Shown here: piece by piece, positions 1 through 64,000 of the stretch
Position numbering within the stretch: position 1 is the stretch's first letter
Layout: every line of letters begins with the position of its first letter
Assembly: GCF_046317795.1 (NCBI RefSeq)
Contig: NZ_JBKCVI010000087.1
Location: 3,438 to 67,437 of the forward strand
DNA length: 64,000 nt
Source of the DNA: Flavobacterium sp.
Lineage (GTDB): Bacteria > Bacteroidota > Bacteroidia > Flavobacteriales > Flavobacteriaceae
Direction: 5' to 3'
Position numbers and translations under genes: made by a program
The notes under the pieces: model-generated
Seen by the model: the letters and a program-made list of their open reading frames with translations, nothing else
Told to the model about the DNA's origin: nothing
Databases searched by the model: none

Positions 1-742
1 AAAAAGCTATCGAACCTACAAAATGGACTGGAACATCATGACAATTTTCATATTGCATGATATAATTTTTGGTAAAGTCTTTTAACTCTCTACGAATAAT
101 TTTTTTGCAAAATTCGTTGTCTTTATGCTTAATAATAAATTTAGCAAAAGTAGCTAAGTAGGCATTTGGATTGGCTTCTTTATACAAATTAGCTTTGATA
201 TAATCGGCATCAAGATTGTATTCTTCTTCAAATTCTTTGGCTAATTCTTTGGGCATGGTATTAAAATAATAACCACGAAGCAAATGTCTTCCAAAACGAT
301 TTCCTGAGCCATCATCCATAACAATATATCCTAAGGATTGCACTTTTTGATGCAATACTTTTCCATCAAAATAGCTACAATTTGATCCTGTTCCAAGGAT
401 ACAAACTATTGCTTTCTCATCTTTGGGTGTTGTTGCATACACTGCAGCATAGGTATCTTCATGGACAGAAACTGTAGCATTTGGAAAATATTCTTGAAAA
501 ACTTTTGATAAAAAATATTTCATTCTATCAGTTCCACAACCAGCACCATAAAAGAAAAGCTGTTTGGCTTTCGCTTTGTTATGTTCTATATCAAACTTGT
601 CGTCAAGACGTGATATAATTTCTTCTCTATCAAGAACTTCGGGATTTAAACCTAATGTTTGTGTCGTGAATAATACTTTTCCGTTGTCATCAATAGCAAT
701 CCAATCGGCTTTTGTAGATCCACTGTCAACTAATAATTTCAT
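1..742 (-). CDS. N-acetylglucosamine kinase / BadF-type ATPase (3' end outside window)
   Basis: Not in ORF track (open at window edge). Manual minus-strand translation from ATG at 742: MKLLVDSGSTKADWIAIDDNGKVLFTTQTLGLNPE, a sugar-kinase phosphate-1 motif. Lies downstream of gapA-pfkA. Confidence 0.8.
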   Translation of the reverse strand, partial: MKLLVDSGSTKADWIAIDDNGKVLFTTQTLGLNPEVLDREEIISRLDDKFDIEHNKAKAKQLFFYGAGCGTDRMKYFLSKVFQEYFPNATVSVHEDTYAAVYATTPKDEKAIVCILGTGSNCSYFDGKVLHQKVQSLGYIVMDDGSGNRFGRHLLRGYYFNTMPKELAKEFEEEYNLDADYIKANLYKEANPNAYLATFAKFIIKHKDNEFCKKIIRRELKDFTKNYIMQYENCHDVPVHFVGSIAF

Positions 743-834
743 AATTTATTTTTTTAGAGAAAAGAAAATAGAATATAGAAAATAGAGTAACGATATTGTT
801 TAATCTATTTTCTATATTCTATTTTCTATGTTCT

Positions 835-1857
<1,023 letters not shown>

Positions 1858-1917
1858 TTATATTTATAGTTAATGGTTTATGGTTTGCACTTTACACCAC
1901 AAACATCTTTTAATTTT

Positions 1918-2904
1918 TTATGTAGACATAATGTCTGAAACTCTTAGTAATTCTCTATCAATTTCTGAATGTCCTTTAATAGCTTGTTCTAATGGTGTTA
2001 ACGCCACTTTGTCATTTACTATACCTACCATGAAATTTGATTTTCCTTCTAAGATAGATTCAACTGCTTTTACACCTAATCTACTGGCTAAAACCCTATC
2101 GTAACATGAAGGCGCACCTCCACGTTGCATGTGACCAAGCACGGAAACTCGAATATCATATTCAGGGAAATTTTCCTCAATATAATCTTTTAATTCAAAA
2201 ACATTTTTACCAATTTTATCTCCTTCGGCAATGACAACAATACTTGAAGATTTTCCTGATGCTTTACTTTTGCGAAGCGAATCTAAAAGGCGTTCTAATC
2301 CCAAATCTTCTTCAGGAATAAGAATTTCCTCTGCTCCAGCTCCAATACCAGCATTTAGCGCAATATGACCTGCATCACGACCCATTACTTCAACCAAAAA
2401 AAGGCGGTTGTGGGAACTAGCTGTGTCACGAATTTTATCGATGCATTCTACTACAGTGTTTAATGCCGTGTCAAATCCCAAAGTATGACTGGTTCCAAAA
2501 ATATCATTATCAATGGTTCCAGGAATTCCCATTACAGGATAATCATATTCATTATTAAAAATTTCTGCTCCAGTAAAAGAACCATCACCACCAATAACTC
2601 CGAGTGCATCGACTCCTGCAGCAACTAAATTTTGATGTGCTTTTTGTCTGCCTTCTATGGTCATAAATTCTTTGGAACGAGCCGACTTTAAAATGGTTCC
2701 GCCTTTGTTGACGATATTGTTAACACTTCTTGGACCCATTTCTTTGAAATCGCCTTCAATCATTCCTTGATAACCTCTGTATATTCCAATACATTCTATA
2801 TTGTGGTAGGCGCAAGTTCTAACTACTGAACGAATGGCTGCGTTCATTCCTGGAGAATCACCTCCTGAAGTTAAAACTCCAATCTTTTTTATAGTTTTTG
2901 ACAT
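1918..2904 (-). CDS. pfkA: 6-phosphofructokinase
   Basis: LTSGGDSPGMN, GGDGS, TIDND, EVMGR, GHMQRGG motifs. Confidence 0.97.
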   Translation of the reverse strand: MSKTIKKIGVLTSGGDSPGMNAAIRSVVRTCAYHNIECIGIYRGYQGMIEGDFKEMGPRSVNNIVNKGGTILKSARSKEFMTIEGRQKAHQNLVAAGVDALGVIGGDGSFTGAEIFNNEYDYPVMGIPGTIDNDIFGTSHTLGFDTALNTVVECIDKIRDTASSHNRLFLVEVMGRDAGHIALNAGIGAGAEEILIPEEDLGLERLLDSLRKSKASGKSSSIVVIAEGDKIGKNVFELKDYIEENFPEYDIRVSVLGHMQRGGAPSCYDRVLASRLGVKAVESILEGKSNFMVGIVNDKVALTPLEQAIKGHSEIDRELLRVSDIMST

Positions 2905-3045
2905 TTTTCAGCTATTTAATCGTAAAATTAGCAAACGAGAAGCAGTTTTTTATAGATATCATCGAGATGTTATTATATGGAGCAAAATTCAATCGTTTTC
3001 GTTGATAAGTTTTGAAAAAAAGATTAAATTTAAAGGAATTCTATA

Positions 3046-6000
3046 TTAATCCTCAACTGGGATACCTTCTCTATTTGGTGATGGGTTTTCTATATCATTA
3101 TTCTTATCCTTGTCCTTATCTTTCTTTTCTGTATTTGGTAAATCTATATTTTCTATATCAGAATCGTGCAAATCATCACTTTTGTTTGTAGTCACTTTAT
3201 CAATTTTTGCATTTTTAAAGATTTTGTTTATCAACTCTTTTAAAGTATCAAAATCAACTTCATAAGAAATACCAACTCCTTGTGTGTATCCAATTCCCTG
3301 ACCGATGTAGGTTATATCATTTTCTTTATTAAAAAATCTCAAATTCAACGTACCATCTTCATTTACTCTATATTGCACTTCAACATCACCTACTATGGCA
3401 GTTTCTGTAATTCCACCAACGGGAACACCAACTTTGCCGTTTACTGTAATTCTGTCGTTAATCTTGGAAGAGACAGAAACACCAAATCGCGCATCGGTTT
3501 GAAAATCTGGATTATTACTATTATCTCCCGTTACATATTCAATTCCTAATTGAAGTTTATCATCTTCTCCAGCAAACAAATCGTTAAACATACTGCTTGC
3601 CTTTTCAAATAAATTATTGGATAATTGATTTTGGCTTACTCCATCTTGACTCAAAAAACCTCCAGTAGAGAGTAAATACAGCGCTTGTATTTGTCTTGTG
3701 TCTTTATCATCAAGTTTGTATTGCAATTCAGATCTAAGTGAACTACCAACGTTGGGAAAATTAATAGTAAAATCGGGTTCTGGATTTGTTAAACTTCCTT
3801 TTACATCTATAACAACTTCAACGTCTACTTTTTTATTAAAGGATGGATTATCAATTAATACTGCTGGGTTTGCGCCACCCATCACTTTATAAACTGCAGC
3901 TAAGTTGAGCGTTGCGGCTAATGGGTCACCATTCCAAACTATGTAACTCCCCTTTTTTACATCAAATTTTTTGTCAATTAGTCCGCCGTATTTAAAATTA
4001 TAAGAACCTTCGGTAGCAGAAAAATCTCCAAACATTTCAAATTTCCCCGACGTATTTATTCTAAATAATAATGTGCCATTTCCTTTCCCTTTCATGGCAT
4101 GTCCAGATTCTCTATCTAAAATTACTTCAACGTTTGCATTATTGTTTATTGTAAAATTAAAATCCAATTCCAACCCATCATAATTTCGGTTTTCGGTTAT
4201 CTTGTTCTTTTTCTTATTTAACTTTTCGGCTGGAGTTAAAAAATGCAGATAGTTATTGTCATCACTAGCAACTGCGTCATTTATAGGTATTTTAATTTCG
4301 GTTCCTTTTGCAGATTCACCGTTAACGGTTATCATCAAAGCGCTTGTTGGGCCTTTTATATTGGCCGAACCATTAAAAAATGCATCTCCATAAAAAGCAG
4401 CACCTTCATAATCTACTGTGTTTAATGCTAATAGTCGGTTAGAGTTTATAGATAAATCCAATTGCCAGTCTTCAAATTGTTTGTGTTTTATTATGCCGCT
4501 TAAAGTTCCTTTTGTATCGAATTTTGTATCTGAAATAGAAGTTTCTCTAATAATAAACTTATTTTCGGTAATATCTACAATGGTATTATCGATAAACTTG
4601 TAATCGGTATTGAGATAAGGAATTGTTAATCCTGCATCATTTACAAATAATCTACCGTTGTAATCTAATTGTTCTACGTTTCCTTCAATTCTAGCATTTC
4701 CGGATACAAAACCACGAATATTAGTAATAACATCGCCACCAATTTTCCCTAAAATTCCTAAATTGAAATTATCAAAACTGAAATCAAGATCTAATAATGT
4801 CTGACTGTTTACAATTTCAATATTTCCACTTGCTTTAAATGTCTCTACATTTTTATTGTCTAATGATGAATTGACATAAAACTTCCTTAGTGATTCATCT
4901 CCAGAGATATCTAAATTTAAGTCGCCATATTCAACATCATTAACATGCAAATTGCCTATGTTTAAGGTGGATGTGGGCTGAAAAACAGTGCTACTTTGTT
5001 TAAAATTAATTTTTCCATTTAGATTACCATCAAACTTAAATTTTTCCACATCGGGTGTGATTTTATTTAAATTTACATTTTCAAAGGTGAGTTGCAAATC
5101 TTTTGAATTATTGCCATTAATGGTTCCCGATAAATTAATATTTTGATTTTCATGAGATAAAATAATATTTTCAAACGAAAAATTACTCAACTTCTTATCA
5201 AAAACTATTTTGTTATTTTCTTCATCCTCTTTTTCGTTTAAATACCAGAGATAATCTTTGAATTGCATCTCTGATTTTTTGAAACCTACCACATTTTTAT
5301 TTTGTTTATTGATAGTGTGGTACAAATTCAAATTGTAAAAATCAAGTCCTTGCTTACCTCCTTTAAATTCAGTTCTAAAATATAAGGTGTCCTTTGAAAT
5401 AGTATTAATTCAACTAAAATCTCTAAATTTATATTGCTTTGTTTTAATAGAGTCCATTTGAATAAACGTATTATACAACGGATTTTGGTTGTCTACTTTT
5501 AACAAAATGTTATCCATTTCATTATCAGAAAATTTAATTTTAGGCGAGTTAAAAGTCAATTTAAAATCTTTTGCCTCTGAACTTATATTTCCTTTCAAAA
5601 TAGTGTTTGTGGCTATCGAAATATCAGGATAAAATATTTCGATAATCTTACTGAATATTGTAAAATTGAATTTTATATATTGACCACTTCTAACTTTATT
5701 GGGTTTGTAATTAGTATATAAACTTCCCAGTGAATTCTCCACTACTTTGAGTAACTGATTGAACTGAAATTTCCCAACCACACTTCCTTCAATCGCATCA
5801 TCAGATGTTATAGTGATAGTTCGCTCTCTTTTTTCATCAAAAACAGAATTAACATTTAAAAAATCAACATAATAAGTGTCTTTTTTGTTTTGGTAAGAGG
5901 CGTTTGTTAGGACAACATCACCTATCATGTTATCGATAGAATTTCCATTGGCTTTTATGGTCAAATCTCCTTTAAAAATTGAGATGGAATCAGTAATAAA

Positions 6001-7599
6001 ATTTAATTTTTGAAGATTTGCATAATCAATTTTGGTTTGAAAATCAATGCGTGTTGCTTTCTTACCTAAATCAACTAAACCATTAAAATCCATAAACAAA
6101 TTTGGATCATTAATATATACTTTTCCTTTAAAAATTGGTTGTTTAAAACTTCCGTCCACAATAATTTTAGTATAAGTGTAGCCGTTATAGGTTACTCTAT
6201 CGACATCGCCAACAAAGGTGGTATTCAATAATTTTTGAGTAAATCCTTTTCCATCAATCGATAGATTTAATGAAACTTTCCCAATATCTTTTCTGTTCAG
6301 CAATGCACCAACATTAAAACCATCAAGAATTACATTTCCTTTGTATTTGGCATTATCAATAGCATCAATATCCGACATTTGTAAATCGGATTCAATAATT
6401 CCTAATGCGGTATTCATTACAAAATTGGCATTAATGTATTTTTGAGATAATTCAGTATTTCCAACAAATGTAAATTGACCAAATTTTTGCAAAGAACTAG
6501 GAAGTTTTTTTCCAAGAATATTAGGTAACAACTTAGTCAAATCAGAATAATTTGAGGTGATTTTATTAAAATCTCCTTTCATATAAAAAGCACCAGGACT
6601 TCGAGAAAATAAATTTTTTAAATTTATATCGCCTTTTATAACCGAATTTTTTTTATCCAAGAGATACAAATCAGTTAAATAAAAATCATTCAATGTTCCT
6701 TTTAATTTGGTATCCAAAAAGAACGTTTGATTTTCTCCAATCTCTTTATAAAAATAATGAATATCATTGGTAGACAGGAAGGATTCCTCAATGTTAATAT
6801 CAAAGATTACTTTGTTATTGAAATTGCTAAAATCTTTATTGTCTCTGTTATAACTTAATATGACTTTTCCTTTAAAAACGGATTCTTTTGTCTCTAAATT
6901 TAGATTTTCAAGCCCAATCATTTTCTTATTATAGGTGAAATCAGCTATCAAATTTTTAACAAATAATCCTCTGTGATCTTTAAATGACAGTTGCTTAATA
7001 CTAGTAGAAACATCTGCGCCTTTAATTTTAAAATCTTTCAAATTGGCATTGAGTTGAGTAAAATCAATATCTTTAGGATTTTCTCTATTGTAATCCATCA
7101 TTGAGAAACGAGATTCCTTTATGTATACATTGCTAGATTGAAATAAAAACTTACCAGAACCTGGTTTTCCATCATCAAATGCTGCAATAAATTTGTCTAA
7201 ATTGGTTTCTTTTTCCTTTTTATAATTAACAATATTCAACTCAAAGTTATCCAAATGCAAATCGCCAAATTGTAACTTACCATCAATCAGATTTTTAAAA
7301 TCTAAAATGGTTGTTTTAATTCTTTTAGCATAAATCAAAGTGTCTTTGTGATGATCTAAAATCAATACTTTCTTCATCTTTACACCACCAAAAACAGTTA
7401 TGGCCACTTCGTCAATATTGATGTTGGTTCCATACTCTTTATTGATTTTATCGGTTGCATAATGAGCAATTTTAGTCTGAACATAAGGTAACGAAAGTGA
7501 AATGCCGATAAGTAACAATAGCAAAATCAGCACAACAATCGTGCGAAAGAGAATTTTTCGAAATTTTTTAAAACCGCTATTTGTTTTAATTTTTTCCAA
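3046..7599 (-). pseudogene. tamB: Translocation/assembly module TamB-family protein, interrupted by one in-frame TGA at 5410-5412 (nonsense allele or sequencing error)
   Basis: ORFs 5410..7599 and 3046..5331 are in the same frame (5409-5331=78 nt). Reading through gives ...KFRDFS*INTISKDTLYFRTEFKGG...NLNLYHTINK with no other stop. N-terminal TM anchor and TamB/DUF490-like C terminus. Confidence 0.8.
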
Positions 7600-7625
7600 T
7601 TATAATTACGACTTGGGAAAGAAAA

Positions 7626-7633
7626 TTACCTTT
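7626..7633 (+). promoter_or_regulatory. Bacteroidota -7 promoter box (TAnnTTTG) upstream of tsaD
   Basis: AAAATTACCTTTGTAAA in the divergent tamB/tsaD gap; coordinates approximate. Confidence 0.55.
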
Positions 7634-7698
7634 GTAAAAATCTTTACATTTGATTTTCTTATTAAAATGTCAAATATAATCCAAATATTGTGCCTTTT

Positions 7699-8721
7699 AT
7701 GCATCACAAAGAAGTTTTTATTCTAGCCATCGAAAGTTCGTGTGACGATACTGCAGCTGCGGTTTTGTGCAACAATAAAGTGCTATCTAATGTTGTGGCA
7801 AGGCAGAGTATTCATGTGGAATATGGTGGCGTTGTACCCGAGTTGGCTTCGCGTGCACACCAGCAAAATATAGTTCCCGTGATTGATATTGCTTTGAAAA
7901 AAGCAAATGTTACCAAAAATCAATTATCTGCCATTGCTTTTACACAAGGTCCAGGATTGATGGGTTCACTTTTAGTAGGTGCGTCTTTTGCAAAATCATT
8001 GGCAATGGCATTGGATATTCCTCTTATTGCCGTTAATCACATGCACGCTCATATTCTGGCTCATTTTATTGACGAAAAAGGTTTTGACAAACCCACTTTT
8101 CCTTTTTTAGCATTGACAATTTCGGGTGGACACACTCAAATTGTAAAAGTCAACGATTTTTTCAACATGGAAATCATAGGCGAAACTACCGATGATGCTG
8201 TGGGAGAAGCGTTTGATAAAACAGCCAAAATATTAGGGTTTCCTTATCCCGGTGGACCATTAATTGACCTATTTGCAGCAAAAGGAAATCCAAAAAAATA
8301 TACATTTACCAAACCAAAAGTTTCCAATTTGGATTTTAGCTTTTCGGGATTGAAAACACAAATTCTTTATTTTGTTCAAAAAAATGTATTGGAAAATCCG
8401 AATTTTATCGAAGAACACAAAAAAGATATTTGCGCCTCTGTACAAAATATTATTATTGAAATTTTGATGGAAAAACTAAATATGGCTGTTGCTCAAACTG
8501 GAATTACCCAAATTGCTATTGGCGGTGGCGTTTCGGCAAACACAGGAATTAGAAAAACCTTAAAAGAAACCGAAACCAAATTTGGCTGGAAAACTTTTAT
8601 CCCAAAATTTGAATATACTACCGATAATGCTGCTATGATTGGGATTGTGGGTTATCATAAATTTCTACACGATAAATTTGTTGATCAATCAACGATTTCA
8701 AAAGCACGAATTGAGTTTTAA
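7699..8721 (+). CDS. tsaD: tRNA N6-adenosine threonylcarbamoyltransferase TsaD
   Basis: LAIESSCDDT, GVVPELASRAH, HMHAH, ISGGHT, DNAAMI motifs; ATG at 7699 preferred over GTG at 7690. Confidence 0.97.
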   Translation: MHHKEVFILAIESSCDDTAAAVLCNNKVLSNVVARQSIHVEYGGVVPELASRAHQQNIVPVIDIALKKANVTKNQLSAIAFTQGPGLMGSLLVGASFAKSLAMALDIPLIAVNHMHAHILAHFIDEKGFDKPTFPFLALTISGGHTQIVKVNDFFNMEIIGETTDDAVGEAFDKTAKILGFPYPGGPLIDLFAAKGNPKKYTFTKPKVSNLDFSFSGLKTQILYFVQKNVLENPNFIEEHKKDICASVQNIIIEILMEKLNMAVAQTGITQIAIGGGVSANTGIRKTLKETETKFGWKTFIPKFEYTTDNAAMIGIVGYHKFLHDKFVDQSTISKARIEF

Positions 8722-8724
8722 ATT

Positions 8725-9432
8725 ATGCAACTGTTCTACAATCCATCCATAACCGAAACCGCAACTTCCTTTGTTTTTGACAAAGAAGAAAGCAAGCACA
8801 TCATCAAAGTGTTGCGCAAAAAAGAAAGCGACATTTTGCATGTTACAAATGGTTTAGGTTTTTTGTTTGTAACCCAAATAACGGTTGCATCTGATACGAA
8901 ATGTACTGTTACAATCACCTCTTTTGAAAAACAAGCGGAACCGAAATTTCATTTGCATTTAGCTGTTGCGCCAACCAAAATGAACGAACGCTACGAATGG
9001 TTTTTAGAAAAAGCGACCGAAATTGGCATACAAGAAATCACACCGATAATCTGCGAACATTCTGAGCGAAAAGTAATTAAAACCGATAGATTTCAGAAGA
9101 TTTTGGAAACGGCCATGAAGCAATCCTTACACTATTATTTGCCGAAATTAAATGAACCTATTGCTTTCAAAGATTTTATAAAACAAGAACACCAAGGACA
9201 AAAATTCATAGCACATTGTTCAGCAACCGATAAAAAATCATTGAAAAAAGAGTTAAAAGTAAATGAAGATGTCACCATTTTAATTGGACCCGAAGGTGAT
9301 TTTTCTGTTAAAGAAATTGAATTGGCTATCGAAAATAATTTTATTCCTGTATCTTTGGGAGCAACACGTTTACGAACCGAAACAGCAGCTATAGTGGCTT
9401 GTCATAGTGTCGTTTTCAAAAATGAAAATTGA
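8725..9432 (+). CDS. rsmE: 16S rRNA (uracil1498-N3)-methyltransferase
   Basis: HIIKVLR, EKATEIG, IGPEGDFS, LGATRLRTETAA SPOUT motifs. Confidence 0.94.
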   Translation: MQLFYNPSITETATSFVFDKEESKHIIKVLRKKESDILHVTNGLGFLFVTQITVASDTKCTVTITSFEKQAEPKFHLHLAVAPTKMNERYEWFLEKATEIGIQEITPIICEHSERKVIKTDRFQKILETAMKQSLHYYLPKLNEPIAFKDFIKQEHQGQKFIAHCSATDKKSLKKELKVNEDVTILIGPEGDFSVKEIELAIENNFIPVSLGATRLRTETAAIVACHSVVFKNEN

Positions 9433-9508
9433 TGATTAACGATTATTGAAATTGTTATTGATATTGAACTTGATTTTTGAAATTGATATTGATTTTTGAA
9501 ATTGATAT
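9433..9508. repeat. Degenerate hexamer tandem repeat (ATTGAT/TTTGAA/CTTGAT) filling the rsmE-DUF4159 gap
   Basis: attgaaattgttattgatattgaacttgatttttgaaattgatattgatttttgaaattgatat. Confidence 0.7.
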
Positions 9509-10147
9509 ATGAAAAAAATAGTATTCCTTTTATTACTGATTACTTCCATTAGCTTTTCACAAGAAATTGCTTTGCTGAAATACAGCGGCGGTGGCGATTG
9601 GTATGCTAATCCAACTTCGTTAACCAATTTAATAAAGTACGCCAATCAAACCATAAACACCAATATTAAATCCAAACCAGCAACCGTAGAACCTGGAAGT
9701 CCCGATATTTTTGGTTATCCATTTGTACACATGACGGGTCATGGCAATGTGGTTTTTAATGATGCCGAAATTGTCAATTTAAGAAATTATTTAATGTCGG
9801 GCGGATTTTTACATGCTGATGATAATTATGGAATGGATCAATACATTCGAAGAGAAATCAAACGAATTTTTCCTGCTACCGATTTAATAGAAATTCCAGA
9901 TAATCATCCTATTTTTCAAAAGCCAACTGTTTTTGCCAATGGTTTACCAAAAATTCATGAGCACGATAACAAACGTCCACAAGCTTTCGGAATTTTTATT
10001 GATAATCGATTAGTTTTGCTCTATACCTATGAATGTGATTTGGGCGATGGTTGGGAAGATGCAGAAGTGCACAATGACCCCAAAGAAGTTCGTGAAAAAG
10101 CATTGAAAATGGGAACCAATATCTTGAATTATATTTTTAAAAATTAA
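9509..10147 (+). CDS. DUF4159 domain protein (secreted)
   Basis: Signal peptide; GGGDWYANP, MTGHG, GGFLHADDNYG, DLGDGWED motifs typical of the family. Confidence 0.8.
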   Translation: MKKIVFLLLLITSISFSQEIALLKYSGGGDWYANPTSLTNLIKYANQTINTNIKSKPATVEPGSPDIFGYPFVHMTGHGNVVFNDAEIVNLRNYLMSGGFLHADDNYGMDQYIRREIKRIFPATDLIEIPDNHPIFQKPTVFANGLPKIHEHDNKRPQAFGIFIDNRLVLLYTYECDLGDGWEDAEVHNDPKEVREKALKMGTNILNYIFKN

Positions 10148-10151
10148 AGCT

Positions 10152-11243
10152 ATGGTAAATTCAAAAACAATTGCATTAGGTATAGTTAAAGGAGTTGGGA
10201 TTATTGTTTTGGCTGCTTTAGCTTTGTATTTTTTATATCTAATACAATCTGTTATCATCTATTTGGTAGTATCTTTAATATTAACACTTATCGGAAATCC
10301 TATCTTAGATTTTTTAAAAGACCGATTAAAATTCAACCATGTAGCTGCTACAATAACAACGTTGTTATTTTTTCTGTCAATTATAGCTGGATTAATCATG
10401 TTGTTTGTTCCGCTAATTTTGGACCAAGGACGAAATTTATCTCTTTTAAATACAGCCGAAATTGAAAAAGACATTATAGTATTAAAAAATCAATTTGGCG
10501 CTTTCTTAGAATCTCACAATATAGACTCTACCAGTTTTTTTAGTGAAGCGAATATTCCTTCTGAATTTAATTTTAGTTTTCTAACAAATTTTTTCAATTC
10601 AATCCTTGGAATGATAAGTAATTTTGGAATTGGACTAGCTTCCGTAATGTTCATTACTTTTTTCTTTTTGAAAGAACGCAGATTGTTTGCCATCAATGCA
10701 AAAAATTTAATGCCCAATAATCAAGAAGAAAGAATTTTAAATTCGCTAAACAAAATTAATCATCTTTTATCACGATATTTCATTGGTTTGCTATTACAGT
10801 TATTGATTGTTTTCATCTTATATCTTTGTGTATTACTGATTTTTGGTGTTGAAAACGCCTTAGTGATTGCATTTTTATGTGCCGTTTTAAATATTATTCC
10901 CTATATAGGCCCATTAATAGCATCCGTTATTGCTGCTATACTGACGATGTTGTGCCATCTTGGAGGTGATTTTCAAACCGAAATTTTACCCGTTACCATT
11001 TACGTAATGATTGGTTTTTGGGTGGTTCAAATAATTGATAATAACATTTCATCACCACTTATTTTTTCTAAAAGCGTCAATTCTCATCCATTGGAAATTT
11101 TTCTAGTAATTTTAATCATTGGATTCTTATTTGGAATTACTGGGATGATAATCGCCATTCCTTTTTATACCATTCTGAAGGTATTTGGAAAAGAGTTTTT
11201 TCCCGAAAACAAGTTAATACAATTACTTACTAAAAATATCTAA
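10152..11243 (+). CDS. AI-2E family transporter
   Basis: Multiple TM segments; NIIPYIGP and P(L)IFSKSVNSHPL motifs. Confidence 0.87.
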   Translation: MVNSKTIALGIVKGVGIIVLAALALYFLYLIQSVIIYLVVSLILTLIGNPILDFLKDRLKFNHVAATITTLLFFLSIIAGLIMLFVPLILDQGRNLSLLNTAEIEKDIIVLKNQFGAFLESHNIDSTSFFSEANIPSEFNFSFLTNFFNSILGMISNFGIGLASVMFITFFFLKERRLFAINAKNLMPNNQEERILNSLNKINHLLSRYFIGLLLQLLIVFILYLCVLLIFGVENALVIAFLCAVLNIIPYIGPLIASVIAAILTMLCHLGGDFQTEILPVTIYVMIGFWVVQIIDNNISSPLIFSKSVNSHPLEIFLVILIIGFLFGITGMIIAIPFYTILKVFGKEFFPENKLIQLLTKNI

Positions 11244-11245
11244 TT

Positions 11246-12424
11246 TTGGATTTAGCAGTTTTAAATCCTGATATTCAAGAATTTATTAACCGTAACCTTG
11301 AGAATGATATTTCAAAAATAGCGTTGCAAAAAAATCCATTTCCCGATGTAAATTGGATACAAATTCTTAACCAAATCAACGGCAAGCAGAAAGCAAAATC
11401 CAAACTACCCACTTGGTTTGTAACCGAAAATATTCTTTATCCTGCTAAAATTTGTATCGAACAAACCTCTTCCGAAAAAACAGCGGAATACAAATCGCAA
11501 CTCGTTTCAGGTGAAAAACTAATCGATTTAACAGGCGGTTTTGGTGTGGATGATTACTATTTTTCAAAGAAAATAAATGAAGTTATTCATTGCGAAATTA
11601 ATGAGGAACTTACCCAAATTGTAAAGCATAATTTTGAGCAACTAAAAGCAACAAACATTCAATGTCTTCCAGGAGAAAGTTTAGAGACTTTAGCAACTCT
11701 ACATCAAAAATTTGATTGGATTTATATTGATCCGTCTCGAAGAAATGATTCTAAAGGAAAAGTTTTTATGCTCAAAGATTGTTTACCCAATGTTCCGGAA
11801 CTATTGGATTTCTACTTTGAATACACTTCCAATATTATGATAAAAACAGCGCCAATTCTTGATATCACTGCTGGATTAACTGAATTAAAAAGTGTTTCAG
11901 CAATTCATATTGTAGCCGTTGAAAATGAAGTTAAAGAATTGCTTTGGATTTTAGAAAAAAACTATTCACAATCTATAAAAATTGTTACCGCCAATATTCT
12001 AAAAGACAAAACAGAAGCATTCTCATTTATGTATGATTCTGAAAAATTGGTAACGTATAATATGCCCAAAAAATATATTTACGAACCCAATGCAGCTATA
12101 ATGAAATCGGGCGGTTTTGATGAAATTGCGATGCAATATAAAATTGACAAACTGCATCAACATTCTCATTTGTATACTTCGGATAATTTGATTGATTTTC
12201 CGGGTAGAATTTTTGAAATCCAAAAATGCATCAATTATTCAAAAGCTGAAATGAAGTTCCATTTAGAAAATAGCAAAGCAAATGTAACCACCCGAAATTT
12301 TCCAGACACCGTTGAAGCTATTAGAAAAAAATGGAAAATTGCGGCTGGAGGAAATGTATATTGTTTTTTTACAACGGATGTGAATAACAATAAAATAGTT
12401 TTACTTTGCAACAAATTAAAATAA
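11246..12424 (+). CDS. Class I SAM-dependent methyltransferase with THUMP-like C-terminal domain
   Basis: EQTSSE, DLTGGFGVD, YIDPSRR, YEPNAAIMKSG; TTG start. Confidence 0.82.
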   Translation: MDLAVLNPDIQEFINRNLENDISKIALQKNPFPDVNWIQILNQINGKQKAKSKLPTWFVTENILYPAKICIEQTSSEKTAEYKSQLVSGEKLIDLTGGFGVDDYYFSKKINEVIHCEINEELTQIVKHNFEQLKATNIQCLPGESLETLATLHQKFDWIYIDPSRRNDSKGKVFMLKDCLPNVPELLDFYFEYTSNIMIKTAPILDITAGLTELKSVSAIHIVAVENEVKELLWILEKNYSQSIKIVTANILKDKTEAFSFMYDSEKLVTYNMPKKYIYEPNAAIMKSGGFDEIAMQYKIDKLHQHSHLYTSDNLIDFPGRIFEIQKCINYSKAEMKFHLENSKANVTTRNFPDTVEAIRKKWKIAAGGNVYCFFTTDVNNNKIVLLCNKLK

Positions 12425-12427
12425 CCC

Positions 12428-12997
12428 ATGAAGAACCTGTTTTTTACTTTATTTCTGTTTACTAGTTTAGTTGCTTTGGCACAAAAACCTTGCGAAATTG
12501 ACACTAATGTAACTGATAGTTTGGGAACATATAAATTAACCAAACAACACATGATTTTTGAGAGAAGCTTTGCCGGAAATTCTACCAATATTTTCTTTGC
12601 CTTGTCAAGCAATAATGGCGTTTTAGGATTAGAAACCCAGCAATTATCGAGCAGTTTTGATTTTGTTAAAGCGGTATGTTTTGATAAAAATTCAAAAATT
12701 TATCTTCAATTAAATAATGGAAAAATTATTACTTTGCTATATGTTGGAAATGATACATGTGGCTCATTAATTCGAAATGATGCAAACAAAAATACAAGAG
12801 TTATAAGTGGTTTATTTGTGTTTTCCAAAGATAATTATGAGGATTTAAAAAAATCACCTGTAACCTTTATGAGAGTAAAATTTGCTGGAGAAACGATAGA
12901 TTATCCTTTTAAATCGGAATTTGTTTCCGAAATGGATAAAAAGAAATACGAACCGGAGAATTATTTCATCAACTATTTAAAATGCATCGAAGACTAA
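12428..12997 (+). CDS. Hypothetical secreted protein
   Basis: 189-aa ORF with signal peptide, co-oriented in operon. Confidence 0.7.
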   Translation: MKNLFFTLFLFTSLVALAQKPCEIDTNVTDSLGTYKLTKQHMIFERSFAGNSTNIFFALSSNNGVLGLETQQLSSSFDFVKAVCFDKNSKIYLQLNNGKIITLLYVGNDTCGSLIRNDANKNTRVISGLFVFSKDNYEDLKKSPVTFMRVKFAGETIDYPFKSEFVSEMDKKKYEPENYFINYLKCIED

Positions 12998-13659
12998 TTA
13001 CAATTCCATTTTAAATTCTCCACTTTATCGGTATTGCTTCCGTTTAAATTGTAATGCCACCATTCGGAGTCGAAAGATTTGAAGTTGTTTTGAAGCATTA
13101 TTTCTTTTAATAACTTTCTGTTCGCCAAAATTGTATCCGAGAGACTCAAATAATTATGACTGGCTTCTTTTCCGAAAAAGTCAAATTTGGTTCCCATATC
13201 TAGTTCAATACCATTGAAATCTACTAATGAAATATCCACTGCGCCACCACGATTGTGAATAGAACCTTTCTTTGGATTGGCAACAAAATTAGCATTGGGC
13301 ACTAGCTTCCACATCTTTTTCTGAATGGCTTTTGGGCGGTAGCAATCGTATAGTTTTATTTTGTACCCTTTTGCCAAAAACATTTTATTGGCTTCGAGCA
13401 ATGACTTTACTGTTTTTACTCTCAAGAAACATTCGGCACACGGATACACTTTTTCTTTGAGGAAATTATCGGCTGTGGCGTATTTCATATCATACACAAA
13501 ATCGTTACTGTAGTTTTTGAGATTTACAAACGCATTGCTGTTTTTTTCTTTTGAAATATCTAGTAGAACAGCTGATTTATTGGAATTAAGGTAGTTTGAT
13601 TTGCAGGACAATAGCAAAGATAGAATTAGAAGAAATGATATTTTAGTTAGACTTTTCAT
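12994..13659 (-). CDS. D-alanyl-D-alanine dipeptidase, peptidase M15D (VanX/DdpX-like), lipoprotein
   Basis: DCYRP, SIHNRGGAVD, EWWHY motifs; lipobox LLLSC. Confidence 0.9.
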   Translation of the reverse strand: MKSLTKISFLLILSLLLSCKSNYLNSNKSAVLLDISKEKNSNAFVNLKNYSNDFVYDMKYATADNFLKEKVYPCAECFLRVKTVKSLLEANKMFLAKGYKIKLYDCYRPKAIQKKMWKLVPNANFVANPKKGSIHNRGGAVDISLVDFNGIELDMGTKFDFFGKEASHNYLSLSDTILANRKLLKEIMLQNNFKSFDSEWWHYNLNGSNTDKVENLKWNCN

Positions 13660-14564
13660 TTATGCTTCAAATAATAATTATAGAGTATTACCATAGAATA
13701 TAAATCTTCATAAACATAATAACCTTTGGCAATTTTTTCTATTATTTGCGGACAATCAGAGAAAACTTCTCTTGCCTTTATTGAAAATTTTATCTGATTT
13801 ATATATATCATTTCTCCTTTTTTCTCAATATAAAGAAATCTGTTAACCATAAATTTATGCTCATAATTATTATAATTTTGTTTAATAAAGGATGAAGTGT
13901 TCTTATTTAAAATATCATCATAAAGCTTTATTTCATCATCTATTAACAACCTAATATAATCTTCTTTATTATCAAATATTTCTACTCTGGGCTTCTGTTT
14001 GAATCTGAAAATCTCATTTCTATATCTGTATGCCGTTATTTCATCCTTATTAATTTTAATTTTTTTTCCATGAAATTCTATGAATGGTATTCCAATTAAT
14101 GGATTAATAATATCTCCGTAAATAGTATCTTTTGATAAAGTAACAATATAGTCTTTCAATCTTTGCTGTCTACAAATAAAATTTCCATATTCAATGTTTA
14201 TTGATGTTGTGTCTTTTTTATCCAAAAAATATATCCCATCATTATTTTCTTTCTTTTCGAATTTATAAACCTTTCCTCTATATCTAAAAGAAGTTGTCTT
14301 TTTTAAATTATGTGATAAATAATTATTTTTCTGGTTCGACTTATTTTCTTCTATTAAACAAATTGGGTAACCGTTTCCTTGTGGAGCGGATTTAGGTCTA
14401 ACGCCAATACCAATTTCTGTATGATTAGACCGAATTATTCCATAAATAGTATCTCCTTTTTTATCGACAAAATAATCCAATAACTTCTCTTGCGAAAAGC
14501 TGCTAATAGCAACTAATAAAATAGAAATAAGTATTATTTTTTTCACGATATTAAACCTCATCAC
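13656..14564 (-). CDS. Hypothetical secreted protein with internal duplicated motif
   Basis: 302-aa ORF, signal peptide, ATGA-coupled to downstream gene; DY.V...DTIYG.I motif occurs twice. Confidence 0.65.
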   Translation of the reverse strand: MMRFNIVKKIILISILLVAISSFSQEKLLDYFVDKKGDTIYGIIRSNHTEIGIGVRPKSAPQGNGYPICLIEENKSNQKNNYLSHNLKKTTSFRYRGKVYKFEKKENNDGIYFLDKKDTTSINIEYGNFICRQQRLKDYIVTLSKDTIYGDIINPLIGIPFIEFHGKKIKINKDEITAYRYRNEIFRFKQKPRVEIFDNKEDYIRLLIDDEIKLYDDILNKNTSSFIKQNYNNYEHKFMVNRFLYIEKKGEMIYINQIKFSIKAREVFSDCPQIIEKIAKGYYVYEDLYSMVILYNYYLKHK

Positions 14565-15855
14565 TCGTAAACGAATTAAAATTTTTCTTTTTGAAAGGAC
14601 GAATTATCAATCGGCCTTCTCGATCAAACCAGATGTAATTATAAACCCAATTGAGGAAAACTACCGCTTTGTTTTTAAAACCTATCAAGGAAAATAAATG
14701 TACAAGCATCCATACAAACCAAGCAAAAACACCACTAAAATGATAACGTGGCAAGTCGACCACGGCGAGATTTCGTCCAATGGTTGCCATTGATCCTTTG
14801 TTATTGTATTCAAAAGCCGTCATTGGTTTTTTATTTATAAGTTTAATCAAATTTTCACCCAATAATTTCCCTTGTTGAATGGCAGGTTGCGCCATCATGG
14901 GATGACCATGAGGAAATAATTCGGTTTCCATGGAAGCAATATCGCCAATGGCAAAAATATTCTCATAACCTGCAACTTGATTGTATTGATTAACACGAAT
15001 TCGTTCAATTCTTTCCACTAATGATTTTGAATCCAAACCAGCAATTTTTGCCCCTTGAACTCCAGCTGCCCAAATAACGGTAGCGGTTTCAAAAGTCAAA
15101 TCAGAATTGGTGGTCACTGTTTTTCCATCATAATTGGTAACACGTACATTTTTCCAAACTTTTACACCTAAATCAACTAAGAATTTCTCAGCTGCGGCTG
15201 ACGATTTTTCACTCATTGTGTCCAAAACTCTTCCATCTCCTTGGACGAGATTAATTTGCATTTTGGCAATATCCAAATCGGGATAATCTTTTTGTAGAAT
15301 AGCTTTTTTCATTTCCGCCAAAGCTCCAGCAAGTTCAACACCTGTTGGGCCAGCACCAACGATCACAAAATTGATTAACATGCTTCGTTCTACCTCATCT
15401 TTTATCAAAACAGCTTGTTCAAAGTTCTCTAAAATCAAACTCCGAATATTCAAGGATTGTGGAATAGTTTTCATGGACATCGAATAGCGTTCAATATCTT
15501 TATTCCCAAAATAATTGGTTTTTGAACCTGTGGCAATTACTAAATAATCATAATGCAAATCGCCAATCTCTGAAATTATTTTTTGATTTACTGTATCAAT
15601 TTCTTTGACCGAAGTCAATCGAAAATAAAAATCTTTGTACTCTTGAATCACTTTCCGAATGGGATAGGCAATAGAACCTGCTTCCAAACCACCTGTTGCC
15701 ACTTGGTATAATAGCGGCTGAAATGTATGGTAATTGTGTTTGTCAAGTAAAACCACTTGAACGTTTTTATTCCTAAGTTTTTTGGCTAAGGCAATACCAG
15801 CAAAACCACCACCAATAATTATAACTCGTGGTTTTTTGGAAGTTGGAATATTCAT
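14551..15855 (-). CDS. ndh: Type II NADH dehydrogenase (NAD(P)/FAD-dependent oxidoreductase)
   Basis: GGGFAG, FQPLLYQVAT, GAGPTGVELAG, AQPAIQQG, KGSMATIGR. Confidence 0.9.
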   Translation of the reverse strand: MNIPTSKKPRVIIIGGGFAGIALAKKLRNKNVQVVLLDKHNYHTFQPLLYQVATGGLEAGSIAYPIRKVIQEYKDFYFRLTSVKEIDTVNQKIISEIGDLHYDYLVIATGSKTNYFGNKDIERYSMSMKTIPQSLNIRSLILENFEQAVLIKDEVERSMLINFVIVGAGPTGVELAGALAEMKKAILQKDYPDLDIAKMQINLVQGDGRVLDTMSEKSSAAAEKFLVDLGVKVWKNVRVTNYDGKTVTTNSDLTFETATVIWAAGVQGAKIAGLDSKSLVERIERIRVNQYNQVAGYENIFAIGDIASMETELFPHGHPMMAQPAIQQGKLLGENLIKLINKKPMTAFEYNNKGSMATIGRNLAVVDLPRYHFSGVFAWFVWMLVHLFSLIGFKNKAVVFLNWVYNYIWFDREGRLIIRPFKKKNFNSFTSDEV

Positions 15856-15864
15856 AATTAAAAG

Positions 15865-16185
15865 TTATTCTTCAATAGAAAAAGCAACATCGCCTTTCCA
15901 GTTCATAAATCCTCCCTCGAGATTGAAAGTGTGCTCAAAACCCATTTCATTCATTATTTGACAAGCTTGAGCACTTCTGCTTCCTGCCTTGCAATACACG
16001 TAATAATTCTTGGATTTATCCAACTCTTCAACTGCATGTATAAATCCTTGTCCTTTGTAAATATCAATATTTATAGCACTAGGAATTATACCATCGCTGC
16101 ACTCGTCTGGCGTTCTAACATCCAAAACTACCGAGTTCGTATCTCTTTCTAATCTTGATTTCCAATCTTGTTGTGATAAATTCAT
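15865..16185 (-). CDS. Rhodanese-like domain protein
   Basis: LDVRTPDE and active-site YCKAGSRS. Confidence 0.9.
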   Translation of the reverse strand: MNLSQQDWKSRLERDTNSVVLDVRTPDECSDGIIPSAINIDIYKGQGFIHAVEELDKSKNYYVYCKAGSRSAQACQIMNEMGFEHTFNLEGGFMNWKGDVAFSIEE

Positions 16186-16294
16186 TTTCTATTTTTTTTG
16201 AGAAACAAATATAACGATTTTACTAGTTTAAATTGGATTGGTCATGCCTCAAAATAGCATCTTTTAAAAGATTAACAAAAAAATAACATAACAC

Positions 16295-16336
16295 TTGTAT
16301 ATACAAATAAAAAACTATTTACATTTGTATCTACAA
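16295..16336. promoter_or_regulatory. Two TTGTA-N2-TACAA palindromes flanking/overlapping a TACATTTG -7 box (16320-16327); putative MarR operators
   Basis: TTGTATATACAA (16295-16306) and TTGTATCTACAA (16325-16336) directly upstream of marR. Confidence 0.55.
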
Positions 16337-16343
16337 CTATTGT

Positions 16344-16811
16344 ATGGTTATAATGAAAATTGAAGAAATAATAAAATCAAACATAACATTAAAGGATGCT
16401 AAAAAAGTAATTCTTAACATTTTGTATACTCAAAATGTTATCAATGATAAGTTTAATGAGATTTTAAAACCTAATGATTTATCGAGTGAGCAATACAATG
16501 TATTAAGAATTCTTCGTGGTCAAAAAGGTTCTCCTGCTAACATGTGTGTGATACAAGAGCGAATGCTTGCTAAAAATAGTAACACTACCCGATTGATTGA
16601 CAAACTATTGCTTAAAAAGTATGTAACGAGAGAAGTTTGCCCAAATAATAGGAGGAAAATTGAAGTATTAATTACCCAAAAAGGGCTAGATATTCTTACC
16701 GACTTAGATCCAAAAGTTGAAGAACACGAACATTTTTTTGCAGCTAATTTAGAAGCAGAAGAGCTGGAGAAATTAAACTATTTACTAGAAAAATATAGAA
16801 ACATAAAATAA
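16344..16811 (+). CDS. MarR family transcriptional regulator (start may be 16353)
   Basis: LSSEQYNVLRILRG, TTRLIDKL...REVCPNNRR...ITQKG winged-HTH signature. Confidence 0.9.
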   Translation: MVIMKIEEIIKSNITLKDAKKVILNILYTQNVINDKFNEILKPNDLSSEQYNVLRILRGQKGSPANMCVIQERMLAKNSNTTRLIDKLLLKKYVTREVCPNNRRKIEVLITQKGLDILTDLDPKVEEHEHFFAANLEAEELEKLNYLLEKYRNIK

Positions 16812-16824
16812 ATACAATTACAAA

Positions 16825-17457
16825 ATGAGCAATTTTATTAATGATGCCAATTGGCGTTATGCTACCAAAAAATTTGATAGTACAAAAAAAGTATCAACAG
16901 AAGACCTAAAAACTTTAAAAGAAGCCATTCGTCTATCAGCTTCTTCATATGGTTTACAACCTTACAAGGTTTTTATAATTGAAAACCCTGAATTAAGAGC
17001 AAAAATTCAACCTGCAGCATGGGGACAATCTCAAATTGTAGATGCTTCGCAACTAATTGTATTTGCAAATATGACAAACTTTAGTGATAAAGATATTGAT
17101 GTTAGTTTATCCTTAACTACTGAAACAAGAGGTTTGCCAGCTGATGCGCTGAAAGGTTATGGCGATTTTATGAAGTCAAAAATTGGTGTACTTTCAGAAG
17201 ACGTTAGAAATACTTGGACTTCTAAACAAACGTATTTAGCACTAGGAAATTTGTTAAATGCAGCAGCCGAATTAAGAATAGATGTTACGCCTATCGAAGG
17301 TTTTGAACCCGATAAAGTGAATGAAATTCTTGGGTTAAAACAATTAGGTTTAAACGCTAGTGTATTAGCAACTATTGGATACCGTCATAAAGATGATGCG
17401 ACACAAAATTATGTCAAAGTACGTAAATCAAATGAAGAACTATTTATCAATTTATAA
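16825..17457 (+). CDS. Nitroreductase family NAD(P)H-dependent oxidoreductase
   Basis: WRYATKKFD, SASSYGLQP, TPIEGF motifs. Confidence 0.92.
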   Translation: MSNFINDANWRYATKKFDSTKKVSTEDLKTLKEAIRLSASSYGLQPYKVFIIENPELRAKIQPAAWGQSQIVDASQLIVFANMTNFSDKDIDVSLSLTTETRGLPADALKGYGDFMKSKIGVLSEDVRNTWTSKQTYLALGNLLNAAAELRIDVTPIEGFEPDKVNEILGLKQLGLNASVLATIGYRHKDDATQNYVKVRKSNEELFINL

Positions 17458-17481
17458 TCAATAATTAAAACAATTAAAAAA

Positions 17482-18051
17482 ATGAAAAATCTAAAAACAA
17501 TTGCAATTGCATTATTAGTAGCTTTTGGAACAACTGCTGTTTCTGCACAAAACAAAAAAATCAACCTTGAAAAAAGTAAAATCAACTGGGTTGGAGAAAA
17601 AGTAACTGGAAAACATTCGGGTACCATTAATTTCAAAGATGGTGTTTTAGTATTCCAAAAAGACAAACTTGCCGGTGGAATTTTCACAGTAAATATGGCT
17701 TCCATTACTGTTACCGATTTAGAACCAGGAGAAGGAAAAGAAGATTTAGAAGATCACTTGAAAGCAGATGATTTTTTTGGAACTGATAAATTTAATACTG
17801 CAAAAATTGAATTTAAAACTATTGCTACAAAATCAAAAGAATTATACACTGTTACAGCCGATTTAACCATCAAAGGAATTACAAAACCTGTAACTTTTGA
17901 TATGAATGTTAAGGGAAATACTGCTTCAACCACGTTCAAAGTAGACAGAACAAAATATGACATCAAATATGGTTCAAAAAGCTTCTTTGAAAGCATTGGA
18001 GATAAAGCTATTTATGACGAATTCGAATTAGCTGTTACCCTACAGTTCTAA
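17482..18051 (+). CDS. YceI family protein
   Basis: Signal peptide; HLKADDFF, LTIKGITKPV, VDRTKYDIKYGS. Confidence 0.92.
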   Translation: MKNLKTIAIALLVAFGTTAVSAQNKKINLEKSKINWVGEKVTGKHSGTINFKDGVLVFQKDKLAGGIFTVNMASITVTDLEPGEGKEDLEDHLKADDFFGTDKFNTAKIEFKTIATKSKELYTVTADLTIKGITKPVTFDMNVKGNTASTTFKVDRTKYDIKYGSKSFFESIGDKAIYDEFELAVTLQF

Positions 18052-18078
18052 TTAGATTTAATAATTTTTAAAAAATTC

Positions 18079-18109
18079 AAACCTCGGAAAGCCATTTTCG
18101 AGGTTTTTT
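18079..18109 (+). terminator. Intrinsic terminator after yceI
   Basis: AAACCTCGGAAA-gcca-TTTTCGAGGTTT plus T tract. Confidence 0.75.
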
Positions 18110-18176
18110 AATGAATACATGATCATATCCAAGCTCAATACTTCTTGTTTTAATTTAATGTAGTTAACTTTATACC

Positions 18177-18746
18177 ATGAAAAGAATTGCAATTATTGAC
18201 AATTACGACAGTTTTACTTTCAACTTGGTTCATTTTTTAGAAGATTTGAATGTATCAGTAACTGTCTTTAGAAACAATGAATTTGAATTGGATGAATTAG
18301 TAAAATTTGACAAAATTCTACTTTCACCTGGACCCGGAATTCCCGATGAAGCTGGATTATTAAAAGCGGTTATTTCAAAATATGCCGAAAGCAAAAGTAT
18401 TCTCGGTGTTTGTTTAGGGCAACAAGCCATTGCCGAAGTTTTTGGCGGTACTTTAATCAACTTGGATAAGGTTTTTCATGGTGTTGCTACCAAAGTAACA
18501 AAATCGGTTACTGATGAAGCTTTATTTGACAAACTACCAAACGAGTTTGATGTGGGTCGCTATCATTCTTGGGTAGTCAATAATGATAATTTTCCAGATG
18601 TTCTAGAAATCACCTCAACAGATGAAAGCGGACAAATCATGTCGTTGCGTCACAAAACTCTTGATGTAAAAGGAGTGCAATTCCATCCCGAAAGTATTTT
18701 AACACCTTTTGGTAAACAAATTTTAAAAAATTGGATAATAAATTAA
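18177..18746 (+). CDS. trpG: Glutamine amidotransferase, anthranilate/aminodeoxychorismate synthase component II (TrpG/PabA)
   Basis: IDNYDSFT, LSPGPG, GVCLG, GRYHS, QFHPES motifs. Confidence 0.92.
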   Translation: MKRIAIIDNYDSFTFNLVHFLEDLNVSVTVFRNNEFELDELVKFDKILLSPGPGIPDEAGLLKAVISKYAESKSILGVCLGQQAIAEVFGGTLINLDKVFHGVATKVTKSVTDEALFDKLPNEFDVGRYHSWVVNNDNFPDVLEITSTDESGQIMSLRHKTLDVKGVQFHPESILTPFGKQILKNWIIN

Positions 18747-19223
18747 TCTAAAATTACTGATATTCTTGATATTAAATACCACAACCAGCAGTATTAGTTT
18801 ACAATATTAATTAAGTAGTAGTGCGATGAAAATAAGGATAGTTTTGATGAAAATCAAATGAACTATTTTGAGTGAATTGATAATATAAATTTGAAAAATC
18901 CTAAAATAACTGGCTTCAGAATAAGCAATAAAACATCAAAAAGGCGCTTTTATTGGCGGTAGTTCTGTCCAATACATTTCAAAGAACGGATTTCATTTTA
19001 ATAAAAATAATATGTATAATTCACTTTAAGTAAAATAAAATAATAAATTGATATACAAATAATTAAACATTTACTATAGATTTCACTTATACTGTTCTTA
19101 TTTTGATAATTGTATTAATTTTATTTAGCTAATTAGTTAGTTATCAACAATTTTGCAATTGTTACTATACATTTTCCTAAATTTGTTTTTACTTGTCAAA
19201 CCAACAACTAAAACCAAACTATT

Positions 19224-19571
19224 ATGGGACTTTTTAATACTCATGAAAAAAAAGTAATCACCGAACTCTGCCGAAAGAGTGAAGAAATAGGCAAAGACGT
19301 TAGCAGAGAAATAGACGAACTCTTTGACGATTTAAAAACTGATTATGACGAAAACAAAATTGTTATTAAAGAGTTTAATGATTTTGTAAACGAAATAGAA
19401 ACTAAACTTTCACCCCAAGATTTAGAGAAGCTTCACTCCTTTTCTTCTCGGCTGTACAAAGTAAAACGTTGTGCCAAAAAAGGTGTTGAAGCCATTCGAG
19501 AAATAGCTAGGGAACAAAAAAAAGCTACCAAAGAAACTGTTAGAGAGCATCAAGAATATTTATACACCTAA
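19224..19571 (+). CDS. Hypothetical coiled-coil protein
   Basis: 115-aa charged helical ORF, A-rich start context, TAAATTTG box upstream. Confidence 0.7.
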   Translation: MGLFNTHEKKVITELCRKSEEIGKDVSREIDELFDDLKTDYDENKIVIKEFNDFVNEIETKLSPQDLEKLHSFSSRLYKVKRCAKKGVEAIREIAREQKKATKETVREHQEYLYT

Positions 19572-19572
19572 A

Positions 19573-20331
19573 TTATCTTGTAAACACAATCGAATTTTCT
19601 TTGCTCAAGTTTGCGTCAAAAGTATACCCTTCATAGTTAAATCCTTTTAGGTCGTCGATAGTTTTTGCATTGGAGTCAATGATATAACGAACCATCATTC
19701 CCCTCGCCTTTTTAGCAAAAAAACTAATCATCTTAAGTTTACCGTCCTTATAATCTCTAAACTCTGGAGTAATTACTTGAACTTTCAAAGTCTTAGAATC
19801 TACCGCACTGAAATACTCATTACTAGCCAAGTTGATAAACAGTTCATCTTTTTGTAATTCATCATTTAAAGATTTGGTAATGGTTTTTTTCCAAAACTCG
19901 TATAAGTTTTTGTTTTTGCCAATCGCCATTGAAGTTCCCATTTCTAATCGATACGGCTGCATTAAATCCAACGGTTTAAGCAAACCGTACAATCCTGATA
20001 AAATTCGGAGTTTGTCCTGCAAAACGGCTAATTTGTCTAATGGTAAACTATAAACATCCAATCCTGCATACACATCACCATCAAAAGCAAAAACAGCTTG
20101 TCTGGAATTTTGCAAAGTAAAAGGTGTTTCCCATTCCTGATTGCGTTGCCAATTTAATTCGGCCAATTTCTCTGAAATATCCATTAACTCAGAAAGTTGC
20201 TTTGGTTTTTTCTTTTTTAACGTATTTTGAATAGTAGCAGCTTGTTTTAAAAACTGTGGTTCAGTGAAACTCATAGTCGGTAATGCTTTTTCAAAGTTTA
20301 AAGATTTGGCTGGAGATATAACGATTTTCAT
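19573..20331 (-). CDS. yaaA: Peroxide stress protein YaaA (UPF0246)
   Basis: ISPAKSL, FDGDVY, SGLYGLL, YRLEMG, NLASNEY, KKARG. Confidence 0.95.
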   Translation of the reverse strand: MKIVISPAKSLNFEKALPTMSFTEPQFLKQAATIQNTLKKKKPKQLSELMDISEKLAELNWQRNQEWETPFTLQNSRQAVFAFDGDVYAGLDVYSLPLDKLAVLQDKLRILSGLYGLLKPLDLMQPYRLEMGTSMAIGKNKNLYEFWKKTITKSLNDELQKDELFINLASNEYFSAVDSKTLKVQVITPEFRDYKDGKLKMISFFAKKARGMMVRYIIDSNAKTIDDLKGFNYEGYTFDANLSKENSIVFTR

Positions 20332-20431
20332 AATTTATTTTTATAAGTCAAAAATACGATTAATTATGATAATAAAAAGCGATAGCAAAATCTTAATTTA
20401 TCTATATTTGCCTAACTAAATCGATATAGTA

Positions 20432-21859
20432 ATGGAAGAATGCATCTCCGTTTTTGATATGCTAAAAATAGGTGTCGGACCATCAAGTTCCCATACTCTC
20501 GGACCATGGCGAGCCGCAGAACGTTTTCTCAACGAACTAAAAGCAGAAAACCTGTTAGACAAAACTACCAAAGTAAAAATTGATTTATACGGTTCGCTTT
20601 CCCTCACCGGAAAAGGACATGCTACAGATTATGCTGTGATGCTTGGACTGAGTGGTCAAGACCCAGAATACATTCCAGTAAAAAATATTGATAATATTGT
20701 ACAAACCATAAAAAAAACACATCAAATCAAATTAGCTAACGAACTAATGATACCATTTGATGCTGAAACCGATATTGTTTTCAATAAAAACTTTTTGCCG
20801 TTTCATGCTAATGGGTTGACTTTTACAGCTTATTTGATGGATGTTACAGAATATACCTCTACCTTCTACTCTATCGGTGGCGGATTTGTAGTCAAAGAAG
20901 AAAGGGTGAATGCCAAAAAGAAACTAGTCATAAAATGCGCCTTTCCTTTTCTTGTTGAAAATGCCGCTGATTTGCTGCAATATGCTATAACTGAGAATAA
21001 ATTAATCTCGGAGATTGTATATGCCAATGAAATCTCCATGCGTCCCGAAGCCGAGGTGCATAACGAACTAATTCGTATTTGGGAAACCATGCTCGAATGT
21101 ATGTATATCGGTTGTCACTCCGAAGGTATTTTGCCTGGTGGTTTAAATGTAAGACGACGCGCTTTTGATATGCATCAAGGTTTGATTGGTTTAGCCAATT
21201 ATACCAATCCACAAGAATGGTTAGAAACTATTCGAAAAACAGAAGTGAAGTTTAGACAAATTTTAAAATGGGTTTCCTGTTTTGCCTTAGCAGTAAACGA
21301 AGTTAATGCTGCATTGGGAAGAGTAGTCACTGCTCCGACTAATGGAAGTGCAGGTGTGATACCAGCCGTTCTAATGTATTATTTAGTAATTGAAAATCAT
21401 CAAGCTGGAGAAAAAGAAATAAAACAATTCTTGATGGTAGCGGGTGAAATTGGAAGTATCTTTAAAAAAGGTTCTACCATATCGGCTGCTATGGGTGGCT
21501 GTCAGGCAGAAATTGGCGTTTCGTCTGCTATGGCTGCTGCTGCACTTTGTGAAGTTATGGGTGGCACACCAGAACAAGTTTTAATGGCTGCCGAAATCGC
21601 TATGGAACATCACTTAGGGCTAACCTGCGACCCGATTGGCGGTTTGGTTCAAATTCCGTGTATAGAACGAAATACTATGGGAGCTATCAAAGCCATTAAC
21701 GCGGCAGAACTCGCCATGGAAACTGATGCTAAAAATGCCAAAGTACCATTGGATAAAGTAATTGATACGATGTGGCAAACGGCAAAAGACATGAACTCTA
21801 AATACAAAGAAACCTCCGAAGGCGGATTGGCTGTGGCGGTGAATATGGCGGATTGTTAA
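20432..21859 (+). CDS. sdaA: L-serine ammonia-lyase (Fe-S dependent)
   Basis: IGVGPSSSHT, APTNGSAG, GGCQAEIG, EHHLGLTCDP, PCIERN, ETSEGGLA. Confidence 0.96.
   Translation: MEECISVFDMLKIGVGPSSSHTLGPWRAAERFLNELKAENLLDKTTKVKIDLYGSLSLTGKGHATDYAVMLGLSGQDPEYIPVKNIDNIVQTIKKTHQIKLANELMIPFDAETDIVFNKNFLPFHANGLTFTAYLMDVTEYTSTFYSIGGGFVVKEERVNAKKKLVIKCAFPFLVENAADLLQYAITENKLISEIVYANEISMRPEAEVHNELIRIWETMLECMYIGCHSEGILPGGLNVRRRAFDMHQGLIGLANYTNPQEWLETIRKTEVKFRQILKWVSCFALAVNEVNAALGRVVTAPTNGSAGVIPAVLMYYLVIENHQAGEKEIKQFLMVAGEIGSIFKKGSTISAAMGGCQAEIGVSSAMAAAALCEVMGGTPEQVLMAAEIAMEHHLGLTCDPIGGLVQIPCIERNTMGAIKAINAAELAMETDAKNAKVPLDKVIDTMWQTAKDMNSKYKETSEGGLAVAVNMADC
21841..21858 (+). repeat. 18-bp direct repeat, left copy (3' end of sdaA)
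   Basis: GAATATGGCGGATTGTTA, identical to 25303-25320. Confidence 0.9.
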
Positions 21860-21920
21860 TTTGTTGCTAAACCACCCAAAAGCTTCGTTTTAAATCTGAT
21901 TTTAAAGTGAATAAAAAAAG

Positions 21921-22046
21921 TGCAAAGTCAGGTTCCGATAACTATCTGAATTGTGCAGCTTTTATAGAACTCTTTGTGGAGTTGGCATAATAATTTTTGA
22001 GAAAGAAAAATGTGAATTTTGCGCATTTTTCGGCATTTCTTGAAAC
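21921..22046. repeat. Inter-cassette repeat A1 (chimera: 21921-21984 matches A4, 21953-22046 matches A2)
   Basis: Core GTGCAGCTTTTATAGAACTCTTTGTGGAG at 21953-21981; 58/64 identical to 24414-24477; 89/94 identical to 22786-22879. Confidence 0.92.
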
Positions 22047-22051
22047 GGCTA

Positions 22052-22357
22052 TTATGCAACGTTTTTTTCTTTTCTGATACTATTAATTCTATTTACTTCG
22101 CTTTGTTTTTCAATCAATTCATTTTCTATATCATAGTCATCTTGAATACCCAACCAAAATTTTGCCGAGTTTCCGAAATATGCACTCAATCTTACAGCAG
22201 TATCAGCAGAAATTCTTCTGTTACCTTTAATTATTTCAGAAATCCTTGTTTGCGGAATATCTAAGTCTTTAGAAAGTCTGTATTGCGTAATTTGTAAAGG
22301 AATTAAAAATTCTTCTAATAAAATTTCTCCAGGTGTTATGTTTTTTAGCTTTTCCAT
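22052..22357 (-). CDS. higA: HigA family antitoxin (HTH)
   Basis: ITPGEILLEEFL...TQYRL...RISEIIKGNRRISADTA..L..YFG..A.FWL..Q. Confidence 0.92.
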   Translation of the reverse strand: MEKLKNITPGEILLEEFLIPLQITQYRLSKDLDIPQTRISEIIKGNRRISADTAVRLSAYFGNSAKFWLGIQDDYDIENELIEKQSEVNRINSIRKEKNVA

Positions 22358-22369
22358 TTTTCTATATTT

Positions 22370-22651
22370 TTAATGATAATCTATAATTCCAACTTCTAAA
22401 GCATTACCGTTATCCCATTTAAAAATAATTCTCCATTGGTTATTTATTCTTATACTGTTAAATTCTTTCAAATTGCCTTTTAGTTTTTCTAGTCTATTTG
22501 CTGGAGGAATCCTTAAATCGCTAACATCAATTGAGTTATTAATCATTCTCAATTTTCTTCTCGCCGTATCTTGAATTTCTCTAGGAAGTTTCTTTGACAC
22601 AATTCCATTCCAAATTTTTTCAGTTTCTTTATCTTTAAATGAAACAATCAT
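22370..22651 (-). CDS. higB: HigB family toxin (RelE superfamily, killer protein type)
   Basis: MIVSFKDKETEKIW...ARRKL...LRIPPANRLEKLKG...SIRINNQWRIIF..VGIIDYH; lies upstream of higA. Confidence 0.92.
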   Translation of the reverse strand: MIVSFKDKETEKIWNGIVSKKLPREIQDTARRKLRMINNSIDVSDLRIPPANRLEKLKGNLKEFNSIRINNQWRIIFKWDNGNALEVGIIDYH

Positions 22652-22671
22652 ACTCTTTTCGATACTAACGT

Positions 22672-22679
22672 CAAAGATA
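22672..22679 (-). promoter_or_regulatory. -7 box (TATCTTTG) for higBA
   Basis: Plus-strand CAAAGATA about 20 nt upstream of the higB start. Confidence 0.6.
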
Positions 22680-22726
22680 AGTATTCATTTGATAAGTTTT
22701 CATATAAACAGGATTTTTTCGAAAAT

Positions 22727-22890
22727 GTTGCATAACTTGTATATAGGTCTGAGACATTTACTTCGTCCGTTCGCTTTGCTTGGGTGCGCAGCTTTTATAG
22801 AACTCTTTGTAAAGCTGGGATAATAATTTTTGAGAAAGAAAAATGTGAATTTTGCGCATTTTTCGGCATTTCTTGAAACTGCTGTAAGCC
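22727..22890 (-). repeat. Inter-cassette repeat A2 / chimeric attC-like site (GGCTTAC ... GTTATGC on minus strand)
   Basis: Core at 22786-22814; 60-bp block 22820-22879 identical to 21987-22046; ends in integron-like core GTTATGCAAC (22736-22727). Confidence 0.8.
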
Positions 22891-22897
22891 GAAGTAG

Positions 22898-23188
22898 CTA
22901 TAATTCGATTTGAATTTTCACTTTTCCTCCTAACCCTTTTTCCACTATATCATACAAAGTTTTGAGAGTCAAATTACTTCCGTTATTTTCTATTTTGGAA
23001 ATATATTCTCTTTTCTTGTCCACTAAATTCCCAAGCTCAGTTTGAGTTAGGTGTTTTTCTTCACGAGCTTTTTTTAAGAGTAAACCAATTTTAAAACCTT
23101 GGAATTCTCTTTCAAGTTCGTCACGTCTTTCGGTTCCTATTTCACCGTAAACATTATTTTTAATTTCTTTCCAGCTTTTAGTTTCCAT
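22898..23188 (-). CDS. XRE/HTH antitoxin of RelE/Gp49-type TA pair
   Basis: KIGLLLKKAREEKHLTQTELG..V...REYISKIEN; adjacent to a toxin fragment. Confidence 0.85.
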   Translation of the reverse strand: METKSWKEIKNNVYGEIGTERRDELEREFQGFKIGLLLKKAREEKHLTQTELGNLVDKKREYISKIENNGSNLTLKTLYDIVEKGLGGKVKIQIEL

Positions 23189-23190
23189 AG

Positions 23191-23327
23191 TTATTTAGAT
23201 TTTTTTTCTGTGTAATATTTAGTCATTAATTTCAATGCTTTTTCCATTTCATTTTTCGGTGTCTTCTGCGTTTTCTTTTGAAACCCATTTAAAAGAATGA
23301 CAAGTTTTCCGTGGTCAAAAAAGCAAA
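23191..23327 (-). pseudogene. 5'-truncated RelE/ParE (Gp49-like) toxin
   Basis: C-terminal CFFDHGKLVILLNGFQKKTQKTPKNEMEKALKL typical of Gp49-like toxins; the upstream part is replaced by repeat A3. Confidence 0.8.
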
Positions 23328-23365
23328 GAGACATTTGCGCAGCTTTTATAGAACTCTTTGTGGAG
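23328..23365. repeat. Inter-cassette repeat A3
   Basis: GAGACATTT + GCGCAGCTTTTATAGAACTCTTTGTGGAG; equals A2 minus the 26 bp at 22760-22785. Confidence 0.9.
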
Positions 23366-23414
23366 CAGGGCAAACATATCAAGGGGATTTATTTGAGGAC
23401 AAGGATATTTAAAC

Positions 23415-23440
23415 AAAAAAGCCCCAGTTAAGGGGCTTTT
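23415..23440 (-). terminator. Intrinsic terminator after 23448..23750
   Basis: AAAAAAGCCCC-agtta-AGGGGCTTTT hairpin with A/T tracts on both sides. Confidence 0.75.
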
Positions 23441-23447
23441 ATTATTT

Positions 23448-23750
23448 TTAATGTGGAACGAAATGACCTCCCTCTTTCCAATCTCTATTTTCCTCATACC
23501 AATCCAACAATTCTCGCATAAATCCCCAAACTATAGCAGTTCCTGTGGCTTGCATAAAATTTACTTGTGGTTCATCATATTTATCATCTTCAAATTCTCT
23601 TATCACAATTCTGCGTTTATGGAGAGGTTTATGACCAGTAATTATGTATGCGTGAGACCTACCGATCTTAAAATATCCGTTTGGCTCAAGTACTTGTTTA
23701 GCTCTTATCTGTTCATCGATAAAGCTAATGTCTACTGTGGGATGTGACAT
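23448..23750 (-). CDS. Hypothetical protein, weakly HicA-like
   Basis: TAA-ATG coupled to upstream ORF and followed by a terminator; VLEPNGYFKIGRSH resembles the HicA GSH motif. Confidence 0.55.
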   Translation of the reverse strand: MSHPTVDISFIDEQIRAKQVLEPNGYFKIGRSHAYIITGHKPLHKRRIVIREFEDDKYDEPQVNFMQATGTAIVWGFMRELLDWYEENRDWKEGGHFVPH

Positions 23751-24128
23751 TTAACAGGTTAATTCAAGTGTTTCAACAAATTTGTCACCTGTTTCCATAA
23801 TTTGGTCAAATATTACATTCGAAGTGTTGAATGACATTATTACAGACCCTTTATCTTCTGATATAAATTCCCAACCTAATAACCTTAGTTCAGTTTCCAA
23901 TCCGCTACCGAATTTTTCACTTGTTACACAAAAAAGATTTACACACTCTTTAATGGCTTCTTGGGCATCTAACTCATCTTTAGCAAAGGTCTTAATACCT
24001 AAAAAAGGAATGTTAACCGACATAAATTCATCCTCAACAATTTTATCCCATATAGGCATATCAATTGTTATAGAAGATAGCTTTCCATCAAGTCTATTAA
24101 TTTCAATATTTGCTTCAGTAAATTTCAC
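23751..24128 (-). CDS. Hypothetical protein, HicB-like N-terminal pattern
   Basis: SVNIPFLGIKTFAKDELDAQEAIKECVNLF resembles HicB 'P.LpG..T.G.t.eEA...ikEai.l'; GTG start uncertain. Confidence 0.6.
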   Translation of the reverse strand: MKFTEANIEINRLDGKLSSITIDMPIWDKIVEDEFMSVNIPFLGIKTFAKDELDAQEAIKECVNLFCVTSEKFGSGLETELRLLGWEFISEDKGSVIMSFNTSNVIFDQIMETGDKFVETLELTC

Positions 24129-24413
24129 TTGGAGTAATTTTCATTGGTTTTTTTGATATTACAAATGTATAAACAAAACATTAAATTTAATTTTTTTAGT
24201 CTATTAAAATACAAATAATATCGATGAAATGTAATTTTGCTTATTTTTTGTAATATTTAGTTTAATATTAAATACAAAGTTATTAACAAACTATATTAAT
24301 AAGTTATAAAATTCCGTTAAATTTTTACATAATTGTTGTTTTAAAAATTTATAACAAAACATATATTCGATATATAAACGTAAAAAGTTACAATTTATTA
24401 TATTTGCTTACCC

Positions 24414-24477
24414 TGCAAAGTCCGGTTCCGATAGCCATCGGAATTGCGCAGCTTTTATAGAATTCTTTGTGGAGTTG
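24414..24477. repeat. Inter-cassette repeat A4
   Basis: Core at 24446-24474; 58/64 identical to 21921-21984; contains CCGATAGCCATCGG palindrome. Confidence 0.92.
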
Positions 24478-24478
24478 T

Positions 24479-25060
24479 TTATTTTATTTCAAGTTTCTCC
24501 CAAATGCCCTCGTCCTTGAGTTGCTTAATTAAGTCCGAGAGTTTCTGTTTTTTATTGAGAGTAACATAGTTTGTTCGCTTATCGTCAGTTTTGAAGCATA
24601 TATTTTTATCACAAAAAATACGTTTCAAAACTGAAGTCCTTTTATCAGTTTTTGAAGTCTTAATAAAATATTCAGTTGTTACAGTCCCAATTGTATCGGT
24701 TTCTTTTTCCCAGTTATAGTTTTTCTCAACCATCAAACTGTCATAGGTAAGAACTACAATATCATTCTTAATTTTATATTTCCCTTTGTAATACCAATCG
24801 TCCGATTCACAAACGTCTATGGTCAAAAAGTCATTGTCATTAAGAAATAAAAGACTACCAGAACAACAATCGCATTCTCCAAATGCTTCGCAAGTATTCT
24901 TGTCAAGTTCTGGTGCATAAAAATAAACTTGTCCAGATAAGTTTAGTGCTATATACTTTGCTAGGGTTATTTTTTTAACGGTTTTGTTTGTAGTTGGTTC
25001 ATTGCAAGAATGAAGTGCTAATATAATAAAGAAAAATATTAATTTAATTAGGTTTTTCAT
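24479..25060 (-). CDS. Hypothetical Cys-rich lipoprotein (cassette cargo)
   Basis: Lipobox LHSC; CEAFGECDCC cluster; stop codon abuts repeat A4. Confidence 0.75.
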   Translation of the reverse strand: MKNLIKLIFFFIILALHSCNEPTTNKTVKKITLAKYIALNLSGQVYFYAPELDKNTCEAFGECDCCSGSLLFLNDNDFLTIDVCESDDWYYKGKYKIKNDIVVLTYDSLMVEKNYNWEKETDTIGTVTTEYFIKTSKTDKRTSVLKRIFCDKNICFKTDDKRTNYVTLNKKQKLSDLIKQLKDEGIWEKLEIK

Positions 25061-25103
25061 TATGCTTCAATTTGTTGTTTCTAGGACGGTCGGACGCCAT
25101 CCA

Positions 25104-25165
25104 TTACGGCTAACGTTTCCTTGCTAGAGCCCCACTGCGCAATTCCGAAAGCTATCGGAATTGAG
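25104..25165 (-). repeat. attC-like right arm ending in core GTTAGCC (25114-25108) plus palindrome CAATTCCGAAAGCTATCGGAATTG (25140-25163)
   Basis: GTTRRRY-type core 48 nt upstream of the lipoprotein start codon. Confidence 0.55.
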
Positions 25166-25302
25166 GAGTAGCGCAATGAGTTTTTTTTTAACTGTCGCTT
25201 CAAATATAATCAAAATCACCATGCAACTTTATTGCCAGCTAAAAAAACTAGTGGGTTTGTGATTGCTCTCGAACGTGGGTATAGTTTACAAATCCGCTAT
25301 CG

Positions 25303-25320
25303 GAATATGGCGGATTGTTA
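25303..25320 (+). repeat. 18-bp direct repeat, right copy (overlaps porin stop codon)
   Basis: GAATATGGCGGATTGTTA, identical to 21841-21858. Confidence 0.9.
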
Positions 25321-26370
25321 GAATTCAAAAGACAAACTAGACGTTATAAAAAAGTTATTGTTAACAGGGATTTCATCTTTTGAGAATACTTTTTCTTGGC
25401 TGTTTAAATACCGTGCTTCGGTTCTCAATTTTACTTTAGAATTAAAAAGATAATCTATATTTAAAGACGTACCGAGTGTTTTAAATTCATCATTTATAGC
25501 AATAATAACAGCATCTTTATCCTGATAATACTCGGCTCGGAAAGCCGTTTGCCATTTGGGTGCCAACGTATATTGCATTATTAACACGGGACTCATCCAA
25601 TATAATTTGTTGTTATTATTTGTTACATCAGTTTGCATTCCTGCATCAAAACCAATAATAGTTCGCCACTTGGAATTCCATTTATTGTCCCAATACAAAT
25701 TACTAAAATAACGCATTCCCCATTGGTCATTATACCATTCTTTGCCCATAAAAGTGCTCCAATTAAACAATGAATTTGTAGATGGTTTATAGATAATCTG
25801 TGAACCAAAAGCAGGTCCAACATTCTTATCGGGTTTGTTGATGCGTTGCCATCCATTGGTTAGTAAACCAGAGAAAGTCCATTTTTCATTAGCAGTAAAA
25901 GTATACTTTATACCTGTCATAAAATAAGGAGAATTATCGGCTAATAACGAACGGGTTAAGGTTACATTTGAAGAATTGTTTGCGGTTTCAAATCCTATAT
26001 AACTTGGTAAAATTCCCAACTCTATGGTTGACTTTTTTGCTTTATCGAGATACAAACCCACATAAGCTTCATTAATGATTTTAGTGGTTTCGTTAGCATA
26101 ATTATCTTCTACATAGGTTCCAGCTTGTAGCGCCAATACTGCATAAGCATTATCATATTCTGCTTTAGCTCTTAGTAGCCCGATGTTTACATTAAACTCG
26201 TTATGCCGGTTATAATTGTACATAAACGGAAGTTTTTGTTCGGAATTTGGCGTATTGAAATCATAGCTGTAATAGGTTTCTAAAAATCCCGAAAAGGATA
26301 GTTTTAGGTCTTTATTTTCTTGAGCAAAAGCAGAAAATCCAATGCAAAAAATTATTATAAAACGCTTCAT
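25318..26370 (-). CDS. Outer-membrane beta-barrel porin (OmpL-like/DUF1597 type)
   Basis: Signal peptide, YYSYDFN, SYIGFE, PYFMTG, GWQRI, terminal aromatic residue (SFEF). Confidence 0.8.
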   Translation of the reverse strand: MKRFIIIFCIGFSAFAQENKDLKLSFSGFLETYYSYDFNTPNSEQKLPFMYNYNRHNEFNVNIGLLRAKAEYDNAYAVLALQAGTYVEDNYANETTKIINEAYVGLYLDKAKKSTIELGILPSYIGFETANNSSNVTLTRSLLADNSPYFMTGIKYTFTANEKWTFSGLLTNGWQRINKPDKNVGPAFGSQIIYKPSTNSLFNWSTFMGKEWYNDQWGMRYFSNLYWDNKWNSKWRTIIGFDAGMQTDVTNNNNKLYWMSPVLIMQYTLAPKWQTAFRAEYYQDKDAVIIAINDEFKTLGTSLNIDYLFNSKVKLRTEARYLNSQEKVFSKDEIPVNNNFFITSSLSFEF

Positions 26371-26801
26371 TACTTCCTTCTAGTATCTATGAGGTGTATT
26401 ATTTTCCAAGTAGTTACCTCAAAATACAAGGTGAAAGCGTTAACACCTTTATGGCTTAACTTTCCATTGACATAAAATTCATAAGGTGTCCAAACGTGTG
26501 CCATCGATCCATCAACTTGGATGTTGTAGCTCAGTATTCTTTCTTCAAATTTAATATCGGCAGGAATGGAAGCGATAGATTTGTAAAACGCTGCTGGTTT
26601 CTCATCAGAAAGTTTATTCCCTTTGGTGTTTTCCGAAATTGATTGCAAAATCATGGTGCTACTGCAAGTCGATTTGATTTTGATGGTGTCTTTGGTATGA
26701 AACCCTTCGAAGAAAGTCTCAATAGTTTTTTGCACTTGCTCCTTTTGTGCATTGACAATTCCAACACATAATAAAACGACTACTAGCAGTATTTTTTTCA
26801 T
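26370..26801 (-). CDS. NTF2-like / lumazine-binding family secreted protein
   Basis: MKKILLVVVLL signal; FEERIL..IQVDGSMAHVWTPYEFY..SHKGVNAF; start 26801 preferred. Confidence 0.8.
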   Translation of the reverse strand: MKKILLVVVLLCVGIVNAQKEQVQKTIETFFEGFHTKDTIKIKSTCSSTMILQSISENTKGNKLSDEKPAAFYKSIASIPADIKFEERILSYNIQVDGSMAHVWTPYEFYVNGKLSHKGVNAFTLYFEVTTWKIIHLIDTRRK

Positions 26802-26805
26802 ATTG

Positions 26806-28110
26806 CTAATATTTAGACCATTTGTAGAGTTCTTTCCATGTTGGTTTTTTGCCATACATTAAAATTCCAACTCGATAGATTTTGGCAGCAAACCAAACTA
26901 CCCCAAAGAATGTAGCGAATAACAACACCATGGAAACGATGATTTGCCACAGCGGAACACCAAACGGAATTCGCATCATCATTACGATGGGTGAGGTCAA
27001 TGGTATCATAGAGAAAACTGTTGCTACCGTTCCGTGAGGGTCATTCATTACGGTAAAAAACCCAATATAAACACCTAATATCAAAGGCATGATAATAGGT
27101 AACAAGAATTGTTGCGAGTCGGTTTCGTTATCCACTGCAGCACCAATAGAAGCATAAAACGAGCTGTATAAGAAATAACCACCAATAAAATAAATGACAA
27201 ACGAAATGAGTATAGTAGCTATGGGCAAGTTCCAAAGTTCTTTAATGTAAAGTTGGATGGTTCCTCCCATTTCACTTTGTGCCGTTTGCATGGCTTGTCC
27301 TTGAATACCCGAAGTTGCACCCATTTGCACACCAAAAATGGAAGACAATACAAACATGGCGGTTAACCCGAGGATTGCCCAAATGAAAAACTGCAAAATT
27401 CCAGCCAATGACGTGCCAATTATTTTTCCCATCATCAATTGAAATGGTTTTACTGAGGAGATTATGACTTCAATAATTCGAGATACTTTTTCTTCGATAA
27501 CGCTACGCATGACCATATTACCATAAATTACAATAAACATCATAATGAGGTAACCAAAAGCACCACCAATAGCGATTTTGATTTCGTTTAACCCTTTTAA
27601 AGCTGCTTCACCTGATGCTTTGGTGAGTTTGATGTCAACGGCAGCATTGGCATTTTTAATCGCTAACGTATCTAAACCCGATTTGATATAGTTTTCTTGC
27701 GTGAGCTTTTCGGCTACAATGTCTTCGATATCGTCAATAAACATGACACTCGGGCTGTCATTGGAAATATATTGAATACTTTTTTCGAGCGCTTTGTTAT
27801 CGGTTACTTTTGGGATGACTAAAAGGCCTTCATAACTTTCGCTGACAATGCTATCTTTTAGAGTTTTGGTGTTAACCGATGATAAATCAACATATTTATA
27901 TTCGTCATCACTTTTAAATTCTTGGGCAAACAAACCCGTTTCATCATGAATAGCAATGGTTTTTAAATCGGCTTTCATAGCACTTAAATAGCCCACAAAA
28001 ACAGCAATACCTACAAACAATAACGGACTTAAAAAAGTCATTACAATAAATGATTTATTGCGCACTTTGGCGATAAATTCTCTTTTGATAATCAAACTTA
28101 ATTTACTCAT
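26806..28110 (-). CDS. ABC-2 type exporter permease (NatB-like)
   Basis: IIKREF..KVRNKSF, VIEEKVSRIIEVIISSV.PFQLMMGKI; start 28110 preferred. Confidence 0.88.
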   Translation of the reverse strand: MSKLSLIIKREFIAKVRNKSFIVMTFLSPLLFVGIAVFVGYLSAMKADLKTIAIHDETGLFAQEFKSDDEYKYVDLSSVNTKTLKDSIVSESYEGLLVIPKVTDNKALEKSIQYISNDSPSVMFIDDIEDIVAEKLTQENYIKSGLDTLAIKNANAAVDIKLTKASGEAALKGLNEIKIAIGGAFGYLIMMFIVIYGNMVMRSVIEEKVSRIIEVIISSVKPFQLMMGKIIGTSLAGILQFFIWAILGLTAMFVLSSIFGVQMGATSGIQGQAMQTAQSEMGGTIQLYIKELWNLPIATILISFVIYFIGGYFLYSSFYASIGAAVDNETDSQQFLLPIIMPLILGVYIGFFTVMNDPHGTVATVFSMIPLTSPIVMMMRIPFGVPLWQIIVSMVLLFATFFGVVWFAAKIYRVGILMYGKKPTWKELYKWSKY

Positions 28111-28142
28111 AATTTTTTTAAATTCCAATATTAGAAATTCCA

Positions 28143-28166
28143 AACCTGCCTGCCGGCAGGCAGGTT
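28143..28166. repeat. Perfect 24-bp palindrome AACCTGCCTGCCGGCAGGCAGGTT
   Basis: Read directly from sequence; flanked by TTCCAA on both sides. Confidence 0.92.
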
Positions 28167-28187
28167 CCAATAGTTTTTTTTGTTATT

Positions 28188-29108
28188 TTACTTTGTTACT
28201 GTTTGTATAAATATATCATTCACACTCGGGATTTTTTCCACAAAATGGGTTACTTGACCTCTTTGTACTAAGGTGTTTAGTAATTCATTTGGTGTTACAG
28301 TACCAATATTGATTTTGAGTTTTAACTCATCGTGCAAGGATTTAAAATTGGTTTGTGCGATGGTAAATTTTTGAGACAAGTCAAACATTAATCCTTCAAC
28401 ATTATCCGTTACAATTCCCACCTCATAATCATTGGTTCTAAATTGTCTTTTTACATCGGATAGTTTTCCTTCGATAAGTTTATTCGATTTGTGAATTAAC
28501 GCAATATGGTCACACATTTCTTCCACACTTTCCATTCGGTGCGTGGAGAAAATAACAGATGTTCCTTGTTTATTCAACTCGATAATTTCATCCTTAATCA
28601 AATTGGCATTCACAGGATCAAAACCCGAAAATGGTTCGTCCAAAATTAGCAACTTAGGTTTATGTAAAACCGTGACAATAAATTGTACTTTTTGAGCCAT
28701 TCCTTTGGATAACTCATTAATTTTTTTGTTCCACCAACCTTCAATTTCTAATCGTTTAAACCAATAATCAAGTTCGTGCTTGGCTTCGGCTTTGGTCAAA
28801 CCTTTAAGCTGTGCCAAATACAAACACTGCTCTCCTACTTTCATGGTTTTATACAAACCGCGTTCTTCGGGCATGTAGCCGATGCTGTGAACATGAGAAG
28901 GATTTAATTTTTCGCCATCCAAAATAATGTCACCACTATCGGGCATAGTAATTTGATTGATGATGCGAATAAGGGAAGTTTTGCCAGCGCCATTTGGACC
29001 TAGAAGTCCATAAATACTGCCTTTTGGAACGGTTAAAGAAACTTCGTTTAGCGCGGTGTAATCGCCATATTGCTTAACGACTTTGTTTACTTCAAGTATA
29101 TTGCTCAT
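28188..29108 (-). CDS. ABC transporter ATP-binding protein (NatA-like, DUF4162 tail)
   Basis: Walker A GPNGAGKT, signature LSKGM, Walker B LILDEPFSG. Confidence 0.93.
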   Translation of the reverse strand: MSNILEVNKVVKQYGDYTALNEVSLTVPKGSIYGLLGPNGAGKTSLIRIINQITMPDSGDIILDGEKLNPSHVHSIGYMPEERGLYKTMKVGEQCLYLAQLKGLTKAEAKHELDYWFKRLEIEGWWNKKINELSKGMAQKVQFIVTVLHKPKLLILDEPFSGFDPVNANLIKDEIIELNKQGTSVIFSTHRMESVEEMCDHIALIHKSNKLIEGKLSDVKRQFRTNDYEVGIVTDNVEGLMFDLSQKFTIAQTNFKSLHDELKLKINIGTVTPNELLNTLVQRGQVTHFVEKIPSVNDIFIQTVTK

Positions 29109-29120
29109 AAATTAAATTTA

Positions 29121-29414
29121 AATGTCAAGTTCAAGTTCAATGTCAAGTTCAATGTCAAAATTCAAAGTCAAAATTCAAAGTCAAAATTCAATAGCCATGT
29201 AAATCTCATAATATTGTTATTGCTATTGTTATTGCTATTGTTATTGCTATTGCTTATTTTATTGTTATTGCTTTTTTTATTGTTATTGCTTTTTTTATTG
29301 CAATTGATATTGTTATTGTTATTGCTATTGTTATTGCTATTGCTTATTTTATTGTTATTGCTTTTTTTATTGCTTTTTTTATTGCAATTGATATTGCTAT
29401 TGTTATTGCTATTG
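29121..29414. repeat. Two-block hexamer microsatellite (TCAAnn block, then ATTGYT block with a ~95-bp higher-order duplication)
   Basis: aatgtcaagttcaagttcaatgtc... followed by (attgttattgct)n. Confidence 0.88.
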
Positions 29415-29563
29415 AATTCGGTAAAAGTACTGAATAAGTAACTAAAGGAAAATAAAAGTTACAAAAAACCCACCCTAATTTTTACACGAGGATGGGAAAA
29501 ATTGCTATGAAAAAGAAATTACTTGTTTCCAAGTAATAGCCAAATGTAAAACTTATTTTTTAA

Positions 29564-30688
29564 TTATGAAAACATATCTTTTACTTTTTCAAAAAAAGAT
29601 TTGTCACCTTTTTCAGGATTTGGCATAAAGTTTTCGTCGGATAATGATTTCTCGAAGAATTGACGTTGTTCTTTAGATAATGTTTTTGGTGTCCAAACAT
29701 TCACATGTACTAATAAATCACCGCTACCATAACTATTCAAGCTTGGAATTCCTTTTCCTTTCAGCCGAAGAATTTTACCTGATTGAATTCCTTCTTCCAG
29801 TTTAATTCTCACTTTACCATTGACCGCATCAATTTCTTTAGAAACTCCCAAAGCTGCTTCTGCAATACTTATGTACAAGTCATAGTGTAAATTTTCACCT
29901 TCACGTTTTAAAAACGCATGCTCTAGTTCTTCAATAGCTACGATTAAATCGCCTGCTATACTATTTCCTGGTGCATCATTTCCTTTTCCAGAAACTTTCA
30001 ATTGCATTCCGTCAACTACTCCAGCCGGGATTTTAATAGAAACTGTTTCGTCTTCTAAAATCATTCCGTGTGCATCGGCATTGTTGGGTTTGCTTTCAAT
30101 AGTTTGCCCAGTACCACCACAAACATTACAGGTTGTAGCCGATTGCATTCTGCCTAAAATAGTATTGGTTACTCGCAATACTTGTCCTTGACCATTACAC
30201 GTTGAACAAGTTTTATATTTTACGCCAGCAGCTTGTACTTTGCGCTTTACTTTAACTTTTTTCTCAACACCATTGGCAATTTCTTCTAAAGTTAATTTCA
30301 CTTTAATACGAAGATTGCTTCCTTTCACTCTACGTTGTCCTCCAGAATTCCCTCCGTAACCACTGAAACCACCACCTCCAAATGCACCACCAAAAATATC
30401 ACCAAACTGACTGAAAATATCATCCATATTCATGTGATGCCCACCACCATATCCACTAGCAGCATCAAAAGCAGCATGACCATATTGATCATATTTTGCT
30501 TTTTTATCAGCATCGCTCAACACTTCATAAGCTTCGGCAGCTGTTTTGAATTTTTCTTCGGCTTCTTTATTCCCGGGATTTTTATCAGGGTGAAATTCAA
30601 TCGCTTTCTTTCGGTATGCTTTTTTAATTTCTTCTGGAGAAGCGCTTTTGGATACGCCTAATATTTCGTAAAAATCTTTTTTGCTCAT
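29564..30688 (-). CDS. dnaJ: Molecular chaperone DnaJ
   Basis: J domain with HPD, G/F region, CxxCxGxG zinc-finger repeats. Confidence 0.97.
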
Positions 30689-30697
30689 ACTACTTTT

Positions 30698-31267
30698 TTA
30701 TTGACCAATAACCACTTTAGGGAAACGAATAATTTTGTCTCCCAATTTATATCCTTTTTCAATTACATCAACAATTTTACCTTTTAAATCATCCGTTGGC
30801 GCTGGAATTTGTGTAATTGCTTCGGCAAAATCGGCATTAAAAACATCACCAGCTCTGATATCAAGTTGTTCTAAACCTTTAGCAACAAGAGTACTTTTTA
30901 ATTTTTCGTAAATTAATACTACACCTTTCAACAATACCTCATCTTCTGACTTAGAAATTTGAACCATAGCTCTGTCAAAATCATCCAACACTGGCAACAT
31001 GGCTTGCAATACTTCCTCATTGGCAGTTCTGAACAAATCAATACGCTCTTTGGCAGTTCTTTTTTTGAAATTTTCAAATTCAGCAAACAAGCGAAGAAAC
31101 TTATCTTTTTCGATAGCTAAATTTTCTTCTAACTTGGCTTCAACACTTAATTCTTCTGCTGTTTCTATTTCATTAACAACACTTTCAACGTCGCTTTCGA
31201 TGTGTTCCTTTTCCGTATTTTCAGTATTCATTTCTGTTTTATCTTTAAAAATATTTTTGATTTTCAT
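30698..31267 (-). CDS. grpE: Nucleotide exchange factor GrpE
   Basis: LRLFAEFENFKKR, LPVLDDFDRA, KGYKLGDKIIRFPKV. Confidence 0.96.
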   Translation of the reverse strand: MKIKNIFKDKTEMNTENTEKEHIESDVESVVNEIETAEELSVEAKLEENLAIEKDKFLRLFAEFENFKKRTAKERIDLFRTANEEVLQAMLPVLDDFDRAMVQISKSEDEVLLKGVVLIYEKLKSTLVAKGLEQLDIRAGDVFNADFAEAITQIPAPTDDLKGKIVDVIEKGYKLGDKIIRFPKVVIGQ

Positions 31268-31297
31268 ATTCTTTATTTATTCCAAACTCTCGGAATG

Positions 31298-31336
31298 CAA
31301 AAGTACTGCCATTTCTTTAAAAATGTCATATTGTCA
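31298..31336 (-). promoter_or_regulatory. grpE-dnaJ promoter (-7 TACTTTTG at 31305-31298) with upstream TGACA-N3-TGACA repeat
   Basis: Plus-strand CAAAAGTA and TGTCA-TAT-TGTCA (31324-31336). Confidence 0.45.
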
Positions 31337-31534
31337 TTATTTTTTGTTTAGTAAAAAAGGGGGATTGAAAATAGTATCTTAGAAAGTAATAATAATTTAA
31401 CCAAATTTTAATAAAATTTTAAGACTATTACGTTTTCGTTTTGATTATGTTTGTATCAATAAAACATAACAACAATCATTTAGGTTAGCTTACAGCTGTA
31501 AATAATTATTAATTCAACAATCTTTATAGTCAAG

Positions 31535-31562
31535 AAAAGTGCTGTTAAACAACAGCACTTTT
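31535..31562. terminator. Bidirectional intrinsic terminator
   Basis: AAAAGTGCTGTT-aaac-AACAGCACTTTT perfect stem. Confidence 0.8.
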
Positions 31563-31564
31563 TT

Positions 31565-32470
31565 TTATGCATATAAATCATTGATTGCTTTGTCAATTTT
31601 AGGAAATTGAAATTGAAAACCAGAGTTTGTGATTTTTATTGAACTTAGATTTTTACTTGAGAATAGTAAATAGGACATTTCACCCAGTATTAGATTCATA
31701 ACAAATTCTGGAATATTCGGAAGCCATAATGGTTTTTTCAATGTTTTGGCAATGACTTTTGTTAATTCTTGATTGCTAACTGGATGAGGAGAAACAGCAT
31801 TAAAAATTCCTTCTAATTGTTTTTCTATTGCAAAATAATACATCGCAACTAAATCAGTGATATGTATCCAGGATTGAATTTGTTTTCCAGTTCCCATGGC
31901 TCCTCCAAATCCCAAATTTATTGGTTTCACCATTTCTGGTAAAGCACCACCTTTATTGGAAAGTACAATTCCGGTTCGGAGTTTGCAAACTTTTATTCCC
32001 AGTACTTGAAAAGTATCGACACTTTCCTCCCATTTTTTGACTACATTGGAAAGAAAACTATCTTCCGATTCTGTTGTAGTTTCATCATAAACTTGGGAAA
32101 TACTTTCTGGATATATAGCGGTTCCTGACGCGGATACTATTTGTTTTACTTGGTTTGGAGATTTTTTTATCAGATTAAAAAGCAATTCGCTAGACAATGT
32201 TCGGCTTTCTATAATTTCTTGTTTGTATTTATTTGTCCATCGTTGCGCAATATTGGCTCCAGCCAAATGAATTATTGCATCTACTCCGTCAATACATCTT
32301 TCATCTATTTTACCTTCTTGTGGATTCCAATAAAAACCTTTGTGATTTGGTTCTTCCTTAATTTTGGCGTTTGAGGTAGTCAAATAATGAACGGAATGGT
32401 TTTTTGATAGTAATAATTTTACCAATTCACTTCCTATTAATCCTGTTGCACCTGTAATTAGAATTTTCAT
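31565..32470 (-). CDS. TIGR01777 family oxidoreductase (NAD-dependent epimerase)
   Basis: ITGATGLIG, IHLAGANIA.RW, LRTGIVL, QSWIHI.D, NAVSP.PV.N. Confidence 0.9.
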   Translation of the reverse strand: MKILITGATGLIGSELVKLLLSKNHSVHYLTTSNAKIKEEPNHKGFYWNPQEGKIDERCIDGVDAIIHLAGANIAQRWTNKYKQEIIESRTLSSELLFNLIKKSPNQVKQIVSASGTAIYPESISQVYDETTTESEDSFLSNVVKKWEESVDTFQVLGIKVCKLRTGIVLSNKGGALPEMVKPINLGFGGAMGTGKQIQSWIHITDLVAMYYFAIEKQLEGIFNAVSPHPVSNQELTKVIAKTLKKPLWLPNIPEFVMNLILGEMSYLLFSSKNLSSIKITNSGFQFQFPKIDKAINDLYA

Positions 32471-32547
32471 TTTGAATAATTTTTATCAAAGTTATAATCA
32501 AAGTGTCATAAATTAAACCCAATTATAAAGGGTTTAACTTTTGTTTA

Positions 32548-33000
32548 TTACTTCAATTTTATACTCCATTCAAAGTTTAATTCAGAAACTTGTTCCCCTT
32601 TTTCATTAACACCAATCGATTTCATCCAAATGGTTTGTCCTTCACCAGTAGTTATGGTTTTAACAACGGCATCATCTATCAAATGTCCATCATTACAAGT
32701 AAAGGTAATTCTGCCAGTTGCTTTTTTTGAAAAATTACTAGTATTATTGGCAACCAACATGGAGATGTTCTTTCCGCTTTTTTTGATTTTCATAATTACC
32801 AAAGCGCCTGTTGTTAACTCAGCTGCCATAGCTTGTACGGCAAAATACATCGATTTAAAAGGGTTTTGATTTAACCAACGATGCTTTACCGTTACCACAC
32901 ATTGTTGCTCAGAAAGTGTTTTTACCCTAACACCACACCAAAATGCAGATGGTAATTTAAAAAATAAAAAACTATTAAATTTTGAAGGAGAAAATTCCAT
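32548..33000 (-). CDS. Hot-dog fold thioesterase (DUF4442 type)
   Basis: KLPSAFWCGVRV, NQNPFKSMYFAVQAMAAEL; start 33000 preferred. Confidence 0.82.
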   Translation of the reverse strand: MEFSPSKFNSFLFFKLPSAFWCGVRVKTLSEQQCVVTVKHRWLNQNPFKSMYFAVQAMAAELTTGALVIMKIKKSGKNISMLVANNTSNFSKKATGRITFTCNDGHLIDDAVVKTITTGEGQTIWMKSIGVNEKGEQVSELNFEWSIKLK

Positions 33001-33084
33001 TAGAGCTTGATTTTGCAGTAAAAATACAAAAAAGTGAATTGGTTTTGTAACTTTATTAAACGTTAATATTTTGTTAAATTTAAG

Positions 33085-33125
33085 TACTTTGTATTGCACA
33101 GTATCTTTTTTTAACTTTATCTTTG
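33085..33125 (+). promoter_or_regulatory. Imperfect palindrome TACTTTGTATTGCACAGTA (33085-33103) upstream of -7 box TATCTTTG (33118-33125); putative PadR operator
   Basis: 14/19 self-complementary; sits at the head of the DUF4870-padR-pspC cluster. Confidence 0.45.
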
Positions 33126-33198
33126 TATAAGAAATTAATGGTCTATCAATAGTATTATTAATTTGAGTTTCAATCATCCAATTTAAAAATCAAATATA

Positions 33199-33654
33199 AT
33201 GACAACATCTAACGAAAAAAACACGGCAACATTAATCCACTTGAGTGCATTGGCACAATATATAGTTCCGTTTGGAAATTATATTTTTCCAACCATGATT
33301 TGGAGTGCGAAGAAAAACGAATCAGAGTTTGTAGATTATAATGGTAAACAAGTTTTGAATTTTCAACTGAGTATCCTTATTTATACTATCGTACTGTGCG
33401 CAATTGCAATTCCCATTTTGCTTTATGCATTTTTCAAGAACCTTCCGCTAAACGCTAATTTTGAATCGGAGGATTTTATATATGAAAGAATTTTATTTGG
33501 TGAAAATAGCAGTTGGGCAATCATAGGAATTGTGGGGGTTTTAATAATTATTTTTATAAAAATAATCGAGTTTGTATTAATCATACACGCCGCTGTAAAA
33601 GCATCAAATGGAGATCGTTACAACTACCCGCTAAGCATATCGTTTTTTAAATAA
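33199..33654 (+). CDS. DUF4870 domain membrane protein
   Basis: LIHLSAL..YIVPFGNYIFP..IW, GKQVLNFQ, YNYPLSI. Confidence 0.85.
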   Translation: MTTSNEKNTATLIHLSALAQYIVPFGNYIFPTMIWSAKKNESEFVDYNGKQVLNFQLSILIYTIVLCAIAIPILLYAFFKNLPLNANFESEDFIYERILFGENSSWAIIGIVGVLIIIFIKIIEFVLIIHAAVKASNGDRYNYPLSISFFK

Positions 33655-33698
33655 TCAATAAAGTAAATCATCAATAATCAATTTAAATCAATCAAAAA

Positions 33699-34061
33699 AT
33701 GAAACAGTTAATCTTAATCACATCGCTTTTAGTTGTAATGACAACTAAATTATTAGAACAAGAGAATGCTATTGAAATCAAAAATTCTCAAAAACCTACT
33801 TCTGAAGTACAAAAAGAAAATCATCAGTTCGAAATTGTAGCCAATGAAAATGTAGATGTCAATCTGAAATTTAATCTAAAATTAGAGGACAAGGTAAAAG
33901 TTCTTGTTACCAATCAACAAGACCAAGTAGTTTTTTCAAAAGTATACCGCAAAAAAGGCAATAACAAAATTGCTTTTAGCATGGAAGAAAATGAAAAATA
34001 TACCATATTGCTCCACGGAAATAAACAGTCAAATATGATTGTTAGTGTTTCTGAAAATTAA
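33699..34061 (+). CDS. Hypothetical secreted beta-rich protein
   Basis: 120-aa ORF in operon, N-terminal hydrophobic segment. Confidence 0.6.
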   Translation: MKQLILITSLLVVMTTKLLEQENAIEIKNSQKPTSEVQKENHQFEIVANENVDVNLKFNLKLEDKVKVLVTNQQDQVVFSKVYRKKGNNKIAFSMEENEKYTILLHGNKQSNMIVSVSEN

Positions 34062-34120
34062 AAATCTTTCAATCATTAACCATGAAACGTATCAGTAACT
34101 AAAAAAATAAATTAGGTATT

Positions 34121-34450
34121 ATGAATATTGAAAACACAAAAGCCCAGATGCGTAAAGGTGTTTTAGAATTTTGTATCTTGTCTGTCCTTAAAGAGAAAGA
34201 CGCCTACACTTCTGAAATATTAGACACTTTAAAAAACGCTAAATTACTTGTCGTAGAAGGAACAGTTTATCCACTATTAACAAGACTGAAAAATGACGGT
34301 TTACTCAACTATCGTTGGGAAGAATCAACATCGGGACCACCCAGAAAATATTATGGTTTAACCGAATTAGGCAAAACATTTTTAACTGAATTAAACAGTA
34401 CTTGGACAGAACTTTCTGATGCTGTAAACATTATAACTAATCAAAAATAA
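34121..34450 (+). CDS. PadR family transcriptional regulator
   Basis: QMRKGVLEFCIL, EGTVYPLLTRL, GPPRKYY.LT. Confidence 0.93.
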   Translation: MNIENTKAQMRKGVLEFCILSVLKEKDAYTSEILDTLKNAKLLVVEGTVYPLLTRLKNDGLLNYRWEESTSGPPRKYYGLTELGKTFLTELNSTWTELSDAVNIITNQK

Positions 34451-34455
34451 TAATC

Positions 34456-36198
34456 ATGAACAAAACAGTAAATATTAATATAGGTGGTTTATTCTTTCAC
34501 ATAGATGAAGATGCATACCAAAAATTAACTCGCTATTTTGAGGCGATAAAACGTTCTCTTTCCAATTCCTCTGGACAAGAAGAAATCATGAAAGATATAG
34601 AAATGCGTGTAGCTGAATTGCTAACAGAAAAACAAAAAAGCGACAAGCATGTAATCAATACTAAAGATGTTGACGAAGTAATTGTGGTTATGGGCCAACC
34701 TGAAGATTATCGTATAGATGAAGACTCAGACGACAAACCTAAAGAACCATTTTATCCTTATACAAAATCTAGAAAACTGTATCGCGATAAAGACCGTGGA
34801 ACTATTGCCGGTGTTTGTACTGGTTTAAGTCACTATTTTGGGATTGATGCCGTATGGGTAAAAATCTTATTCTTGATTTTGGCATTTACAAGTTTTGGTA
34901 TCATTGCCTATTTTGTACTTTGGATAGCCATGCCAAAAGCCGTAACAACCTCTGAAAAGTTGGAAATGACTGGAGAACCTGTAACGATTTCTAACATTGA
35001 AAAAAAAGTAAGAGAAGAATTTGATAGCGTTTCAAACAAACTAAAAAACGTCAACTATGACAAAATGGGAAACGAAGTAAAGAATGGTGCTGAAAGAGTT
35101 GCTGGTGGAATTGGTGATGTTTTAATAAGTATTTTCAAAGTATTTGCAAAAATTTTAGGCACAATTATCATAATTTTCTCCTCGTTGTTATTACTTGTAA
35201 TTTGTATTACTTCCATTATTTTAATTTTTTCTTCATCAATGCCTAACAATTTTATTCTGAACCACATCGATACACCAATTGGATTAGAAACACCTATCTG
35301 GGTTCAAGGAATATTGTTTCTTTTAGCAGCTGGAATTCCAATGTTTTTCTTCATAATATTGGGTTTAAAACTATTAGTAACCAATTTGAAATCGATTGGA
35401 AATATAGCTAAATACAGTTTATTGGCCATTTGGATCATTGCGGTTGGTATCTTAATTTCATTAGGAATAAATGAAGCTATACAAATTGCCTTTGATGGTA
35501 AAGAAGTTAAAAAAGAGGTAATCAACATTGCTCCTACAGATACCTTGAAAATCAAATTTAAAAACAACGATTTTTATTCAAAAGACAAGTATGACAAAAT
35601 CGATTTCAGACTAACTCTAGACGAGAATAACAAAGAAATCATCTATTCTAATAATGTTACAATAGAGATTATGCCAACTGAGGAAACTTTGCCTTATATC
35701 CAAATCGAAAGATTAACAGTTGGTAAATCGGCAAAAGATGCCAGAAATCGTGCAGAAAAAATTAGATACAGCTATAAAATTGAAGGAAATCAATTAATTT
35801 TGGATAATTACTTATTGACAGATGCTGAGAACAAATTTAGAGGCCAAAGAGTAGCACTGTTCTTGTATTTACCAAAAGGAACTTTGTTTAAAGCCGATGA
35901 AAATGTGCAAGACTACGACAGTACAGATAATGATTTTTTCAATTTACATTTTAGTTCAAAAGACTATATTTATAAAGTAGAAAATTCAGAAGTTAAATGC
36001 TTGAATTGCCCAGCTGATGAAAATGAATATAAAGATTTGGAAGACAGTACGACCGAAATTATAACAAATGAAAACGATAGCACTGATGTGGTAACCGTAA
36101 AAGTAAATGGTAAAACAGTCATTGAAACCAAATCAGAAAAAAAAGGAAGTTTAGAAGTTAACAAAGACGGAATAATCATTAAAACTGAAAAACCATGA
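34456..36198 (+). CDS. PspC domain protein (HAAS-PspC-TM-toastrack type)
   Basis: N-terminal IDEDAY..L..Y...EI..DIE.R.AEL; KLYRD...IAGVCTGL.HYFGID PspC motif. Confidence 0.88.
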   Translation: MNKTVNINIGGLFFHIDEDAYQKLTRYFEAIKRSLSNSSGQEEIMKDIEMRVAELLTEKQKSDKHVINTKDVDEVIVVMGQPEDYRIDEDSDDKPKEPFYPYTKSRKLYRDKDRGTIAGVCTGLSHYFGIDAVWVKILFLILAFTSFGIIAYFVLWIAMPKAVTTSEKLEMTGEPVTISNIEKKVREEFDSVSNKLKNVNYDKMGNEVKNGAERVAGGIGDVLISIFKVFAKILGTIIIIFSSLLLLVICITSIILIFSSSMPNNFILNHIDTPIGLETPIWVQGILFLLAAGIPMFFFIILGLKLLVTNLKSIGNIAKYSLLAIWIIAVGILISLGINEAIQIAFDGKEVKKEVINIAPTDTLKIKFKNNDFYSKDKYDKIDFRLTLDENNKEIIYSNNVTIEIMPTEETLPYIQIERLTVGKSAKDARNRAEKIRYSYKIEGNQLILDNYLLTDAENKFRGQRVALFLYLPKGTLFKADENVQDYDSTDNDFFNLHFSSKDYIYKVENSEVKCLNCPADENEYKDLEDSTTEIITNENDSTDVVTVKVNGKTVIETKSEKKGSLEVNKDGIIIKTEKP

Positions 36199-36935
36199 TA
36201 AAATACACTATAATTAGCACCAAAATTTTTGTAGCCGTTTTTGCTTCATTATTATTTAGCGCTTGCAACGCTAACATAAACTTAGGTGATGGTATAGATG
36301 GTAATGGGAATGTTACTACACAAACCCGTAACGTTGAGAATAATTTTTCAAAAATTGATGTCAGTCGTGGATTAAATGTAACAATAGAACAAGCTACTAC
36401 TTATTTCGTAGAAGTTGAAGCCGATGAAAATTTGCAATCACACATAATTACTAAGGTCGAAAACGGAACACTATTTATCACTTCTGATGAAAATATTGAT
36501 GAAGCCAAAGCTAAAAACATTAGAGTAAAACTCCCCAAACTAACGACTGTAGAAACTGCAAGTGGTTCATCTGTAAGTTCAAATGGAATACTAAAAGGAA
36601 CTGAAATTTCGATAGAAACTACTAGTGGAAGTGAAACAAAACTCACTTTAGAATTTGACACTATCAGTTGCGAGGCAAGCAGTGGAAGTTCACTTAGTAT
36701 AAATGGAAAAGCATTGCTCCTAAAAACTGACTCATCTAGCGGAAGTACTATCGAAGCCAATGAATTATTAGTAAATGATGTTGTTTCAGAGTCAACAAGT
36801 GGAAGTTCAACGAATGTTCATCCATTAGTTAGCTTAAAAGCAAAAGCATCTAGCGGAAGTTCTATAGAATATAATTCTACCCCTAAAACAGTCACAAAAG
36901 AAGAAAGCTCAGGCGGAAGCGTTTCAAAAGAATAA
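36195..36935 (+). CDS. DUF2807 / head GIN domain lipoprotein
   Basis: Lipobox FSAC, GNGNVTTQTR, repeated SSGS motifs. Confidence 0.87.
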   Translation: MIKYTIISTKIFVAVFASLLFSACNANINLGDGIDGNGNVTTQTRNVENNFSKIDVSRGLNVTIEQATTYFVEVEADENLQSHIITKVENGTLFITSDENIDEAKAKNIRVKLPKLTTVETASGSSVSSNGILKGTEISIETTSGSETKLTLEFDTISCEASSGSSLSINGKALLLKTDSSSGSTIEANELLVNDVVSESTSGSSTNVHPLVSLKAKASSGSSIEYNSTPKTVTKEESSGGSVSKE

Positions 36936-37051
36936 GTTAATAAAGCATCTCAATGAAAATTGGGATGTTTTTTTTTATATTTTTGACACTCGAGTCCTGT
37001 TCAGAAGACGAGACGTACTGTACAAAGTAAAAACTATAAGTGCCGATATTT

Positions 37052-37891
37052 ATGAAAAAAATCATTATACTTATTTTCCTTTTATTATCTGCGATGACCT
37101 TTAGTCAACAAAAAGAAAAAGTAAAAGGTTCCAAAATTGTTAAACTAGAACAAAAACAAGTCGAAAACTTCGAAAGCATTGAAATAGATGATAACCTAGA
37201 AGTTTTTTTGGTTAAAGGAAAAGAATGCGGTCTTGAAATAGAAGCCGATGACAATTTAATCGAATTTGTTGAATACAAACTTACTGGTAAAAATCTCAGA
37301 ATTTCAACATCAAAAGACCTTTCAAGCTATAAGAAATTGAGTGTTCGTATAACTTACACTGATACATTTAACTTGGTAATTACCAAAGACGAAACCAATG
37401 TGACGGCTTTATCGGATATAGTTTTGAATACTATCACCTTTAAATGTTATGATTATTCCAAATTGTTTTTGAATGCAAAAACAAAAGATTTTACCTTGAT
37501 GGCTAATGATAAATCCAAAGTAGAATTAAACCTAAATTCAGATAAAACTACTATTGATGTAAGTAAAAATGCTTATGTAAAAGGATTAATTTCATCAATT
37601 GACATGCGATTTGATATGTACCAAAAATCATCTGCCGAAGTGGAGGGTGATATTATAAATTTAAAACTTCGATTAGATAATAATACCGAATTTATAGGTA
37701 AAAAGTTAATAGCTAAAAATGCATTACTTGAAACCAATGGTTATTCAAAAAATTCTATAACTATCAGCAACATTGCAACCATAGACGCATCTGGAAATAG
37801 CGAAATAGAATTGTATGGTGAACCTACCAAAATTGAAATAAATCGCTTCACAGAAAGTGCTTCACTCTTAAAAAAACCAACTCCAAAATAA
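37052..37891 (+). CDS. DUF2807 / GIN domain protein
   Basis: KVKGSK.V, IEADDNL, beta-helix-like repeats. Confidence 0.75.
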   Translation: MKKIIILIFLLLSAMTFSQQKEKVKGSKIVKLEQKQVENFESIEIDDNLEVFLVKGKECGLEIEADDNLIEFVEYKLTGKNLRISTSKDLSSYKKLSVRITYTDTFNLVITKDETNVTALSDIVLNTITFKCYDYSKLFLNAKTKDFTLMANDKSKVELNLNSDKTTIDVSKNAYVKGLISSIDMRFDMYQKSSAEVEGDIINLKLRLDNNTEFIGKKLIAKNALLETNGYSKNSITISNIATIDASGNSEIELYGEPTKIEINRFTESASLLKKPTPK

Positions 37892-37951
37892 AAAAATCCC
37901 ATCTAATCCAATGAAAAAGACAGGATTTTTTCTTTGCTTTAAACGAATATT

Positions 37952-38899
37952 CTACTCCAAAGAAGCCAAATACCTTTCTGCATCAAGTGCGGCCATACAA
38001 CCCGTTCCAGCTGCAGTTATCGCTTGACGATATACATGATCGGCAGCATCACCAGAAACAAAAACCCCTTGTACGTTTGTTTTTGAAGTGCCCGGAATAT
38101 TAACAATATAACCAGTTTCATCCAAAGTTATATAGTCAGCAAAAATATCTGTATTCGGTTTATGACCAATAGCGACAAAGAAACCAGTAGCTGGAATATC
38201 AAAAATAGTTCCAGTAGTTTTGTTTTTGGCTTTAACAGCAGTCACGACTTGTCCATCGCCAAGAACCTCAACCGTGTCGTGATTCATTAAAATAGTTATA
38301 TTTTCTGTTTTGCGGACACGAGCTTCCATAATTTTTGAAGCTCTAAATTTATCACTTCGAACAAGCATGGTTACTTTTTTGCATAATTTTGATAAATAAT
38401 GTGCTTCTTCACATGCAGAATCTCCTGCACCAACAATTACCACTTCTTGATTTCTGTAAAAAAAGCCATCACAAACCGCACAAGCAGATACACCACCACC
38501 GGTTTGTAAATAATGTTGTTCTGAGGGTATTCCTAAATATTTGGCCGTTGCACCTGTAGAAATTATTACAGTTTCAGCATGAATTTCTTTGGAGTCATTA
38601 ATCCAAACTTTATGAATGCTACCAGAAAAATCAACTTTAGTAACCCAACCATCACGAACATCAGTCCCAAAACGTTGCGCTTGCGCTTGTATACCAACCA
38701 TCATTTCTGGGCCAGTTATTCCTTCAGGATTTCCAGGCCAATTTTCCACTTCATTGGTTGTTGTAAGTTGTCCACCAGGTTGCGTTCCTTGATATAAAAC
38801 AGGGTTCATATTAGCTCTAGCCGCATAAATTGCTGCAGTATATCCTGCAGGACCAGAACCTATAATTAAGCATTTTACTTTTTCAATTGTATCTGACAT
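37952..38899 (-). CDS. trxB: Thioredoxin-disulfide reductase
   Basis: IGSGPAG, CAVCDG, GAGDSA, YRQAITAAG.GC.AA. Confidence 0.96.
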   Translation of the reverse strand: MSDTIEKVKCLIIGSGPAGYTAAIYAARANMNPVLYQGTQPGGQLTTTNEVENWPGNPEGITGPEMMVGIQAQAQRFGTDVRDGWVTKVDFSGSIHKVWINDSKEIHAETVIISTGATAKYLGIPSEQHYLQTGGGVSACAVCDGFFYRNQEVVIVGAGDSACEEAHYLSKLCKKVTMLVRSDKFRASKIMEARVRKTENITILMNHDTVEVLGDGQVVTAVKAKNKTTGTIFDIPATGFFVAIGHKPNTDIFADYITLDETGYIVNIPGTSKTNVQGVFVSGDAADHVYRQAITAAGTGCMAALDAERYLASLE

Positions 38900-39013
38900 A
38901 TTTTGTTTTTTAATTTTGGTTGCAAAGGTAAACTTTTAAGTGAAATATATATTTGGATTGTAATTAGTAAATGTAATATTTGAATAAAAAATAGTATAAA
39001 ATTTCATGAAATG

Positions 39014-39042
39014 AAAAAAGACTATCAACGGATAGTCTTTTT
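39014..39042 (-). terminator. Terminator downstream of tRNA-Pro
   Basis: AAAAAAGACTATC-aacg-GATAGTCTTTTT. Confidence 0.75.
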
Positions 39043-39043
39043 G

Positions 39044-39118
39044 TCGGGGTGGCAGGATTCGAACCTGCGGCCTCCTGCTCCCAAAGCAGGCGCGATAACC
39101 GGGCTACGCTACACCCCG
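39044..39118 (-). tRNA. tRNA-Pro (anticodon UGG), CCA not encoded
   Basis: Reverse complement CGGGGTGTAGCGTAGCCCGGTTATCGCGCCTGCTTTGGGAGCAGGAGGCCGCAGGTTCGAATCCTGCCACCCCGA folds as a cloverleaf. Confidence 0.96.
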
Positions 39119-39296
39119 AAAACAAGAGTGCAAATATAGAATTATTAATTAGCAATCAAAAGCTTTTTACTTTTTTTCACAGTCATGTAATATTTCAACA
39201 ATCACCCATCTCTTTTTTCTTAATTCTATTTTCTTTTCTCTTCAAACTTCCGATATAATTGCTATTTTTGTTATAAATTTAACAATCACTGTAACT

Positions 39297-39905
39297 ATGT
39301 TAATTATAGGTATTGCTGGTGGTACAGGTAGCGGTAAAACTACTGTTGTTCATCAAATCATGAATGAATTACCCGAAACAGAAGTAGGTGTTTTGTCTCA
39401 AGACGCTTACTACAAAGAAAATGATAATTTAAGTTTTGAAGAAAGAGCATTAGTTAATTTTGACCATCCTCGAGCCATTGATTTTGAACTTTTGGTTCAG
39501 CATCTCAAAGATTTAAAAGAAGGAAAAATAATAGAACAACCCGTTTATTCTTTTATAACCCACAATCGAACCGATGACACTATCATAACGCATCCAAGAA
39601 AAGTGATGATTGTGGAAGGAATTTTGATTTTGACTAATCCCGAATTACGTGATTTATTTGACATAAAAGTTTTTGTTCATGCCGATTCTGATGAGCGATT
39701 AATTAGGAGATTAAAAAGAGATATTGCCGAGCGTGGTCGCGATATGGAAGAAGTTTTAAACCGTTACCAAACGACATTAAAACCAATGCACCAACAATTC
39801 ATTGAACCTACCAAAGCTTTTGCCGATATTATTATCCCTAATGACAAATACAATACCGTAGCCATTGATGTAGTTAGGGCGGTTATCAATCAAAGAATTA
39901 CTTAA
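39297..39905 (+). CDS. udk: Uridine kinase
   Basis: GIAGGTGSGKTT, QDAYY, NFDHP, RLIRRL.RD..ERGR. Confidence 0.95.
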   Translation: MLIIGIAGGTGSGKTTVVHQIMNELPETEVGVLSQDAYYKENDNLSFEERALVNFDHPRAIDFELLVQHLKDLKEGKIIEQPVYSFITHNRTDDTIITHPRKVMIVEGILILTNPELRDLFDIKVFVHADSDERLIRRLKRDIAERGRDMEEVLNRYQTTLKPMHQQFIEPTKAFADIIIPNDKYNTVAIDVVRAVINQRIT

Positions 39906-39915
39906 AATAGAATTT

Positions 39916-40269
39916 ATGAGTTTTTTAAAAAATCTAACAGACACCTATCCTATTTTGAAAATTCTTGGAAATAGATATGTCATTGTGTTAGCTTTTTTTA
40001 TCGTTTGGATGCTTTTTTTAGACAATACTTCTTATATGGAACAACGCATTTTAAACAAGCAGTTAAATGAACTTGAAGATAACAAAAAGTATTATCAAAA
40101 TGAGATTAAAAAAGATGATGAAAATATCAAACTTCTCAAAAATCCTGACCAGATAGAAAAATATGCTCGCGAGAAATATTATATGAAACGCGACAGTGAA
40201 GATATTTACATCATTGAATTTGAAGATGACTCTTTAAACGAAGAACAATCAAAATCAAAATCTTTATAA
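39916..40269 (+). CDS. Septum formation initiator (FtsB/DivIC family)
   Basis: TM helix, coiled coil, EKYAREKYYMK. Confidence 0.85.
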   Translation: MSFLKNLTDTYPILKILGNRYVIVLAFFIVWMLFLDNTSYMEQRILNKQLNELEDNKKYYQNEIKKDDENIKLLKNPDQIEKYAREKYYMKRDSEDIYIIEFEDDSLNEEQSKSKSL

Positions 40270-40278
40270 ATAAAAACC

Positions 40279-41637
40279 ATGGCAGAGCATTTATTTGAAG
40301 AATTCAATCCTGTGTCTTCCAAACAATGGAAACAACTCATTCAATACGAACTTAAAGGTGCTGATTATAACGATACTTTGGTTTGGGAAAGTCCTGAAGG
40401 CATTAAAGTAAAACCATTTTATCATAATGATGAAGATATAGTAAAATTTGACATCAACACTACAAAAAATAGTTTTTCCATTCTGCAAAACATCTACGTA
40501 CACGATGTTGCCTTATCCAACAAAAGAGCTTTCGATACATTAAATCGCGGTGCCGATAGTATTCGATTTACAATAGAAAAGGATACTGTTTCTATTGAAG
40601 ATTTAATGGATAAACTTCCTTTAAAAAATACACAGTATTTTTTTTATTTGCCATTCCTTTCCATTGATTTCGTCAATAAAATCAATGCGTTTGTTACCAA
40701 AAATCATGCTAAATGTCACATTCAAATTGATCCTATTGGACAATTAGCTAAAGATGGAAATTGGTTTGATAACTTAGATAAAGATTTTGAAAAACTGAAT
40801 ACAATTAGCAACAAAATTTCTATTCCTTTTTTAACTATAAATAGCGGAATTTACCAAAACGCAGGTGCCAATATGGTCCAACAATTAGCGTATACTTTGG
40901 CCCATGTAAACGAATACTTCAATAGAATTCAAAATATAAATCAAGCTATTACTATTGAAGTTTCTGTTGGAACCAATTACTTTTTTGAAATTGCCAAACT
41001 TCGAGCTCTACGTTTATTGTTCAAAACTTTGGCAAAAGAATATAATCATAACTTAGATTGTCACATTATTTTAACTCCAACAAAACGAAACAAAACATTA
41101 TACGATTACAACGTAAATATGTTGCGAACCACAACCGAATGCATGTCGGCAATTTTGGGCGGAGCCAATAGTATTGCCAATCTTCCTTATGATTCTTTGT
41201 ACCACAAGGACAATGAATTTGGTGATCGAATCGCTAGAAATCAATTGTTGATTTTAAAACACGAAAGCTATTTTGACAAAGTCAATAATCCAGCTGATGG
41301 TGCTTATTATATTGAAAACCTAACTGAGCAATTGGCCGAAAAAGCATTACTATTATTTAAAGAAATTGAAGCTAATGGTGGTTTCATCACTCAATTAATC
41401 GAAGGCAACATTCAAAAGAAAATCAGTGAAAGTGCCACCAAAGAACAGGAACTGTTTGACAGTGGAAAAGAAAATTTATTAGGAACCAACAAATATCCAA
41501 ACAAAAACGATAGCATGAAAAACGATTTGGAATTGTACCCTTTTGTCAAACAAAATCCTCGCAAAACGTTAATTACACCGATTATAGAAAAGCGATTGGC
41601 TGAGAAATTAGAACAAGAGCGATTAGCATCAGAATAA
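40279..41637 (+). CDS. mutA: Methylmalonyl-CoA mutase small (beta) subunit
   Basis: EGIKVKPFY, YQNAGA, FFEIAKLRALR, NMLRTTTE, RIARNQLLIL..ES, NPADGAYYIE.LT. Confidence 0.9.
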   Translation: MAEHLFEEFNPVSSKQWKQLIQYELKGADYNDTLVWESPEGIKVKPFYHNDEDIVKFDINTTKNSFSILQNIYVHDVALSNKRAFDTLNRGADSIRFTIEKDTVSIEDLMDKLPLKNTQYFFYLPFLSIDFVNKINAFVTKNHAKCHIQIDPIGQLAKDGNWFDNLDKDFEKLNTISNKISIPFLTINSGIYQNAGANMVQQLAYTLAHVNEYFNRIQNINQAITIEVSVGTNYFFEIAKLRALRLLFKTLAKEYNHNLDCHIILTPTKRNKTLYDYNVNMLRTTTECMSAILGGANSIANLPYDSLYHKDNEFGDRIARNQLLILKHESYFDKVNNPADGAYYIENLTEQLAEKALLLFKEIEANGGFITQLIEGNIQKKISESATKEQELFDSGKENLLGTNKYPNKNDSMKNDLELYPFVKQNPRKTLITPIIEKRLAEKLEQERLASE

Positions 41638-41662
41638 TTCATAACTTTATCAAAAAGAAACT

Positions 41663-41899
41663 ATGGAAGCGATAAGACAAACTGTTAAAGTTAAAAACCA
41701 TACCATTAATATTATTTTACCTGAAGATTTTAATGCCGATTTAGTGGATGTAATTATATTGCCATCTCAAAATAATGAGTATTCAATTCCACAATGGCAA
41801 ATTAATGAAGTTAGAGAAAGAACTCTTGAATTTTTCAAAAACCCATCTATAGCTTTAGATTTTGATGATGTTATGAAAGATTTAGAAAATGATTTATAA
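41663..41899 (+). CDS. Putative addiction-module antitoxin
   Basis: 78 aa; C-terminal IPQWQINEVRER...DFDDVMKDL; overlaps downstream ParE-like gene. Confidence 0.7.
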   Translation: MEAIRQTVKVKNHTINIILPEDFNADLVDVIILPSQNNEYSIPQWQINEVRERTLEFFKNPSIALDFDDVMKDLENDL

Positions 41900-42191
41900 G
41901 TTAAAAATATTTCCAAAAGCTAAATCTGATTTAAGTGAAATTTCATCTTGGTATGAAGATATTCAAAAGGGATTAGGCAAGAGATTTTTAAAAAATGTAA
42001 GCTTAGAAATGAAAGTTGTAAAAAGCAATCCGATTTCATTTCAGATAAGATATGATACGACAAGAGTTGTTTTAATTAAAAAATTTCCTTATTTAATTCA
42101 TTATGAAATTATTGACAATGAAATTTTAATAAAAGCAGTAATTCACACGTCAAGAGATACTAAAAACTGGAAAAATAAAACCGATTATTAA
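41889..42191 (+). CDS. RelE/ParE family toxin
   Basis: YKL.I.PKAKSDL.EI..WYE....LG.RF...NP......R......KFPY.IHY......I.AV.H.SR. Confidence 0.88.
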
Positions 42192-42192
42192 A

Positions 42193-44349
42193 TTGAGAAA
42201 AAACATCCAACATTTAAAGCTAGAAGTCGGAAGTCAGAAGTCAGAAGTTTCTGGAAATGACCATTTTTTAACCGCTGAAAATATTGAGATCAAATCCAAC
42301 TATTCAAAAGAAGATATAGTTGGGTTGGAACATATCGGTTTCGGTGCTGGCTTTGCCCCTAACCTACGCGGTCCTTATGCCACGATGTATGTTCGTCGTC
42401 CTTGGACCATCCGTCAATATGCGGGATTTTCTACTGCCGAAGAAAGTAACGCATTTTATAGAAGAAATTTAGGAGCTGGACAAAAAGGATTGTCTGTAGC
42501 ATTCGATTTAGCTACACATAGAGGTTACGACTCTGATCACGAACGTGTTTTTGGCGATGTAGGAAAAGCGGGGGTTGCTATCGATTCCGTAGAGGACATG
42601 AAAATTCTTTTCGACCAAATTCCATTGGGCGAAATGTCGGTTTCCATGACCATGAATGGTGCGGTTTTACCCATTATGGCTTTTTATATTGTAGCTGCCG
42701 AAGAACAAGGTGTTGCTCCAGAATTACTTTCGGGAACGATACAAAACGATATTTTGAAGGAGTTTATGGTGCGCAATACCTATATCTATCCACCAACGCC
42801 TTCCATGAAAATCATTGCTGATATTTTTAAATACACCAGCAAAAAAATGCCAAAATTCAACTCAATTTCTATCTCGGGATATCACATGCAAGAAGCGGGA
42901 GCCACTGCCGATATTGAATTGGCTTACACCCTAGCCGATGGTTTAGAATACATTCGAACTGGCTTATCAACAGGAATGAAAATCGATGAATTCGCACCTC
43001 GCCTATCTTTTTTCTGGGCAATTGGGATGAATCATTTTATGGAAATTGCCAAAATGCGAGCAGGTAGAATGTTGTGGGCAAAATTATTAAAACAGTTCAA
43101 TCCAAAAGATGAAAAATCCCTAGTGCTTCGAACCCATTGCCAAACTTCGGGTTGGAGTTTAACCGAACAAGATCCCTTTAATAATGTGGCTCGAACTACA
43201 ATTGAAGCAGCAGCAGCGGTATTTGGAGGAACTCAATCGTTACACACCAACGCGTTAGACGAAGCAATTGCTTTACCAACCGATTTCTCAGCTCGAATTG
43301 CCCGAAATACTCAAATATTTTTACAGGAAGAAACTAAAATTTGCAAAACTGTTGATCCTTGGGCTGGCAGTTATTATGTAGAAAGTTTGACAAACGAAAT
43401 TGCGCAAAACGCTTGGAAATTAATTGAAGAAGTAGAAGAACTAGGTGGCATGACGAAAGCCATAGAAGCCGGAATTCCAAAATTACGTATCGAAGAAGCA
43501 GCAGCAAGAAAACAAGCTCGAATTGACAGTGGTAAAGATATTATTGTAGGCGTCAACAAATACCGCTTGGACAAAGAAGATCCATTACAAATTTTAGATG
43601 TTGATAACGATATGGTGCGCAAGCAACAAATTGAGCGTTTAACCCAAATAAAAGCCACTCGAAACAACACAAAAGTTGCCGAATGTTTGACAAAATTAAC
43701 TGCTTCTGCAAAGAAGTCAACGGAAAACACTACAGATTCTAATAGTCATCTGAATGACAATTTATTATCTTTGGCTGTAGAAGCAGCACGAAATAGAGCC
43801 ACATTGGGTGAAATTAGTGATGCTTTGGAAGTAGTTTTCGGAAGATATAAAGCACAAATTAAAAGTTTTAGCGGCGTGTATAGTAAAGAAATCAAGAATG
43901 ATGAGAGTTTTGAAAAGGCAAAACAATTAGCCGACGCTTTTGCTAAGAAAGATGGTCGTCGTCCTAGAATTATGATTGCCAAAATGGGACAGGACGGACA
44001 TGATCGGGGTGCTAAAGTAGTTGCAACCGGTTATGCCGACGTAGGTTTTGATGTAGACATTGGACCATTATTTCAAACTCCAGCAGAAGCTGCCAAACAA
44101 GCTGTAGAAAATGATGTGCACATTCTTGGCGTTTCCTCATTGGCAGCCGGACATAAAAAATTAGTTCCACAAGTCATTGAAGAATTAAAAAAATTCGGAC
44201 GCGAAGATATGATGGTGATTGTTGGCGGCGTAATTCCTGCCCAAGATTACCAGTTCCTTTTTGATGCTGGTGCTGTTGCTGTATTTGGTCCTGGAACAAA
44301 AATTAGTGAAGCAGCTATAACTATTTTGGAAGTGCTATTAGCAGAATAA
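42193..44349 (+). CDS. mutB: Methylmalonyl-CoA mutase large (alpha) subunit
   Basis: [23 protein letters not shown]12-binding [11 protein letters not shown]; TTG start uncertain. Confidence 0.96.
42222..42249 (+). repeat. 4x heptamer (RGAAGTC) inside the mutB 5' end
   Basis: AGAAGTC GGAAGTC AGAAGTC AGAAGTT, encoding EVGSQKSEV. Confidence 0.85.
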
Positions 44350-44451
44350 AAATATTAAAAATTAGTTTAAACAAAAACAAATTTTATTATCTTTAACATT
44401 TGTAAAACTTTGTAAGTAATCTAAAATTAGTATTAATCTATCTCTATTATT

Positions 44452-44967
44452 ATGAAAAACAAAATTTTTAAAAGGATGATTTTATGTTCATTAACTATTC
44501 TTTTTATTGCCTGTCAACCCAAAAAAGAAGAACCAATTGGAATAGATAAAGAACAAATTAAAAACGAAATACAAGCCATCGAAAACAAGATGGCAGAAAT
44601 GTTTAATGATCGAAATGTAAATGCGTCTCATTACTATGATGTAAATGCCGTAAGTTTTTCTCAAAACAAACCACCAATTGTTGGAAGATTTGATATCGAG
44701 AAATCTATTAAAGAAGACCTAGCTGGTTTTCCAAAAGGATACCAAATTGCGTTTGTAGTAAATGAAATTTTTCCTTCCTCTGATGGAATACAAGTGGTGG
44801 AAATAGGTAACTATAGAGTTTCAGACTCAACAAGCACAGCTTTGTATACTGGAAATTATATTGCTGTTTTTGAAAAAATAGATGGTAAATATCTTTGCGT
44901 TAGAGATATGTCTGCATCAGATAGAAGATTAGAAAGTAAGGAAGAAGCAGAAAAAGAAAAAAAATAA
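44452..44967 (+). CDS. SnoaL/DUF4440 (NTF2-like) lipoprotein
   Basis: Lipobox FIAC; PPIVGR..I, VVEIGNY, GNYIAVFEK.DGKYLCVRDM. Confidence 0.75.
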   Translation: MKNKIFKRMILCSLTILFIACQPKKEEPIGIDKEQIKNEIQAIENKMAEMFNDRNVNASHYYDVNAVSFSQNKPPIVGRFDIEKSIKEDLAGFPKGYQIAFVVNEIFPSSDGIQVVEIGNYRVSDSTSTALYTGNYIAVFEKIDGKYLCVRDMSASDRRLESKEEAEKEKK

Positions 44968-44993
44968 TTTAAAAAGCAAATATTCTTTTTACT

Positions 44994-45027
44994 AAAAAAA
45001 GCATCTCTAAAATGAGGTGCTTTTTTT
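44994..45027 (+). terminator. Intrinsic terminator
   Basis: AAAAAAAGCATCTC-taaaat-GAGGTGCTTTTTTT. Confidence 0.75.
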
Positions 45028-45072
45028 GTTCCAAATTAATAAAAATAGTACTTTTAAAACCAATTACAATAT

Positions 45073-46200
45073 ATGTCTAAACTTCCACATATTGGCACAA
45101 GCATTTTTACCGTAATGTCGCAAATGGCTTCAGAACATAATGCTATCAATCTTTCGCAAGGTTTTCCCAATTTTCCAGTTGACGAAAGATTGACCTCAAT
45201 TCTTACTGGTTTAGCCAAAGAAAATATTCATCAATACACTCCCATGAGTGGTTTGCCTTCACTTTTGGAAAAAATAACCAATCTGACAAATCAATCTTAT
45301 CAGAGAATTATTTCACCGAAAGAAGAAATTCTAATTACTGCTGGTGCTACCGAAGGAATTTTTGCCACCATTCAAGCTTTGGTAAAAACAAACGACGAAG
45401 TAATTATCCTTGACCCCTGTTACGACTGCTATGAAGCCCCTATTTTATTAAGTAATGCCAAACCTATTCGGATTTCACTTAGTGATGATTTTACGCCCAA
45501 TTGGGAAAAAATAGCTAATGCTACCAATAAAAATACCAAACTCATTATTATCAACAATCCGCATAATCCAACTGGAAAAACATGGACAGAGAATGATTTT
45601 TTACAACTAGAAAAATTAGTGGATGCCTACCCTAACCTACACGTACTTTCGGATGAAGTATATGAATACATCACTTTTGAACAAAAACATATTTCGGTGC
45701 ATCATCGTCCTAAACTTTGGGAGAAAAGCATTATCATTGGCTCTTTCGGAAAATCATTTCATATTACGGGTTGGAAAGTCGGCTATGTTATTGCTCCCGA
45801 AAACTTAATGATAGAAATTAAAAAAGTACATCAGTTCTTGGTTTTTAGCGTTAGCAGTATTGCTCAACATGCCATCAATGAATATATCAATTTGGTCGAT
45901 GTGAATGCCATTGGAAAGTTTTACCAACAAAAAAGAGATTTCTTCCAAAACCTACTTAAAGACACTAAATTGAAACTTATGCCTTGCGAAGGCACCTATT
46001 TTCAAGTGGCTTCTTATGCTTCAATTTCAAATGAAAATGATATAGATTTCACCAAACGATTGGTTACCGAATTTGGTGTGGCAACTATCCCTATTTCAAC
46101 TTTTTATGCCAATAATAAAGACAATAAATACATACGATTTTGCTTTGCCAAAGACGATAAAACCTTGATACAAGCCGCAGAACGATTGCGAAAATTATAA
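45073..46200 (+). CDS. Methionine aminotransferase (YbdL-like, PLP class I/II)
   Basis: INLSQGFP, NNPHNPTG, SDEVYE, SFGKSFHITGWKVG, IRFCFAK. Confidence 0.9.
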   Translation: MSKLPHIGTSIFTVMSQMASEHNAINLSQGFPNFPVDERLTSILTGLAKENIHQYTPMSGLPSLLEKITNLTNQSYQRIISPKEEILITAGATEGIFATIQALVKTNDEVIILDPCYDCYEAPILLSNAKPIRISLSDDFTPNWEKIANATNKNTKLIIINNPHNPTGKTWTENDFLQLEKLVDAYPNLHVLSDEVYEYITFEQKHISVHHRPKLWEKSIIIGSFGKSFHITGWKVGYVIAPENLMIEIKKVHQFLVFSVSSIAQHAINEYINLVDVNAIGKFYQQKRDFFQNLLKDTKLKLMPCEGTYFQVASYASISNENDIDFTKRLVTEFGVATIPISTFYANNKDNKYIRFCFAKDDKTLIQAAERLRKL

Positions 46201-46233
46201 TTAAAATTATATCTTTACTAAAAAATAAAACTT

Positions 46234-47115
46234 ATGAATTTTTCAGCAAAAATGCTTCGTGATAATGCTTTATCAGACAAAGTAATAGTAGTAACTGGTG
46301 GCGGAAGTGGCTTGGGCAAAGCCATGACCCAATATTTTTTAGAACTTGGTGCCAAAGTGGCCATCACTTCTAGAGATTTAGAAAAATTAAAAATCACCTC
46401 ATCGGAACTCGAAAAACAAACGGGTGGAAAATGCCTCCCTATTCAGTGTGATGTTCGTCATTATGACCAAGTAGAAGCTATGCTTGCCGAAGTATTAAAA
46501 ACCTTTGGTAAAGTTGATGTTTTACTGAACAATGCCGCTGGAAACTTCATCTCACCTACCGAAAGATTATCGGCCAATGCCTTTGATACCATTATTGATA
46601 TTGTCCTGAAAGGTTCCAAAAACTGTACTTTGGCTTTCGGAAAACATTGGATAGCAACCAAACAAACCAACTGCAATGTTTTGAATATCGTGACTACCTA
46701 TGCTTGGACAGGTTCGGGTTATGTAGTACCAAGTGCTACAGCCAAAGCTGGAGTATTAGCGATGACGAGAAGTTTGGCGGTAGAATGGGCAAAATATGGT
46801 ATTCGAATGAACGCCATTGCTCCTGGACCATTTCCTACCAAAGGCGCTTGGGACCGATTATTACCCGGCGATTTAGCCGAAAAATTTGACATGGCGAAAA
46901 AAGTGCCGTTACGAAGAGTTGGTGACCATCAAGAATTAGCCAATTTGGCTGCCTATTTAGTTTCCGATTTCTCTGCCTATATCAATGGTGAAGTGATTGT
47001 TATTGATGGTGGCGAATGGTTGCAAGGCGCGGGACAATTTAATATCCTTGAAAAAATCCCTCAGGAAATGTGGGATATGCTGGAAGTAATGATTAAGAAT
47101 AAAGGGAATAAATAG
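46234..47115 (+). CDS. SDR oxidoreductase (2,4-dienoyl-CoA reductase-like)
   Basis: TGGGSGLG, NNAAGNF, SATAKAGV, IAPGP. Confidence 0.88.
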   Translation: MNFSAKMLRDNALSDKVIVVTGGGSGLGKAMTQYFLELGAKVAITSRDLEKLKITSSELEKQTGGKCLPIQCDVRHYDQVEAMLAEVLKTFGKVDVLLNNAAGNFISPTERLSANAFDTIIDIVLKGSKNCTLAFGKHWIATKQTNCNVLNIVTTYAWTGSGYVVPSATAKAGVLAMTRSLAVEWAKYGIRMNAIAPGPFPTKGAWDRLLPGDLAEKFDMAKKVPLRRVGDHQELANLAAYLVSDFSAYINGEVIVIDGGEWLQGAGQFNILEKIPQEMWDMLEVMIKNKGNK

Positions 47116-47122
47116 TTTTTTT

Positions 47123-47210
47123 GGTTTCGGGTTACAAGTTGCGAGTTTAAAAAACTTCAAAATCTTTACAATCAATTGACAACTCGAAACCTTTAACTCG
47201 TAACTCGTAA
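47123..47210. repeat. Inverted degenerate heptamer repeat (CGAGTT/AACTCG)
   Basis: tttcgggttacaagttgcgagtt ... acaactcgaaacctttaactcgtaactcgtaa. Confidence 0.7.
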
Positions 47211-47291
47211 ATTTACCACATTGTTAACAAAATTCCGTTGGCAAAGCCATAAATAATTGTATTTTTACGGCTCAAAATCTACAAAAAATAA

Positions 47292-48059
47292 ATGGGTAAA
47301 ATCATTGCTATTGCCAATCAAAAAGGCGGTGTTGGGAAGACAACCACTTCGGTTAATCTTGCAGCATCACTGGGAGTTTTAGAAAAAAGAGTGTTATTAA
47401 TTGATGCAGATCCACAAGCCAATGCAAGTTCGGGATTGGGCATTGATGTGGAAAATGTTACCATTGGTACTTATCAGATTTTAGAACATAGTAATATTCC
47501 CGAAGAGGCCATTATTGCTTGTTCTTCACCCAATGTTTGGGTAATTCCAGCGCATATTGATTTGGTTGCGATAGAAATTGAATTAGTAGATAAAGAAAAC
47601 CGCGAATACATGCTCAAACAAGCATTGGAAACCATCAAAGACCAATACGATTATATCATTATTGATTGCGCACCATCATTGGGTTTACTAACCTTAAATG
47701 CTTTAACCGCTGCCGATAGTGTTCTAATTCCAATTCAATGTGAATACTTTGCTCTGGAAGGTTTGGGCAAATTATTAAACACGATTAAAAGTGTACAAAG
47801 AATTCACAACGCCGATTTAGATATTGAAGGTCTTTTACTAACCATGTTTGACTCGCGTTTGCGTTTGTCGAATCAAGTGGTGGAAGAAGTGCAAAAACAC
47901 TTCAACGATATGGTTTTCAAAACTATTATTCAACGAAATGTAAAATTGAGCGAAGCGCCAAGTTTTGGAGAAAGTATTATTAACTTTGACGCAACAAGCC
48001 GAGGTGCTTCAAATTACTTAAGTTTGGCACAAGAAATTATCAAAAAAAACAGCAAATAA
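47292..48059 (+). CDS. parA: Chromosome partitioning ATPase ParA/Soj
   Basis: NQKGGVGKTTT, DADPQAN, DCAPSLG, QCEYFALEG. Confidence 0.96.
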   Translation: MGKIIAIANQKGGVGKTTTSVNLAASLGVLEKRVLLIDADPQANASSGLGIDVENVTIGTYQILEHSNIPEEAIIACSSPNVWVIPAHIDLVAIEIELVDKENREYMLKQALETIKDQYDYIIIDCAPSLGLLTLNALTAADSVLIPIQCEYFALEGLGKLLNTIKSVQRIHNADLDIEGLLLTMFDSRLRLSNQVVEEVQKHFNDMVFKTIIQRNVKLSEAPSFGESIINFDATSRGASNYLSLAQEIIKKNSK

Positions 48060-48062
48060 GCC

Positions 48063-48962
48063 ATGGCAAAAGCGATACAAAAACAAGCGTTAGGAAGAGG
48101 ATTATCTGCTCTATTAAAAGATCCTGAAAATGATATTAAATCCATAGGTGATAAAAATGCCGATAAAGTTGTTGGGAATATCATCGAACTAGATATTGAT
48201 GCGATTGAAATTAATCCGTTTCAACCGAGAACAAATTTCAATGAAGATTCATTACAAGAATTAGCTTCTTCCATCAAAGAATTAGGAGTTATACAACCCA
48301 TTACTGTACGAAAATTGGATTTCAACAAATACCAATTAATATCAGGAGAAAGACGTTTGCGTGCTTCTAGATTAATTGGACTTGCTACTGTTCCAGCTTA
48401 CATTAGAATTGCCAATGACAATGATTCATTAATCATGGCATTAGTAGAAAACATACAACGTCATGACTTAGACCCTATAGAAATTGCGCTTTCTTACCAA
48501 AGATTAATTGACGAAATCCAACTGACACAAGAACAAATGAGCGATAGAGTTGGAAAAAAACGTTCAACTATTGCTAACTATCTTCGATTGTTGAAATTAG
48601 ACCCGATTATCCAAACCGGAATTCGTGATGGTTTTATCAGCATGGGTCATGGTCGCGCCATTATCAATATCGATAACCAAGAGGTTCAAACCGATATTTA
48701 CCAAAAAATAGTCAGTCAAAATCTATCTGTTCGTGAAACAGAAGCTTTAGTAAAAAATTATCAAGACAGTATAAAACCTACTCCAGCTAAAGCTAAAAAA
48801 AACACTACTTTTACTATTGATGATGAGCAAAAGAAGGCGTTTGGAAATTTCTTTGGTACCAAAATAGACGTAAAAGTAGCTGGAAATGGAAAAGGGAAAA
48901 TCACCATTCCATTTCATTCGGAGGAAGATTTTAACCGCATTATCAAATTAATAAAAGGTTAG
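48063..48962 (+). CDS. parB: Chromosome partitioning protein ParB/Spo0J
   Basis: LGRGL.ALL, NPFQPR, GERRLRA, ENIQR.DL.PIE. Confidence 0.96.
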   Translation: MAKAIQKQALGRGLSALLKDPENDIKSIGDKNADKVVGNIIELDIDAIEINPFQPRTNFNEDSLQELASSIKELGVIQPITVRKLDFNKYQLISGERRLRASRLIGLATVPAYIRIANDNDSLIMALVENIQRHDLDPIEIALSYQRLIDEIQLTQEQMSDRVGKKRSTIANYLRLLKLDPIIQTGIRDGFISMGHGRAIINIDNQEVQTDIYQKIVSQNLSVRETEALVKNYQDSIKPTPAKAKKNTTFTIDDEQKKAFGNFFGTKIDVKVAGNGKGKITIPFHSEEDFNRIIKLIKG

Positions 48963-49516
48963 TGAATAGGTTACTTTACATAGCTCTATTTTTTATTCTA
49001 TTTGGAAATCAAAATGTTTTTTCTCAAGAAATCGGCGATGTTATCATTGCAAAAGACACCACAAAACTTCAAGAAATAGATCCACTAAGACCCTCCAAAG
49101 CGGCGTTTTATTCAGCCATTTTACCTGGATTGGGCCAAGCATATAATAAAAAATACTGGAAAATACCTCTAGTTTACGGAGCTATTGGAACTAGTATGTA
49201 TTTTTATTTGGATAACAATAAAAAATACCATAGTTACCGTGATGCTTATAAAAAGAGATTACTCGGACTTCAAGATGAATATGATTACCTTGATGACTCA
49301 AGACTAATAGCAGCACAACGATTTTACCAACGAAATAGAGATTTATCTTTATTGGTGACCATCGCTTTTTACGTTTTAAACATTGTGGATGCCAATGTTG
49401 ATGCCCATTTAACTCAATTCAATGTAAGTGAAAAATTATCACTCGCACCCGATATTTATCAAAATGAATTTACGGCAAAACCGAACATAGGTCTAACTTT
49501 TAATTACAAATTCTAA
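48962..49516 (+). CDS. DUF5683 domain protein
   Basis: PSKAAFYSAILPGLGQAYNKKYWK, IVDANVDAHL. Confidence 0.85.
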   Translation: MNRLLYIALFFILFGNQNVFSQEIGDVIIAKDTTKLQEIDPLRPSKAAFYSAILPGLGQAYNKKYWKIPLVYGAIGTSMYFYLDNNKKYHSYRDAYKKRLLGLQDEYDYLDDSRLIAAQRFYQRNRDLSLLVTIAFYVLNIVDANVDAHLTQFNVSEKLSLAPDIYQNEFTAKPNIGLTFNYKF

Positions 49517-50224
49517 ATGAAAATAGCTTTATTAGGATATGGTAAAATGGGTAAAGTGATTGAAAGAATTGCTTTGGAAAGAGGACACGAAATTGTTCTG
49601 AGAAAAGACGACACCAATACTTTTGAAGGACTATTATCTGCCGATGTTGCTATTGATTTTAGTGTTCCTAATGCAGCTGTAAGCAATATCTCTGCCTGTT
49701 TTAATGCTGGAATTCCTATTGTTTCGGGAACTACAGGTTGGCTAGAAAATTATCATGAAATGGTTTCACTTTGCGAAGAAAAAAATGCCGCCTTTCTTTA
49801 TGGTTCCAATTTTAGTTTGGGTGTAAATTTGTTTTTTGAATTGAACGATTATCTGGCTAAAATAATGTCGAAGTTCAAAGAATATAAGGTTTCTATGGAA
49901 GAAATTCATCACACCGAAAAACTTGACAAACCCAGCGGAACCGCTATTTCATTGGCGAATGCGGTTATCAATCATTCCGATAAAAACAATTGGGCTATCG
50001 AAAACCCAAAAGAAGATGATTTGTTTATTGACGTCAAACGAATTGAAAATGTGCCAGGAACACATACTGTTACTTACAATTCTGAAGTGGATTTTATTGA
50101 AATCAAACATGTGGCTCACAATCGAGAGGGATTTGCTTTAGGTGCTGTCGTTGCTGCCGAATGGATTATTGGTAAAAAAGGTGTTTTTTCGATGAAGGAT
50201 GTACTTGATTTAAATTCCAAATAA
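49517..50224 (+). CDS. dapB: 4-hydroxy-tetrahydrodipicolinate reductase
   Basis: GYGKMG, GTTGW, NFSLG, EIHH..K.D.PSGTA, FALGA. Confidence 0.95.
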   Translation: MKIALLGYGKMGKVIERIALERGHEIVLRKDDTNTFEGLLSADVAIDFSVPNAAVSNISACFNAGIPIVSGTTGWLENYHEMVSLCEEKNAAFLYGSNFSLGVNLFFELNDYLAKIMSKFKEYKVSMEEIHHTEKLDKPSGTAISLANAVINHSDKNNWAIENPKEDDLFIDVKRIENVPGTHTVTYNSEVDFIEIKHVAHNREGFALGAVVAAEWIIGKKGVFSMKDVLDLNSK

Positions 50225-50303
50225 CAAATTCCAAATAACAAAAACTGTAACAAATTTTATCATAAACAAACTTATACACTTATAACCTTTTAAAAATAAC
50301 ATC

Positions 50304-51854
50304 ATGACAACATATCACTGGATTATATTTTTCCTTATAGTGCAACTAATTCACGGATTAGGAACATGGAAATTATATGAAAAAGCAGGAAGAAAAAGAT
50401 GGGAAGCTTTTGTTCCTATATACAATTCCATCGTATTAATGAAAATCATCAATCGACCAACATGGTGGACCGTTTTATTGTTTATTCCTATTATCAACTT
50501 AATAATGTTTCCGGTGGTTTGGGTAGAAACATTACGAAGTTTTGGCAAAAACTCAACAATGGATACACTTTTAGGAATTTTTACTTTTGGATTTTATATC
50601 TATTATATCAACTATACTCAAGACGTAACTCTCATTACCGATAGAAGTTTAATGGCTAGAACCAAAACTGGCGACACAATTAGCTCTTTGCTTTTTGCGA
50701 TTGTTGTGGCTACTTTGGTGCATACTTATGTGATGCAACCGTATACCATTCCAACTTCCTCATTGGAAAAATCATTATTGGTTGGTGATTTTCTTTTTGT
50801 GAGTAAATTTCATTATGGCGCTAGAACACCTATGACAACTGTAGCTGCACCAATGGTTCATGACACACTGCCATTAGTTAAAATAAAATCCTATTCCAGT
50901 TGGCCTCAACTACCCTATTTTAGATTTCCTGGTTTTCAAAAAATTCAGAAAAATGATATTGTTGTTTTCAACTGGCCAGCAGACACAGTTTACAAGTTCT
51001 TTGACACTTCAGGAAGAAGTATTTTAAAACCTATTGACAAGAAATCAAACTATGTAAAACGTTGTCAAGGAACACCAGGCGATTCTTTGCAAATCAAAAA
51101 CGGAACAGTATATATTAATGGAAAGGAATTAATTTTACCTGAAAGAGCAAAAACGCAGTATTCCTATTTTGTAACTTATGATATGAATGTGCCTATTGAT
51201 TTTGAATTTTTATTAAAAGATATTGGTTCTACAGATGGTGCAGGATTTAAAAATGAAGCTCGAGACACTTTATATTTAAGAGCGTTGACAGCCGAAGGTG
51301 CTAACCGTTTGCGAAATGTTCCGGGAATAAAATCAGTGACACAAGCGATTTCAAAAGAAGGTGAAAGTAATATCTTTAGTCATAATCCAAATTGGAATAG
51401 TGACAACTTTGGCCCTATTTACATTCCAGAAGCCGGAAAAACAGTAGCCTTAAATCTTCAAACACTACCATTTTATAAGAGAATTATTTCGGTTTATGAA
51501 AAACATGATTTAAAGGTTGTTGGAAATGATATTTACATTAATGATAAAAAAGTGACTTCCTATACGTTCCAAAAAAATTACTATTGGATGATGGGAGATA
51601 ACAGAAACAATTCAGAAGATAGTCGCTATTGGGGGTATGTTCCCGATGATCATATCGTAGGGAAACCTGTTTTTATTTGGATGAGTTGGGATACAAACGG
51701 AAAAGGTATCAACAAAATTCGTTGGGACAGATTATTTACAACTGTAAGTGGCGATGGTCAACCTCAATCCTACTTTAAGTATTTCCTTGGTTTACTGGTA
51801 TTGTATTTTGTGGGGGAATATTTTTGGAAAAAGAGAAAAGCAAGTAAAGTTTAA
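50304..51854 (+). CDS. lepB: Signal peptidase I (Bacteroidota long form with DUF5684 N terminus)
   Basis: IPTSSLE (catalytic Ser), YVKRC (Lys), MGDNRNNSEDSRYWG. Confidence 0.94.
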   Translation: MTTYHWIIFFLIVQLIHGLGTWKLYEKAGRKRWEAFVPIYNSIVLMKIINRPTWWTVLLFIPIINLIMFPVVWVETLRSFGKNSTMDTLLGIFTFGFYIYYINYTQDVTLITDRSLMARTKTGDTISSLLFAIVVATLVHTYVMQPYTIPTSSLEKSLLVGDFLFVSKFHYGARTPMTTVAAPMVHDTLPLVKIKSYSSWPQLPYFRFPGFQKIQKNDIVVFNWPADTVYKFFDTSGRSILKPIDKKSNYVKRCQGTPGDSLQIKNGTVYINGKELILPERAKTQYSYFVTYDMNVPIDFEFLLKDIGSTDGAGFKNEARDTLYLRALTAEGANRLRNVPGIKSVTQAISKEGESNIFSHNPNWNSDNFGPIYIPEAGKTVALNLQTLPFYKRIISVYEKHDLKVVGNDIYINDKKVTSYTFQKNYYWMMGDNRNNSEDSRYWGYVPDDHIVGKPVFIWMSWDTNGKGINKIRWDRLFTTVSGDGQPQSYFKYFLGLLVLYFVGEYFWKKRKASKV

Positions 51855-51980
51855 ATGTTTATAGTTTAAGAGTTTAAAGTTGTTTAAAAGTTTAAAGTTG
51901 TTTAAAAGTTTAAATTGTTGAATGTTACCGTAAAACAACCTTAAACCATATCAAACAACTTTAAACCATTTTAAACAAAC
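51849..51980. repeat. Inverted degenerate GTTTAAA/TTTAAAC tandem repeat
   Basis: Left arm (agtttaaagttgtttaaa)x2-like; right arm aaacaaccttaaacc...aaacaactttaaacc. Confidence 0.75.
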
Positions 51981-51984
51981 CGAA

Positions 51985-52605
51985 ATGAACCTTTTAATCC
52001 ATCCCTCCTACTTTCCCTCTATCAGTCATTTTGTGGCCATTGCACAAAGTGGCTTAGTGACTTTTGAAATGGATGATCATTTTCAAAAACAAACCAATAG
52101 GAACCGAATGTATATTTACAGTCCGAATGGTGTTCAGTTGCTCAATATTCCTATCAAACATTCCAAAACAGGGCATCAAAAAACGAAAGATGTCAAACTT
52201 GAAACGGCTTTTGATTGGCAAAAGCAACATTTCAAATCGCTTGAGGCGGCTTATAGAACTTCTCCTTTCTTTGAATATTTTGAAGATGCTATTCTGCCCA
52301 TTTTTCAAAAGAAACATACTTTTTTGATGGACTTAAACCTAGAAACTATGTCGGTAGTTTCTAAGTGTTTGGGTTTGGATTTTGACTATACTGAAACAAC
52401 TGAATATTTTCACGAAGTGGCTCATAAAAAGGATTTGCGCTACTTGGTGAATGGAAAAAAAGATACTTCAACTTTTGAAAAATACACTCAAGTTTTTGGT
52501 GAAAAGCACGGTTATCTGAATAATCTCTCTATTTTGGATTTGTTGTTTAACGAAGGGAGGCATGCTTTGGCGTATTTGAAGCGGCAGGAATTTACTACTC
52601 TATAA
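51985..52605 (+). CDS. WbqC family protein
   Basis: PSYFP, FQKQT.RNR, WQKQH.KSL...Y..SPFF, NLSILDLLFN.G. Confidence 0.9.
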   Translation: MNLLIHPSYFPSISHFVAIAQSGLVTFEMDDHFQKQTNRNRMYIYSPNGVQLLNIPIKHSKTGHQKTKDVKLETAFDWQKQHFKSLEAAYRTSPFFEYFEDAILPIFQKKHTFLMDLNLETMSVVSKCLGLDFDYTETTEYFHEVAHKKDLRYLVNGKKDTSTFEKYTQVFGEKHGYLNNLSILDLLFNEGRHALAYLKRQEFTTL

Positions 52606-53644
52606 AAGAAAGCCGTGTCATTATAGGAAAATGGTCGGAGTTTTCAAACTGGGAAAAGCTGGTAAAACTTTTTACTTTCATTTTCTTTTCGGCAAAGATG
52701 TAATCAATTCGTGCTGGATAATATTTAAACTTATATGTTTGACCAAAACCAGTTCCGGCTTCTTCAAAACAATCGTTTAAATCGGATTTGATGTTTCTGT
52801 AAACGTACGAAAACGGACTATTATTCATATCGCCACATATAATAATAGGATAATGACACTCCTTTTTATGCTTGACTAAAATCTCTGCTTGATGCTCTTG
52901 TGTTTTAAAAGCGTCTCGAATTCTACCAAAAAGCAGTTGGGATTTACTTTGGTCAATTACATCGACATTATCTTCAATTTCATTAACATCAGGGGAAATT
53001 TTTATCGATTGCAAATGAATATTGTACACTCTGATGGTGTCTTTCCCTTTTCGAATATCGGCATAAATTATATTATTTCCGGCTTCGGGAATTTTAAAAT
53101 CCCCTTGATTAAAAATTGGAAATTTAGAGAAAATGGCCTGACCCGTTTTGATTTTTTTGCCCGACATAAATATGGCTTTGTATTTGTAGACTCTCAAATC
53201 AACTTTGGCATTTTCGGAATATTCTTGTATGCACAAAATATCTGGATTTTGTTCGTTGATAAAAGTCAAAATAGTTTCGCCAACATTTTCATCGGGAATC
53301 CATTTAAAAATATTAAACAGTCGAACATTGTAGCTCATCACTGTGAAATCCTTTTCCTCTTCAGCTGAATTGGTTGAGGAAAATTTATAAAACTTATTGA
53401 TGAAAGTTATTCCGAGTAACAATACCATTCCCGAAAGGATAACTTGTCGTTTCAGTTGAAGCAACCAATAGAGAAAAAACAAGCCGTTTAAAATGAGAAA
53501 CAAAGGCAAAATTAAGGTCAAAACCGAAAGTAATGGAAATAATTTTGGTGCCAAAAATGGTAACACATAAGCAATAAAAGTCAATACAGTCAACACTATA
53601 TTGAATGCGAATACCACTTTATTAAACCACGACAATTTTTTCAA
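52595..53644 (-). CDS. Endonuclease/exonuclease/phosphatase family membrane protein
   Basis: SYNV, LCIQE, HLQS, CGDMN, RIDYIF, SDHFP. Confidence 0.9.
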   Translation of the reverse strand: MKKLSWFNKVVFAFNIVLTVLTFIAYVLPFLAPKLFPLLSVLTLILPLFLILNGLFFLYWLLQLKRQVILSGMVLLLGITFINKFYKFSSTNSAEEEKDFTVMSYNVRLFNIFKWIPDENVGETILTFINEQNPDILCIQEYSENAKVDLRVYKYKAIFMSGKKIKTGQAIFSKFPIFNQGDFKIPEAGNNIIYADIRKGKDTIRVYNIHLQSIKISPDVNEIEDNVDVIDQSKSQLLFGRIRDAFKTQEHQAEILVKHKKECHYPIIICGDMNNSPFSYVYRNIKSDLNDCFEEAGTGFGQTYKFKYYPARIDYIFAEKKMKVKSFTSFSQFENSDHFPIMTRLSFIE

Positions 53645-53712
53645 AAAAAATTACAATTTAAAAATTACAAATTCCAATATAAAAAAACTAAACAAATATG
53701 CAAAGAATAAAA

Positions 53713-54576
53713 CTACTTGCCAGTCCTAAAAAGAAACTCTTTCTCTTCTGTGGTCAAGCTGTCATAACCCGATTTGCTGATTTTATCTAAGATTTCGTCA
53801 ATTTGTTGCTGCGTTTTATCTTTGGTAACAATTTTACTATTTCTTTTTTCAATAGGTTTTTTGGAATTTACGTGAACTCTTTTGAAGGTTGTTGCTTTTT
53901 TTGTGCTGAACAATGAAACGAAGAATTCTATAACTGAGCTTACTATACGGCTTAAATCAGTTCCATTTTGTAATAACTTAATGTAAATATAACCAAAAAA
54001 AGCTCCGCTCAAATGTGCAATGTGTCCGCCAGTATTGTCTATTTGAATTTGCAATAAATCTAAGATAAGCAACACAGCAGTAATGTGCCATAGTTTTACA
54101 TTTCCAATTAATAGTAAACGTAATTCCATTAAGGGTTGATAAGTAGTAGTGGCAACCAACAATGCCATAACAGCTGCCGAAGCACCAACCATCATTGAAG
54201 ATTTTCCTAGTAAATAAAAACTCAAGACATAAACCAATCCTGCAAAAATAGCACTCAAAATATACAATCCTAGATATTGTTTTTGGGTAAAAAAGGTTAA
54301 AAACAGTCTACTCGTGAAGTTTAAAACCATCATATTAAAAAACAAATGCAAAAATCCGTAATGAAAAAAAGCATACGTCAATAATGTCCATGGTCTAGTC
54401 AAAACAACAGTTGGCTCAGATGAAACGGCCAACCAATTGGGATAATCAAAAACGCCCAACTTAAATTGGTAAAATAAAGGTATGGATATCAAAAAGATAC
54501 CCACATTCCAATAAATCATTTTATTGGCTATGCCGCCTATTCTGTATTGTAATTTTAGATCTTCAATGATACTCAT
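53713..54576 (-). CDS. Rhomboid family intramembrane serine protease
   Basis: H.GFLHLFFNM, GASAA, GHIAHLSGA; start 54576 preferred. Confidence 0.92.
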   Translation of the reverse strand: MSIIEDLKLQYRIGGIANKMIYWNVGIFLISIPLFYQFKLGVFDYPNWLAVSSEPTVVLTRPWTLLTYAFFHYGFLHLFFNMMVLNFTSRLFLTFFTQKQYLGLYILSAIFAGLVYVLSFYLLGKSSMMVGASAAVMALLVATTTYQPLMELRLLLIGNVKLWHITAVLLILDLLQIQIDNTGGHIAHLSGAFFGYIYIKLLQNGTDLSRIVSSVIEFFVSLFSTKKATTFKRVHVNSKKPIEKRNSKIVTKDKTQQQIDEILDKISKSGYDSLTTEEKEFLFRTGK

Positions 54577-54601
54577 ACTAAATTTTAAAACTATTTGTTT
54601 A

Positions 54602-54695
54602 TTAAACCACAAAGGGCACTAAGTTTTGCACGATGCTCACAAAGTTTAAGAAAAAATTGTGGACTTTGTGGCTACTTTGTGTGCTTAGTGGTTAA
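54602..54695. repeat. Inverted degenerate nonamer repeat (CACWAAG / CTTWGTG)
   Basis: ttaaaccacaaagggcactaag...cacaaag versus ctttgtggctactttgtgtgcttagtggttaa. Confidence 0.75.
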
Positions 54696-54697
54696 AT

Positions 54698-55459
54698 TTA
54701 ATCCCACCTATTTTTATTAAACGAATTTTTCTTCCAATACCACATCATTAAAAACCCGCACAAAGCACCACCAATATGAGCAAAGTGAGCAATTCCCGTT
54801 CCGCCATTACCAAAAAGTGAGTTGCCTTTAAATCCTAAAAATAAATCAATGGCGATAATTCCAGGTACAAAATACTTGGCTTTTATCGGAACTGGAATAA
54901 ATAATAAAGCCAACTCAGCATTGGGAAACATAAACGCAAAAGCTGTCAACAATCCATAAATAGCACCAGAAGCTCCAAGAGATGGTGTATTGAAAGAAAA
55001 ATACAATTCCTCAATAGTTGATAATGGAACCAATTCCAATACTTTATCATTATACTTCCCTTCTTTTATTATAGCAGTTATAATATCTTGTGGAATATTT
55101 ACACTTTGCAAAGCTTCTAAAGCATGTTGATATTCTAAATAATTTACGCCAACATGCAATAAAGCCGCACCCAATCCGCAGGAAATATAAAAGAAAATAA
55201 ACTTTTTTGCTCCCCAAAAATGCTCCAAAGCACTACCAAAAGAAACCAAAGCAAACATATTAAATACAATATGCATTAAATTGGGCATTGGCGCATGCAT
55301 AAACATACTAGTGAGTGGTTGCCAAAATCGGAAATTAGGATTTTGTGGTGGATACATTGAAAATAGTTGATAAACAAAATCGCCATTGATATTGGAACCA
55401 ATGTAAAATATAATATTGATAATCAGTAACTGCTTAACAGTATTGGTCATTTGCATCAT
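54698..55459 (-). CDS. Rhomboid family intramembrane serine protease
   Basis: WQPLTSMFMH, HIVFNM, GASGAIYG, AHFAHIGG. Confidence 0.93.
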   Translation of the reverse strand: MMQMTNTVKQLLIINIIFYIGSNINGDFVYQLFSMYPPQNPNFRFWQPLTSMFMHAPMPNLMHIVFNMFALVSFGSALEHFWGAKKFIFFYISCGLGAALLHVGVNYLEYQHALEALQSVNIPQDIITAIIKEGKYNDKVLELVPLSTIEELYFSFNTPSLGASGAIYGLLTAFAFMFPNAELALLFIPVPIKAKYFVPGIIAIDLFLGFKGNSLFGNGGTGIAHFAHIGGALCGFLMMWYWKKNSFNKNRWD

Positions 55460-57306
55460 AAGCTGAATTTTTTATCTAAATCTTCCACACTCATCGTGAT
55501 GAAAGTTGGTTTTTGAAATGGGGACATATTGGGTTCTCTACAAGCAAAAAGATTGTGAACTAAGTTTTCTTGTTCTTTTTCAGTTAAATAGGTTCCTGTT
55601 CTTACAGCTAAACTTTTGGCCATTGACTTGGCAATCGTATCATTTTGCGAAAAACTACTATCTGGAATTCCATTTTGTAAATCGGTTAGCAAATCATCCA
55701 AAACAATAGAAGCTTTACTTTCAGAAATCGTAACAGGTAAACCTGAAACTAAAATAAAATCGTCTTTAATCTCATCAAAAATAAATCCTAAATTCTCCAA
55801 TGGCAATTGTAATTCGGTAATTAATTTTATTTCATTGGAAGAAAAATACAGTTCCAAAGGAAACAACAATTGCTGACTTGACGCTTGATTTACCGTCATG
55901 CTAGTCAAAAATTCCTCATACAATACACGCTCATGTGCTCGTTTTTGATTAATAATTACCATACCCGATTTTATTGGACTGACAATGTATTTTTTATGAA
56001 TTTGATAGGTTCTTTTAACTTCTTGTTCCACATCGGTTTCGTCAAATAAAGAAGAAGTAACTGACTCGTTCTCAAAAGTCATTTCAGCAATTTCTTGTCC
56101 AGCTTGTTTTAAACCCACATACAAACTTTCCCAACTCGGTTGTGCTTCAGGTTTTTTATAATTTGAGGAAAAGGAAAACGATTTATTGGGTCTGTCCTCA
56201 GAAAAAGGATTGAAGTTGCTATCCACTTGAATAGTTGGATAATCCGCTTTTTTATTTTGATATTGATAAGGTGTGTCGAGACTTGGGTCACGGTCAAAAT
56301 CCAAAACGGGTGCTACATTAAATTGTCCCAAACTGTGTTTGATGGCCGAACGCAAAATAGCGTACAAAGCATGTTCATCGTCAAACTTAATTTCGGTTTT
56401 GGTAGGATGAATATTGATGTCAATGGTGTGAGGTGGCACATCGAGATAGAGAAAATAGCTGGGTTGTGCACCGTCTTTGAGCAACCCTTCATATGCTGCC
56501 ATTACCGCATGATGGAGGTAACCACTTTTGATAAAACGATTATTGACAAAAAAGAATTGTTCTCCTCTATTTTTCTTAGAAAACTCTGGTTTACCAATAA
56601 ATCCATGAAGATTGACGATTTCGGTTTCTTCTTTTACCGGAACTAATTTCTCATTGGTTTTACCCGAAAAAATAGTCACAATACGTTGTCTGAAATTAGA
56701 AATTGGCAAATTGAACATTTCGCTTCCATTGTGATACATCGTGAAATGAATATTGGGATGCGCCAATGCCACGCGCTGGAATTCATCCACAATATGGCGC
56801 TGTTCCACTGTTTCCGATTTTAAGAAATTGCGTCGTGCTGGAATATTAAAAAACAAATTCTTAATTGAAAACGATGTTCCTTTTGGCAAAACCGCTGGTT
56901 CTTGAGAGACAAACTTACTACCTTCAATAATAATGTGCGTTCCTAATTCTTCTTGGTCTTGTTTGGTTTTCATTTCCACATGTGCAATCGCTGCAATGGA
57001 AGCTAATGCTTCACCACGAAAACCTTTAGTATGTATGGAGAATAAATCTTCGGCATGACGGATTTTAGAAGTCGCATGACGCTCAAAACACAAACGCGAA
57101 TCGGTAACACTCATACCCAAACCATTATCAATAACTTGAACCAATGATTTTCCTGCATCTTTAATAATCAATTTAATGTCTGTCGCTTTGGCATCAACGG
57201 CATTCTCTAGTAACTCTTTGACAACAGAAGCGGGTCTTTGCACGACTTCTCCAGCGGCAATTTGGTTGGCAACATGATCGGGAAGTAATTGAATTATGCT
57301 CGACAT
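55456..57306 (-). CDS. mutL: DNA mismatch repair protein MutL
   Basis: NQIAAGEVVQRP, DNGLGM, HATSK, GFRGEALAS, NIHPTK. Confidence 0.97.
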   Translation of the reverse strand: MSSIIQLLPDHVANQIAAGEVVQRPASVVKELLENAVDAKATDIKLIIKDAGKSLVQVIDNGLGMSVTDSRLCFERHATSKIRHAEDLFSIHTKGFRGEALASIAAIAHVEMKTKQDQEELGTHIIIEGSKFVSQEPAVLPKGTSFSIKNLFFNIPARRNFLKSETVEQRHIVDEFQRVALAHPNIHFTMYHNGSEMFNLPISNFRQRIVTIFSGKTNEKLVPVKEETEIVNLHGFIGKPEFSKKNRGEQFFFVNNRFIKSGYLHHAVMAAYEGLLKDGAQPSYFLYLDVPPHTIDINIHPTKTEIKFDDEHALYAILRSAIKHSLGQFNVAPVLDFDRDPSLDTPYQYQNKKADYPTIQVDSNFNPFSEDRPNKSFSFSSNYKKPEAQPSWESLYVGLKQAGQEIAEMTFENESVTSSLFDETDVEQEVKRTYQIHKKYIVSPIKSGMVIINQKRAHERVLYEEFLTSMTVNQASSQQLLFPLELYFSSNEIKLITELQLPLENLGFIFDEIKDDFILVSGLPVTISESKASIVLDDLLTDLQNGIPDSSFSQNDTIAKSMAKSLAVRTGTYLTEKEQENLVHNLFACREPNMSPFQKPTFITMSVEDLDKKFSL

Positions 57307-57473
57307 TTATTCTGTTTGTAGTTTATTGTTTTTGGTTTATGAGAAAAAACCAAAGTAAGCAAATTTAAGGAAAAAGTATTGGGATTTGTTGTTAATAATT
57401 GCCTAAAAATAAAAAAATCTATTCCGTTTTGAATAGAATGATTGTATAATTAGAAAGCAAATAATCAAATAGT

Positions 57474-57956
57474 TTATCTCTTCAAATCAGCCATTTTAAT
57501 AGCGGCAATGGCGGCTTCTGTTCCTTTGTTTCCATGAATTCCGCCACTTCTATCAATGGATTGTTGCTCGTTGTTATCGGTTAGTACACAAAAAATTATA
57601 GGAATATCACCCTCAGCATTAAGCATGGCAATACCATTAGTAACTCCTTGGCATACAAAATCAAAATGCATCGTTTCGCCTTTAATTACTGAACCTATAG
57701 CTATTATCACATCAAAGTCGCGTGATTTCATCATTTGTTTTGCAGCATAAATCAACTCAAAACTACCAGGAACATTTTGACGTACAATGTTATCGGGCAA
57801 AGCGCCACAATCTAATAAAGCAGCTTCGGCACCAGTATACAATCCGTTAGTGATGTGGTCATTCCATTCTGAAACAACAATCCCAAACCGAAAGTCCTTC
57901 GCGTTTGGGATCGTGTTTTTATCGTATTGGGATAAGTTTTTGTTTGCCGTAGCCAT
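57474..57956 (-). CDS. ribH: 6,7-dimethyl-8-ribityllumazine synthase
   Basis: VVSEWN, VPGSFEL, GSVIKGET.HF, GNKG.EAA. Confidence 0.96.
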   Translation of the reverse strand: MATANKNLSQYDKNTIPNAKDFRFGIVVSEWNDHITNGLYTGAEAALLDCGALPDNIVRQNVPGSFELIYAAKQMMKSRDFDVIIAIGSVIKGETMHFDFVCQGVTNGIAMLNAEGDIPIIFCVLTDNNEQQSIDRSGGIHGNKGTEAAIAAIKMADLKR

Positions 57957-57964
57957 TTTTTTAA

Positions 57965-58034
57965 AGTGTTCAGTTATCAGTTGTTAGTGTTCAGCATCTT
58001 TTACTGCCAACTAAACACTGAATACTGATAACTA
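57965..58034. repeat. Inverted degenerate heptamer repeat (TCAGTKW / ACTGA)
   Basis: agtgttcagttatcagttgttagtgttcagc ... actgccaactaaacactgaatactgataact. Confidence 0.75.
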
Positions 58035-58035
58035 T

Positions 58036-58824
58036 TTATTGTGCTAATCCAATCAATGCATCAATTTGTTGGCTTTCTGGTGAAGCATCATAATTGTCTT
58101 TGATGTCAGTGAAATACTTTAAAGCATCGACTTTATTTCCTAATGCTAAAGCAGTTTTACCTGCTTTTAATAAATATCTAGGTCTTGTAAAATCATTTTT
58201 ACTAGCATCGGCTGCTTTTAAATAAAAATCTAATGCTTCTTTTGACTTGTTTTGTTGAGCATAAGCATCACCAATAGCTCCTTTTGCCAGAGTACTAAGC
58301 ATAATGTCATCGGAAGAAAATTTCTCTAAACTTGTAACCGCTTCTGCATATTTTCCAGTATTCAAATAAGCTATACCAGCATAGTAATTGGCTAAATTTC
58401 CAGCATCTGTTCCTGAGTATTCTTCAGCAATTTTTATTGCACCAAATTTTCCTTCTGAACCTTTTAAAACCAAGTTGTATAATGAATCAGCTTTATTGGC
58501 TGTATCATCCACTGCTTTTTGGAAATTTTGTTGAAGCACAAATAATTCTTCTGCACCTTCTTGTTGTTTTGGATCGGCAATGAACTTGTCATAAGCAAAA
58601 TATCCTACTACAACTACAACCACTGCTAAAAGAGACCCTAAAATAAATTTTTGGTTTTTTGCTATAAAATCTTCTGCTTTGGATGCTGATTGATCGAGAG
58701 CATCAAATGCTTTAGCCGTTGTACTGTCTTTTTCATCAACATTTACATTTTCGATGTAATTGTTGTCTAATTTCTCTGCTTTTTCTTTTGGTGCTTTATA
58801 TCCTCTTTTGTTGTACGTTGCCAT
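58036..58824 (-). CDS. Tetratricopeptide repeat membrane protein (YfgM-like)
   Basis: Single TM, then TPR helices (NLANYYAG..Y, GAIGDAY). Confidence 0.82.
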   Translation of the reverse strand: MATYNKRGYKAPKEKAEKLDNNYIENVNVDEKDSTTAKAFDALDQSASKAEDFIAKNQKFILGSLLAVVVVVVGYFAYDKFIADPKQQEGAEELFVLQQNFQKAVDDTANKADSLYNLVLKGSEGKFGAIKIAEEYSGTDAGNLANYYAGIAYLNTGKYAEAVTSLEKFSSDDIMLSTLAKGAIGDAYAQQNKSKEALDFYLKAADASKNDFTRPRYLLKAGKTALALGNKVDALKYFTDIKDNYDASPESQQIDALIGLAQ

Positions 58825-59003
58825 CTATCTTTAATTTAGTGTGCGCAAAAATAAAATTTTTATTCATATTTAAAAGCTATTTTTATCGATATTTTTGAAT
58901 AATTTGCACCTCTTTACTTTGGAAATATGGATTCAGCGCATTGAAATTGCTTTTTTCCTTTACAAGTAAGGAGTTTACACACTAATTTTAAACAAAAGCT
59001 AAA

Positions 59004-60083
59004 TTGTTTTTAAAGCGAATTTCAGTACTCAATTACAAAAATTTTTCAGACGCCACATTCGAGTTTGACCACAAGATTAATTGTTTCGTGGGAAAAAATG
59101 GCATTGGAAAAACCAATATCCTTGATTCAATCTATCATTTGGCAAATGGAAAAAGTTATTTCAATCCTTTGGCTGTGCAAAATATCAAGCACGGTGAAGA
59201 GTTTTTTGTAATTGATGGTGAATTTGAAATCAACAGTCGAATGGAACAAATAGTGTGTAGTTTAAAGAAAGGACAAAAGAAAACCTTAAAACGCAACAGC
59301 AAACCATACGAAAAATTCTCTGATCATATTGGCTTTATTCCATTAGTTATTATTTCGCCTGCCGACAGAGATTTGATTGTTGAAGGAAGTGAAACGCGAA
59401 GAAAGTTTATTGATAGTGTTATTTCGCAATTAGACAATTCCTACTTACAAAAACTAATTCAATATCAAAAAGTAATTATTCAGCGCAATGCTTTGTTGAA
59501 ATATTTTGCGTTGAACCATGTTTTTGAAAAAGATACGCTGAGTATTTATAACGAACAGTTAATTTCCTTTGGGCAGACAATTTTTGAAAAAAGAAAAACT
59601 TTTTTAACGGATTTTATACCTATTTTCAATAAATACCATCAAGAAATCACCAATTCTGCCGAAACTGTGCAGCTAGTCTATCAAAGTGATTTGTTTGAAA
59701 AAGATACGTTCACCTTATTAGAAGAAAACCTCAATAAAGACAGAGCTTTACAATATACTTCAGTTGGGGTTCACAAAGATGATTTGTCTTTTGAAATTGA
59801 TCATTATCCGATTAAAAAGTTTGGTTCACAAGGGCAACAAAAATCATTTCTCATTGCTTTAAAATTAGCCCAATTTGATTTTGTAAAAAAACGAAGTGGT
59901 GAAAAACCCATTTTGCTTTTTGATGATATTTTTGATAAGTTAGATGAATTCCGAGTGAGCAAAATAATTGAAATGGTTAACAATGAAGAGTTCGGGCAAT
60001 TATTCATTTCGGACACACATCCAGAACGAACCGAAAACATAGTAAAAACAACCCATCAGAGTTATAAAATATTTAACCTTTAG
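59004..60083 (+). CDS. recF: DNA replication/repair protein RecF
   Basis: [43 protein letters not shown]. Confidence 0.96.
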
Positions 60084-60122
60084 TTTGTTACAAATTTGTA
60101 ATTTCGCATAAAATTTATACCT

Positions 60123-60818
60123 ATGAATTCGAAAATTATTTCCCTGTCATTGATTTGTTTACTTTTCTTAAGTTGTCAAGGGCAACAAACAAAAACTGTT
60201 CAAACGGTGGATGTAACGGCTTTTGCCGAAAAACTAAAAGCAACGGATAAAGCGCAATTATTAGATGTTAGAACTCCTGAAGAATTTAGCTCTGGACATA
60301 TTGAAAATGCTACTAATGTAAACTGGAATGGTGATGATTTCGTAGCCAAAGCTGAGAACTATGACAAATCAAAACCGGTTTTTGTGTATTGCAAAGTTGG
60401 TGGAAGAAGTGCACAAGCGGCCGATAAATTAGCCGAACTGGGTTTTAATGAAGTATATAACCTTGAAGGCGGCATTATGAAATGGAATGCCTCTGGTAAT
60501 GCAAAGCCATCAGAAAAAATAATAGGAATTTGTGATCAAGAATATGGTGAGCTCATAAAATCAAGTGAACGAGTGATGATTGATTTTAATGCCAAATGGT
60601 GTGCGCCTTGTAAAAAAATGAACCCTTATATTTTGAAATTTCAAAGGGAAATGGCAGACAAAATTAAGATTGTCCAATTTGATGCCGATGAAAATAAAAC
60701 TATTGTTGACCAACTAAAATTAGATGGTTTACCCGTAATTATTGTTTATGAAAAAGGGAAAGAAGTGTGGCGAAATGTGGGCTATATTTCGGAAGAAGAG
60801 TTACGCAAACATTTATAA
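60123..60818 (+). CDS. Rhodanese-thioredoxin two-domain lipoprotein
   Basis: Lipobox FLSC; LDVRTPEE...YCKVGGRS; WCAPC. Confidence 0.85.
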   Translation: MNSKIISLSLICLLFLSCQGQQTKTVQTVDVTAFAEKLKATDKAQLLDVRTPEEFSSGHIENATNVNWNGDDFVAKAENYDKSKPVFVYCKVGGRSAQAADKLAELGFNEVYNLEGGIMKWNASGNAKPSEKIIGICDQEYGELIKSSERVMIDFNAKWCAPCKKMNPYILKFQREMADKIKIVQFDADENKTIVDQLKLDGLPVIIVYEKGKEVWRNVGYISEEELRKHL

Positions 60819-60820
60819 TT

Positions 60821-61495
60821 ATGATTACCAAAGAAGCGCTTCAATTTCTTGAAGATTTAATTGCCAATAACAATACTGAATGGATGCATGCCAACAAAAA
60901 GAGGTATGACAACTACAAAAAAGACTACCACAATTTTATAGCATCAATTTTAGCCGAGATGAAACCTTTGGACAAATCATTGGAACCCTTGGAAGTGAAA
61001 AATTGTACCTTCAGAATAAATCGTGATATTCGCTTTTCAAAAGATAAATCGCCCTATAAAACCAATATGGGTGTTTGGTTTACCCAAAATAAATTTAGAA
61101 AAAATAGTCCTGGATATTATATTCATTTCGAAAAAGGAAACTCCTTTATTGCTGGCGGCGTTTGGTGTCCGGAAGCCGATGAATTAAAAAAAATTAGAAA
61201 GGAAATTGCTTTTTTCTTCGAAGAGTTAGAAACAATTGTCAATGACAAAACCTTTAAAAAAGAATTTGTAGCCATTACACATGACGAAATAAATTCATTA
61301 AAAAATGCTCCAAAAGGATTTGAACCCAATCATCCTGCTATTGAGTTTTTAAAATTGAAAAGTTTTACGGCTTCTCAAAAAATTGATGATGTGCTTTTTA
61401 CTGATAAAGATTTTAGTAAAATTATAGCCCAAAAATTAATAGCTTTGAAACCGTTGAATGACTTTCTAAACCGAGCTTTAGAGACAGAAGATTAA
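60821..61495 (+). CDS. DUF2461 domain protein
   Basis: FLEDL..NN..EW...K..Y, FRINRDIRFSKDKSPYK; ATG at 60821 preferred. Confidence 0.9.
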   Translation: MITKEALQFLEDLIANNNTEWMHANKKRYDNYKKDYHNFIASILAEMKPLDKSLEPLEVKNCTFRINRDIRFSKDKSPYKTNMGVWFTQNKFRKNSPGYYIHFEKGNSFIAGGVWCPEADELKKIRKEIAFFFEELETIVNDKTFKKEFVAITHDEINSLKNAPKGFEPNHPAIEFLKLKSFTASQKIDDVLFTDKDFSKIIAQKLIALKPLNDFLNRALETED

Positions 61496-61501
61496 TCTAA
61501 A

Positions 61502-62569
61502 ATGGCAAAAAAACGAATTCTATTTCTTGGAGAAACGTATCGTGCAGATGCTATAACTTGGATGAATGGTCTGAAAGAATTTGGCGACTTTGAAATTGTT
61601 ACTTGGGAACTACAGACTACCAGTACTGGTATTCATCGCATAAAAAGACTTGTTGAATTAACTAGTGCTTTTTTGACCATAAAAAAGATTGCAAAAAGAT
61701 TCAATGCTGATATGGTGATTGCTGAACGAACGACAAGTTATGGTTTTCTCGCTGCACTCACAGGAATAAAACCAATAGCCATAGCACAACAAGGAATTAC
61801 TGATCTTTGGCCTCATGAATCGCCTTTGTATTTTTTTAAAAAAATTCTTCAGGATTACGCTTTCAAAAATGCCGATTTAATTCATGCTTGGGGAAAAGTT
61901 ATGGCCGATCACATGGAAATAAGCAACGTTAACATGTCTAAAGTCTTAATAATGCCAAAAGGTATAGATTTAAAACATTTCAAATTTCAAAACAATCAAA
62001 ATAAAAATTTCATTGAAGCTATTGTAACTCGATCATTAGAGCCCGAATATAGACATATCAAAATACTTAGAGCTTTTGCTATTCTAAAACAAAAAAATAT
62101 CCCTTTTCGTCTCAGCATTATTGGAGATGGAAGCATGCGCAGAACACTTGAAAAACTAACAGCTGAATTAAACATCGAACAAGAAGTAATTTTCACTGGA
62201 CGAGTTCCTAATCCTGAAGTAGCAAAAATGCTACAACAAGCTAATTTTTATATAAGTTTACCATCAACAGAAGGAGTTTCTGCCTCATTATTTGAAGCAA
62301 TGGCATGTGGTTGCTTTCCCATAGTGACCGATTTACCGGGAAACCGAAGCTGGATAAAAAATCAAGAAAATGGTATTCTTATTTTCAAAAGTAATTTTAA
62401 AATTTTAGCCCATGAATTAGAATATGCATGGGAGAGAAACTTATGGAGAGAAGCTGTTACGCATAAAAATAGAAAGTTTGTTGAAGAACATGCCAACTAC
62501 AATATCAACATGAATACAATTGCCCAAACCTACCACGAATTAATAAACCAAAAATCAATTACCATCTAA
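61502..62569 (+). CDS. Glycosyltransferase family 4 (GT-B)
   Basis: EG..ASLFEAMACG...VTD.PG motif. Confidence 0.88.
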   Translation: MAKKRILFLGETYRADAITWMNGLKEFGDFEIVTWELQTTSTGIHRIKRLVELTSAFLTIKKIAKRFNADMVIAERTTSYGFLAALTGIKPIAIAQQGITDLWPHESPLYFFKKILQDYAFKNADLIHAWGKVMADHMEISNVNMSKVLIMPKGIDLKHFKFQNNQNKNFIEAIVTRSLEPEYRHIKILRAFAILKQKNIPFRLSIIGDGSMRRTLEKLTAELNIEQEVIFTGRVPNPEVAKMLQQANFYISLPSTEGVSASLFEAMACGCFPIVTDLPGNRSWIKNQENGILIFKSNFKILAHELEYAWERNLWREAVTHKNRKFVEEHANYNINMNTIAQTYHELINQKSITI

Positions 62570-62571
62570 GT

Positions 62572-64000
62572 ATGTGTGGAATAAATGGTATTTTAAAATT
62601 TAGTCAAGAAAAAGTTGATCAAAATCAACTCTTGAAAATGCGAGATTCTCTTGAGCATCGTGGTCCAGATGATGCAGGATTTTTTGTTCAAGACAATGTA
62701 GGACTGGGTCACAGGCGTTTATCAATAATTGACACAAGTGCATCTGGTCATCAACCTTTTATCTCCGAAAATAAAAGATATATTCTGGTTTTTAATGGTG
62801 AAATTTATAATTATAAATCATTTTACAGCGAAATTAAAGCAAAAGGTGTAACCATTAAAACAGGTTCAGATACCGAAGTTTTAATGCTGTTGTTTGAACT
62901 TTATGGAATGAAATTTCTAAACAGATTGCATGGTATGTTTGCCTTTGCCATTTGGGATACTGTTGACAAAAATTTGATTTTGGCACGAGACAGAATGGGT
63001 GTTAAACCTTTGTATTATGCTTTTTATAAAAATGCCATTTACTTTGCCTCTGAACAAAAAGCGCTTTTCACAGCCGGAATTCCCCTAGAAATTTCTGAAA
63101 ACGGACTAGACGAATATTTTTTTAACCGATTTGTTGCAGGAGAAAACACTTTATACAACAGAGTAAAAAAATTGCTTCCGGGTCATTATATGGTTGTAGA
63201 AAAAAATGGTTACACCACTTTTAAAAAATGGTGGGATTTAAAATCTGAAATCGAAAATTATTCCTTGATTAAAAATCCAAAAGAGTGGTTTGAAGAAATT
63301 TTCTTCGACTCAGTAAAGTTAAGAATGGTTAGTGATGTTCCCGTTGGTGTTTTATTAAGCGGTGGTTTAGACTCCTGCTCTATTTTGTCCTCATTGTATC
63401 ATCAAGATTTTAAAAACATCAACACCTTCAATATTGGTTTTGGAGAAGAAGAGCATAACGAGTCTTATCTGGCAAAAAAAATCACTGAAGAATACCATTA
63501 CAACTTCAGTACCACACAACTCGATAATGAATCTTTATATCAAAACTTGCTAGAATCTACCTATTATCAGGATGAACCTATCATGCACATGAATGAACCA
63601 CATCTATTGTCAGTGTCGAAAATGGCAAAACCAAAAGTAAAAGTATTACTATCTGGCGAAGGTGCTGACGAACTTATGGGTGGCTATGTGCGCTACAAAG
63701 CGCTAAAAAATCCATCATTGCTAAAAGTAGTTTCAGGGTTGAGTTTAATGAAAGAATTTAATAAAAAACCTCGTTATGACAAATTGTTGCGCTATTCCAA
63801 AATTGACAACGTAGATGAATTAATCATTTTTAATGGCTCAAATGTTTATCCCGATGACATCAAGTCATTTTATGGAAGAAAAGAAATGCCTTTAAATATT
63901 TATCGTCACGAAATTTTAGAAGAAGCTAAAACATTATACCCTAATAATCCACAACGTCAAGCGCTGTATTTTGACCAACACACCTACATGTGTTCACTAC
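62572..64000 (+). CDS. asnB: Asparagine synthase (glutamine-hydrolysing), 3' end outside window
   Basis: Not in ORF track (open end). Manual translation MCGING..., HRGPD, GHRRLSIID, FNGEIYN, SDTEV, RDRMGVKPLYY, LSGGLDS, LSGEGADE. Confidence 0.93.
   Translation, partial: MCGINGILKFSQEKVDQNQLLKMRDSLEHRGPDDAGFFVQDNVGLGHRRLSIIDTSASGHQPFISENKRYILVFNGEIYNYKSFYSEIKAKGVTIKTGSDTEVLMLLFELYGMKFLNRLHGMFAFAIWDTVDKNLILARDRMGVKPLYYAFYKNAIYFASEQKALFTAGIPLEISENGLDEYFFNRFVAGENTLYNRVKKLLPGHYMVVEKNGYTTFKKWWDLKSEIENYSLIKNPKEWFEEIFFDSVKLRMVSDVPVGVLLSGGLDSCSILSSLYHQDFKNINTFNIGFGEEEHNESYLAKKITEEYHYNFSTTQLDNESLYQNLLESTYYQDEPIMHMNEPHLLSVSKMAKPKVKVLLSGEGADELMGGYVRYKALKNPSLLKVVSGLSLMKEFNKKPRYDKLLRYSKIDNVDELIIFNGSNVYPDDIKSFYGRKEMPLNIYRHEILEEAKTLYPNNPQRQALYFDQHTYMCSL

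What the first reader, a model, noticed from the sequence alone, without database searches (positions are those of the whole stretch)
21841..25320. Island inserted at the 3' end of sdaA, bounded by an exact 18-bp direct repeat
GAATATGGCGGATTGTTA, the last codons of sdaA, recurs exactly at 25303-25320, where it overlaps the stop of the convergent porin gene. Removing the intervening ~3.46 kb recreates a compact tail-to-tail sdaA (TAG) / porin (TAA) overlap. This is the signature of an attL/attR pair or target duplication at a protein-coding gene rather than a tRNA. No integrase or transposase lies between the repeats, so the block is non-autonomous or decayed.
Basis: partly seen in the sequence, partly recalled or inferred. 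Interest (0 to 1): 0.7.

Follow-up and report, generated by a model that had tools for sequence, protein, structure and literature searches.

The report
Integron-type cassette island beside sdaA
A 3.46-kb block wedged between two overlapping housekeeping genes of a freshwater Flavobacterium is a real insertion: it is an integrase-less array of integron-type gene cassettes, mostly toxin-antitoxin pairs, from a cassette system that is widespread in the genus, and the 18-bp repeat marks where it first went in.

Summary
GAATATGGCGGATTGTTA occurs exactly twice in the 2.7-Mb genome, at the sdaA stop and at the porin stop. Four related Flavobacterium species carry the predicted empty site, with sdaA and porin tail-to-tail and overlapping by 4 nt.

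The block is not a decayed prophage or ICE-like island. It is a short array of integron-type cassettes: HigBA, a 5'-truncated Gp49 toxin with its HTH antitoxin, an unknown gene pair and a lipoprotein. The inter-cassette repeats are degenerate members of a ~134-nt attC-like family found in many Flavobacterium genomes (ends RYYYAAC...GTTRRRY, long hairpin with compensatory changes). In one relative's array, 11 of 11 successive elements obey the integron cassette rule.

Nearly identical strains in metagenomes differ by whole cassettes. One 2.7-kb difference lies exactly at G|TT.

No recombinase lies in the island. An IntI/Xer-like tyrosine recombinase lacking the IntI-specific insert sits upstream of such arrays in four other loci. 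A distant relative (35% identity) is on another contig of this genome.

The origin of the 18-bp repeat is unresolved. The distal copy is fused to a broken attC at a 4-nt microhomology, which favours illegitimate recombination over an att site. A second island, at guaB in another species, shows the same pattern.

The parts
20432..21859 (+). sdaA (L-serine dehydratase), intact; stop is TAA here and TAG in the empty-site relative G232
   Evidence: Pfam SDH_alpha and SDH_beta; 85-91% aa identity to relatives; G232 junction sequence
21841..21858 (+). Left copy of the 18-bp direct repeat (last codons of sdaA)
21859..21941 (.). sdaA-proximal arm of the island. It is non-cassette flank that begins, in cassette orientation, with TT of the last G|TT core. 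Unique in the genome.
   Evidence: 100% conserved in metagenome contig L252
21942..22060 (-). attC-like site of the HigBA cassette. R'' is GCATAAT (22057-22051). The canonical 5' half is followed by a variant 3' half (B+A). R' is G|TTATCG, cut between 21942 and 21941.
   Evidence: CM R1 31 bits; strains L252 and L248 carry 2.7 kb inserted exactly at this G|TT
22052..22651 (-). HigA antitoxin (22052-22357) and HigB toxin (22370-22651). The cassette starts at G|TTATCGCAAC-type core G|TTATGCAAC (22736-22727), which is complementary to its own R''.
   Evidence: Pfam HTH_3 and HigB-like_toxin; 89% identical over 21987-22736 to G048:C82
22737..22890 (-). Second attC-like site (canonical 5' half plus the B variant), downstream of the HTH antitoxin gene
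   Evidence: CM R1 38 bits; 94% identical to 21952-22050
22898..23335 (-). HTH antitoxin (22898-23188) and a 5'-truncated Gp49/HigB-family toxin (23191-23335), cut off by repeat copy 3
   Evidence: Pfam HTH_3; Gp49 match covers only profile positions 55-89 of 90; an intact version with a canonical attC lies on contig C162
23336..23370 (-). B-repeat copy 3 (attC fragment). It is the junction at which strain L250 lacks both TA cassettes.
23448..24128 (-). Two overlapping genes of unknown function (125 aa, then 100 aa), followed by a terminator-like hairpin
   Evidence: No hit in Pfam, NCBIfam or PADLOC (both proteins); the 125-aa protein has no PDB sequence match; hairpin seen
24414..24478 (-). 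attC remnant copy 4. Only the variant 3' half (B+A) is present, abutting the lipoprotein stop codon.
24479..25060 (-). 193-aa predicted lipoprotein cassette (predicted from its N-terminal sequence only)
   Evidence: no family hit
25091..25174 (-). Upstream attC 3' remnant (A-type palindrome) with a good core, AAC G|TTAGCC (25114-25108). This stretch is replaced by 2 kb in strain L251.
25170..25302 (.). Porin-proximal arm, unique in the genome. Its last 7 nt (GCTATCG, 25296-25302) plus GAAT of the repeat form the right half of an A element, so this is a broken attC.
25303..25320 (+). Right copy of the 18-bp repeat. It is the original sdaA tail still overlapping the porin stop, as in the empty site.
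25318..26370 (-). BBP2 (OmpL-like) porin, intact
   Evidence: Pfam PF07642, E = 9e-77

Best explanation
The 3,462-bp block is a real insertion into the 4-nt tail-to-tail overlap of sdaA and a porin gene. It is a cluster of integron-type gene cassettes without its own integrase (a CALIN), in a freshwater Flavobacterium.

Each unit is one gene or gene pair on the minus strand followed by an attC-like site. Here these sites are degenerate or variant members of a ~134-nt family that is common in the genus. Cassettes are gained and lost at these sites, at least once exactly at G|TT. I infer that the enzyme is a trans-acting IntI/Xer-like tyrosine recombinase of the kind found upstream of such arrays elsewhere. 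The candidate in this genome is the 580-aa protein on contig C111.

The 18-bp repeat is the scar of the founding event. The right copy is the original sdaA tail, still overlapping the porin stop. The left copy completes sdaA with a new TAA stop. The distal joint fuses a broken attC to the sdaA tail at the microhomology GAAT. I therefore infer an illegitimate join, for example homology-facilitated illegitimate recombination anchored in sdaA, or a template switch, and not an att-site crossover. Because the two genes overlap, only an event that duplicated the tail could leave both genes intact.

Shown: the insertion, the cassette nature of the block, the G|TT turnover, and the broken attC at the joint. 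Inferred: the acting recombinase and the mechanism of the founding event.
For: Repeat and empty site:
- The repeat is unique and exact.
- The empty site is present in four relatives, and the joined flanks align across the junction in a single HSP.

attC family:
- An alignment of 20 elements shows ends CTAAC...GTTAG and three long-range helices. 89% of cells are paired against 32-49% for slid controls, and 7 pairs show compensatory changes.
- In G095:C487, elements in one orientation each follow an ORF (R-M system, DUF3024, RDD, TPR and unknowns).
- There, the 6 nt after GTT of element n equal the reverse complement of the 6 nt before AAC of element n+1 in 11 of 11 pairs. Identity to the element's own R'' is only 1-4 of 6.

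Window elements:
- They match the model at 38 and 31 bits.
- The HigBA unit obeys the cassette rule and is 89% identical to a cassette in G048.

Strain differences:
- L250 lacks the two TA cassettes.
- L252 and L248 have 2.7 kb inserted exactly between G and TT at 21942|21941.

Recombinase:
- It lies upstream of, and is co-oriented with, arrays in four loci.
- It passes NF040815 'tyrosine recombinase/integron integrase'.

Joint:
- GCTATCG+GAAT equals half of an A element.
- Parallel case: the G417 island at guaB is bounded by a 34-nt copy of the guaB tail with one synonymous mismatch. The distal copy is fused to a truncated attC, and no ORF inside looks like an integrase by size or N-terminal sequence (no family search was run on them).
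Against: - The window's own attC-like sites are weak matches with non-canonical cores (GTTATCG, GGCTATC), and two are only halves. Present-day recombination competence at each site is unproven.
- No recombinase has been shown to act on them. The in-genome candidate (C111) is only 35% identical to the G417 array-linked enzyme and shares no contig with an array here.
- The 2-kb difference in L251 is not bounded by GTT.
- Loss of the TA cassettes in L250 could be plain homologous recombination between the 35-nt repeats.
- A 4-nt microhomology and one analogous locus are thin support for the illegitimate-recombination model. An 18-bp repeat at a gene's 3' end is also the classic look of an att site.
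- No donor arrangement (array next to sdaA with a longer upstream part) was found.
Confidence: 0.6

Rival explanations
1. Site-specific integration. An integrative, possibly mobilisable element carrying an attP with the last 18 or more bp of sdaA recombined with the sdaA 3' end. The 18-mers are the attL and attR cores. The integrase module was never present (supplied in trans) or was later deleted, with the deletion ending inside an attC and trimming attR.
For: - An exact 18-bp repeat at the 3' end of a protein gene that restores the gene.
- The reconstituted joint ...TACAAATCCGC-12 nt-GCGGATTGTTA has 9 of 11 inverted arms (read).
- A similar tail duplication occurs at guaB in G417, with a synonymous mismatch as expected for an attP of foreign origin.
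- From my own knowledge, SGI1 uses an 18-bp site at the end of trmE.
- Tyrosine recombinases exist elsewhere in the genome.
Against: - There is no integrase in the island.
- The arms are unique in the genome, and the BLAST of the island against 400 Flavobacterium species gave no listed match to either arm.
- The sdaA tail is duplicated in none of 400 other species.
- The distal copy abuts a broken attC in both cases, at different attC positions. This scenario therefore needs an extra deletion ending inside the short tail copy, twice.
Confidence: 0.27
2. Integron-integrase-mediated insertion of cassettes directly into a genomic secondary site (attC x attG) at the sdaA/porin junction.
For: - Dispersed single cassettes and arrays without integrase are common in this genome and genus.
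- attG insertion is documented for IntI1, with a GWT consensus (10.1101/2022.09.11.507474).
- sdaA ends in GTTAGAA on the + strand.
Against: - The attG paper reports a single cleavage and mentions no target duplication.
- The island ends are not at G|TT. The last core lies 82 nt inside the island.
- The cassettes are on the minus strand, and the minus strand of the empty site has no GAT or GTT near the junction (read).
- The empty site does not resemble an attC.
Confidence: 0.07
3. Transposition with an 18-bp target-site duplication. The block would be a non-autonomous transposon or MITE-like carrier with short terminal inverted repeats (ATTTGT..TAAAC).
For: A direct repeat of the target flanks the insert. 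Weak inverted similarity exists near both ends (read).
Against: - From my own knowledge, 18 bp (and 34 bp at guaB) is outside the usual range of target-site duplications.
- The putative inverted repeat is offset by 9 nt on one side.
- There are no other copies of the ends in the genome.
- The guaB repeat has a synonymous mismatch, which is unexpected for a fresh duplication.
Confidence: 0.04

Closest known systems
CALIN (cluster of attC sites lacking an integron-integrase) and SALIN, as defined by IntegronFinder; sedentary chromosomal integron arrays rich in TA cassettes
   Same: Co-oriented ORF+attC units. RYYYAAC/GTTRRRY ends. Exchange at G|TT. Each cassette's first bases are complementary to its own R''. 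TA modules with their own promoters. Highly similar attC sites within a lineage. No integrase in the cluster.
   Different: The attC family is Flavobacterium-specific (~134 nt). The window's copies are degenerate, with a variant 3' half. The associated recombinase lacks the IntI-specific insert, scores below the TIGR02249 cut-off, and is co-oriented with the array. IntegronFinder 2.0 reported a complete integron in Bacteroidetes only in Salinibacter ruber.
Integrative mobilisable islands at 3' ends of protein genes, such as SGI1 at trmE with 18-bp DR-L/DR-R (from my own knowledge)
   Same: An island at the 3' end of a housekeeping gene, bounded by an 18-bp direct repeat that keeps the gene intact.
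   Different: No integrase, no conserved arms, and no recurrence at sdaA in 400 species. The distal repeat is fused to a broken attC.
Homology-facilitated illegitimate recombination in transformable bacteria, as described for Acinetobacter, Streptococcus pneumoniae and Pseudomonas stutzeri (from my own knowledge)
   Same: One homologous anchor (sdaA or guaB), and a distal joint at a few bases of microhomology inside foreign DNA. A synonymous difference between the two tail copies at guaB is what donor and recipient alleles would give.
   Different: It usually deletes recipient DNA and does not leave a short duplication. No donor was identified, and competence of this organism is unknown.
attC x attG cassette insertion (Loot et al., 10.1101/2022.09.11.507474)
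   Same: It explains why cassettes and small arrays sit outside integron platforms all over these genomes.
   Different: It does not produce the 18-bp repeat, and it does not fit the strand or the end points of this island.

Membership tests
Integron cassette array (CALIN) | attC sites: imperfect inverted repeat with R'' (RYYYAAC) and R' (GTTRRRY) brought together by a long hairpin | tested here: met
   Family level: 23-pair structure, 89% of cells paired against 32-49% for slid controls, 7 pairs with compensatory changes. The window copies are degenerate: 38 and 31 bits, with R'' GCATAAT and GCTTACA.
Integron cassette array (CALIN) | Cassette rule: the bases after G|TT of one attC are the complement of the R'' flank of the next attC | tested here: met
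   G095 array: 11 of 11 pairs match at 6 of 6 nt. G145 array: 4 of 7. Window HigBA: GTTATGCAAC (22736-22727) against R'' GTTGCATAAT, 9 of 10.
Integron cassette array (CALIN) | Cassette gain and loss by exchange at G|TT | tested here: met
   Strains L252 and L248 have 2.7 kb inserted between G and TT at window 21942|21941, and the insert ends ...AAAACG|TTATCGG. Other differences (L250, L251) do not resolve to a core.
Integron cassette array (CALIN) | At least two attC sites in one orientation with no integron integrase nearby | tested here: met
   Two model hits plus three partial sites, all on the minus strand. No tyrosine recombinase on the 80-kb contig.
Complete integron (IntI + attI + Pc) | IntI with the IntI-specific additional domain, scoring over the family cut-off | tested here: not met
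   The best recombinases match TIGR02249 positions 2-178 and 240-315 only, at 217-218 bits against a cut-off of 265. The G417 enzyme passes NF040815 at 222.7 against 220.
Complete integron (IntI + attI + Pc) | Recombinase gene adjacent to the array | tested here: not met
   Not in this island or on this contig. The feature is met at four other loci, where the recombinase is co-oriented and 0.6-4 kb upstream of the first attC.
Complete integron (IntI + attI + Pc) | attI site and Pc promoter | not tested
   No model for an attI of this family was available. The region 25091-25302 was not analysed for promoter activity.
Integrative element with attL/attR | Direct repeats at both ends, and an empty site in relatives | tested here: met
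Integrative element with attL/attR | A cognate integrase in the element, or a demonstrable one acting in trans | tested here: not met
   None in the element. Five tyrosine recombinases lie elsewhere in the genome, and none is linked to this site.
Integrative element with attL/attR | Recurrent use of the same attB, or conserved element arms | tested here: not met
   0 of 400 other Flavobacterium species duplicate the sdaA tail. The arms are unique in the genome and gave no listed match in the 400-species BLAST.
Integrative element with attL/attR | Excision to a circle, restoring the empty site | not testable with these tools
No empty-site contig of this species was seen.

The most novel reading that the evidence does not exclude
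Flavobacterium, and a few related genera, carry a widespread and so far undescribed integron-like system. It has a ~134-nt attC family. Its recombinase is IntI/XerA-like, lacks the IntI-specific domain, and is co-oriented with its array. Small arrays of this system become seeded at the 3' ends of housekeeping genes (sdaA here, guaB in another species) by a recurrent process that copies the gene's tail, possibly a recombinase-linked mechanism not known for classical integrons.
Probability: 0.25. Interest if true: 0.75.

Novelty: new variant of a known kind. Interest (0 to 1): 0.55.

Why it matters
Integrons are considered rare in Bacteroidota. The IntegronFinder 2.0 survey found only one complete integron there, in Salinibacter.

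This island led to a genus-wide family of attC-like sites, with arrays of more than 20 cassettes. One complete genome holds 37 model matches. These arrays obey the integron cassette rule but are paired with a recombinase that lacks the defining IntI insert. If the system is functional, three things follow:
- It extends the range of enzymes that can run a cassette system.
- It provides a source of TA, R-M and unknown cassettes in freshwater bacteria and in the fish-pathogen species F. psychrophilum, whose type-strain assembly carries the core motif.
- It gives two natural examples of how such arrays are founded outside a platform without breaking overlapping genes.

For the window itself, the result is a clean annotation. 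The block is a strain-variable accessory island, not a prophage or ICE remnant.

Tried and rejected
- **Rfam.** A scan of 20000-27000 at E up to 10 gave only noise.
- **Single-sequence folds.** Folds of the window repeats as ssDNA were not significantly structured (z = -1 to -1.8). This first led me to reject attC. The family alignment later reversed that.
- **Core repeat in genome contigs.** An exact search for the window's B repeat gave 0 hits, because the variant is lineage-specific.
- **sdaA tail as a recurrent attB.** Only G298 and G317 showed a second match, and both are chance hits inside other genes.
- **Empty site as a pseudo-attC.** The model gives only noise at the junction. A 9.9-bit hit at 21858-21928 (E = 0.22) was noted but not used.
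- **Flanking repeats around other arrays.** None were found in this genome. In G417 only the guaB case has them.
- **Recombinase loci.** There are no attC hits within 1.5 kb of eight recombinase loci. Linkage appeared only with longer flanks.
- **Unknown cassette proteins.** The three unknown proteins have no Pfam, NCBIfam or PADLOC hit, and the 125-aa protein has no PDB sequence match.

Full report
**1. The observation**

The 18-mer GAATATGGCGGATTGTTA lies at 21841-21858 and 25303-25320. The window has no other match at up to two mismatches, and no shuffle produced one. The whole 2.73-Mb assembly holds exactly these two copies. The window is contig C87:3438-67437 of a 224-contig MAG.

- The left copy is the end of sdaA (20432-21859; serine dehydratase alpha and beta domains).
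- The right copy ends in TTA, the reverse complement of the stop codon of a convergent BBP2 porin (25318-26370).
- None of the ORFs between the repeats is an integrase or transposase.

**2. The empty site**

I searched 400 species of the genus for sdaA. Record titles show the genus is Flavobacterium. I examined the 29 closest loci.

- In G232, G415, G347 and G130, sdaA and the porin overlap tail-to-tail by 4 nt.
- G232 reads ...AATATGGCGGATTGTTAGAATTCAAAGG, which is the window's right copy plus the porin end.
- The window's flanks, joined in a script, align with all four as single HSPs running through the junction at 82-74% identity.

The insertion and the predicted empty site are therefore confirmed.

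Other relatives carry different, unrelated inserts at the same place, with no repeat:
- a 125-aa membrane-protein gene in G022 and G143;
- a gene of about 130 codons in G315, which I read as a receiver-domain protein without a family search;
- a lipoprotein gene in G145.

The junction is therefore a general variable spot.

Independent assemblies of the same species confirm both junctions:
- three Logan runs;
- JGI contig L251, which spans the whole island with both 18-mers.

**3. What the block is**

It holds four minus-strand units:
- HigB/HigA;
- an HTH antitoxin with a Gp49-family toxin that lacks its 5' half;
- two overlapping genes of unknown function;
- a 193-aa predicted lipoprotein.

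The units are separated by a repeat with the core GCAGCTTTTATAGAAYTCTTTGT. It has four copies, found only at this locus in the genome. Two copies extend to 99 nt.

The extension belongs to a dispersed ~110-nt family in this genome and in many Flavobacterium species. In G095:C487 and G145:C52 the family forms dense arrays in one orientation, with each element directly after an ORF.

Aligned in gene orientation, the elements start with nnCTAAC-AGCCGTTTC and end with GAAGCGGCGGAAC-GTTAGnn. These are the integron R'' (RYYYAAC) and R' (GTTRRRY) boxes.

A three-helix long-range structure is supported:
- 89% of cells are paired, against 32-49% when the partners are slid;
- 7 pairs carry compensatory changes;
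- 0 of 500 shuffles reach the observed covariation score.

The decisive test is the cassette rule. In the G095 array, the six bases after GTT of element n equal the reverse complement of the six bases before AAC of element n+1 in 11 of 11 successive pairs. Identity to the element's own R'' is only 1-4 of 6. In G145 the rule holds in 4 of 7 pairs. That pattern arises only if each cassette was once a circle that recombined at G|TT.

**4. The window's own sites**

A covariance model of the family (R1) finds 18 sites in this genome. The two in the island are the weakest, at 38 and 31 bits.

- They keep the canonical 5' half but have a variant 3' half, the 'B' repeat plus an 'A' palindrome.
- Copy 3 is B only, and copy 4 is B+A only.
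- A further 3' remnant with a good core (AAC G|TTAGCC) lies upstream of the lipoprotein gene.
- The HigBA unit behaves as a true cassette. It begins with G|TTATGCAAC (22736-22727), complementary to its own R'' GTTGCATAAT (22060-22051).
- The stretch 21987-22736 is 89% identical to a cassette in G048, and the similarity stops at that core.

**5. Turnover among strains**

Five metagenome contigs carry the B repeat. Four of them match the island at 96-100% identity over long stretches.

- L250 lacks both TA cassettes, with B copy 1 fused to B copy 3.
- L252 and L248 carry 2.7 kb more, inserted exactly between G and TT of CAGATAG|TTATCGG (window 21942|21941). The insert ends with ...GGCAAAACG|TTATCGG.
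- L251 has 2 kb in place of 25091-25169.

The array is therefore a living, strain-variable cassette store, and at least one difference is a precise G|TT event. Both 18-mers and their flanks are the same in L251, so the founding insertion predates this diversification.

**6. The recombinase**

The contig has no tyrosine recombinase, and the genome has five elsewhere. None reaches the integron-integrase cut-off.

One family matches TIGR02249 at positions 2-178 and 240-315 only, so it lacks the IntI-specific insert.

In the complete genome G417 (record CP096136.1), a 345-aa member lies about 600 nt upstream of, and co-oriented with, the first attC of an array of more than 20 elements. It passes NCBIfam NF040815, 'site-specific tyrosine recombinase/integron integrase', at 222.7 bits against a cut-off of 220.

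The same linkage holds in three more loci: L141, L189 and L163. L163 carries the long-N-terminus subtype that is also found on contig C111 of this genome.

Other arrays in G417 have no recombinase.

At family level, one genome per genus and with strict filters, the element appears in 8 of 250 genera.

**7. Where the 18-bp repeat comes from**

*Integron-type insertion at a genomic site does not fit.*
- The attG paper describes a single cleavage at GWT and mentions no target duplication.
- The island's ends are not at G|TT.
- The minus strand of the empty site has no GAT or GTT near the junction.
- The empty site does not resemble an attC.

*A classical att site is possible but lacks support.*
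- No other species among 400 duplicates the sdaA tail.
- The island's arms are unique.

*The right joint looks illegitimate.*
- The 7 nt left of the right copy (GCTATCG) plus the first 4 nt of the repeat (GAAT) form the right half of the A element, GCTATCGGAAT.
- That 11-mer occurs five times in the genome, three of them in A-type elements or fragments, counting this joint.
- In cassette orientation, the island therefore begins inside a broken attC, joined to the sdaA tail at a 4-nt microhomology.

*A second case has the same anatomy.* In G417 a cassette island at the 3' end of guaB is bounded by a 34-nt copy of the guaB tail.
- The two copies differ at one synonymous position (GCT/GCG).
- The distal copy is fused directly to an attC truncated in its middle.
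- No ORF inside looks like an integrase by size or N-terminal sequence; I ran no family search on them.

I read both cases as illegitimate joints. One possibility is homology-facilitated illegitimate recombination anchored in the housekeeping gene. Another is a replication template switch. Because sdaA and the porin overlap, only an event that duplicated the tail could leave both genes intact, which explains why such an event survived.

This step is inference. I put it at about 0.45, against about 0.27 for an att-site integration followed by loss of the integrase module.

**8. Verdict**

The block is an integrase-less integron-type cassette array of a Flavobacterium-wide system, so I classify it as a new variant of a known kind. 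The finding is of moderate interest in itself. The larger point is the lead it gives to that system and to the recurrent tail-duplicating founding events.

Noticed in passing
L239:2405-2438 and 9881-9914 (G417 = CP096136.1, about 3,488,404-3,495,913): A second cassette island, at the 3' end of guaB in another Flavobacterium. It is bounded by a 34-nt copy of the guaB tail with one synonymous mismatch, and the distal copy is fused to a truncated attC. No ORF inside looks like an integrase by size or N-terminal sequence.
   Followed up: partly
L234:2110-3147 (G417); G000 contig C111:2675-4417: An IntI/XerA-like tyrosine recombinase family lacking the IntI-specific insert. It lies upstream of, and is co-oriented with, attC arrays in four loci. 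The copy in this genome has a ~290-aa N-terminal extension and sits on a 5-kb contig.
   Followed up: partly
G000 contigs C180, C3, C36, C162, C10, C60, C178, C193, C181, C184, C147, C197: Sixteen further attC-like sites in this genome, as singletons or short arrays beside housekeeping genes. On C3, two small predicted-lipoprotein cassettes follow a 414-aa Bacteroidetes-type integrase. On C162, an intact Gp49/HTH TA cassette has a canonical attC.
   Followed up: partly
L097 (G095:C487 = JAYTGH010000487.1), 223-2728: A C5 cytosine methylase plus an MvaI/BcnI-family endonuclease form one cassette in a 13-element array, so a restriction-modification system is carried as an integron-type cassette.
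   Followed up: no
window 54602-54695: An intergenic element made of facing CACAAAG-type units (ACCACAAAGGGCAC...GTGGCTACTTTGTGTG). It is a different repeat family from the attC-like elements, although the B repeat also contains CCACAAAG.
   Followed up: no
window 23405-23430: A strong terminator-like hairpin (AAAAAAGCCCCAGTTAAGGGGCTTTT) between the unknown gene pair and repeat copy 3. The fold of its region has z = -3.1.
   Followed up: no
L031, L035, L008, L046 (G315, G145, G022, G143): The sdaA/porin junction holds different small inserts in different species: a gene of about 130 codons that I read as a receiver-domain protein (G315), a lipoprotein gene (G145), and a 125-aa membrane-protein gene (G022, G143). 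It is a recurrent variable spot without repeats.
   Followed up: partly

Follow-up and report, generated by a model that had tools for sequence, protein, structure and literature searches.

The region from 21860 to 25302 of the window, by which we mean the whole 64,000-nucleotide stretch of Flavobacterium sp. DNA that was analysed, is probably a satellite array of an integron-like Flavobacterium gene-cassette system, lacking a recombinase, partly decayed and equivalent to a CALIN. Cassettes are gained and lost in this array among near-identical strains from lake metagenomes. The array is framed by sdaA, a core gene convergent with the cassettes, and by a porin gene (Table 1). In the relatives G417 and G173 sdaA is directly followed by a homologue of window positions 26370-26855, and the array is absent. 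A preliminary description, made from the letters of the sequence, had seen here a co-oriented, integrase-less array resembling integrons and CALINs. That reading was largely right: no tyrosine recombinase is encoded on the 80-kb contig carrying the array, gene content varies between strains, and the system works like an integron.

Table 1. Features of the cassette array and its flanks (coordinates of the window)
Feature	Position	Strand	Evidence or remark
sdaA (L-serine dehydratase), core flanking gene	20432..21859	+	Pfam SDH_alpha + SDH_beta
Exact 18-bp direct repeat GAATATGGCGGATTGTTA, left copy	21841..21858	+	final sdaA codons
Site A1 of the higBA cassette (attC-like, decayed)	21926..22063	-	E-site HMM, alignment, arm pairing
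A1 hairpin TTCCGATAACTATCTGAA	21933-21950		
Crossover point TAG|TTA within A1	21941..21942	-	2.7-kb LRR/T9SS cassette inserted here in variants
A1 29-mer	21953-21981		
A1 5' arm + 60-bp block	21982-22054		
A1 inverse core GTTGCATAA	22052-22060		overlaps higA stop
higA, HTH antitoxin	22052-22357	-	Pfam HTH_3
higB, HigB-like toxin	22370-22651	-	Pfam HigB-like_toxin 1e-22
higBA cassette 5' boundary ..TATATACAAG|TTATGCAAC	22727..22736	-	
Site A2, 3' of HTH gene	22736..22897	-	E-site HMM, arm pairing
A2 degenerate 3' arm	22756-22785		
A2 29-mer	22786-22814		
A2 E-site 5' half	22816-22890		60-bp block 22820-22879 within
HTH_3 antitoxin	22898-23188	-	Pfam
5'-truncated Gp49/HigB-type toxin fragment	23191-23336	-	profile positions 55-89 only; ends at A3
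29-mer copy A3	23337..23365	+	abuts truncated toxin; no E-site arm
-7-like box TATGTTTG near A3	23371-23378		
Terminator hairpin near A3	23417-23440		
Two-gene module	23448..24128	-	100 aa at 23448-23750, 125 aa at 23751-24128
-7 box TACATTTG of the two-gene module	24162-24169		
Site A4	24414..24477	+	directly 3' of lipoprotein stop; no E-site 5' arm
A4 hairpin TTCCGATAGCCATCGGAA	24426-24443		
A4 29-mer	24446-24474		
193-aa lipoprotein cassette	24479..25060	-	no nearby promoter box
Hairpin module CTGCGCAA-TTCCGAAAGCTATCGGAA-TTGAGGAG, inverted orientation	25135..25168	+	porin-proximal array end; common to L030
Constant region, upstream end of array	25170..25302	-	kept in all variants; -7 box TATATTTG at 25201-25208
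18-bp direct repeat, right copy	25303..25320	+	ends on porin-gene stop codon
BBP2/OmpL-like porin, flanking gene	25318..26370	-	Pfam BBP2 9e-77

The array is punctuated by a 29-mer in four copies, A1 to A4, which, as had been described, lie on a single strand and just past the 3' ends of gene units on the minus strand; they have one, two, zero and one mismatches, respectively. Its chance expectation is nil, with no occurrence in 100 shuffles. The mosaic relationship of the flanks was likewise borne out. A1 and A2 are 94% identical over 99 nt, which comprise the 29-mer and a 60-bp block (21987-22046 and 22820-22879), and A1 and A4 are 91% identical over 64 nt, which comprise a left flank with the hairpin TTCCGATAnCnATCnGAA and the 29-mer. 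A3 had been taken for A2 minus 26 bp; the stretch that it has in common with the other copies is only about 35 nt. The preliminary description had overlooked a hairpin module in inverted orientation at 25135-25168. Rfam provided no matching family.

The 29-mers of A1 and A2 adjoin the 5' halves of sites of about 140 nt, here called E-sites. In other Flavobacterium genomes E-sites follow each ORF in co-oriented arrays located directly 3' of a Xer/IntI-like tyrosine recombinase gene. An HMM of the family (AGCGGTTTCAAGAAATGGCG ... CGCCACTTCATGAAGCCGCG AAAC G|TTA) has 50 matches, all co-oriented and each right after an ORF, and they lie downstream of the recombinase gene in seven of eight loci from different Flavobacterium genomes; the 2.7-Mb genome to which the window belongs contains only 19 matches in total. 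The family consists of imperfect inverted repeats with G|TTA ends: in 16 sites 76.9% of the arm cells are paired as against 26-44% when the arms are slid, compensatory changes occur at 14 of the 21 arm pairs, and none of 500 shuffles reaches such pairing. RNAalifold did not find a consensus fold. Built without the window copies, the HMM matches A1 at 22054-21982 (E 1.2e-9) and also A2 (E 6e-11). The window sites themselves are not full attC palindromes, as the preliminary description had noted: A1 retains 11 and A2 nine of the 21 arm pairs, the stems are lost, no attC-like fold was found in A1-A4, and GTT is missing from the canonical position. Their 3' halves, the 29-mer included, have no match to the E-site HMM.

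How the array changes can be read from metagenome contigs and one MAG of strains that are 97-99.8% identical, with variants seen in independent metagenomes; cassette content among them is not invariant. The higBA and HTH units are both missing from L017, L018 and L045-L054, and higBA alone from L036. An LRR cassette is present in L019 and L021-L029 and absent from the window and L020, and extra cassettes next to the porin (108/97, 174, 188 or 211 aa) occur in L018, L030 and L045. Two junctions are demonstrably site-specific, and both lie at G|TT cores, 21941|21942 and 22735|22736, rather than in the 29-mer, where the preliminary description had suspected the recombination site. The LRR cassette is joined exactly (..CAGATAG|TTGGCAGAC..[ORF]..TCTGCCAAC-arm..GGCAAAACG|TTATCGG): the shared sequence is just 3 bp (GTT), the cassette start TTGGCAGAC is complementary to the inverse core TCTGCCAAC at nine of nine positions, and the cassette carries a full, intact E-site (HMM E 3e-23). 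At the second core TTATGCAAC (22727-22735) is complementary to GTTGCATAA (22052-22060), again at 9/9 positions and in the register that is canonical for the aligned E-sites; 5' of the cut, the sequence is similar to the attI-like site 3' of the recombinase gene (TATTTACTAG|TTA). We regard higBA as a cassette because its start and inverse core obey this complementarity rule, which also holds in L055 (e.g. CCAGTAAC / GTTACTGG) and fails for the DMP19, SUKH and 211-aa units.

Besides this integron-type insertion at G|TT, the array turns over in the natural population by homologous recombination between its boundary modules. The earlier suggestion of recombination through the repeats holds for A1 and A3, which recombined within the 29-mer to form a hybrid junction in L017 and L018 that carries private SNPs in two metagenomes. 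It does not hold for the A1 x A2 deletion: here the crossover fell in the 60-bp block, outside the 29-mer and within the 66 bp that form the longest identical tract, and a dedicated recombinase is not required. Homologous recombination also accounts for a large rearrangement that involves the uvrA/M28 locus; variants break repeatedly at 25090|25091, by the lipoprotein cassette, and the lipoprotein gene is placed behind uvrA in L015 and L051. What looks like a breakpoint in L014 reflects allelic variation of the site, with no crossover.

Such exchanges raise the question of whether a dedicated system is needed at all, or whether REP/MITE-like intergenic repeats, widespread in this genome, are rearranged by RecA-type recombination or slippage in a permissive hot spot 3' of sdaA. 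We consider this unlikely. The A1 x A2 crossover agrees with it, as do the unpaired arms of the window sites, the missing RNAalifold consensus and a contig without a recombinase, whereas the LRR insertion, with a mere GTT in common and a perfect 9-nt pair of core and inverse core, does not, and higBA follows the same rule. E-like elements do occur 3' of many genes, apparently core ones among them, and the hairpin TCCCGATAGCTATCGGGA is dispersed in 25 copies; yet E-sites are strictly co-oriented, stacked behind recombinase genes in seven of the eight other genomes, and show compensatory changes in their arms. With REP/BIME elements and their RAYT transposases the array has in common short palindromic 3' intergenic modules, mosaic combinations and rearrangement hot spots, but E-sites follow gene orientation and tyrosine recombinases, and the genome's two RAYT-type transposase genes are flanked by other, unrelated REPs.

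A more specific counterpoint to the array reading is the exact 18-bp direct repeat that bounds it, which integron-type insertion does not explain. Its chance expectation is estimated at about 5e-8, and other Flavobacterium genomes that have the sequence hold one copy each. Together with the lack of the array in relatives, the repeat could indicate the remnant of an integrase-borne island in the 3' end of sdaA, with the 18 bp as att core and the internal repeats arising by tandem accretion of small elements. This is quite improbable: an integrase and other island backbone genes are absent, the 18-mer and the 29-mer are unrelated, and E-site homology and G|TT junctions are left unexplained; as the route of the array's first arrival, an island is compatible with the cassette-array reading.

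The 29-mer has no further copy (up to three mismatches) in the rest of the 2.73-Mb genome; 400 other genomes from the family, with the same genus represented, lack it, as does every other array examined, recombinase-linked ones included. It is confined to this locus, at odds with an IS/MITE end; the dispersed E family is gene-co-oriented and recombinase-linked. The least probable account is that the 29-mer is itself the recombination site of a lineage-specific system exchanging cassettes by crossover within it, as its four co-oriented, sharply bordered copies between unrelated flanks and the A1/A3 hybrid might suggest, against its absence from recombinase-linked arrays, its weak hairpin of only 5 bp, the position of all remaining junctions outside it and the allelic nature of the L014 breakpoint. 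The 29-mer marks unit ends and is very probably not the crossover site of the cassettes.

The cargo of the window array consists of toxin-antitoxin modules, a lipoprotein and ORFans. Pfam upholds two of the gene units first described, higBA and the HTH antitoxin with its truncated toxin. The former (22052..22651, minus strand), a type II toxin-antitoxin cassette, is intact and has a Bacteroidetes -7 box of its own (TATCTTTG, 22672-22679), and an intact homologue of the latter pair, with its own E-site, is found on contig C184 of the same genome. The 'hicBA-like' label is weakly hinted at for one of two proteins: the model of the 125-aa protein (pLDDT 86) has the HicB N-domain 6G1C as its top, weak Foldseek match (E 0.07, prob 0.91), and that of the 100-aa protein (pLDDT 87) has nothing better than E 0.5. 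The pair is conserved and elsewhere adjoins mobile elements; neither of its products nor the 193-aa protein has a match in Pfam or PADLOC. Allelic arrays carry DMP19 (3e-29) and, by a weak match, SUKH. Such arrays typically carry toxin-antitoxin modules, lipoproteins, T9SS LRR proteins and proteins of immunity type (DMP19/SUKH). The -7 box TATATTTG in the constant region could be a promoter element for the first cassette.

A candidate recombinase is encoded on contig C111 of the same genome, a 580-aa Xer/IntI-like tyrosine recombinase followed by an attI-like site. Its best NCBIfam match is the integron integrase model TIGR02249 (217 bits against a cut-off of 265) and its best PDB match VchIntIA 2A3V (9e-42). 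The alignment with 2A3V falls into two pieces, with only 25 aa in place of IntI4 residues 180-246, and that with XerA 5HXY runs end to end; the IntI-specific insertion is missing. The boundary motifs on C111 are those of the array, and C111 and L055 have a conserved attI-like sequence 3' of the recombinase stop, similar to the left junction of higBA. In other Flavobacterium loci an insertion-less recombinase of this type heads a co-oriented array in which each cassette ends in an E-site (inverse core nnnnTAAC, arm of about 20 nt, loop of about 80 nt, complementary arm, G|TTAnnnn) and would start with a TTAnnnn complementary to its own inverse core. The C111 enzyme would act in trans on the window array, where A1 and A2 retain the E-site 5' arm with degenerated 3' arms. 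Most simply, the 29-mer would be a loop segment homogenised locally among the sites of this array, in the manner of sedentary chromosomal integrons, and A3 and A4 would be truncated copies of it; the label 'loop segment' depends on a weak alignment, because the HMM misses the 3' halves.

The closest known systems are chromosomal integrons with their CALINs and the rAID-1 clusters of Bacteroidales. As far as the account of the 2016 work in PMC8618304 goes, the former are alike in their co-oriented single-gene or toxin-antitoxin cassettes, each closed by an imperfect inverted repeat with crossover at G|TT and starting with a complement of its own inverse core; in an attI-like site adjoining the recombinase gene; in array-specific homogenised sites and toxin-antitoxin modules in the cargo; and in strain-variable content and recombinase-less clusters elsewhere in the genome. 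The Flavobacterium recombinase differs in lacking the IntI-specific insertion, in the N-terminal extension of about 290 aa of its long form and in being co-oriented with the cassettes, and the sites form a sequence family of their own, decayed in the window. An IntI-family integrase with the IntI-specific additional domain is seen neither at the array nor in the C111 enzyme. By analogy, using the system's own E-sites, the array has the composition of a CALIN, i.e. at least two co-oriented sites and no nearby integrase: the HMM-detectable E-site halves of A1 and A2, both on the minus strand, and a third, intact site in variant strains.

The preliminary description knew of no named Bacteroidota cassette system with such a repeat, but rAID-1, with its repetitive intergenic sequences, is one. 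In these recombinase-associated acquired interbacterial defence clusters a XerD-family tyrosine recombinase, with close homologues reported only in Bacteroidales, heads arrays of small genes with intergenic repeats 'reminiscent of integrons' (Ross et al. 2019, bioRxiv 10.1101/471110). The phylum is the same, recombinases and repeats are alike by description, repetitive intergenic sequences separate small co-oriented ORFs, immunity-type cargo, which in rAID-1 consists mostly of orphan immunity genes, occurs in allelic versions of the window array (DMP19 and, weakly, SUKH), and G+C is slightly below that of the flanks. In contrast to rAID-1, the host is a freshwater member of the Flavobacteriales, the cargo includes toxin-antitoxin modules and T9SS LRR proteins, and no XerD-family recombinase heads the cluster at the window locus.

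It is an evenly balanced proposition that Flavobacterium, and probably other Bacteroidota, possess an integron-type gene-capture lineage of their own, with an integrase that lacks the IntI insertion (its long form extended N-terminally by about 290 aa), distinct sites of about 140 nt and action in trans on satellite arrays. If true, the sampled lake population would document, from before and after the event, how a cassette was captured in nature at a secondary TAG|TTA site within a decayed site beside sdaA.

The preliminary description's four co-oriented copies of a 29-mer (A1 to A4) stand, at 0-2 mismatches where the chance expectation is none. At ≤3 mismatches the repeat has no further copy in its own metagenome-assembled genome (MAG; 2.73 Mb, 224 contigs, 33% G+C). 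None was found among 400 further genomes of the family, and its 22-nt core had no match in the genome collection scan. The genes between the copies all lie on the minus strand, and G+C is 23-35% in the array against 33-42% in its flanks. The mosaic sharing of flanks described earlier holds as well: A1 and A2 have 99 nt in common and A1 and A4 have 64 nt, including the hairpin TTCCGATAnCnATCnGAA, the module of which recurs as an inverted copy.

Features of the array and related loci (window positions unless a contig is named; a slash marks a junction)
Feature	Position	Strand	Remark
29-mer GCGCAGCTTTTATAGAACTCTTTGTGGAG, A1-A4	21953, 22786, 23337, 24446	+	
higA/higB	between A1 and A2	-	array cargo
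HTH_3 gene and 5'-truncated Gp49-type toxin		-	array cargo
125-aa and 100-aa pair		-	array cargo
193-aa lipoprotein		-	array cargo
E-site HMM matches, A1 and A2	22054-21982, 22890-22816		5' halves only
higBA start, ..TATATACAAG/TTATGCAAC	22735/22736		
higBA site start, GTTGCATAA	22060-22052		overlaps higA stop
LRR cassette insertion point, ..CAGATAG/TTATCGG..	21941/21942		within A1 hairpin
Left breakpoint, porin-side units	25090/25091		invariable
Inverted hairpin module of A1/A4	25135-25168		
-7 box TATATTTG	25201-25208	cassette strand	constant region upstream of first cassette
18-bp direct repeat	21841-21858, 25303-25320		sdaA end; just outside porin stop
Tyrosine recombinase, 580 aa	C111:2675-4417		5-kb contig
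attI-like site	C111:4418-4515		
Integrase, 414 aa	C3:1-1269		cut by contig end
E-site matches after it	C3:2444-3101		two, co-oriented
uvrA and M28/T9SS peptidase gene	C139:1853-4237		6 bp apart in own MAG
Tandem ~318-nt units	L055:12497-13430, 16104-16721		five; E-site + spacer, no ORF
RAYT-like Y1 transposase genes	C134:2688-3032, C71:16210-16554		
18-nt palindrome, examples	C44:4359, C154:48982		25 sites in own genome
Flavo-1 RNA	L006:6044-6110 (C184)		

Rfam holds no family for the repeats of the window or of three loci in its own genome; its only match, unrelated to the repeats, is a Flavo-1 RNA (40 bits against a gathering score of 42, E 1.3e-5). A RAYT/REP origin was rejected, since two Y1 transposase genes are present but the REPs around them differ; each of these genes has its own REPtron-like family of short GC-rich hairpin repeats, unrelated to those of the array. 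An 18-nt palindrome, TCCCGATAGCTATCGGGA, is dispersed over the genome, its TTCC..GGAA variant occurring only in the array, C160 and C83, and a chain rule for short hairpin modules (8-mer + 18-nt palindrome + 8-mer) was dropped, being valid for the lipoprotein unit only.

Diverged relatives of the 60-bp block next to A1 and A2 occur at other loci of the genome. Each is co-oriented with a gene and lies just past its 3' end; one of them follows a homologous TA pair that, unlike the broken pair of the window, is intact. The same genome encodes five tyrosine recombinases, one of which, on contig C111, is neither XerC, XerD nor a phage-type integrase and carries a ~290-aa N-terminal extension. Its C-terminal half scores best with the integron-integrase model, under the cut-off; the enzyme is without the IntI-specific insertion (its alignment to VchIntIA falls into two pieces, 25 aa against the 67 of IntI4, and that to XerA runs from end to end). 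Directly after its stop, ..AATGTTGCATAACCTTGCGTGTATTTACTAG/TTATAGCC.. repeats the motifs that bound higBA; the attI-like site is followed by a first cassette of 205 aa, at which the contig ends, as do most metagenome contigs carrying the gene. An exact-protein look-up of this recombinase gave no match, near-identical versions being found, and members of this family are common in Flavobacterium (967 matches, the best 120 of which are 62-99% identical and ~580 aa long), often on very short contigs. A short form of ~350 aa, 40-44% identical to the C-terminal half, occurs in 20 of 41 genomes of the genus, the long form in two of the 41. The different integrase on contig C3, with the E-site matches behind it, may be a second recombinase-linked cluster.

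On a 2.9-Mb contig of another Flavobacterium (L055) six co-oriented ORFans stand behind the recombinase gene, with intergenic repeats homologous to the window's 60-bp block. These ~140-nt attC-like sites (E-sites) are laid out as nnnnTAAC, AGCGGTTTCAAGAAATGGCG, ~80 nt, CGCCACTTCATGAAGCCGCG, AAAC and G/TTAnnnn, and each cassette opens with a TTAnnnn complementary to its own nnnnTAAC; such complementarity of cassette start and own inverse core is integron logic. Over 16 sites, 76.9% of the arm cells are paired against 26-44% when the arms are slid, and 14 of 21 arm pairs show compensatory changes, values reached by 0 of 500 shuffles. The arms were paired manually, with pair counts as the test, and because the pairing was taken from one of the sequences it is somewhat favoured. 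RNAalifold found essentially no consensus structure in the site alignments. An E-site HMM built without the window copies gave 50 matches over eight recombinase loci of different genomes, all co-oriented and each immediately 3' of an ORF (they fall in seven of these loci, up to 14 in a row), and only 19 in the whole of the array's own genome. The tandem units of L055 look like empty cassettes or an amplified small non-coding cassette.

Read by the same logic, the start of higBA is complementary to the start of its own site at 9/9 positions in the canonical register. The LRR cassette, a 2.7-kb unit present in some strains, follows it too: its E-site is intact (E 3e-23), and its start TTGGCAGAC and inverse core TCTGCCAAC are 9/9 complementary. 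Only GTT is common to both junctions; the insertion is a site-specific event rather than one of homologous recombination. The sites of the window itself retain 9-11 of 21 arm pairs, with no GTT where the canonical 3' end should have it and no overall fold; A3 and A4 are the 29-mer without any arm, and several other units do not follow the complementarity rule. A comparison for remains of a site where the toxin is truncated gave no convincing similarity. The earlier proposal that the 29-mer is itself the crossover site was not borne out, given the G/TT junctions of the LRR cassette and a deletion that crosses over in the 60-bp block (V3, below). From the worn sites, the armless A3 and A4, this crossover and the failures of the rule, we infer that the 29-mer is a homogenised internal segment of the array's sites, now mainly a substrate of homologous recombination; the E-site HMM does not recognise it, and the alignment is weak there.

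The 22-nt core led to five relevant metagenome contigs, a sixth match (L016) lying by chance within a high-GC ABC-transporter gene, and exact-protein look-ups of HigB, the HTH protein and the lipoprotein added dozens more from many samples; the window lipoprotein itself had no exact match, near-identical versions being found. Arrangement V1 (the window, L030, L031) has every unit. V2, the commonest (L017, L018, L045-L054), is without higBA and the HTH unit and carries an A1/A3 hybrid 29-mer with identical private SNPs in different samples. V3 (L036) is without higBA alone, its A1 x A2 deletion having crossed over within the identical 60-bp block. V4 (L020, L024, L026) has other genes joined to higBA, and V5 (L019, L021-L029) has in addition the LRR cassette, encoding an 853-aa LRR/T9SS protein, between sdaA and higBA. 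Extra units of 108/97, 174, 188 or 211 aa adjoin the porin gene in other contigs. Cassette content is thus not invariant, contrary to one of the conditions that would have refuted the preliminary description, units being present or absent among strains 97-99.8% identical to the window. The evidence comes from one MAG and metagenome assemblies; against chimeras speaks the fact that each variant was seen repeatedly, in samples independent of one another. Genomes of the same genus were too distant for synteny (porin 41-43% identity), and loci around chance 18-mer matches (L041-L044) were irrelevant to it.

At a second locus the lipoprotein unit stands behind uvrA, beside DMP19 and SUKH-type genes (L015, L051), and in L021, which shares its sample with L051, higBA is joined to the M28 peptidase gene, the neighbour of uvrA in the window's own MAG. 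The M28 side is seen in L014 and L020-L029, the uvrA side in L015 and L051. The reciprocal junctions within one sample fit, and point to, a large inversion of the chromosome with the sdaA array at one end and this second cassette locus at the other. The exact 18-bp direct repeat that brackets the whole array is outside integron logic. Elsewhere in the genus the 18-mer is present in a single copy per genome having it, with no second copy nearby, and the array is absent after sdaA in close relatives; the repeat suggests a first arrival by att-type integration.

Bacteroidetes -7 boxes (TAnnTTTG) lie at -28 of higB and -41 of the 125-aa gene, with none near the lipoprotein gene; the box in the constant region could be a Pc-like promoter driving whichever cassette comes first. 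The 125-aa and 100-aa genes form a conserved module of two, found beside mobile elements in other flavobacteria. Both structure models are confident, that of the 125-aa protein having a weak predicted likeness to the HicB N-domain and that of its partner none.

In its cassette logic the system behaves as a sedentary chromosomal integron does, accompanied by a CALIN-type satellite (an attC cluster lacking an integrase), but by the test of the integrase domain it falls outside the integrons, its recombinase being without the IntI-specific one. Integron surveys depend on this domain and on a proteobacterial attC model, and have reported few integrons in Bacteroidota. Platforms with such a recombinase and a site family of their own would be missed by them. 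Among named systems of the phylum the closest, compared by description, is rAID-1 of Bacteroidales, which combines an XerD-like recombinase and immunity cargo with intergenic sequences that are repetitive and 'reminiscent of integrons' (bioRxiv 10.1101/471110). No account of such a system in Flavobacterium turned up in full-text literature searches; a review counts Bacteroidota among the phyla with integrons detected.

The locus offers what genome comparison between species cannot, namely single cassettes present or absent in one natural population, with base-exact junctions, and insertion at a G/TT core in an array without its own recombinase. It also displays the ageing of arrays: site stems wear down, toxins become truncated, and turnover passes to homologous recombination between homogenised segments of the sites. 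In practical terms such arrays break metagenome assemblies, and the TA, immunity-type and surface-protein genes in them vary among co-existing strains.

Follow-up and report, generated by a model that had tools for sequence, protein, structure and literature searches.

The 64,000-nucleotide stretch of Flavobacterium DNA analysed here (the window) contains, on its minus strand, a higBA toxin-antitoxin gene pair with complementary ends, and the question is whether this pair is an ordinary chromosomal locus or a unit that has moved as a gene cassette. The initial annotation favored the latter and described an integron gene cassette. It is very likely that the unit (~22736-21987) is indeed a gene cassette, although one belonging to an integron-like system of Flavobacterium and other Bacteroidota, and that the platform carrying it has since decayed. 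The boundaries of the unit, the family of sites at its end, the pairing rules of these sites, their arrays, and the linkage of the arrays to a recombinase and a junction are all directly observed. Catalysis by this recombinase, a single-stranded substrate, the choice of strand and the present immobility of the cassette are inferred, in the absence of any recombination assay.

The first bases of the unit, GTTATGCAAC (22736-22727), belong to an R'-type core, GTTATGCAACATTTT (22736-22722), that fits the consensus GTTAnnnnn.A.. with an A at position 11. Crossover is expected between G22736 and T22735. A TAnnTTTG box, TATCTTTG (22679-22672), lies within the cassette 20 nt upstream of the higB ATG. 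This is the -7 promoter claimed in the initial annotation; the box is present and is kept in the closest homologue of the unit, its function as a Bacteroidota promoter being inferred. The higB gene (22651-22370) encodes a RelE-like toxin of 93 aa (PF05015, E=1.1e-22) and higA (22357-22052) an HTH antitoxin of 101 aa (PF01381, HTH_3, E=3.8e-8). Both reading frames are intact, and the order, a gene for a RelE-fold HigB toxin 5' of one for an HTH antitoxin, is that of HigBA systems. At the far end, the motif GTTGCATAAT (22060-22051) forms part of an R''-type inverse core, AAAACGTTGCATAAT (22065-22051), and the higA stop codon TAA (22054-22052) falls inside its GCATAAT. Extended in this way, the two ends are complementary at 13 of 15 positions (GTTATGCAACATTTT versus the reverse complement of AAAACGTTGCATAAT). 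The canonical AAC has become AAT in the higBA inverse core (the closest homologue reads GCATAAC) and TAC in the GGCTTAC of the neighbouring cassette (22890-22884). The sequence features given in the initial annotation are confirmed, with one correction of extent. The end coordinate given for the unit was too short and left out the recombination site, a conserved element of ~134 nt. Its 5' half (repeat M1, 22055-21987; nhmmer, positions 4-72 of the 134 in the profile, 50 bits) takes the unit on to ~21987, and its 3' arm is missing here.

The closest homologue of the pair, at 89% DNA identity, is found in another species of the genus (genome G032), where 89 of 93 HigB and 94 of 101 HigA residues are identical to those in the window. 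Homology between the two copies opens exactly at the first G of GTTATGCAAC, spans higB, higA and GCATAA(T/C), and continues up to the end of M1, while the sequences on both sides of the aligned unit are unrelated. The higBA cassette is thus present at unrelated positions in the two species. The check proposed for the cassette reading asked for the same unit next to other genes, with its GCATAAC and its site intact, and the G032 copy satisfies it: its neighbours differ, GCATAAC is unmutated and the site is full-length.

However, the majority of higBA homologues in the genus occupy syntenic loci and do not form cassettes. A homologue is present in 50 of 301 genomes, and at the 18 more distant loci inspected (~74-78% identity) the GTTATGCAAC start and a site at the higA end are absent from all, with one downstream gene common to 16. 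Homology of the window to the syntenic copies opens only at query position 58 (window 22683), just 5' of the -7 box, and is limited to the promoter and the two genes. Homologues without the end motifs and with constant flanks had been named as the finding that would refute the cassette; this holds for the distant loci, but not for the closest homologue. The distant loci are also what would be expected if the window pair were an ordinary chromosomal higBA locus, never mobile as a unit, with complementary ends and repeats that reflect chance or local duplication, and an inverted repeat of 9-10 nt is by itself weak evidence to the contrary. Yet the different neighbours of the G032 copy and a homology boundary falling exactly at GTTATGCAAC are difficult to reconcile with such a history. 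As the loci are syntenic in the distant homologues but form a cassette in the window and G032, the same gene pair evidently exists in both forms.

M1 (~64 nt) lies 3' of both higA and the neighbouring HTH antitoxin gene; further copies are found at other places in the genome from which the window comes, and other species of the genus have it too. In these other places it runs into a second conserved part, indicating an element of ~134 nt of which M1 is the 5' half. BLAST, with no more than two candidates scored per genome, identifies the element in at least 83 of 301 genomes of the genus, and a profile search finds ~15 copies in the window's own genome. The element is flanked by variable sequence of the form nnnnTAAC on the 5' side and GTTAnnnn on the 3' side, and its core triplets are well conserved (AAC in 159 and GTT in 148 of 162 sites). 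In complete genomes, profile searches show that the sites within any one array all have the same orientation. The array in G240 covers ~36 kb and includes at least 36 sites, that in G268 covers ~24 kb, and more arrays occur in G261, G153 and G145; the median spacing between sites is 784 bp. The repeat downstream of higA is therefore a genus-wide element found in arrays, which argues against an ordinary locus with a local duplication.

The variable bases next to the sites follow a rule. For 113 consecutive pairs of sites, the bases after the upstream site were compared with the reverse complement of the downstream inverse core. Within a cassette the match is 0.84-0.91 at positions 5-9 and 0.81-0.88 at positions 12-14, compared with 0.27-0.59 for same-site and random controls. 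Position 11 is the exception, pairing at a frequency of only 0.02, with an A in the start facing a C in the inverse-core strand. Both the boundary between G and TT and the complementarity of the start to the inverse core (..AAC) of the cassette's own site are as expected for an integron cassette. The ends in the window conform to this rule. One of their two mismatches is the change from AAC to AAT, at a triplet that is otherwise nearly invariant (159/162), and the other is at position 11, where just 2% of the 113 cassettes of the family have complementary bases. Due to the nature of both mismatches, and to the boundary of homology with G032 at the first G of GTTATGCAAC, the complementarity of the window ends carries more weight than chance would allow. 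Ends that obey a family-wide rule, including its fixed mismatch, leave an ordinary chromosomal locus hardly tenable.

The same ends could also be taken for the terminal inverted repeats (GTTATGCAAC and GTTGCATAAC, 9-10 bp) of a small, non-autonomous MITE-like transposon moved by a transposase, and the presence of the unit at unrelated positions in two genomes would be compatible with this. However, no target-site duplication, as a transposon of this type would leave, is found at the G032 junctions, where GGGCG adjoins the GTTATGC... of the unit and ...AAATCG adjoins ACAGCGG. Furthermore, the inverted repeat varies from cassette to cassette yet obeys one rule, and the units stand in head-to-tail arrays beside a tyrosine recombinase. 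A MITE-like origin is scarcely credible on this evidence, and the cassette reading is retained.

The sites themselves show indications of a conserved secondary structure. When 162 sites are aligned to the profile and their column pairs are scanned without bias, one long diagonal emerges, corresponding to a stem of ~20 bp (L) that adjoins the inverse core and the 3' end on their inner side. Among its pairs, 12 occur as 2-4 Watson-Crick types. The L stem also includes a T·G pair, present in 91% of sites, and an A×C position that is essentially never paired. A 1×5 loop (A versus GRAAC) separates it from the R stem formed by the inverse core and the cassette start. With an R stem, a covarying L stem, fixed mismatches and the 1×5 loop, the site resembles attC in kind but differs in detail. 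Covariation of bases that are otherwise free to vary points to selection acting on a folded strand. When both strands of the reconstituted sites are folded as DNA, the bottom strand is more stable than the top in 105 of 113 (mean -29.8 versus -26.3 kcal/mol). That the folded strand is DNA, and the bottom strand, is inferred from the analogy with attC. The rebuilt G032 higBA site folds with a closed R stem (z ~ -3.2). The window's own sites fold only weakly (z -1.4 to -3.1) because their 3' arms are missing, and for the same reason a folded structure cannot be demonstrated for the window copy.

Seven array starts could be reached, and each of them is immediately preceded by a tyrosine recombinase gene on the strand of the cassettes. 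The protein has 347 aa in five of these (G240, G268, G196, G134 and G067, the last cut by a contig end) and ~584 aa in two (G261 and G228). The NCBIfam model NF040815 (XerA / 'integron integrase') scores two of the 347-aa proteins at 222-224 bits, above its cut-off of 220, and the 584-aa form at 192. Scores with the IntI model TIGR02249 are 203-218 bits, under the cut-off of 265. The best match among solved structures is XerA (5hxy, 133 bits, in one contiguous alignment). The alignment to VchIntIA (IntI4) is broken into two pieces, leaving its residues 180-241 unmatched with only 20 query residues in their place. The catalytic motifs are conserved, and there is an additional N-terminal region of ~75 aa. 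Judged by sequence, these features would place the enzyme between Xer and IntI, without the insertion specific to IntI.

This recombinase is widespread, with representatives in 173 of 301 genomes of the genus (E≤1e-45) and in 55 of 401 genomes of the phylum, which fall in 35 of 179 genera (E≤1e-70). Beyond the array starts, 20 further recombinase loci were inspected. Sites on the same strand occur downstream in 10; the profile finds none in the other 10, three of which are cut by contig ends, and the remaining ones may have divergent sites. Across the genus, co-occurrence of site and recombinase is weak (odds ratio 2.8, p=2e-4) in a search limited to two scored candidates per genome and to a single subfamily as the site query. 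The genome that contains the window lacks the 347-aa form and has only a ~580-aa relative (contig C111).

These results bear on the possibility that the window holds a canonical integron remnant (CALIN), that is, true attC cassettes moved by a classical IntI that was later lost from the genome. The AAC...GTT architecture, the co-oriented arrays and the toxin-antitoxin modules would all be consistent with this, as would the scores of 203-218 bits that the array-adjacent recombinase reaches on TIGR02249. However, no match above the TIGR02249 cut-off is found in any contig of the window's genome, and such a match is present in only one of 301 genomes of the genus, on a 1.5-kb contig stretch in an assembly with 5% contamination. 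The enzyme actually found at array starts lacks the IntI insertion, and the conserved site of ~134 nt, with its 1×5 loop and fixed mismatches, departs from the canonical R/UCS/L layout with extrahelical bases. In addition, the IntegronFinder 2.0 paper mentions for Bacteroidetes just the In0 elements of its earlier survey plus a single new complete integron, that of Salinibacter (PMC9024848). A CALIN is thus quite unlikely. The claim of an integron cassette stands as far as the architecture is concerned, which is of integron type, but not in the sense of a canonical integron, given the near absence of IntI and the recombinase without its insertion. The system is classified as integron-like, and not as an integron, because an IntI with the additional domain, the marker by which integrons are defined, is lacking and the details of the site differ.

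Given the Xer-like character of the recombinase, whose closest solved structures are XerA proteins, the unit might instead be a Xer-dependent module like those of Acinetobacter plasmids (pdif), with double-stranded dif-like sites acted on by housekeeping enzymes of the XerC/D type. Modules of this type often carry toxin-antitoxin genes. But each cassette has a single long site of ~134 nt in place of two inverted 28-bp XerC/XerD sites, and the sites of an array all point in one direction. Covariation extends over ~34 bp of stems and points to selection on a folded strand, which a double-stranded dif site would not need, and the array begins with the recombinase gene, which has its own conserved junction. 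For these reasons a pdif-like module is also considered improbable, and the unit is treated as an integron-like cassette below.

The junction between recombinase gene and array is itself conserved. In most of 24 loci the region 3' of the recombinase stop codon consists of a TATATTTG box, a hairpin, a ACCCAAAnnTGGGTG box and a second hairpin, followed by the junction. The consensus of the latter is (C/A)TATATAC(A/T)A directly followed by GTTA (for example ...TATATACAA before GTTA), and the first cassette starts at this GTTA. A conserved region that adjoins the recombinase gene and has the first cassette at its end corresponds to the attI of integrons, although attI function is inferred. In the window, a decayed version of this junction, CAAAGCGAAC...GTCTCAGACCTATATACAA (22778-22737), matches the region 3' of the recombinase gene in relatives and ends at the cassette start, GTTATGCAAC. 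Its best match is the junction in G191, with a local score of 39 compared with a mean of 15 and a maximum of 27 in 500 shuffles. The sequence preceding higBA was also considered as the degenerate 3' end of the neighbouring site, but this was dropped, as an attI-like remnant accounts for it better. On this evidence higBA occupies the first cassette position, at a junction that has decayed and has lost its recombinase gene. A repeat designated M2 abuts the remnant at the place where the recombinase gene would be. Elsewhere in the same genome, a complete junction without a recombinase gene is present on contig C3.

The cassette is part of an island of 3,462 bp between the 3' end of sdaA and a BBP2 porin gene. 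The island is bounded by an exact 18-bp direct repeat, with one copy at the 3' end of sdaA (21841-21858) and the other overlapping the porin stop codon (25303-25320). Five relatives have the empty site, ...GAATATGGCGGATTGTTAGAATTCAAAAG, at which the 3' ends of sdaA and the porin gene face each other. All features within the island are on the minus strand. From the porin side, the first is a canonical site end and cassette start, GGAAAC directly followed by GTTAGCCGTAATGG (25120-25101), which agrees with the family consensus including the A at position 11. It is followed by a lipoprotein-like cassette gene of 193 aa (25060-24479) and by two coupled genes of unknown family (125 and 100 aa, 24128-23448) with no match in Pfam. 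Next are a C-terminal stub of a Gp49-family toxin (23335-23191), covering only positions 55-89 of the 90 in PF05973, and the HTH antitoxin (PF01381, E=2.9e-11; 23188-22898) of this Gp49/HigB-family pair. A full-length paralogue of the toxin is encoded on contig C184. The antitoxin gene is followed by the 5' half of an attC-like site with the inverse core GGCTTAC (22890-22814; nhmmer, profile positions 2-78, 54.5 bits), and higBA comes last.

M2 occurs four times in the island, at joints, with full copies at 24477-24414 and 21985-21921 and partial copies at 23370-23336 and 22819-22785. One copy truncates the Gp49 toxin, and another, at 21985-21921, takes the place of the 3' arm of the higBA site. 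The repeat is essentially private to the island; its only other occurrences are a fragment on contig C160 and, in G017, two weak copies. M2 could represent an altered 3' half of the site, a MITE, or a hairpin of another type of attI, none of these readings being preferred. A scan of positions 19000-27000 against Rfam (E≤1) returned only two matches at chance level, which carries little weight as Rfam contains no attC family. How the 18-bp duplication arose is unexplained. Arrival of the island together with a platform of the ~584-aa recombinase, which lies just after sdaA in G261 and G228, was considered. It was not adopted because the orientation there is reversed relative to the window and a duplicated sdaA tail was not found.

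The initial annotation described the array as frozen on account of its mutated core triplets. Two further defects add to the mutated AAC: neither site in the window retains its 3' arm, and the array has no recombinase gene next to it. Because of these three defects the higBA cassette in the window is probably immobile, a conclusion drawn from its sequence.

The following model is proposed for the system. Each cassette has one site of ~134 nt at its 3' end, running from the inverse core (...TAAC) to ...GRAAC-G, with TTA... beyond the crossover point. On excision, the inverse core pairs with the first bases of the same cassette, and the resulting R stem spans 14 bp or more and includes a single fixed mismatch, C·A. 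Next to it lies the covarying L stem of ~20 bp, where a T·G pair and an A·C mismatch are fixed. At the head of the array is the co-oriented tyrosine recombinase of Xer/IntI grade (347 or ~584 aa, without the IntI insertion), followed by the attI-like region, and the first cassette starts after ...TATATACAA with its GTTA. The recombinase would cut the folded single strand, probably the bottom strand, between G and TT. Exchange of the cut strand with the attI-like site or with another cassette site could then result in capture, excision and reordering, as in integrons. The expected joint of an excised cassette circle would read ...GRAACG followed by TTATGCAAC. In the window, the recombinase gene and most of the attI-like region have been lost, leaving higBA as the first cassette, and the local repeat M2 has taken the place of both 3' arms.

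A broader interpretation, which is favored with some reservation, is that Bacteroidota have their own lineage of integron-like platforms, defined by a Xer-like recombinase without the IntI insertion and by fixed C·A and T·G marks in place of extrahelical bases, and that the window contains two stages of its life cycle. Such a lineage would have been overlooked because both defining markers are unlike the textbook ones. The first stage would be the occurrence of higBA as both a syntenic locus and a cassette, which bears on how cassettes are born and provides a matched pair for the study of their origin. The second would be a platform without its recombinase, with the first cassette frozen at the attI-like junction. 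If this is correct, capture of cassettes with folded sites is possible without the additional domain of IntI, and a large pool of cassettes is opened up in an abundant environmental phylum for which surveys report almost no integrons (PMC9024848). The fixed mismatches lead to testable hypotheses on how strand and register are recognized. For the window itself, the cassette reading explains both why the small island next to sdaA holds a toxin-antitoxin pair and why this pair is now fixed in place. Full-text literature, searched with incomplete coverage, yielded no account of this integron-like gene-capture system, which appears to be undescribed.

Among known systems, the closest parallel is with sedentary chromosomal integrons such as the Vibrio cholerae superintegron with its VCR sites. 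Both have long co-oriented arrays of short cassettes, each with one folded site of a homogeneous type typical of the genus. In both, the inverse core ...AAC is at the 5' end of the site and G followed by TT at the 3' end, the cassette start pairs with its own inverse core, and the recombinase and an attI-type junction are at one end of the array. Toxin-antitoxin cassettes of the V. cholerae superintegron, including higBA, carry their own promoters, as does the window higBA if the putative box is functional. However, the Flavobacterium recombinase has no IntI-specific insertion, has an extra N-terminal region of ~75 aa, and is encoded in the direction of the cassettes, the junction lying 3' of its gene. 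The site also differs. It has a 1×5 internal loop, and where extrahelical bases are described for integrons it shows two fixed mismatches (C·A and A·C) and a fixed T·G pair; its center of ~70 nt is conserved and not variable.

As in integron remnants (CALIN), the window contains cassettes and remnants of sites without an adjacent recombinase gene, but these sites are not canonical attC, both are only 5' halves, and the parent system is not an IntI integron. In the inverted-integrase integrons of the Treponema denticola type, the integrase gene is co-directional with the cassettes and the insertion site is at its 3' side. The Flavobacterium system shares this direction and the 3'-side junction, whereas the enzyme there is a true IntI with the additional domain, which the Flavobacterium recombinase lacks. 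This domain has been called necessary for integron-mediated recombination in work on archaeal integrons (bioRxiv 10.1101/2022.02.06.479319). With the XerA, XerC and XerD resolvases the recombinase shares its catalytic motifs and, in XerA, its best structural match. Unlike their genes, however, the Flavobacterium gene heads cassette arrays beside a dedicated junction and encodes an extra N-terminal region, and the system has long folded sites, not 28-bp dif sites. Finally, the window proteins are ordinary in comparison with HigBA type II toxin-antitoxin systems, having the same gene order and the Pfam HigB-like and HTH_3 domains. The point of interest relative to these systems is that the same two genes form a syntenic chromosomal locus in some genomes and a cassette in others.

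The island, a 3.46-kb insertion at the 3' end of sdaA, is enclosed by an exact direct repeat of 18 bp (21841–21858 and 25303–25320). The corresponding empty site, in which sdaA and the porin gene lie tail-to-tail and uninterrupted, occurs in five relatives (G168, G214, G138, G139 and G147). At this position other genomes carry inserts ranging from ~35 bp to 1.7 kb, so the sdaA/porin point is an insertion hot spot. In G261 and G228 a ~584-aa recombinase and its array are located directly 3' of sdaA (sdaA-to-recombinase interval, L074 and L059), and in G268 an array is placed between sdaA and yaaA. The surroundings of sdaA are a location used repeatedly by these recombinase/array platforms.

Within the island, every joint between units holds the local repeat M2, which is essentially private to this island. 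Copies are found at 21921–21985, 22785–22819, 23336–23370 and 24414–24477, with an inverted part at 25135–25168. The repeat has the sequence CTCCACAAAGAGTTCTATAAAAGCTGCGCA, and its hairpin, TTCCGATGGCTATCGGAA, is either present or absent. M2 forms the 26-nt inverted repeats that bracket the lipoprotein gene, and it cuts off one toxin gene of the island. The Gp49-family toxin is represented only by a C-terminal stub (23191–23382) adjoining an HTH antitoxin that is intact. Contig C184 carries, between thyA and folA, a paralogous toxin–antitoxin cassette of full length that has a site of its own (region of 9317–9437, L005). Outside the island, the window also contains an 18-nt tandem repeat of ~10–11 ATTGTTATTGCT-like copies (29194–29450), within or adjoining a plus-strand ORF.

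A syntenic higBA locus that is not a cassette is kept in many species (L078–L095; 18 genomes of the genus). Homology between this locus and the cassette version is limited to the promoter and the genes. The two versions possibly record how a chromosomal gene pair gave birth to a cassette, or a change in the opposite direction.

The window's own genome holds related features on other contigs. A complete attI-like region on contig C3 (~1830–1900) consists of a TATATTTG box, two hairpins and GGGTATATACAA|GTTGTGTG. No recombinase gene is present upstream of it, and the region is a second, 'headless' platform in this genome. Contig C111 encodes an intact recombinase of ~580 aa (2675–4417), which shares 62% identity with the enzyme that heads the G261 array. 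The gene is followed by a junction interval (4420–4480) with the junction TATTTACTA|GTTATAGCC. Between the recombinase stop codon and this junction sits AAAATGTTGCATAAC, which nearly matches the higBA cassette's inverse core. In the genus-wide list of recombinase matches, many draft genomes have the gene ~108 nt from a contig end (e.g. G241:C8:108–1148, G014:C40:108–1148 and G019:C15:110–1150). A repeat common to these genomes on the 5' side of the recombinase gene seems to be where the assemblies break.

The family alignment consists of 162 sites, and three non-Watson–Crick positions are fixed throughout: columns 13/115, columns 22/106 and R-stem position 11. The T·G pair is found in 91% of the sites, and the two A/C positions are essentially never paired. 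These three positions are candidate marks of strand or register.

Canonical IntI has a single match among the 301 genomes of the genus (G251:C174:652–1518, L049). No family site lies beside it, in a contig stretch of only ~1.5 kb. The G251 assembly shows 5% contamination, and this canonical IntI may be foreign DNA.
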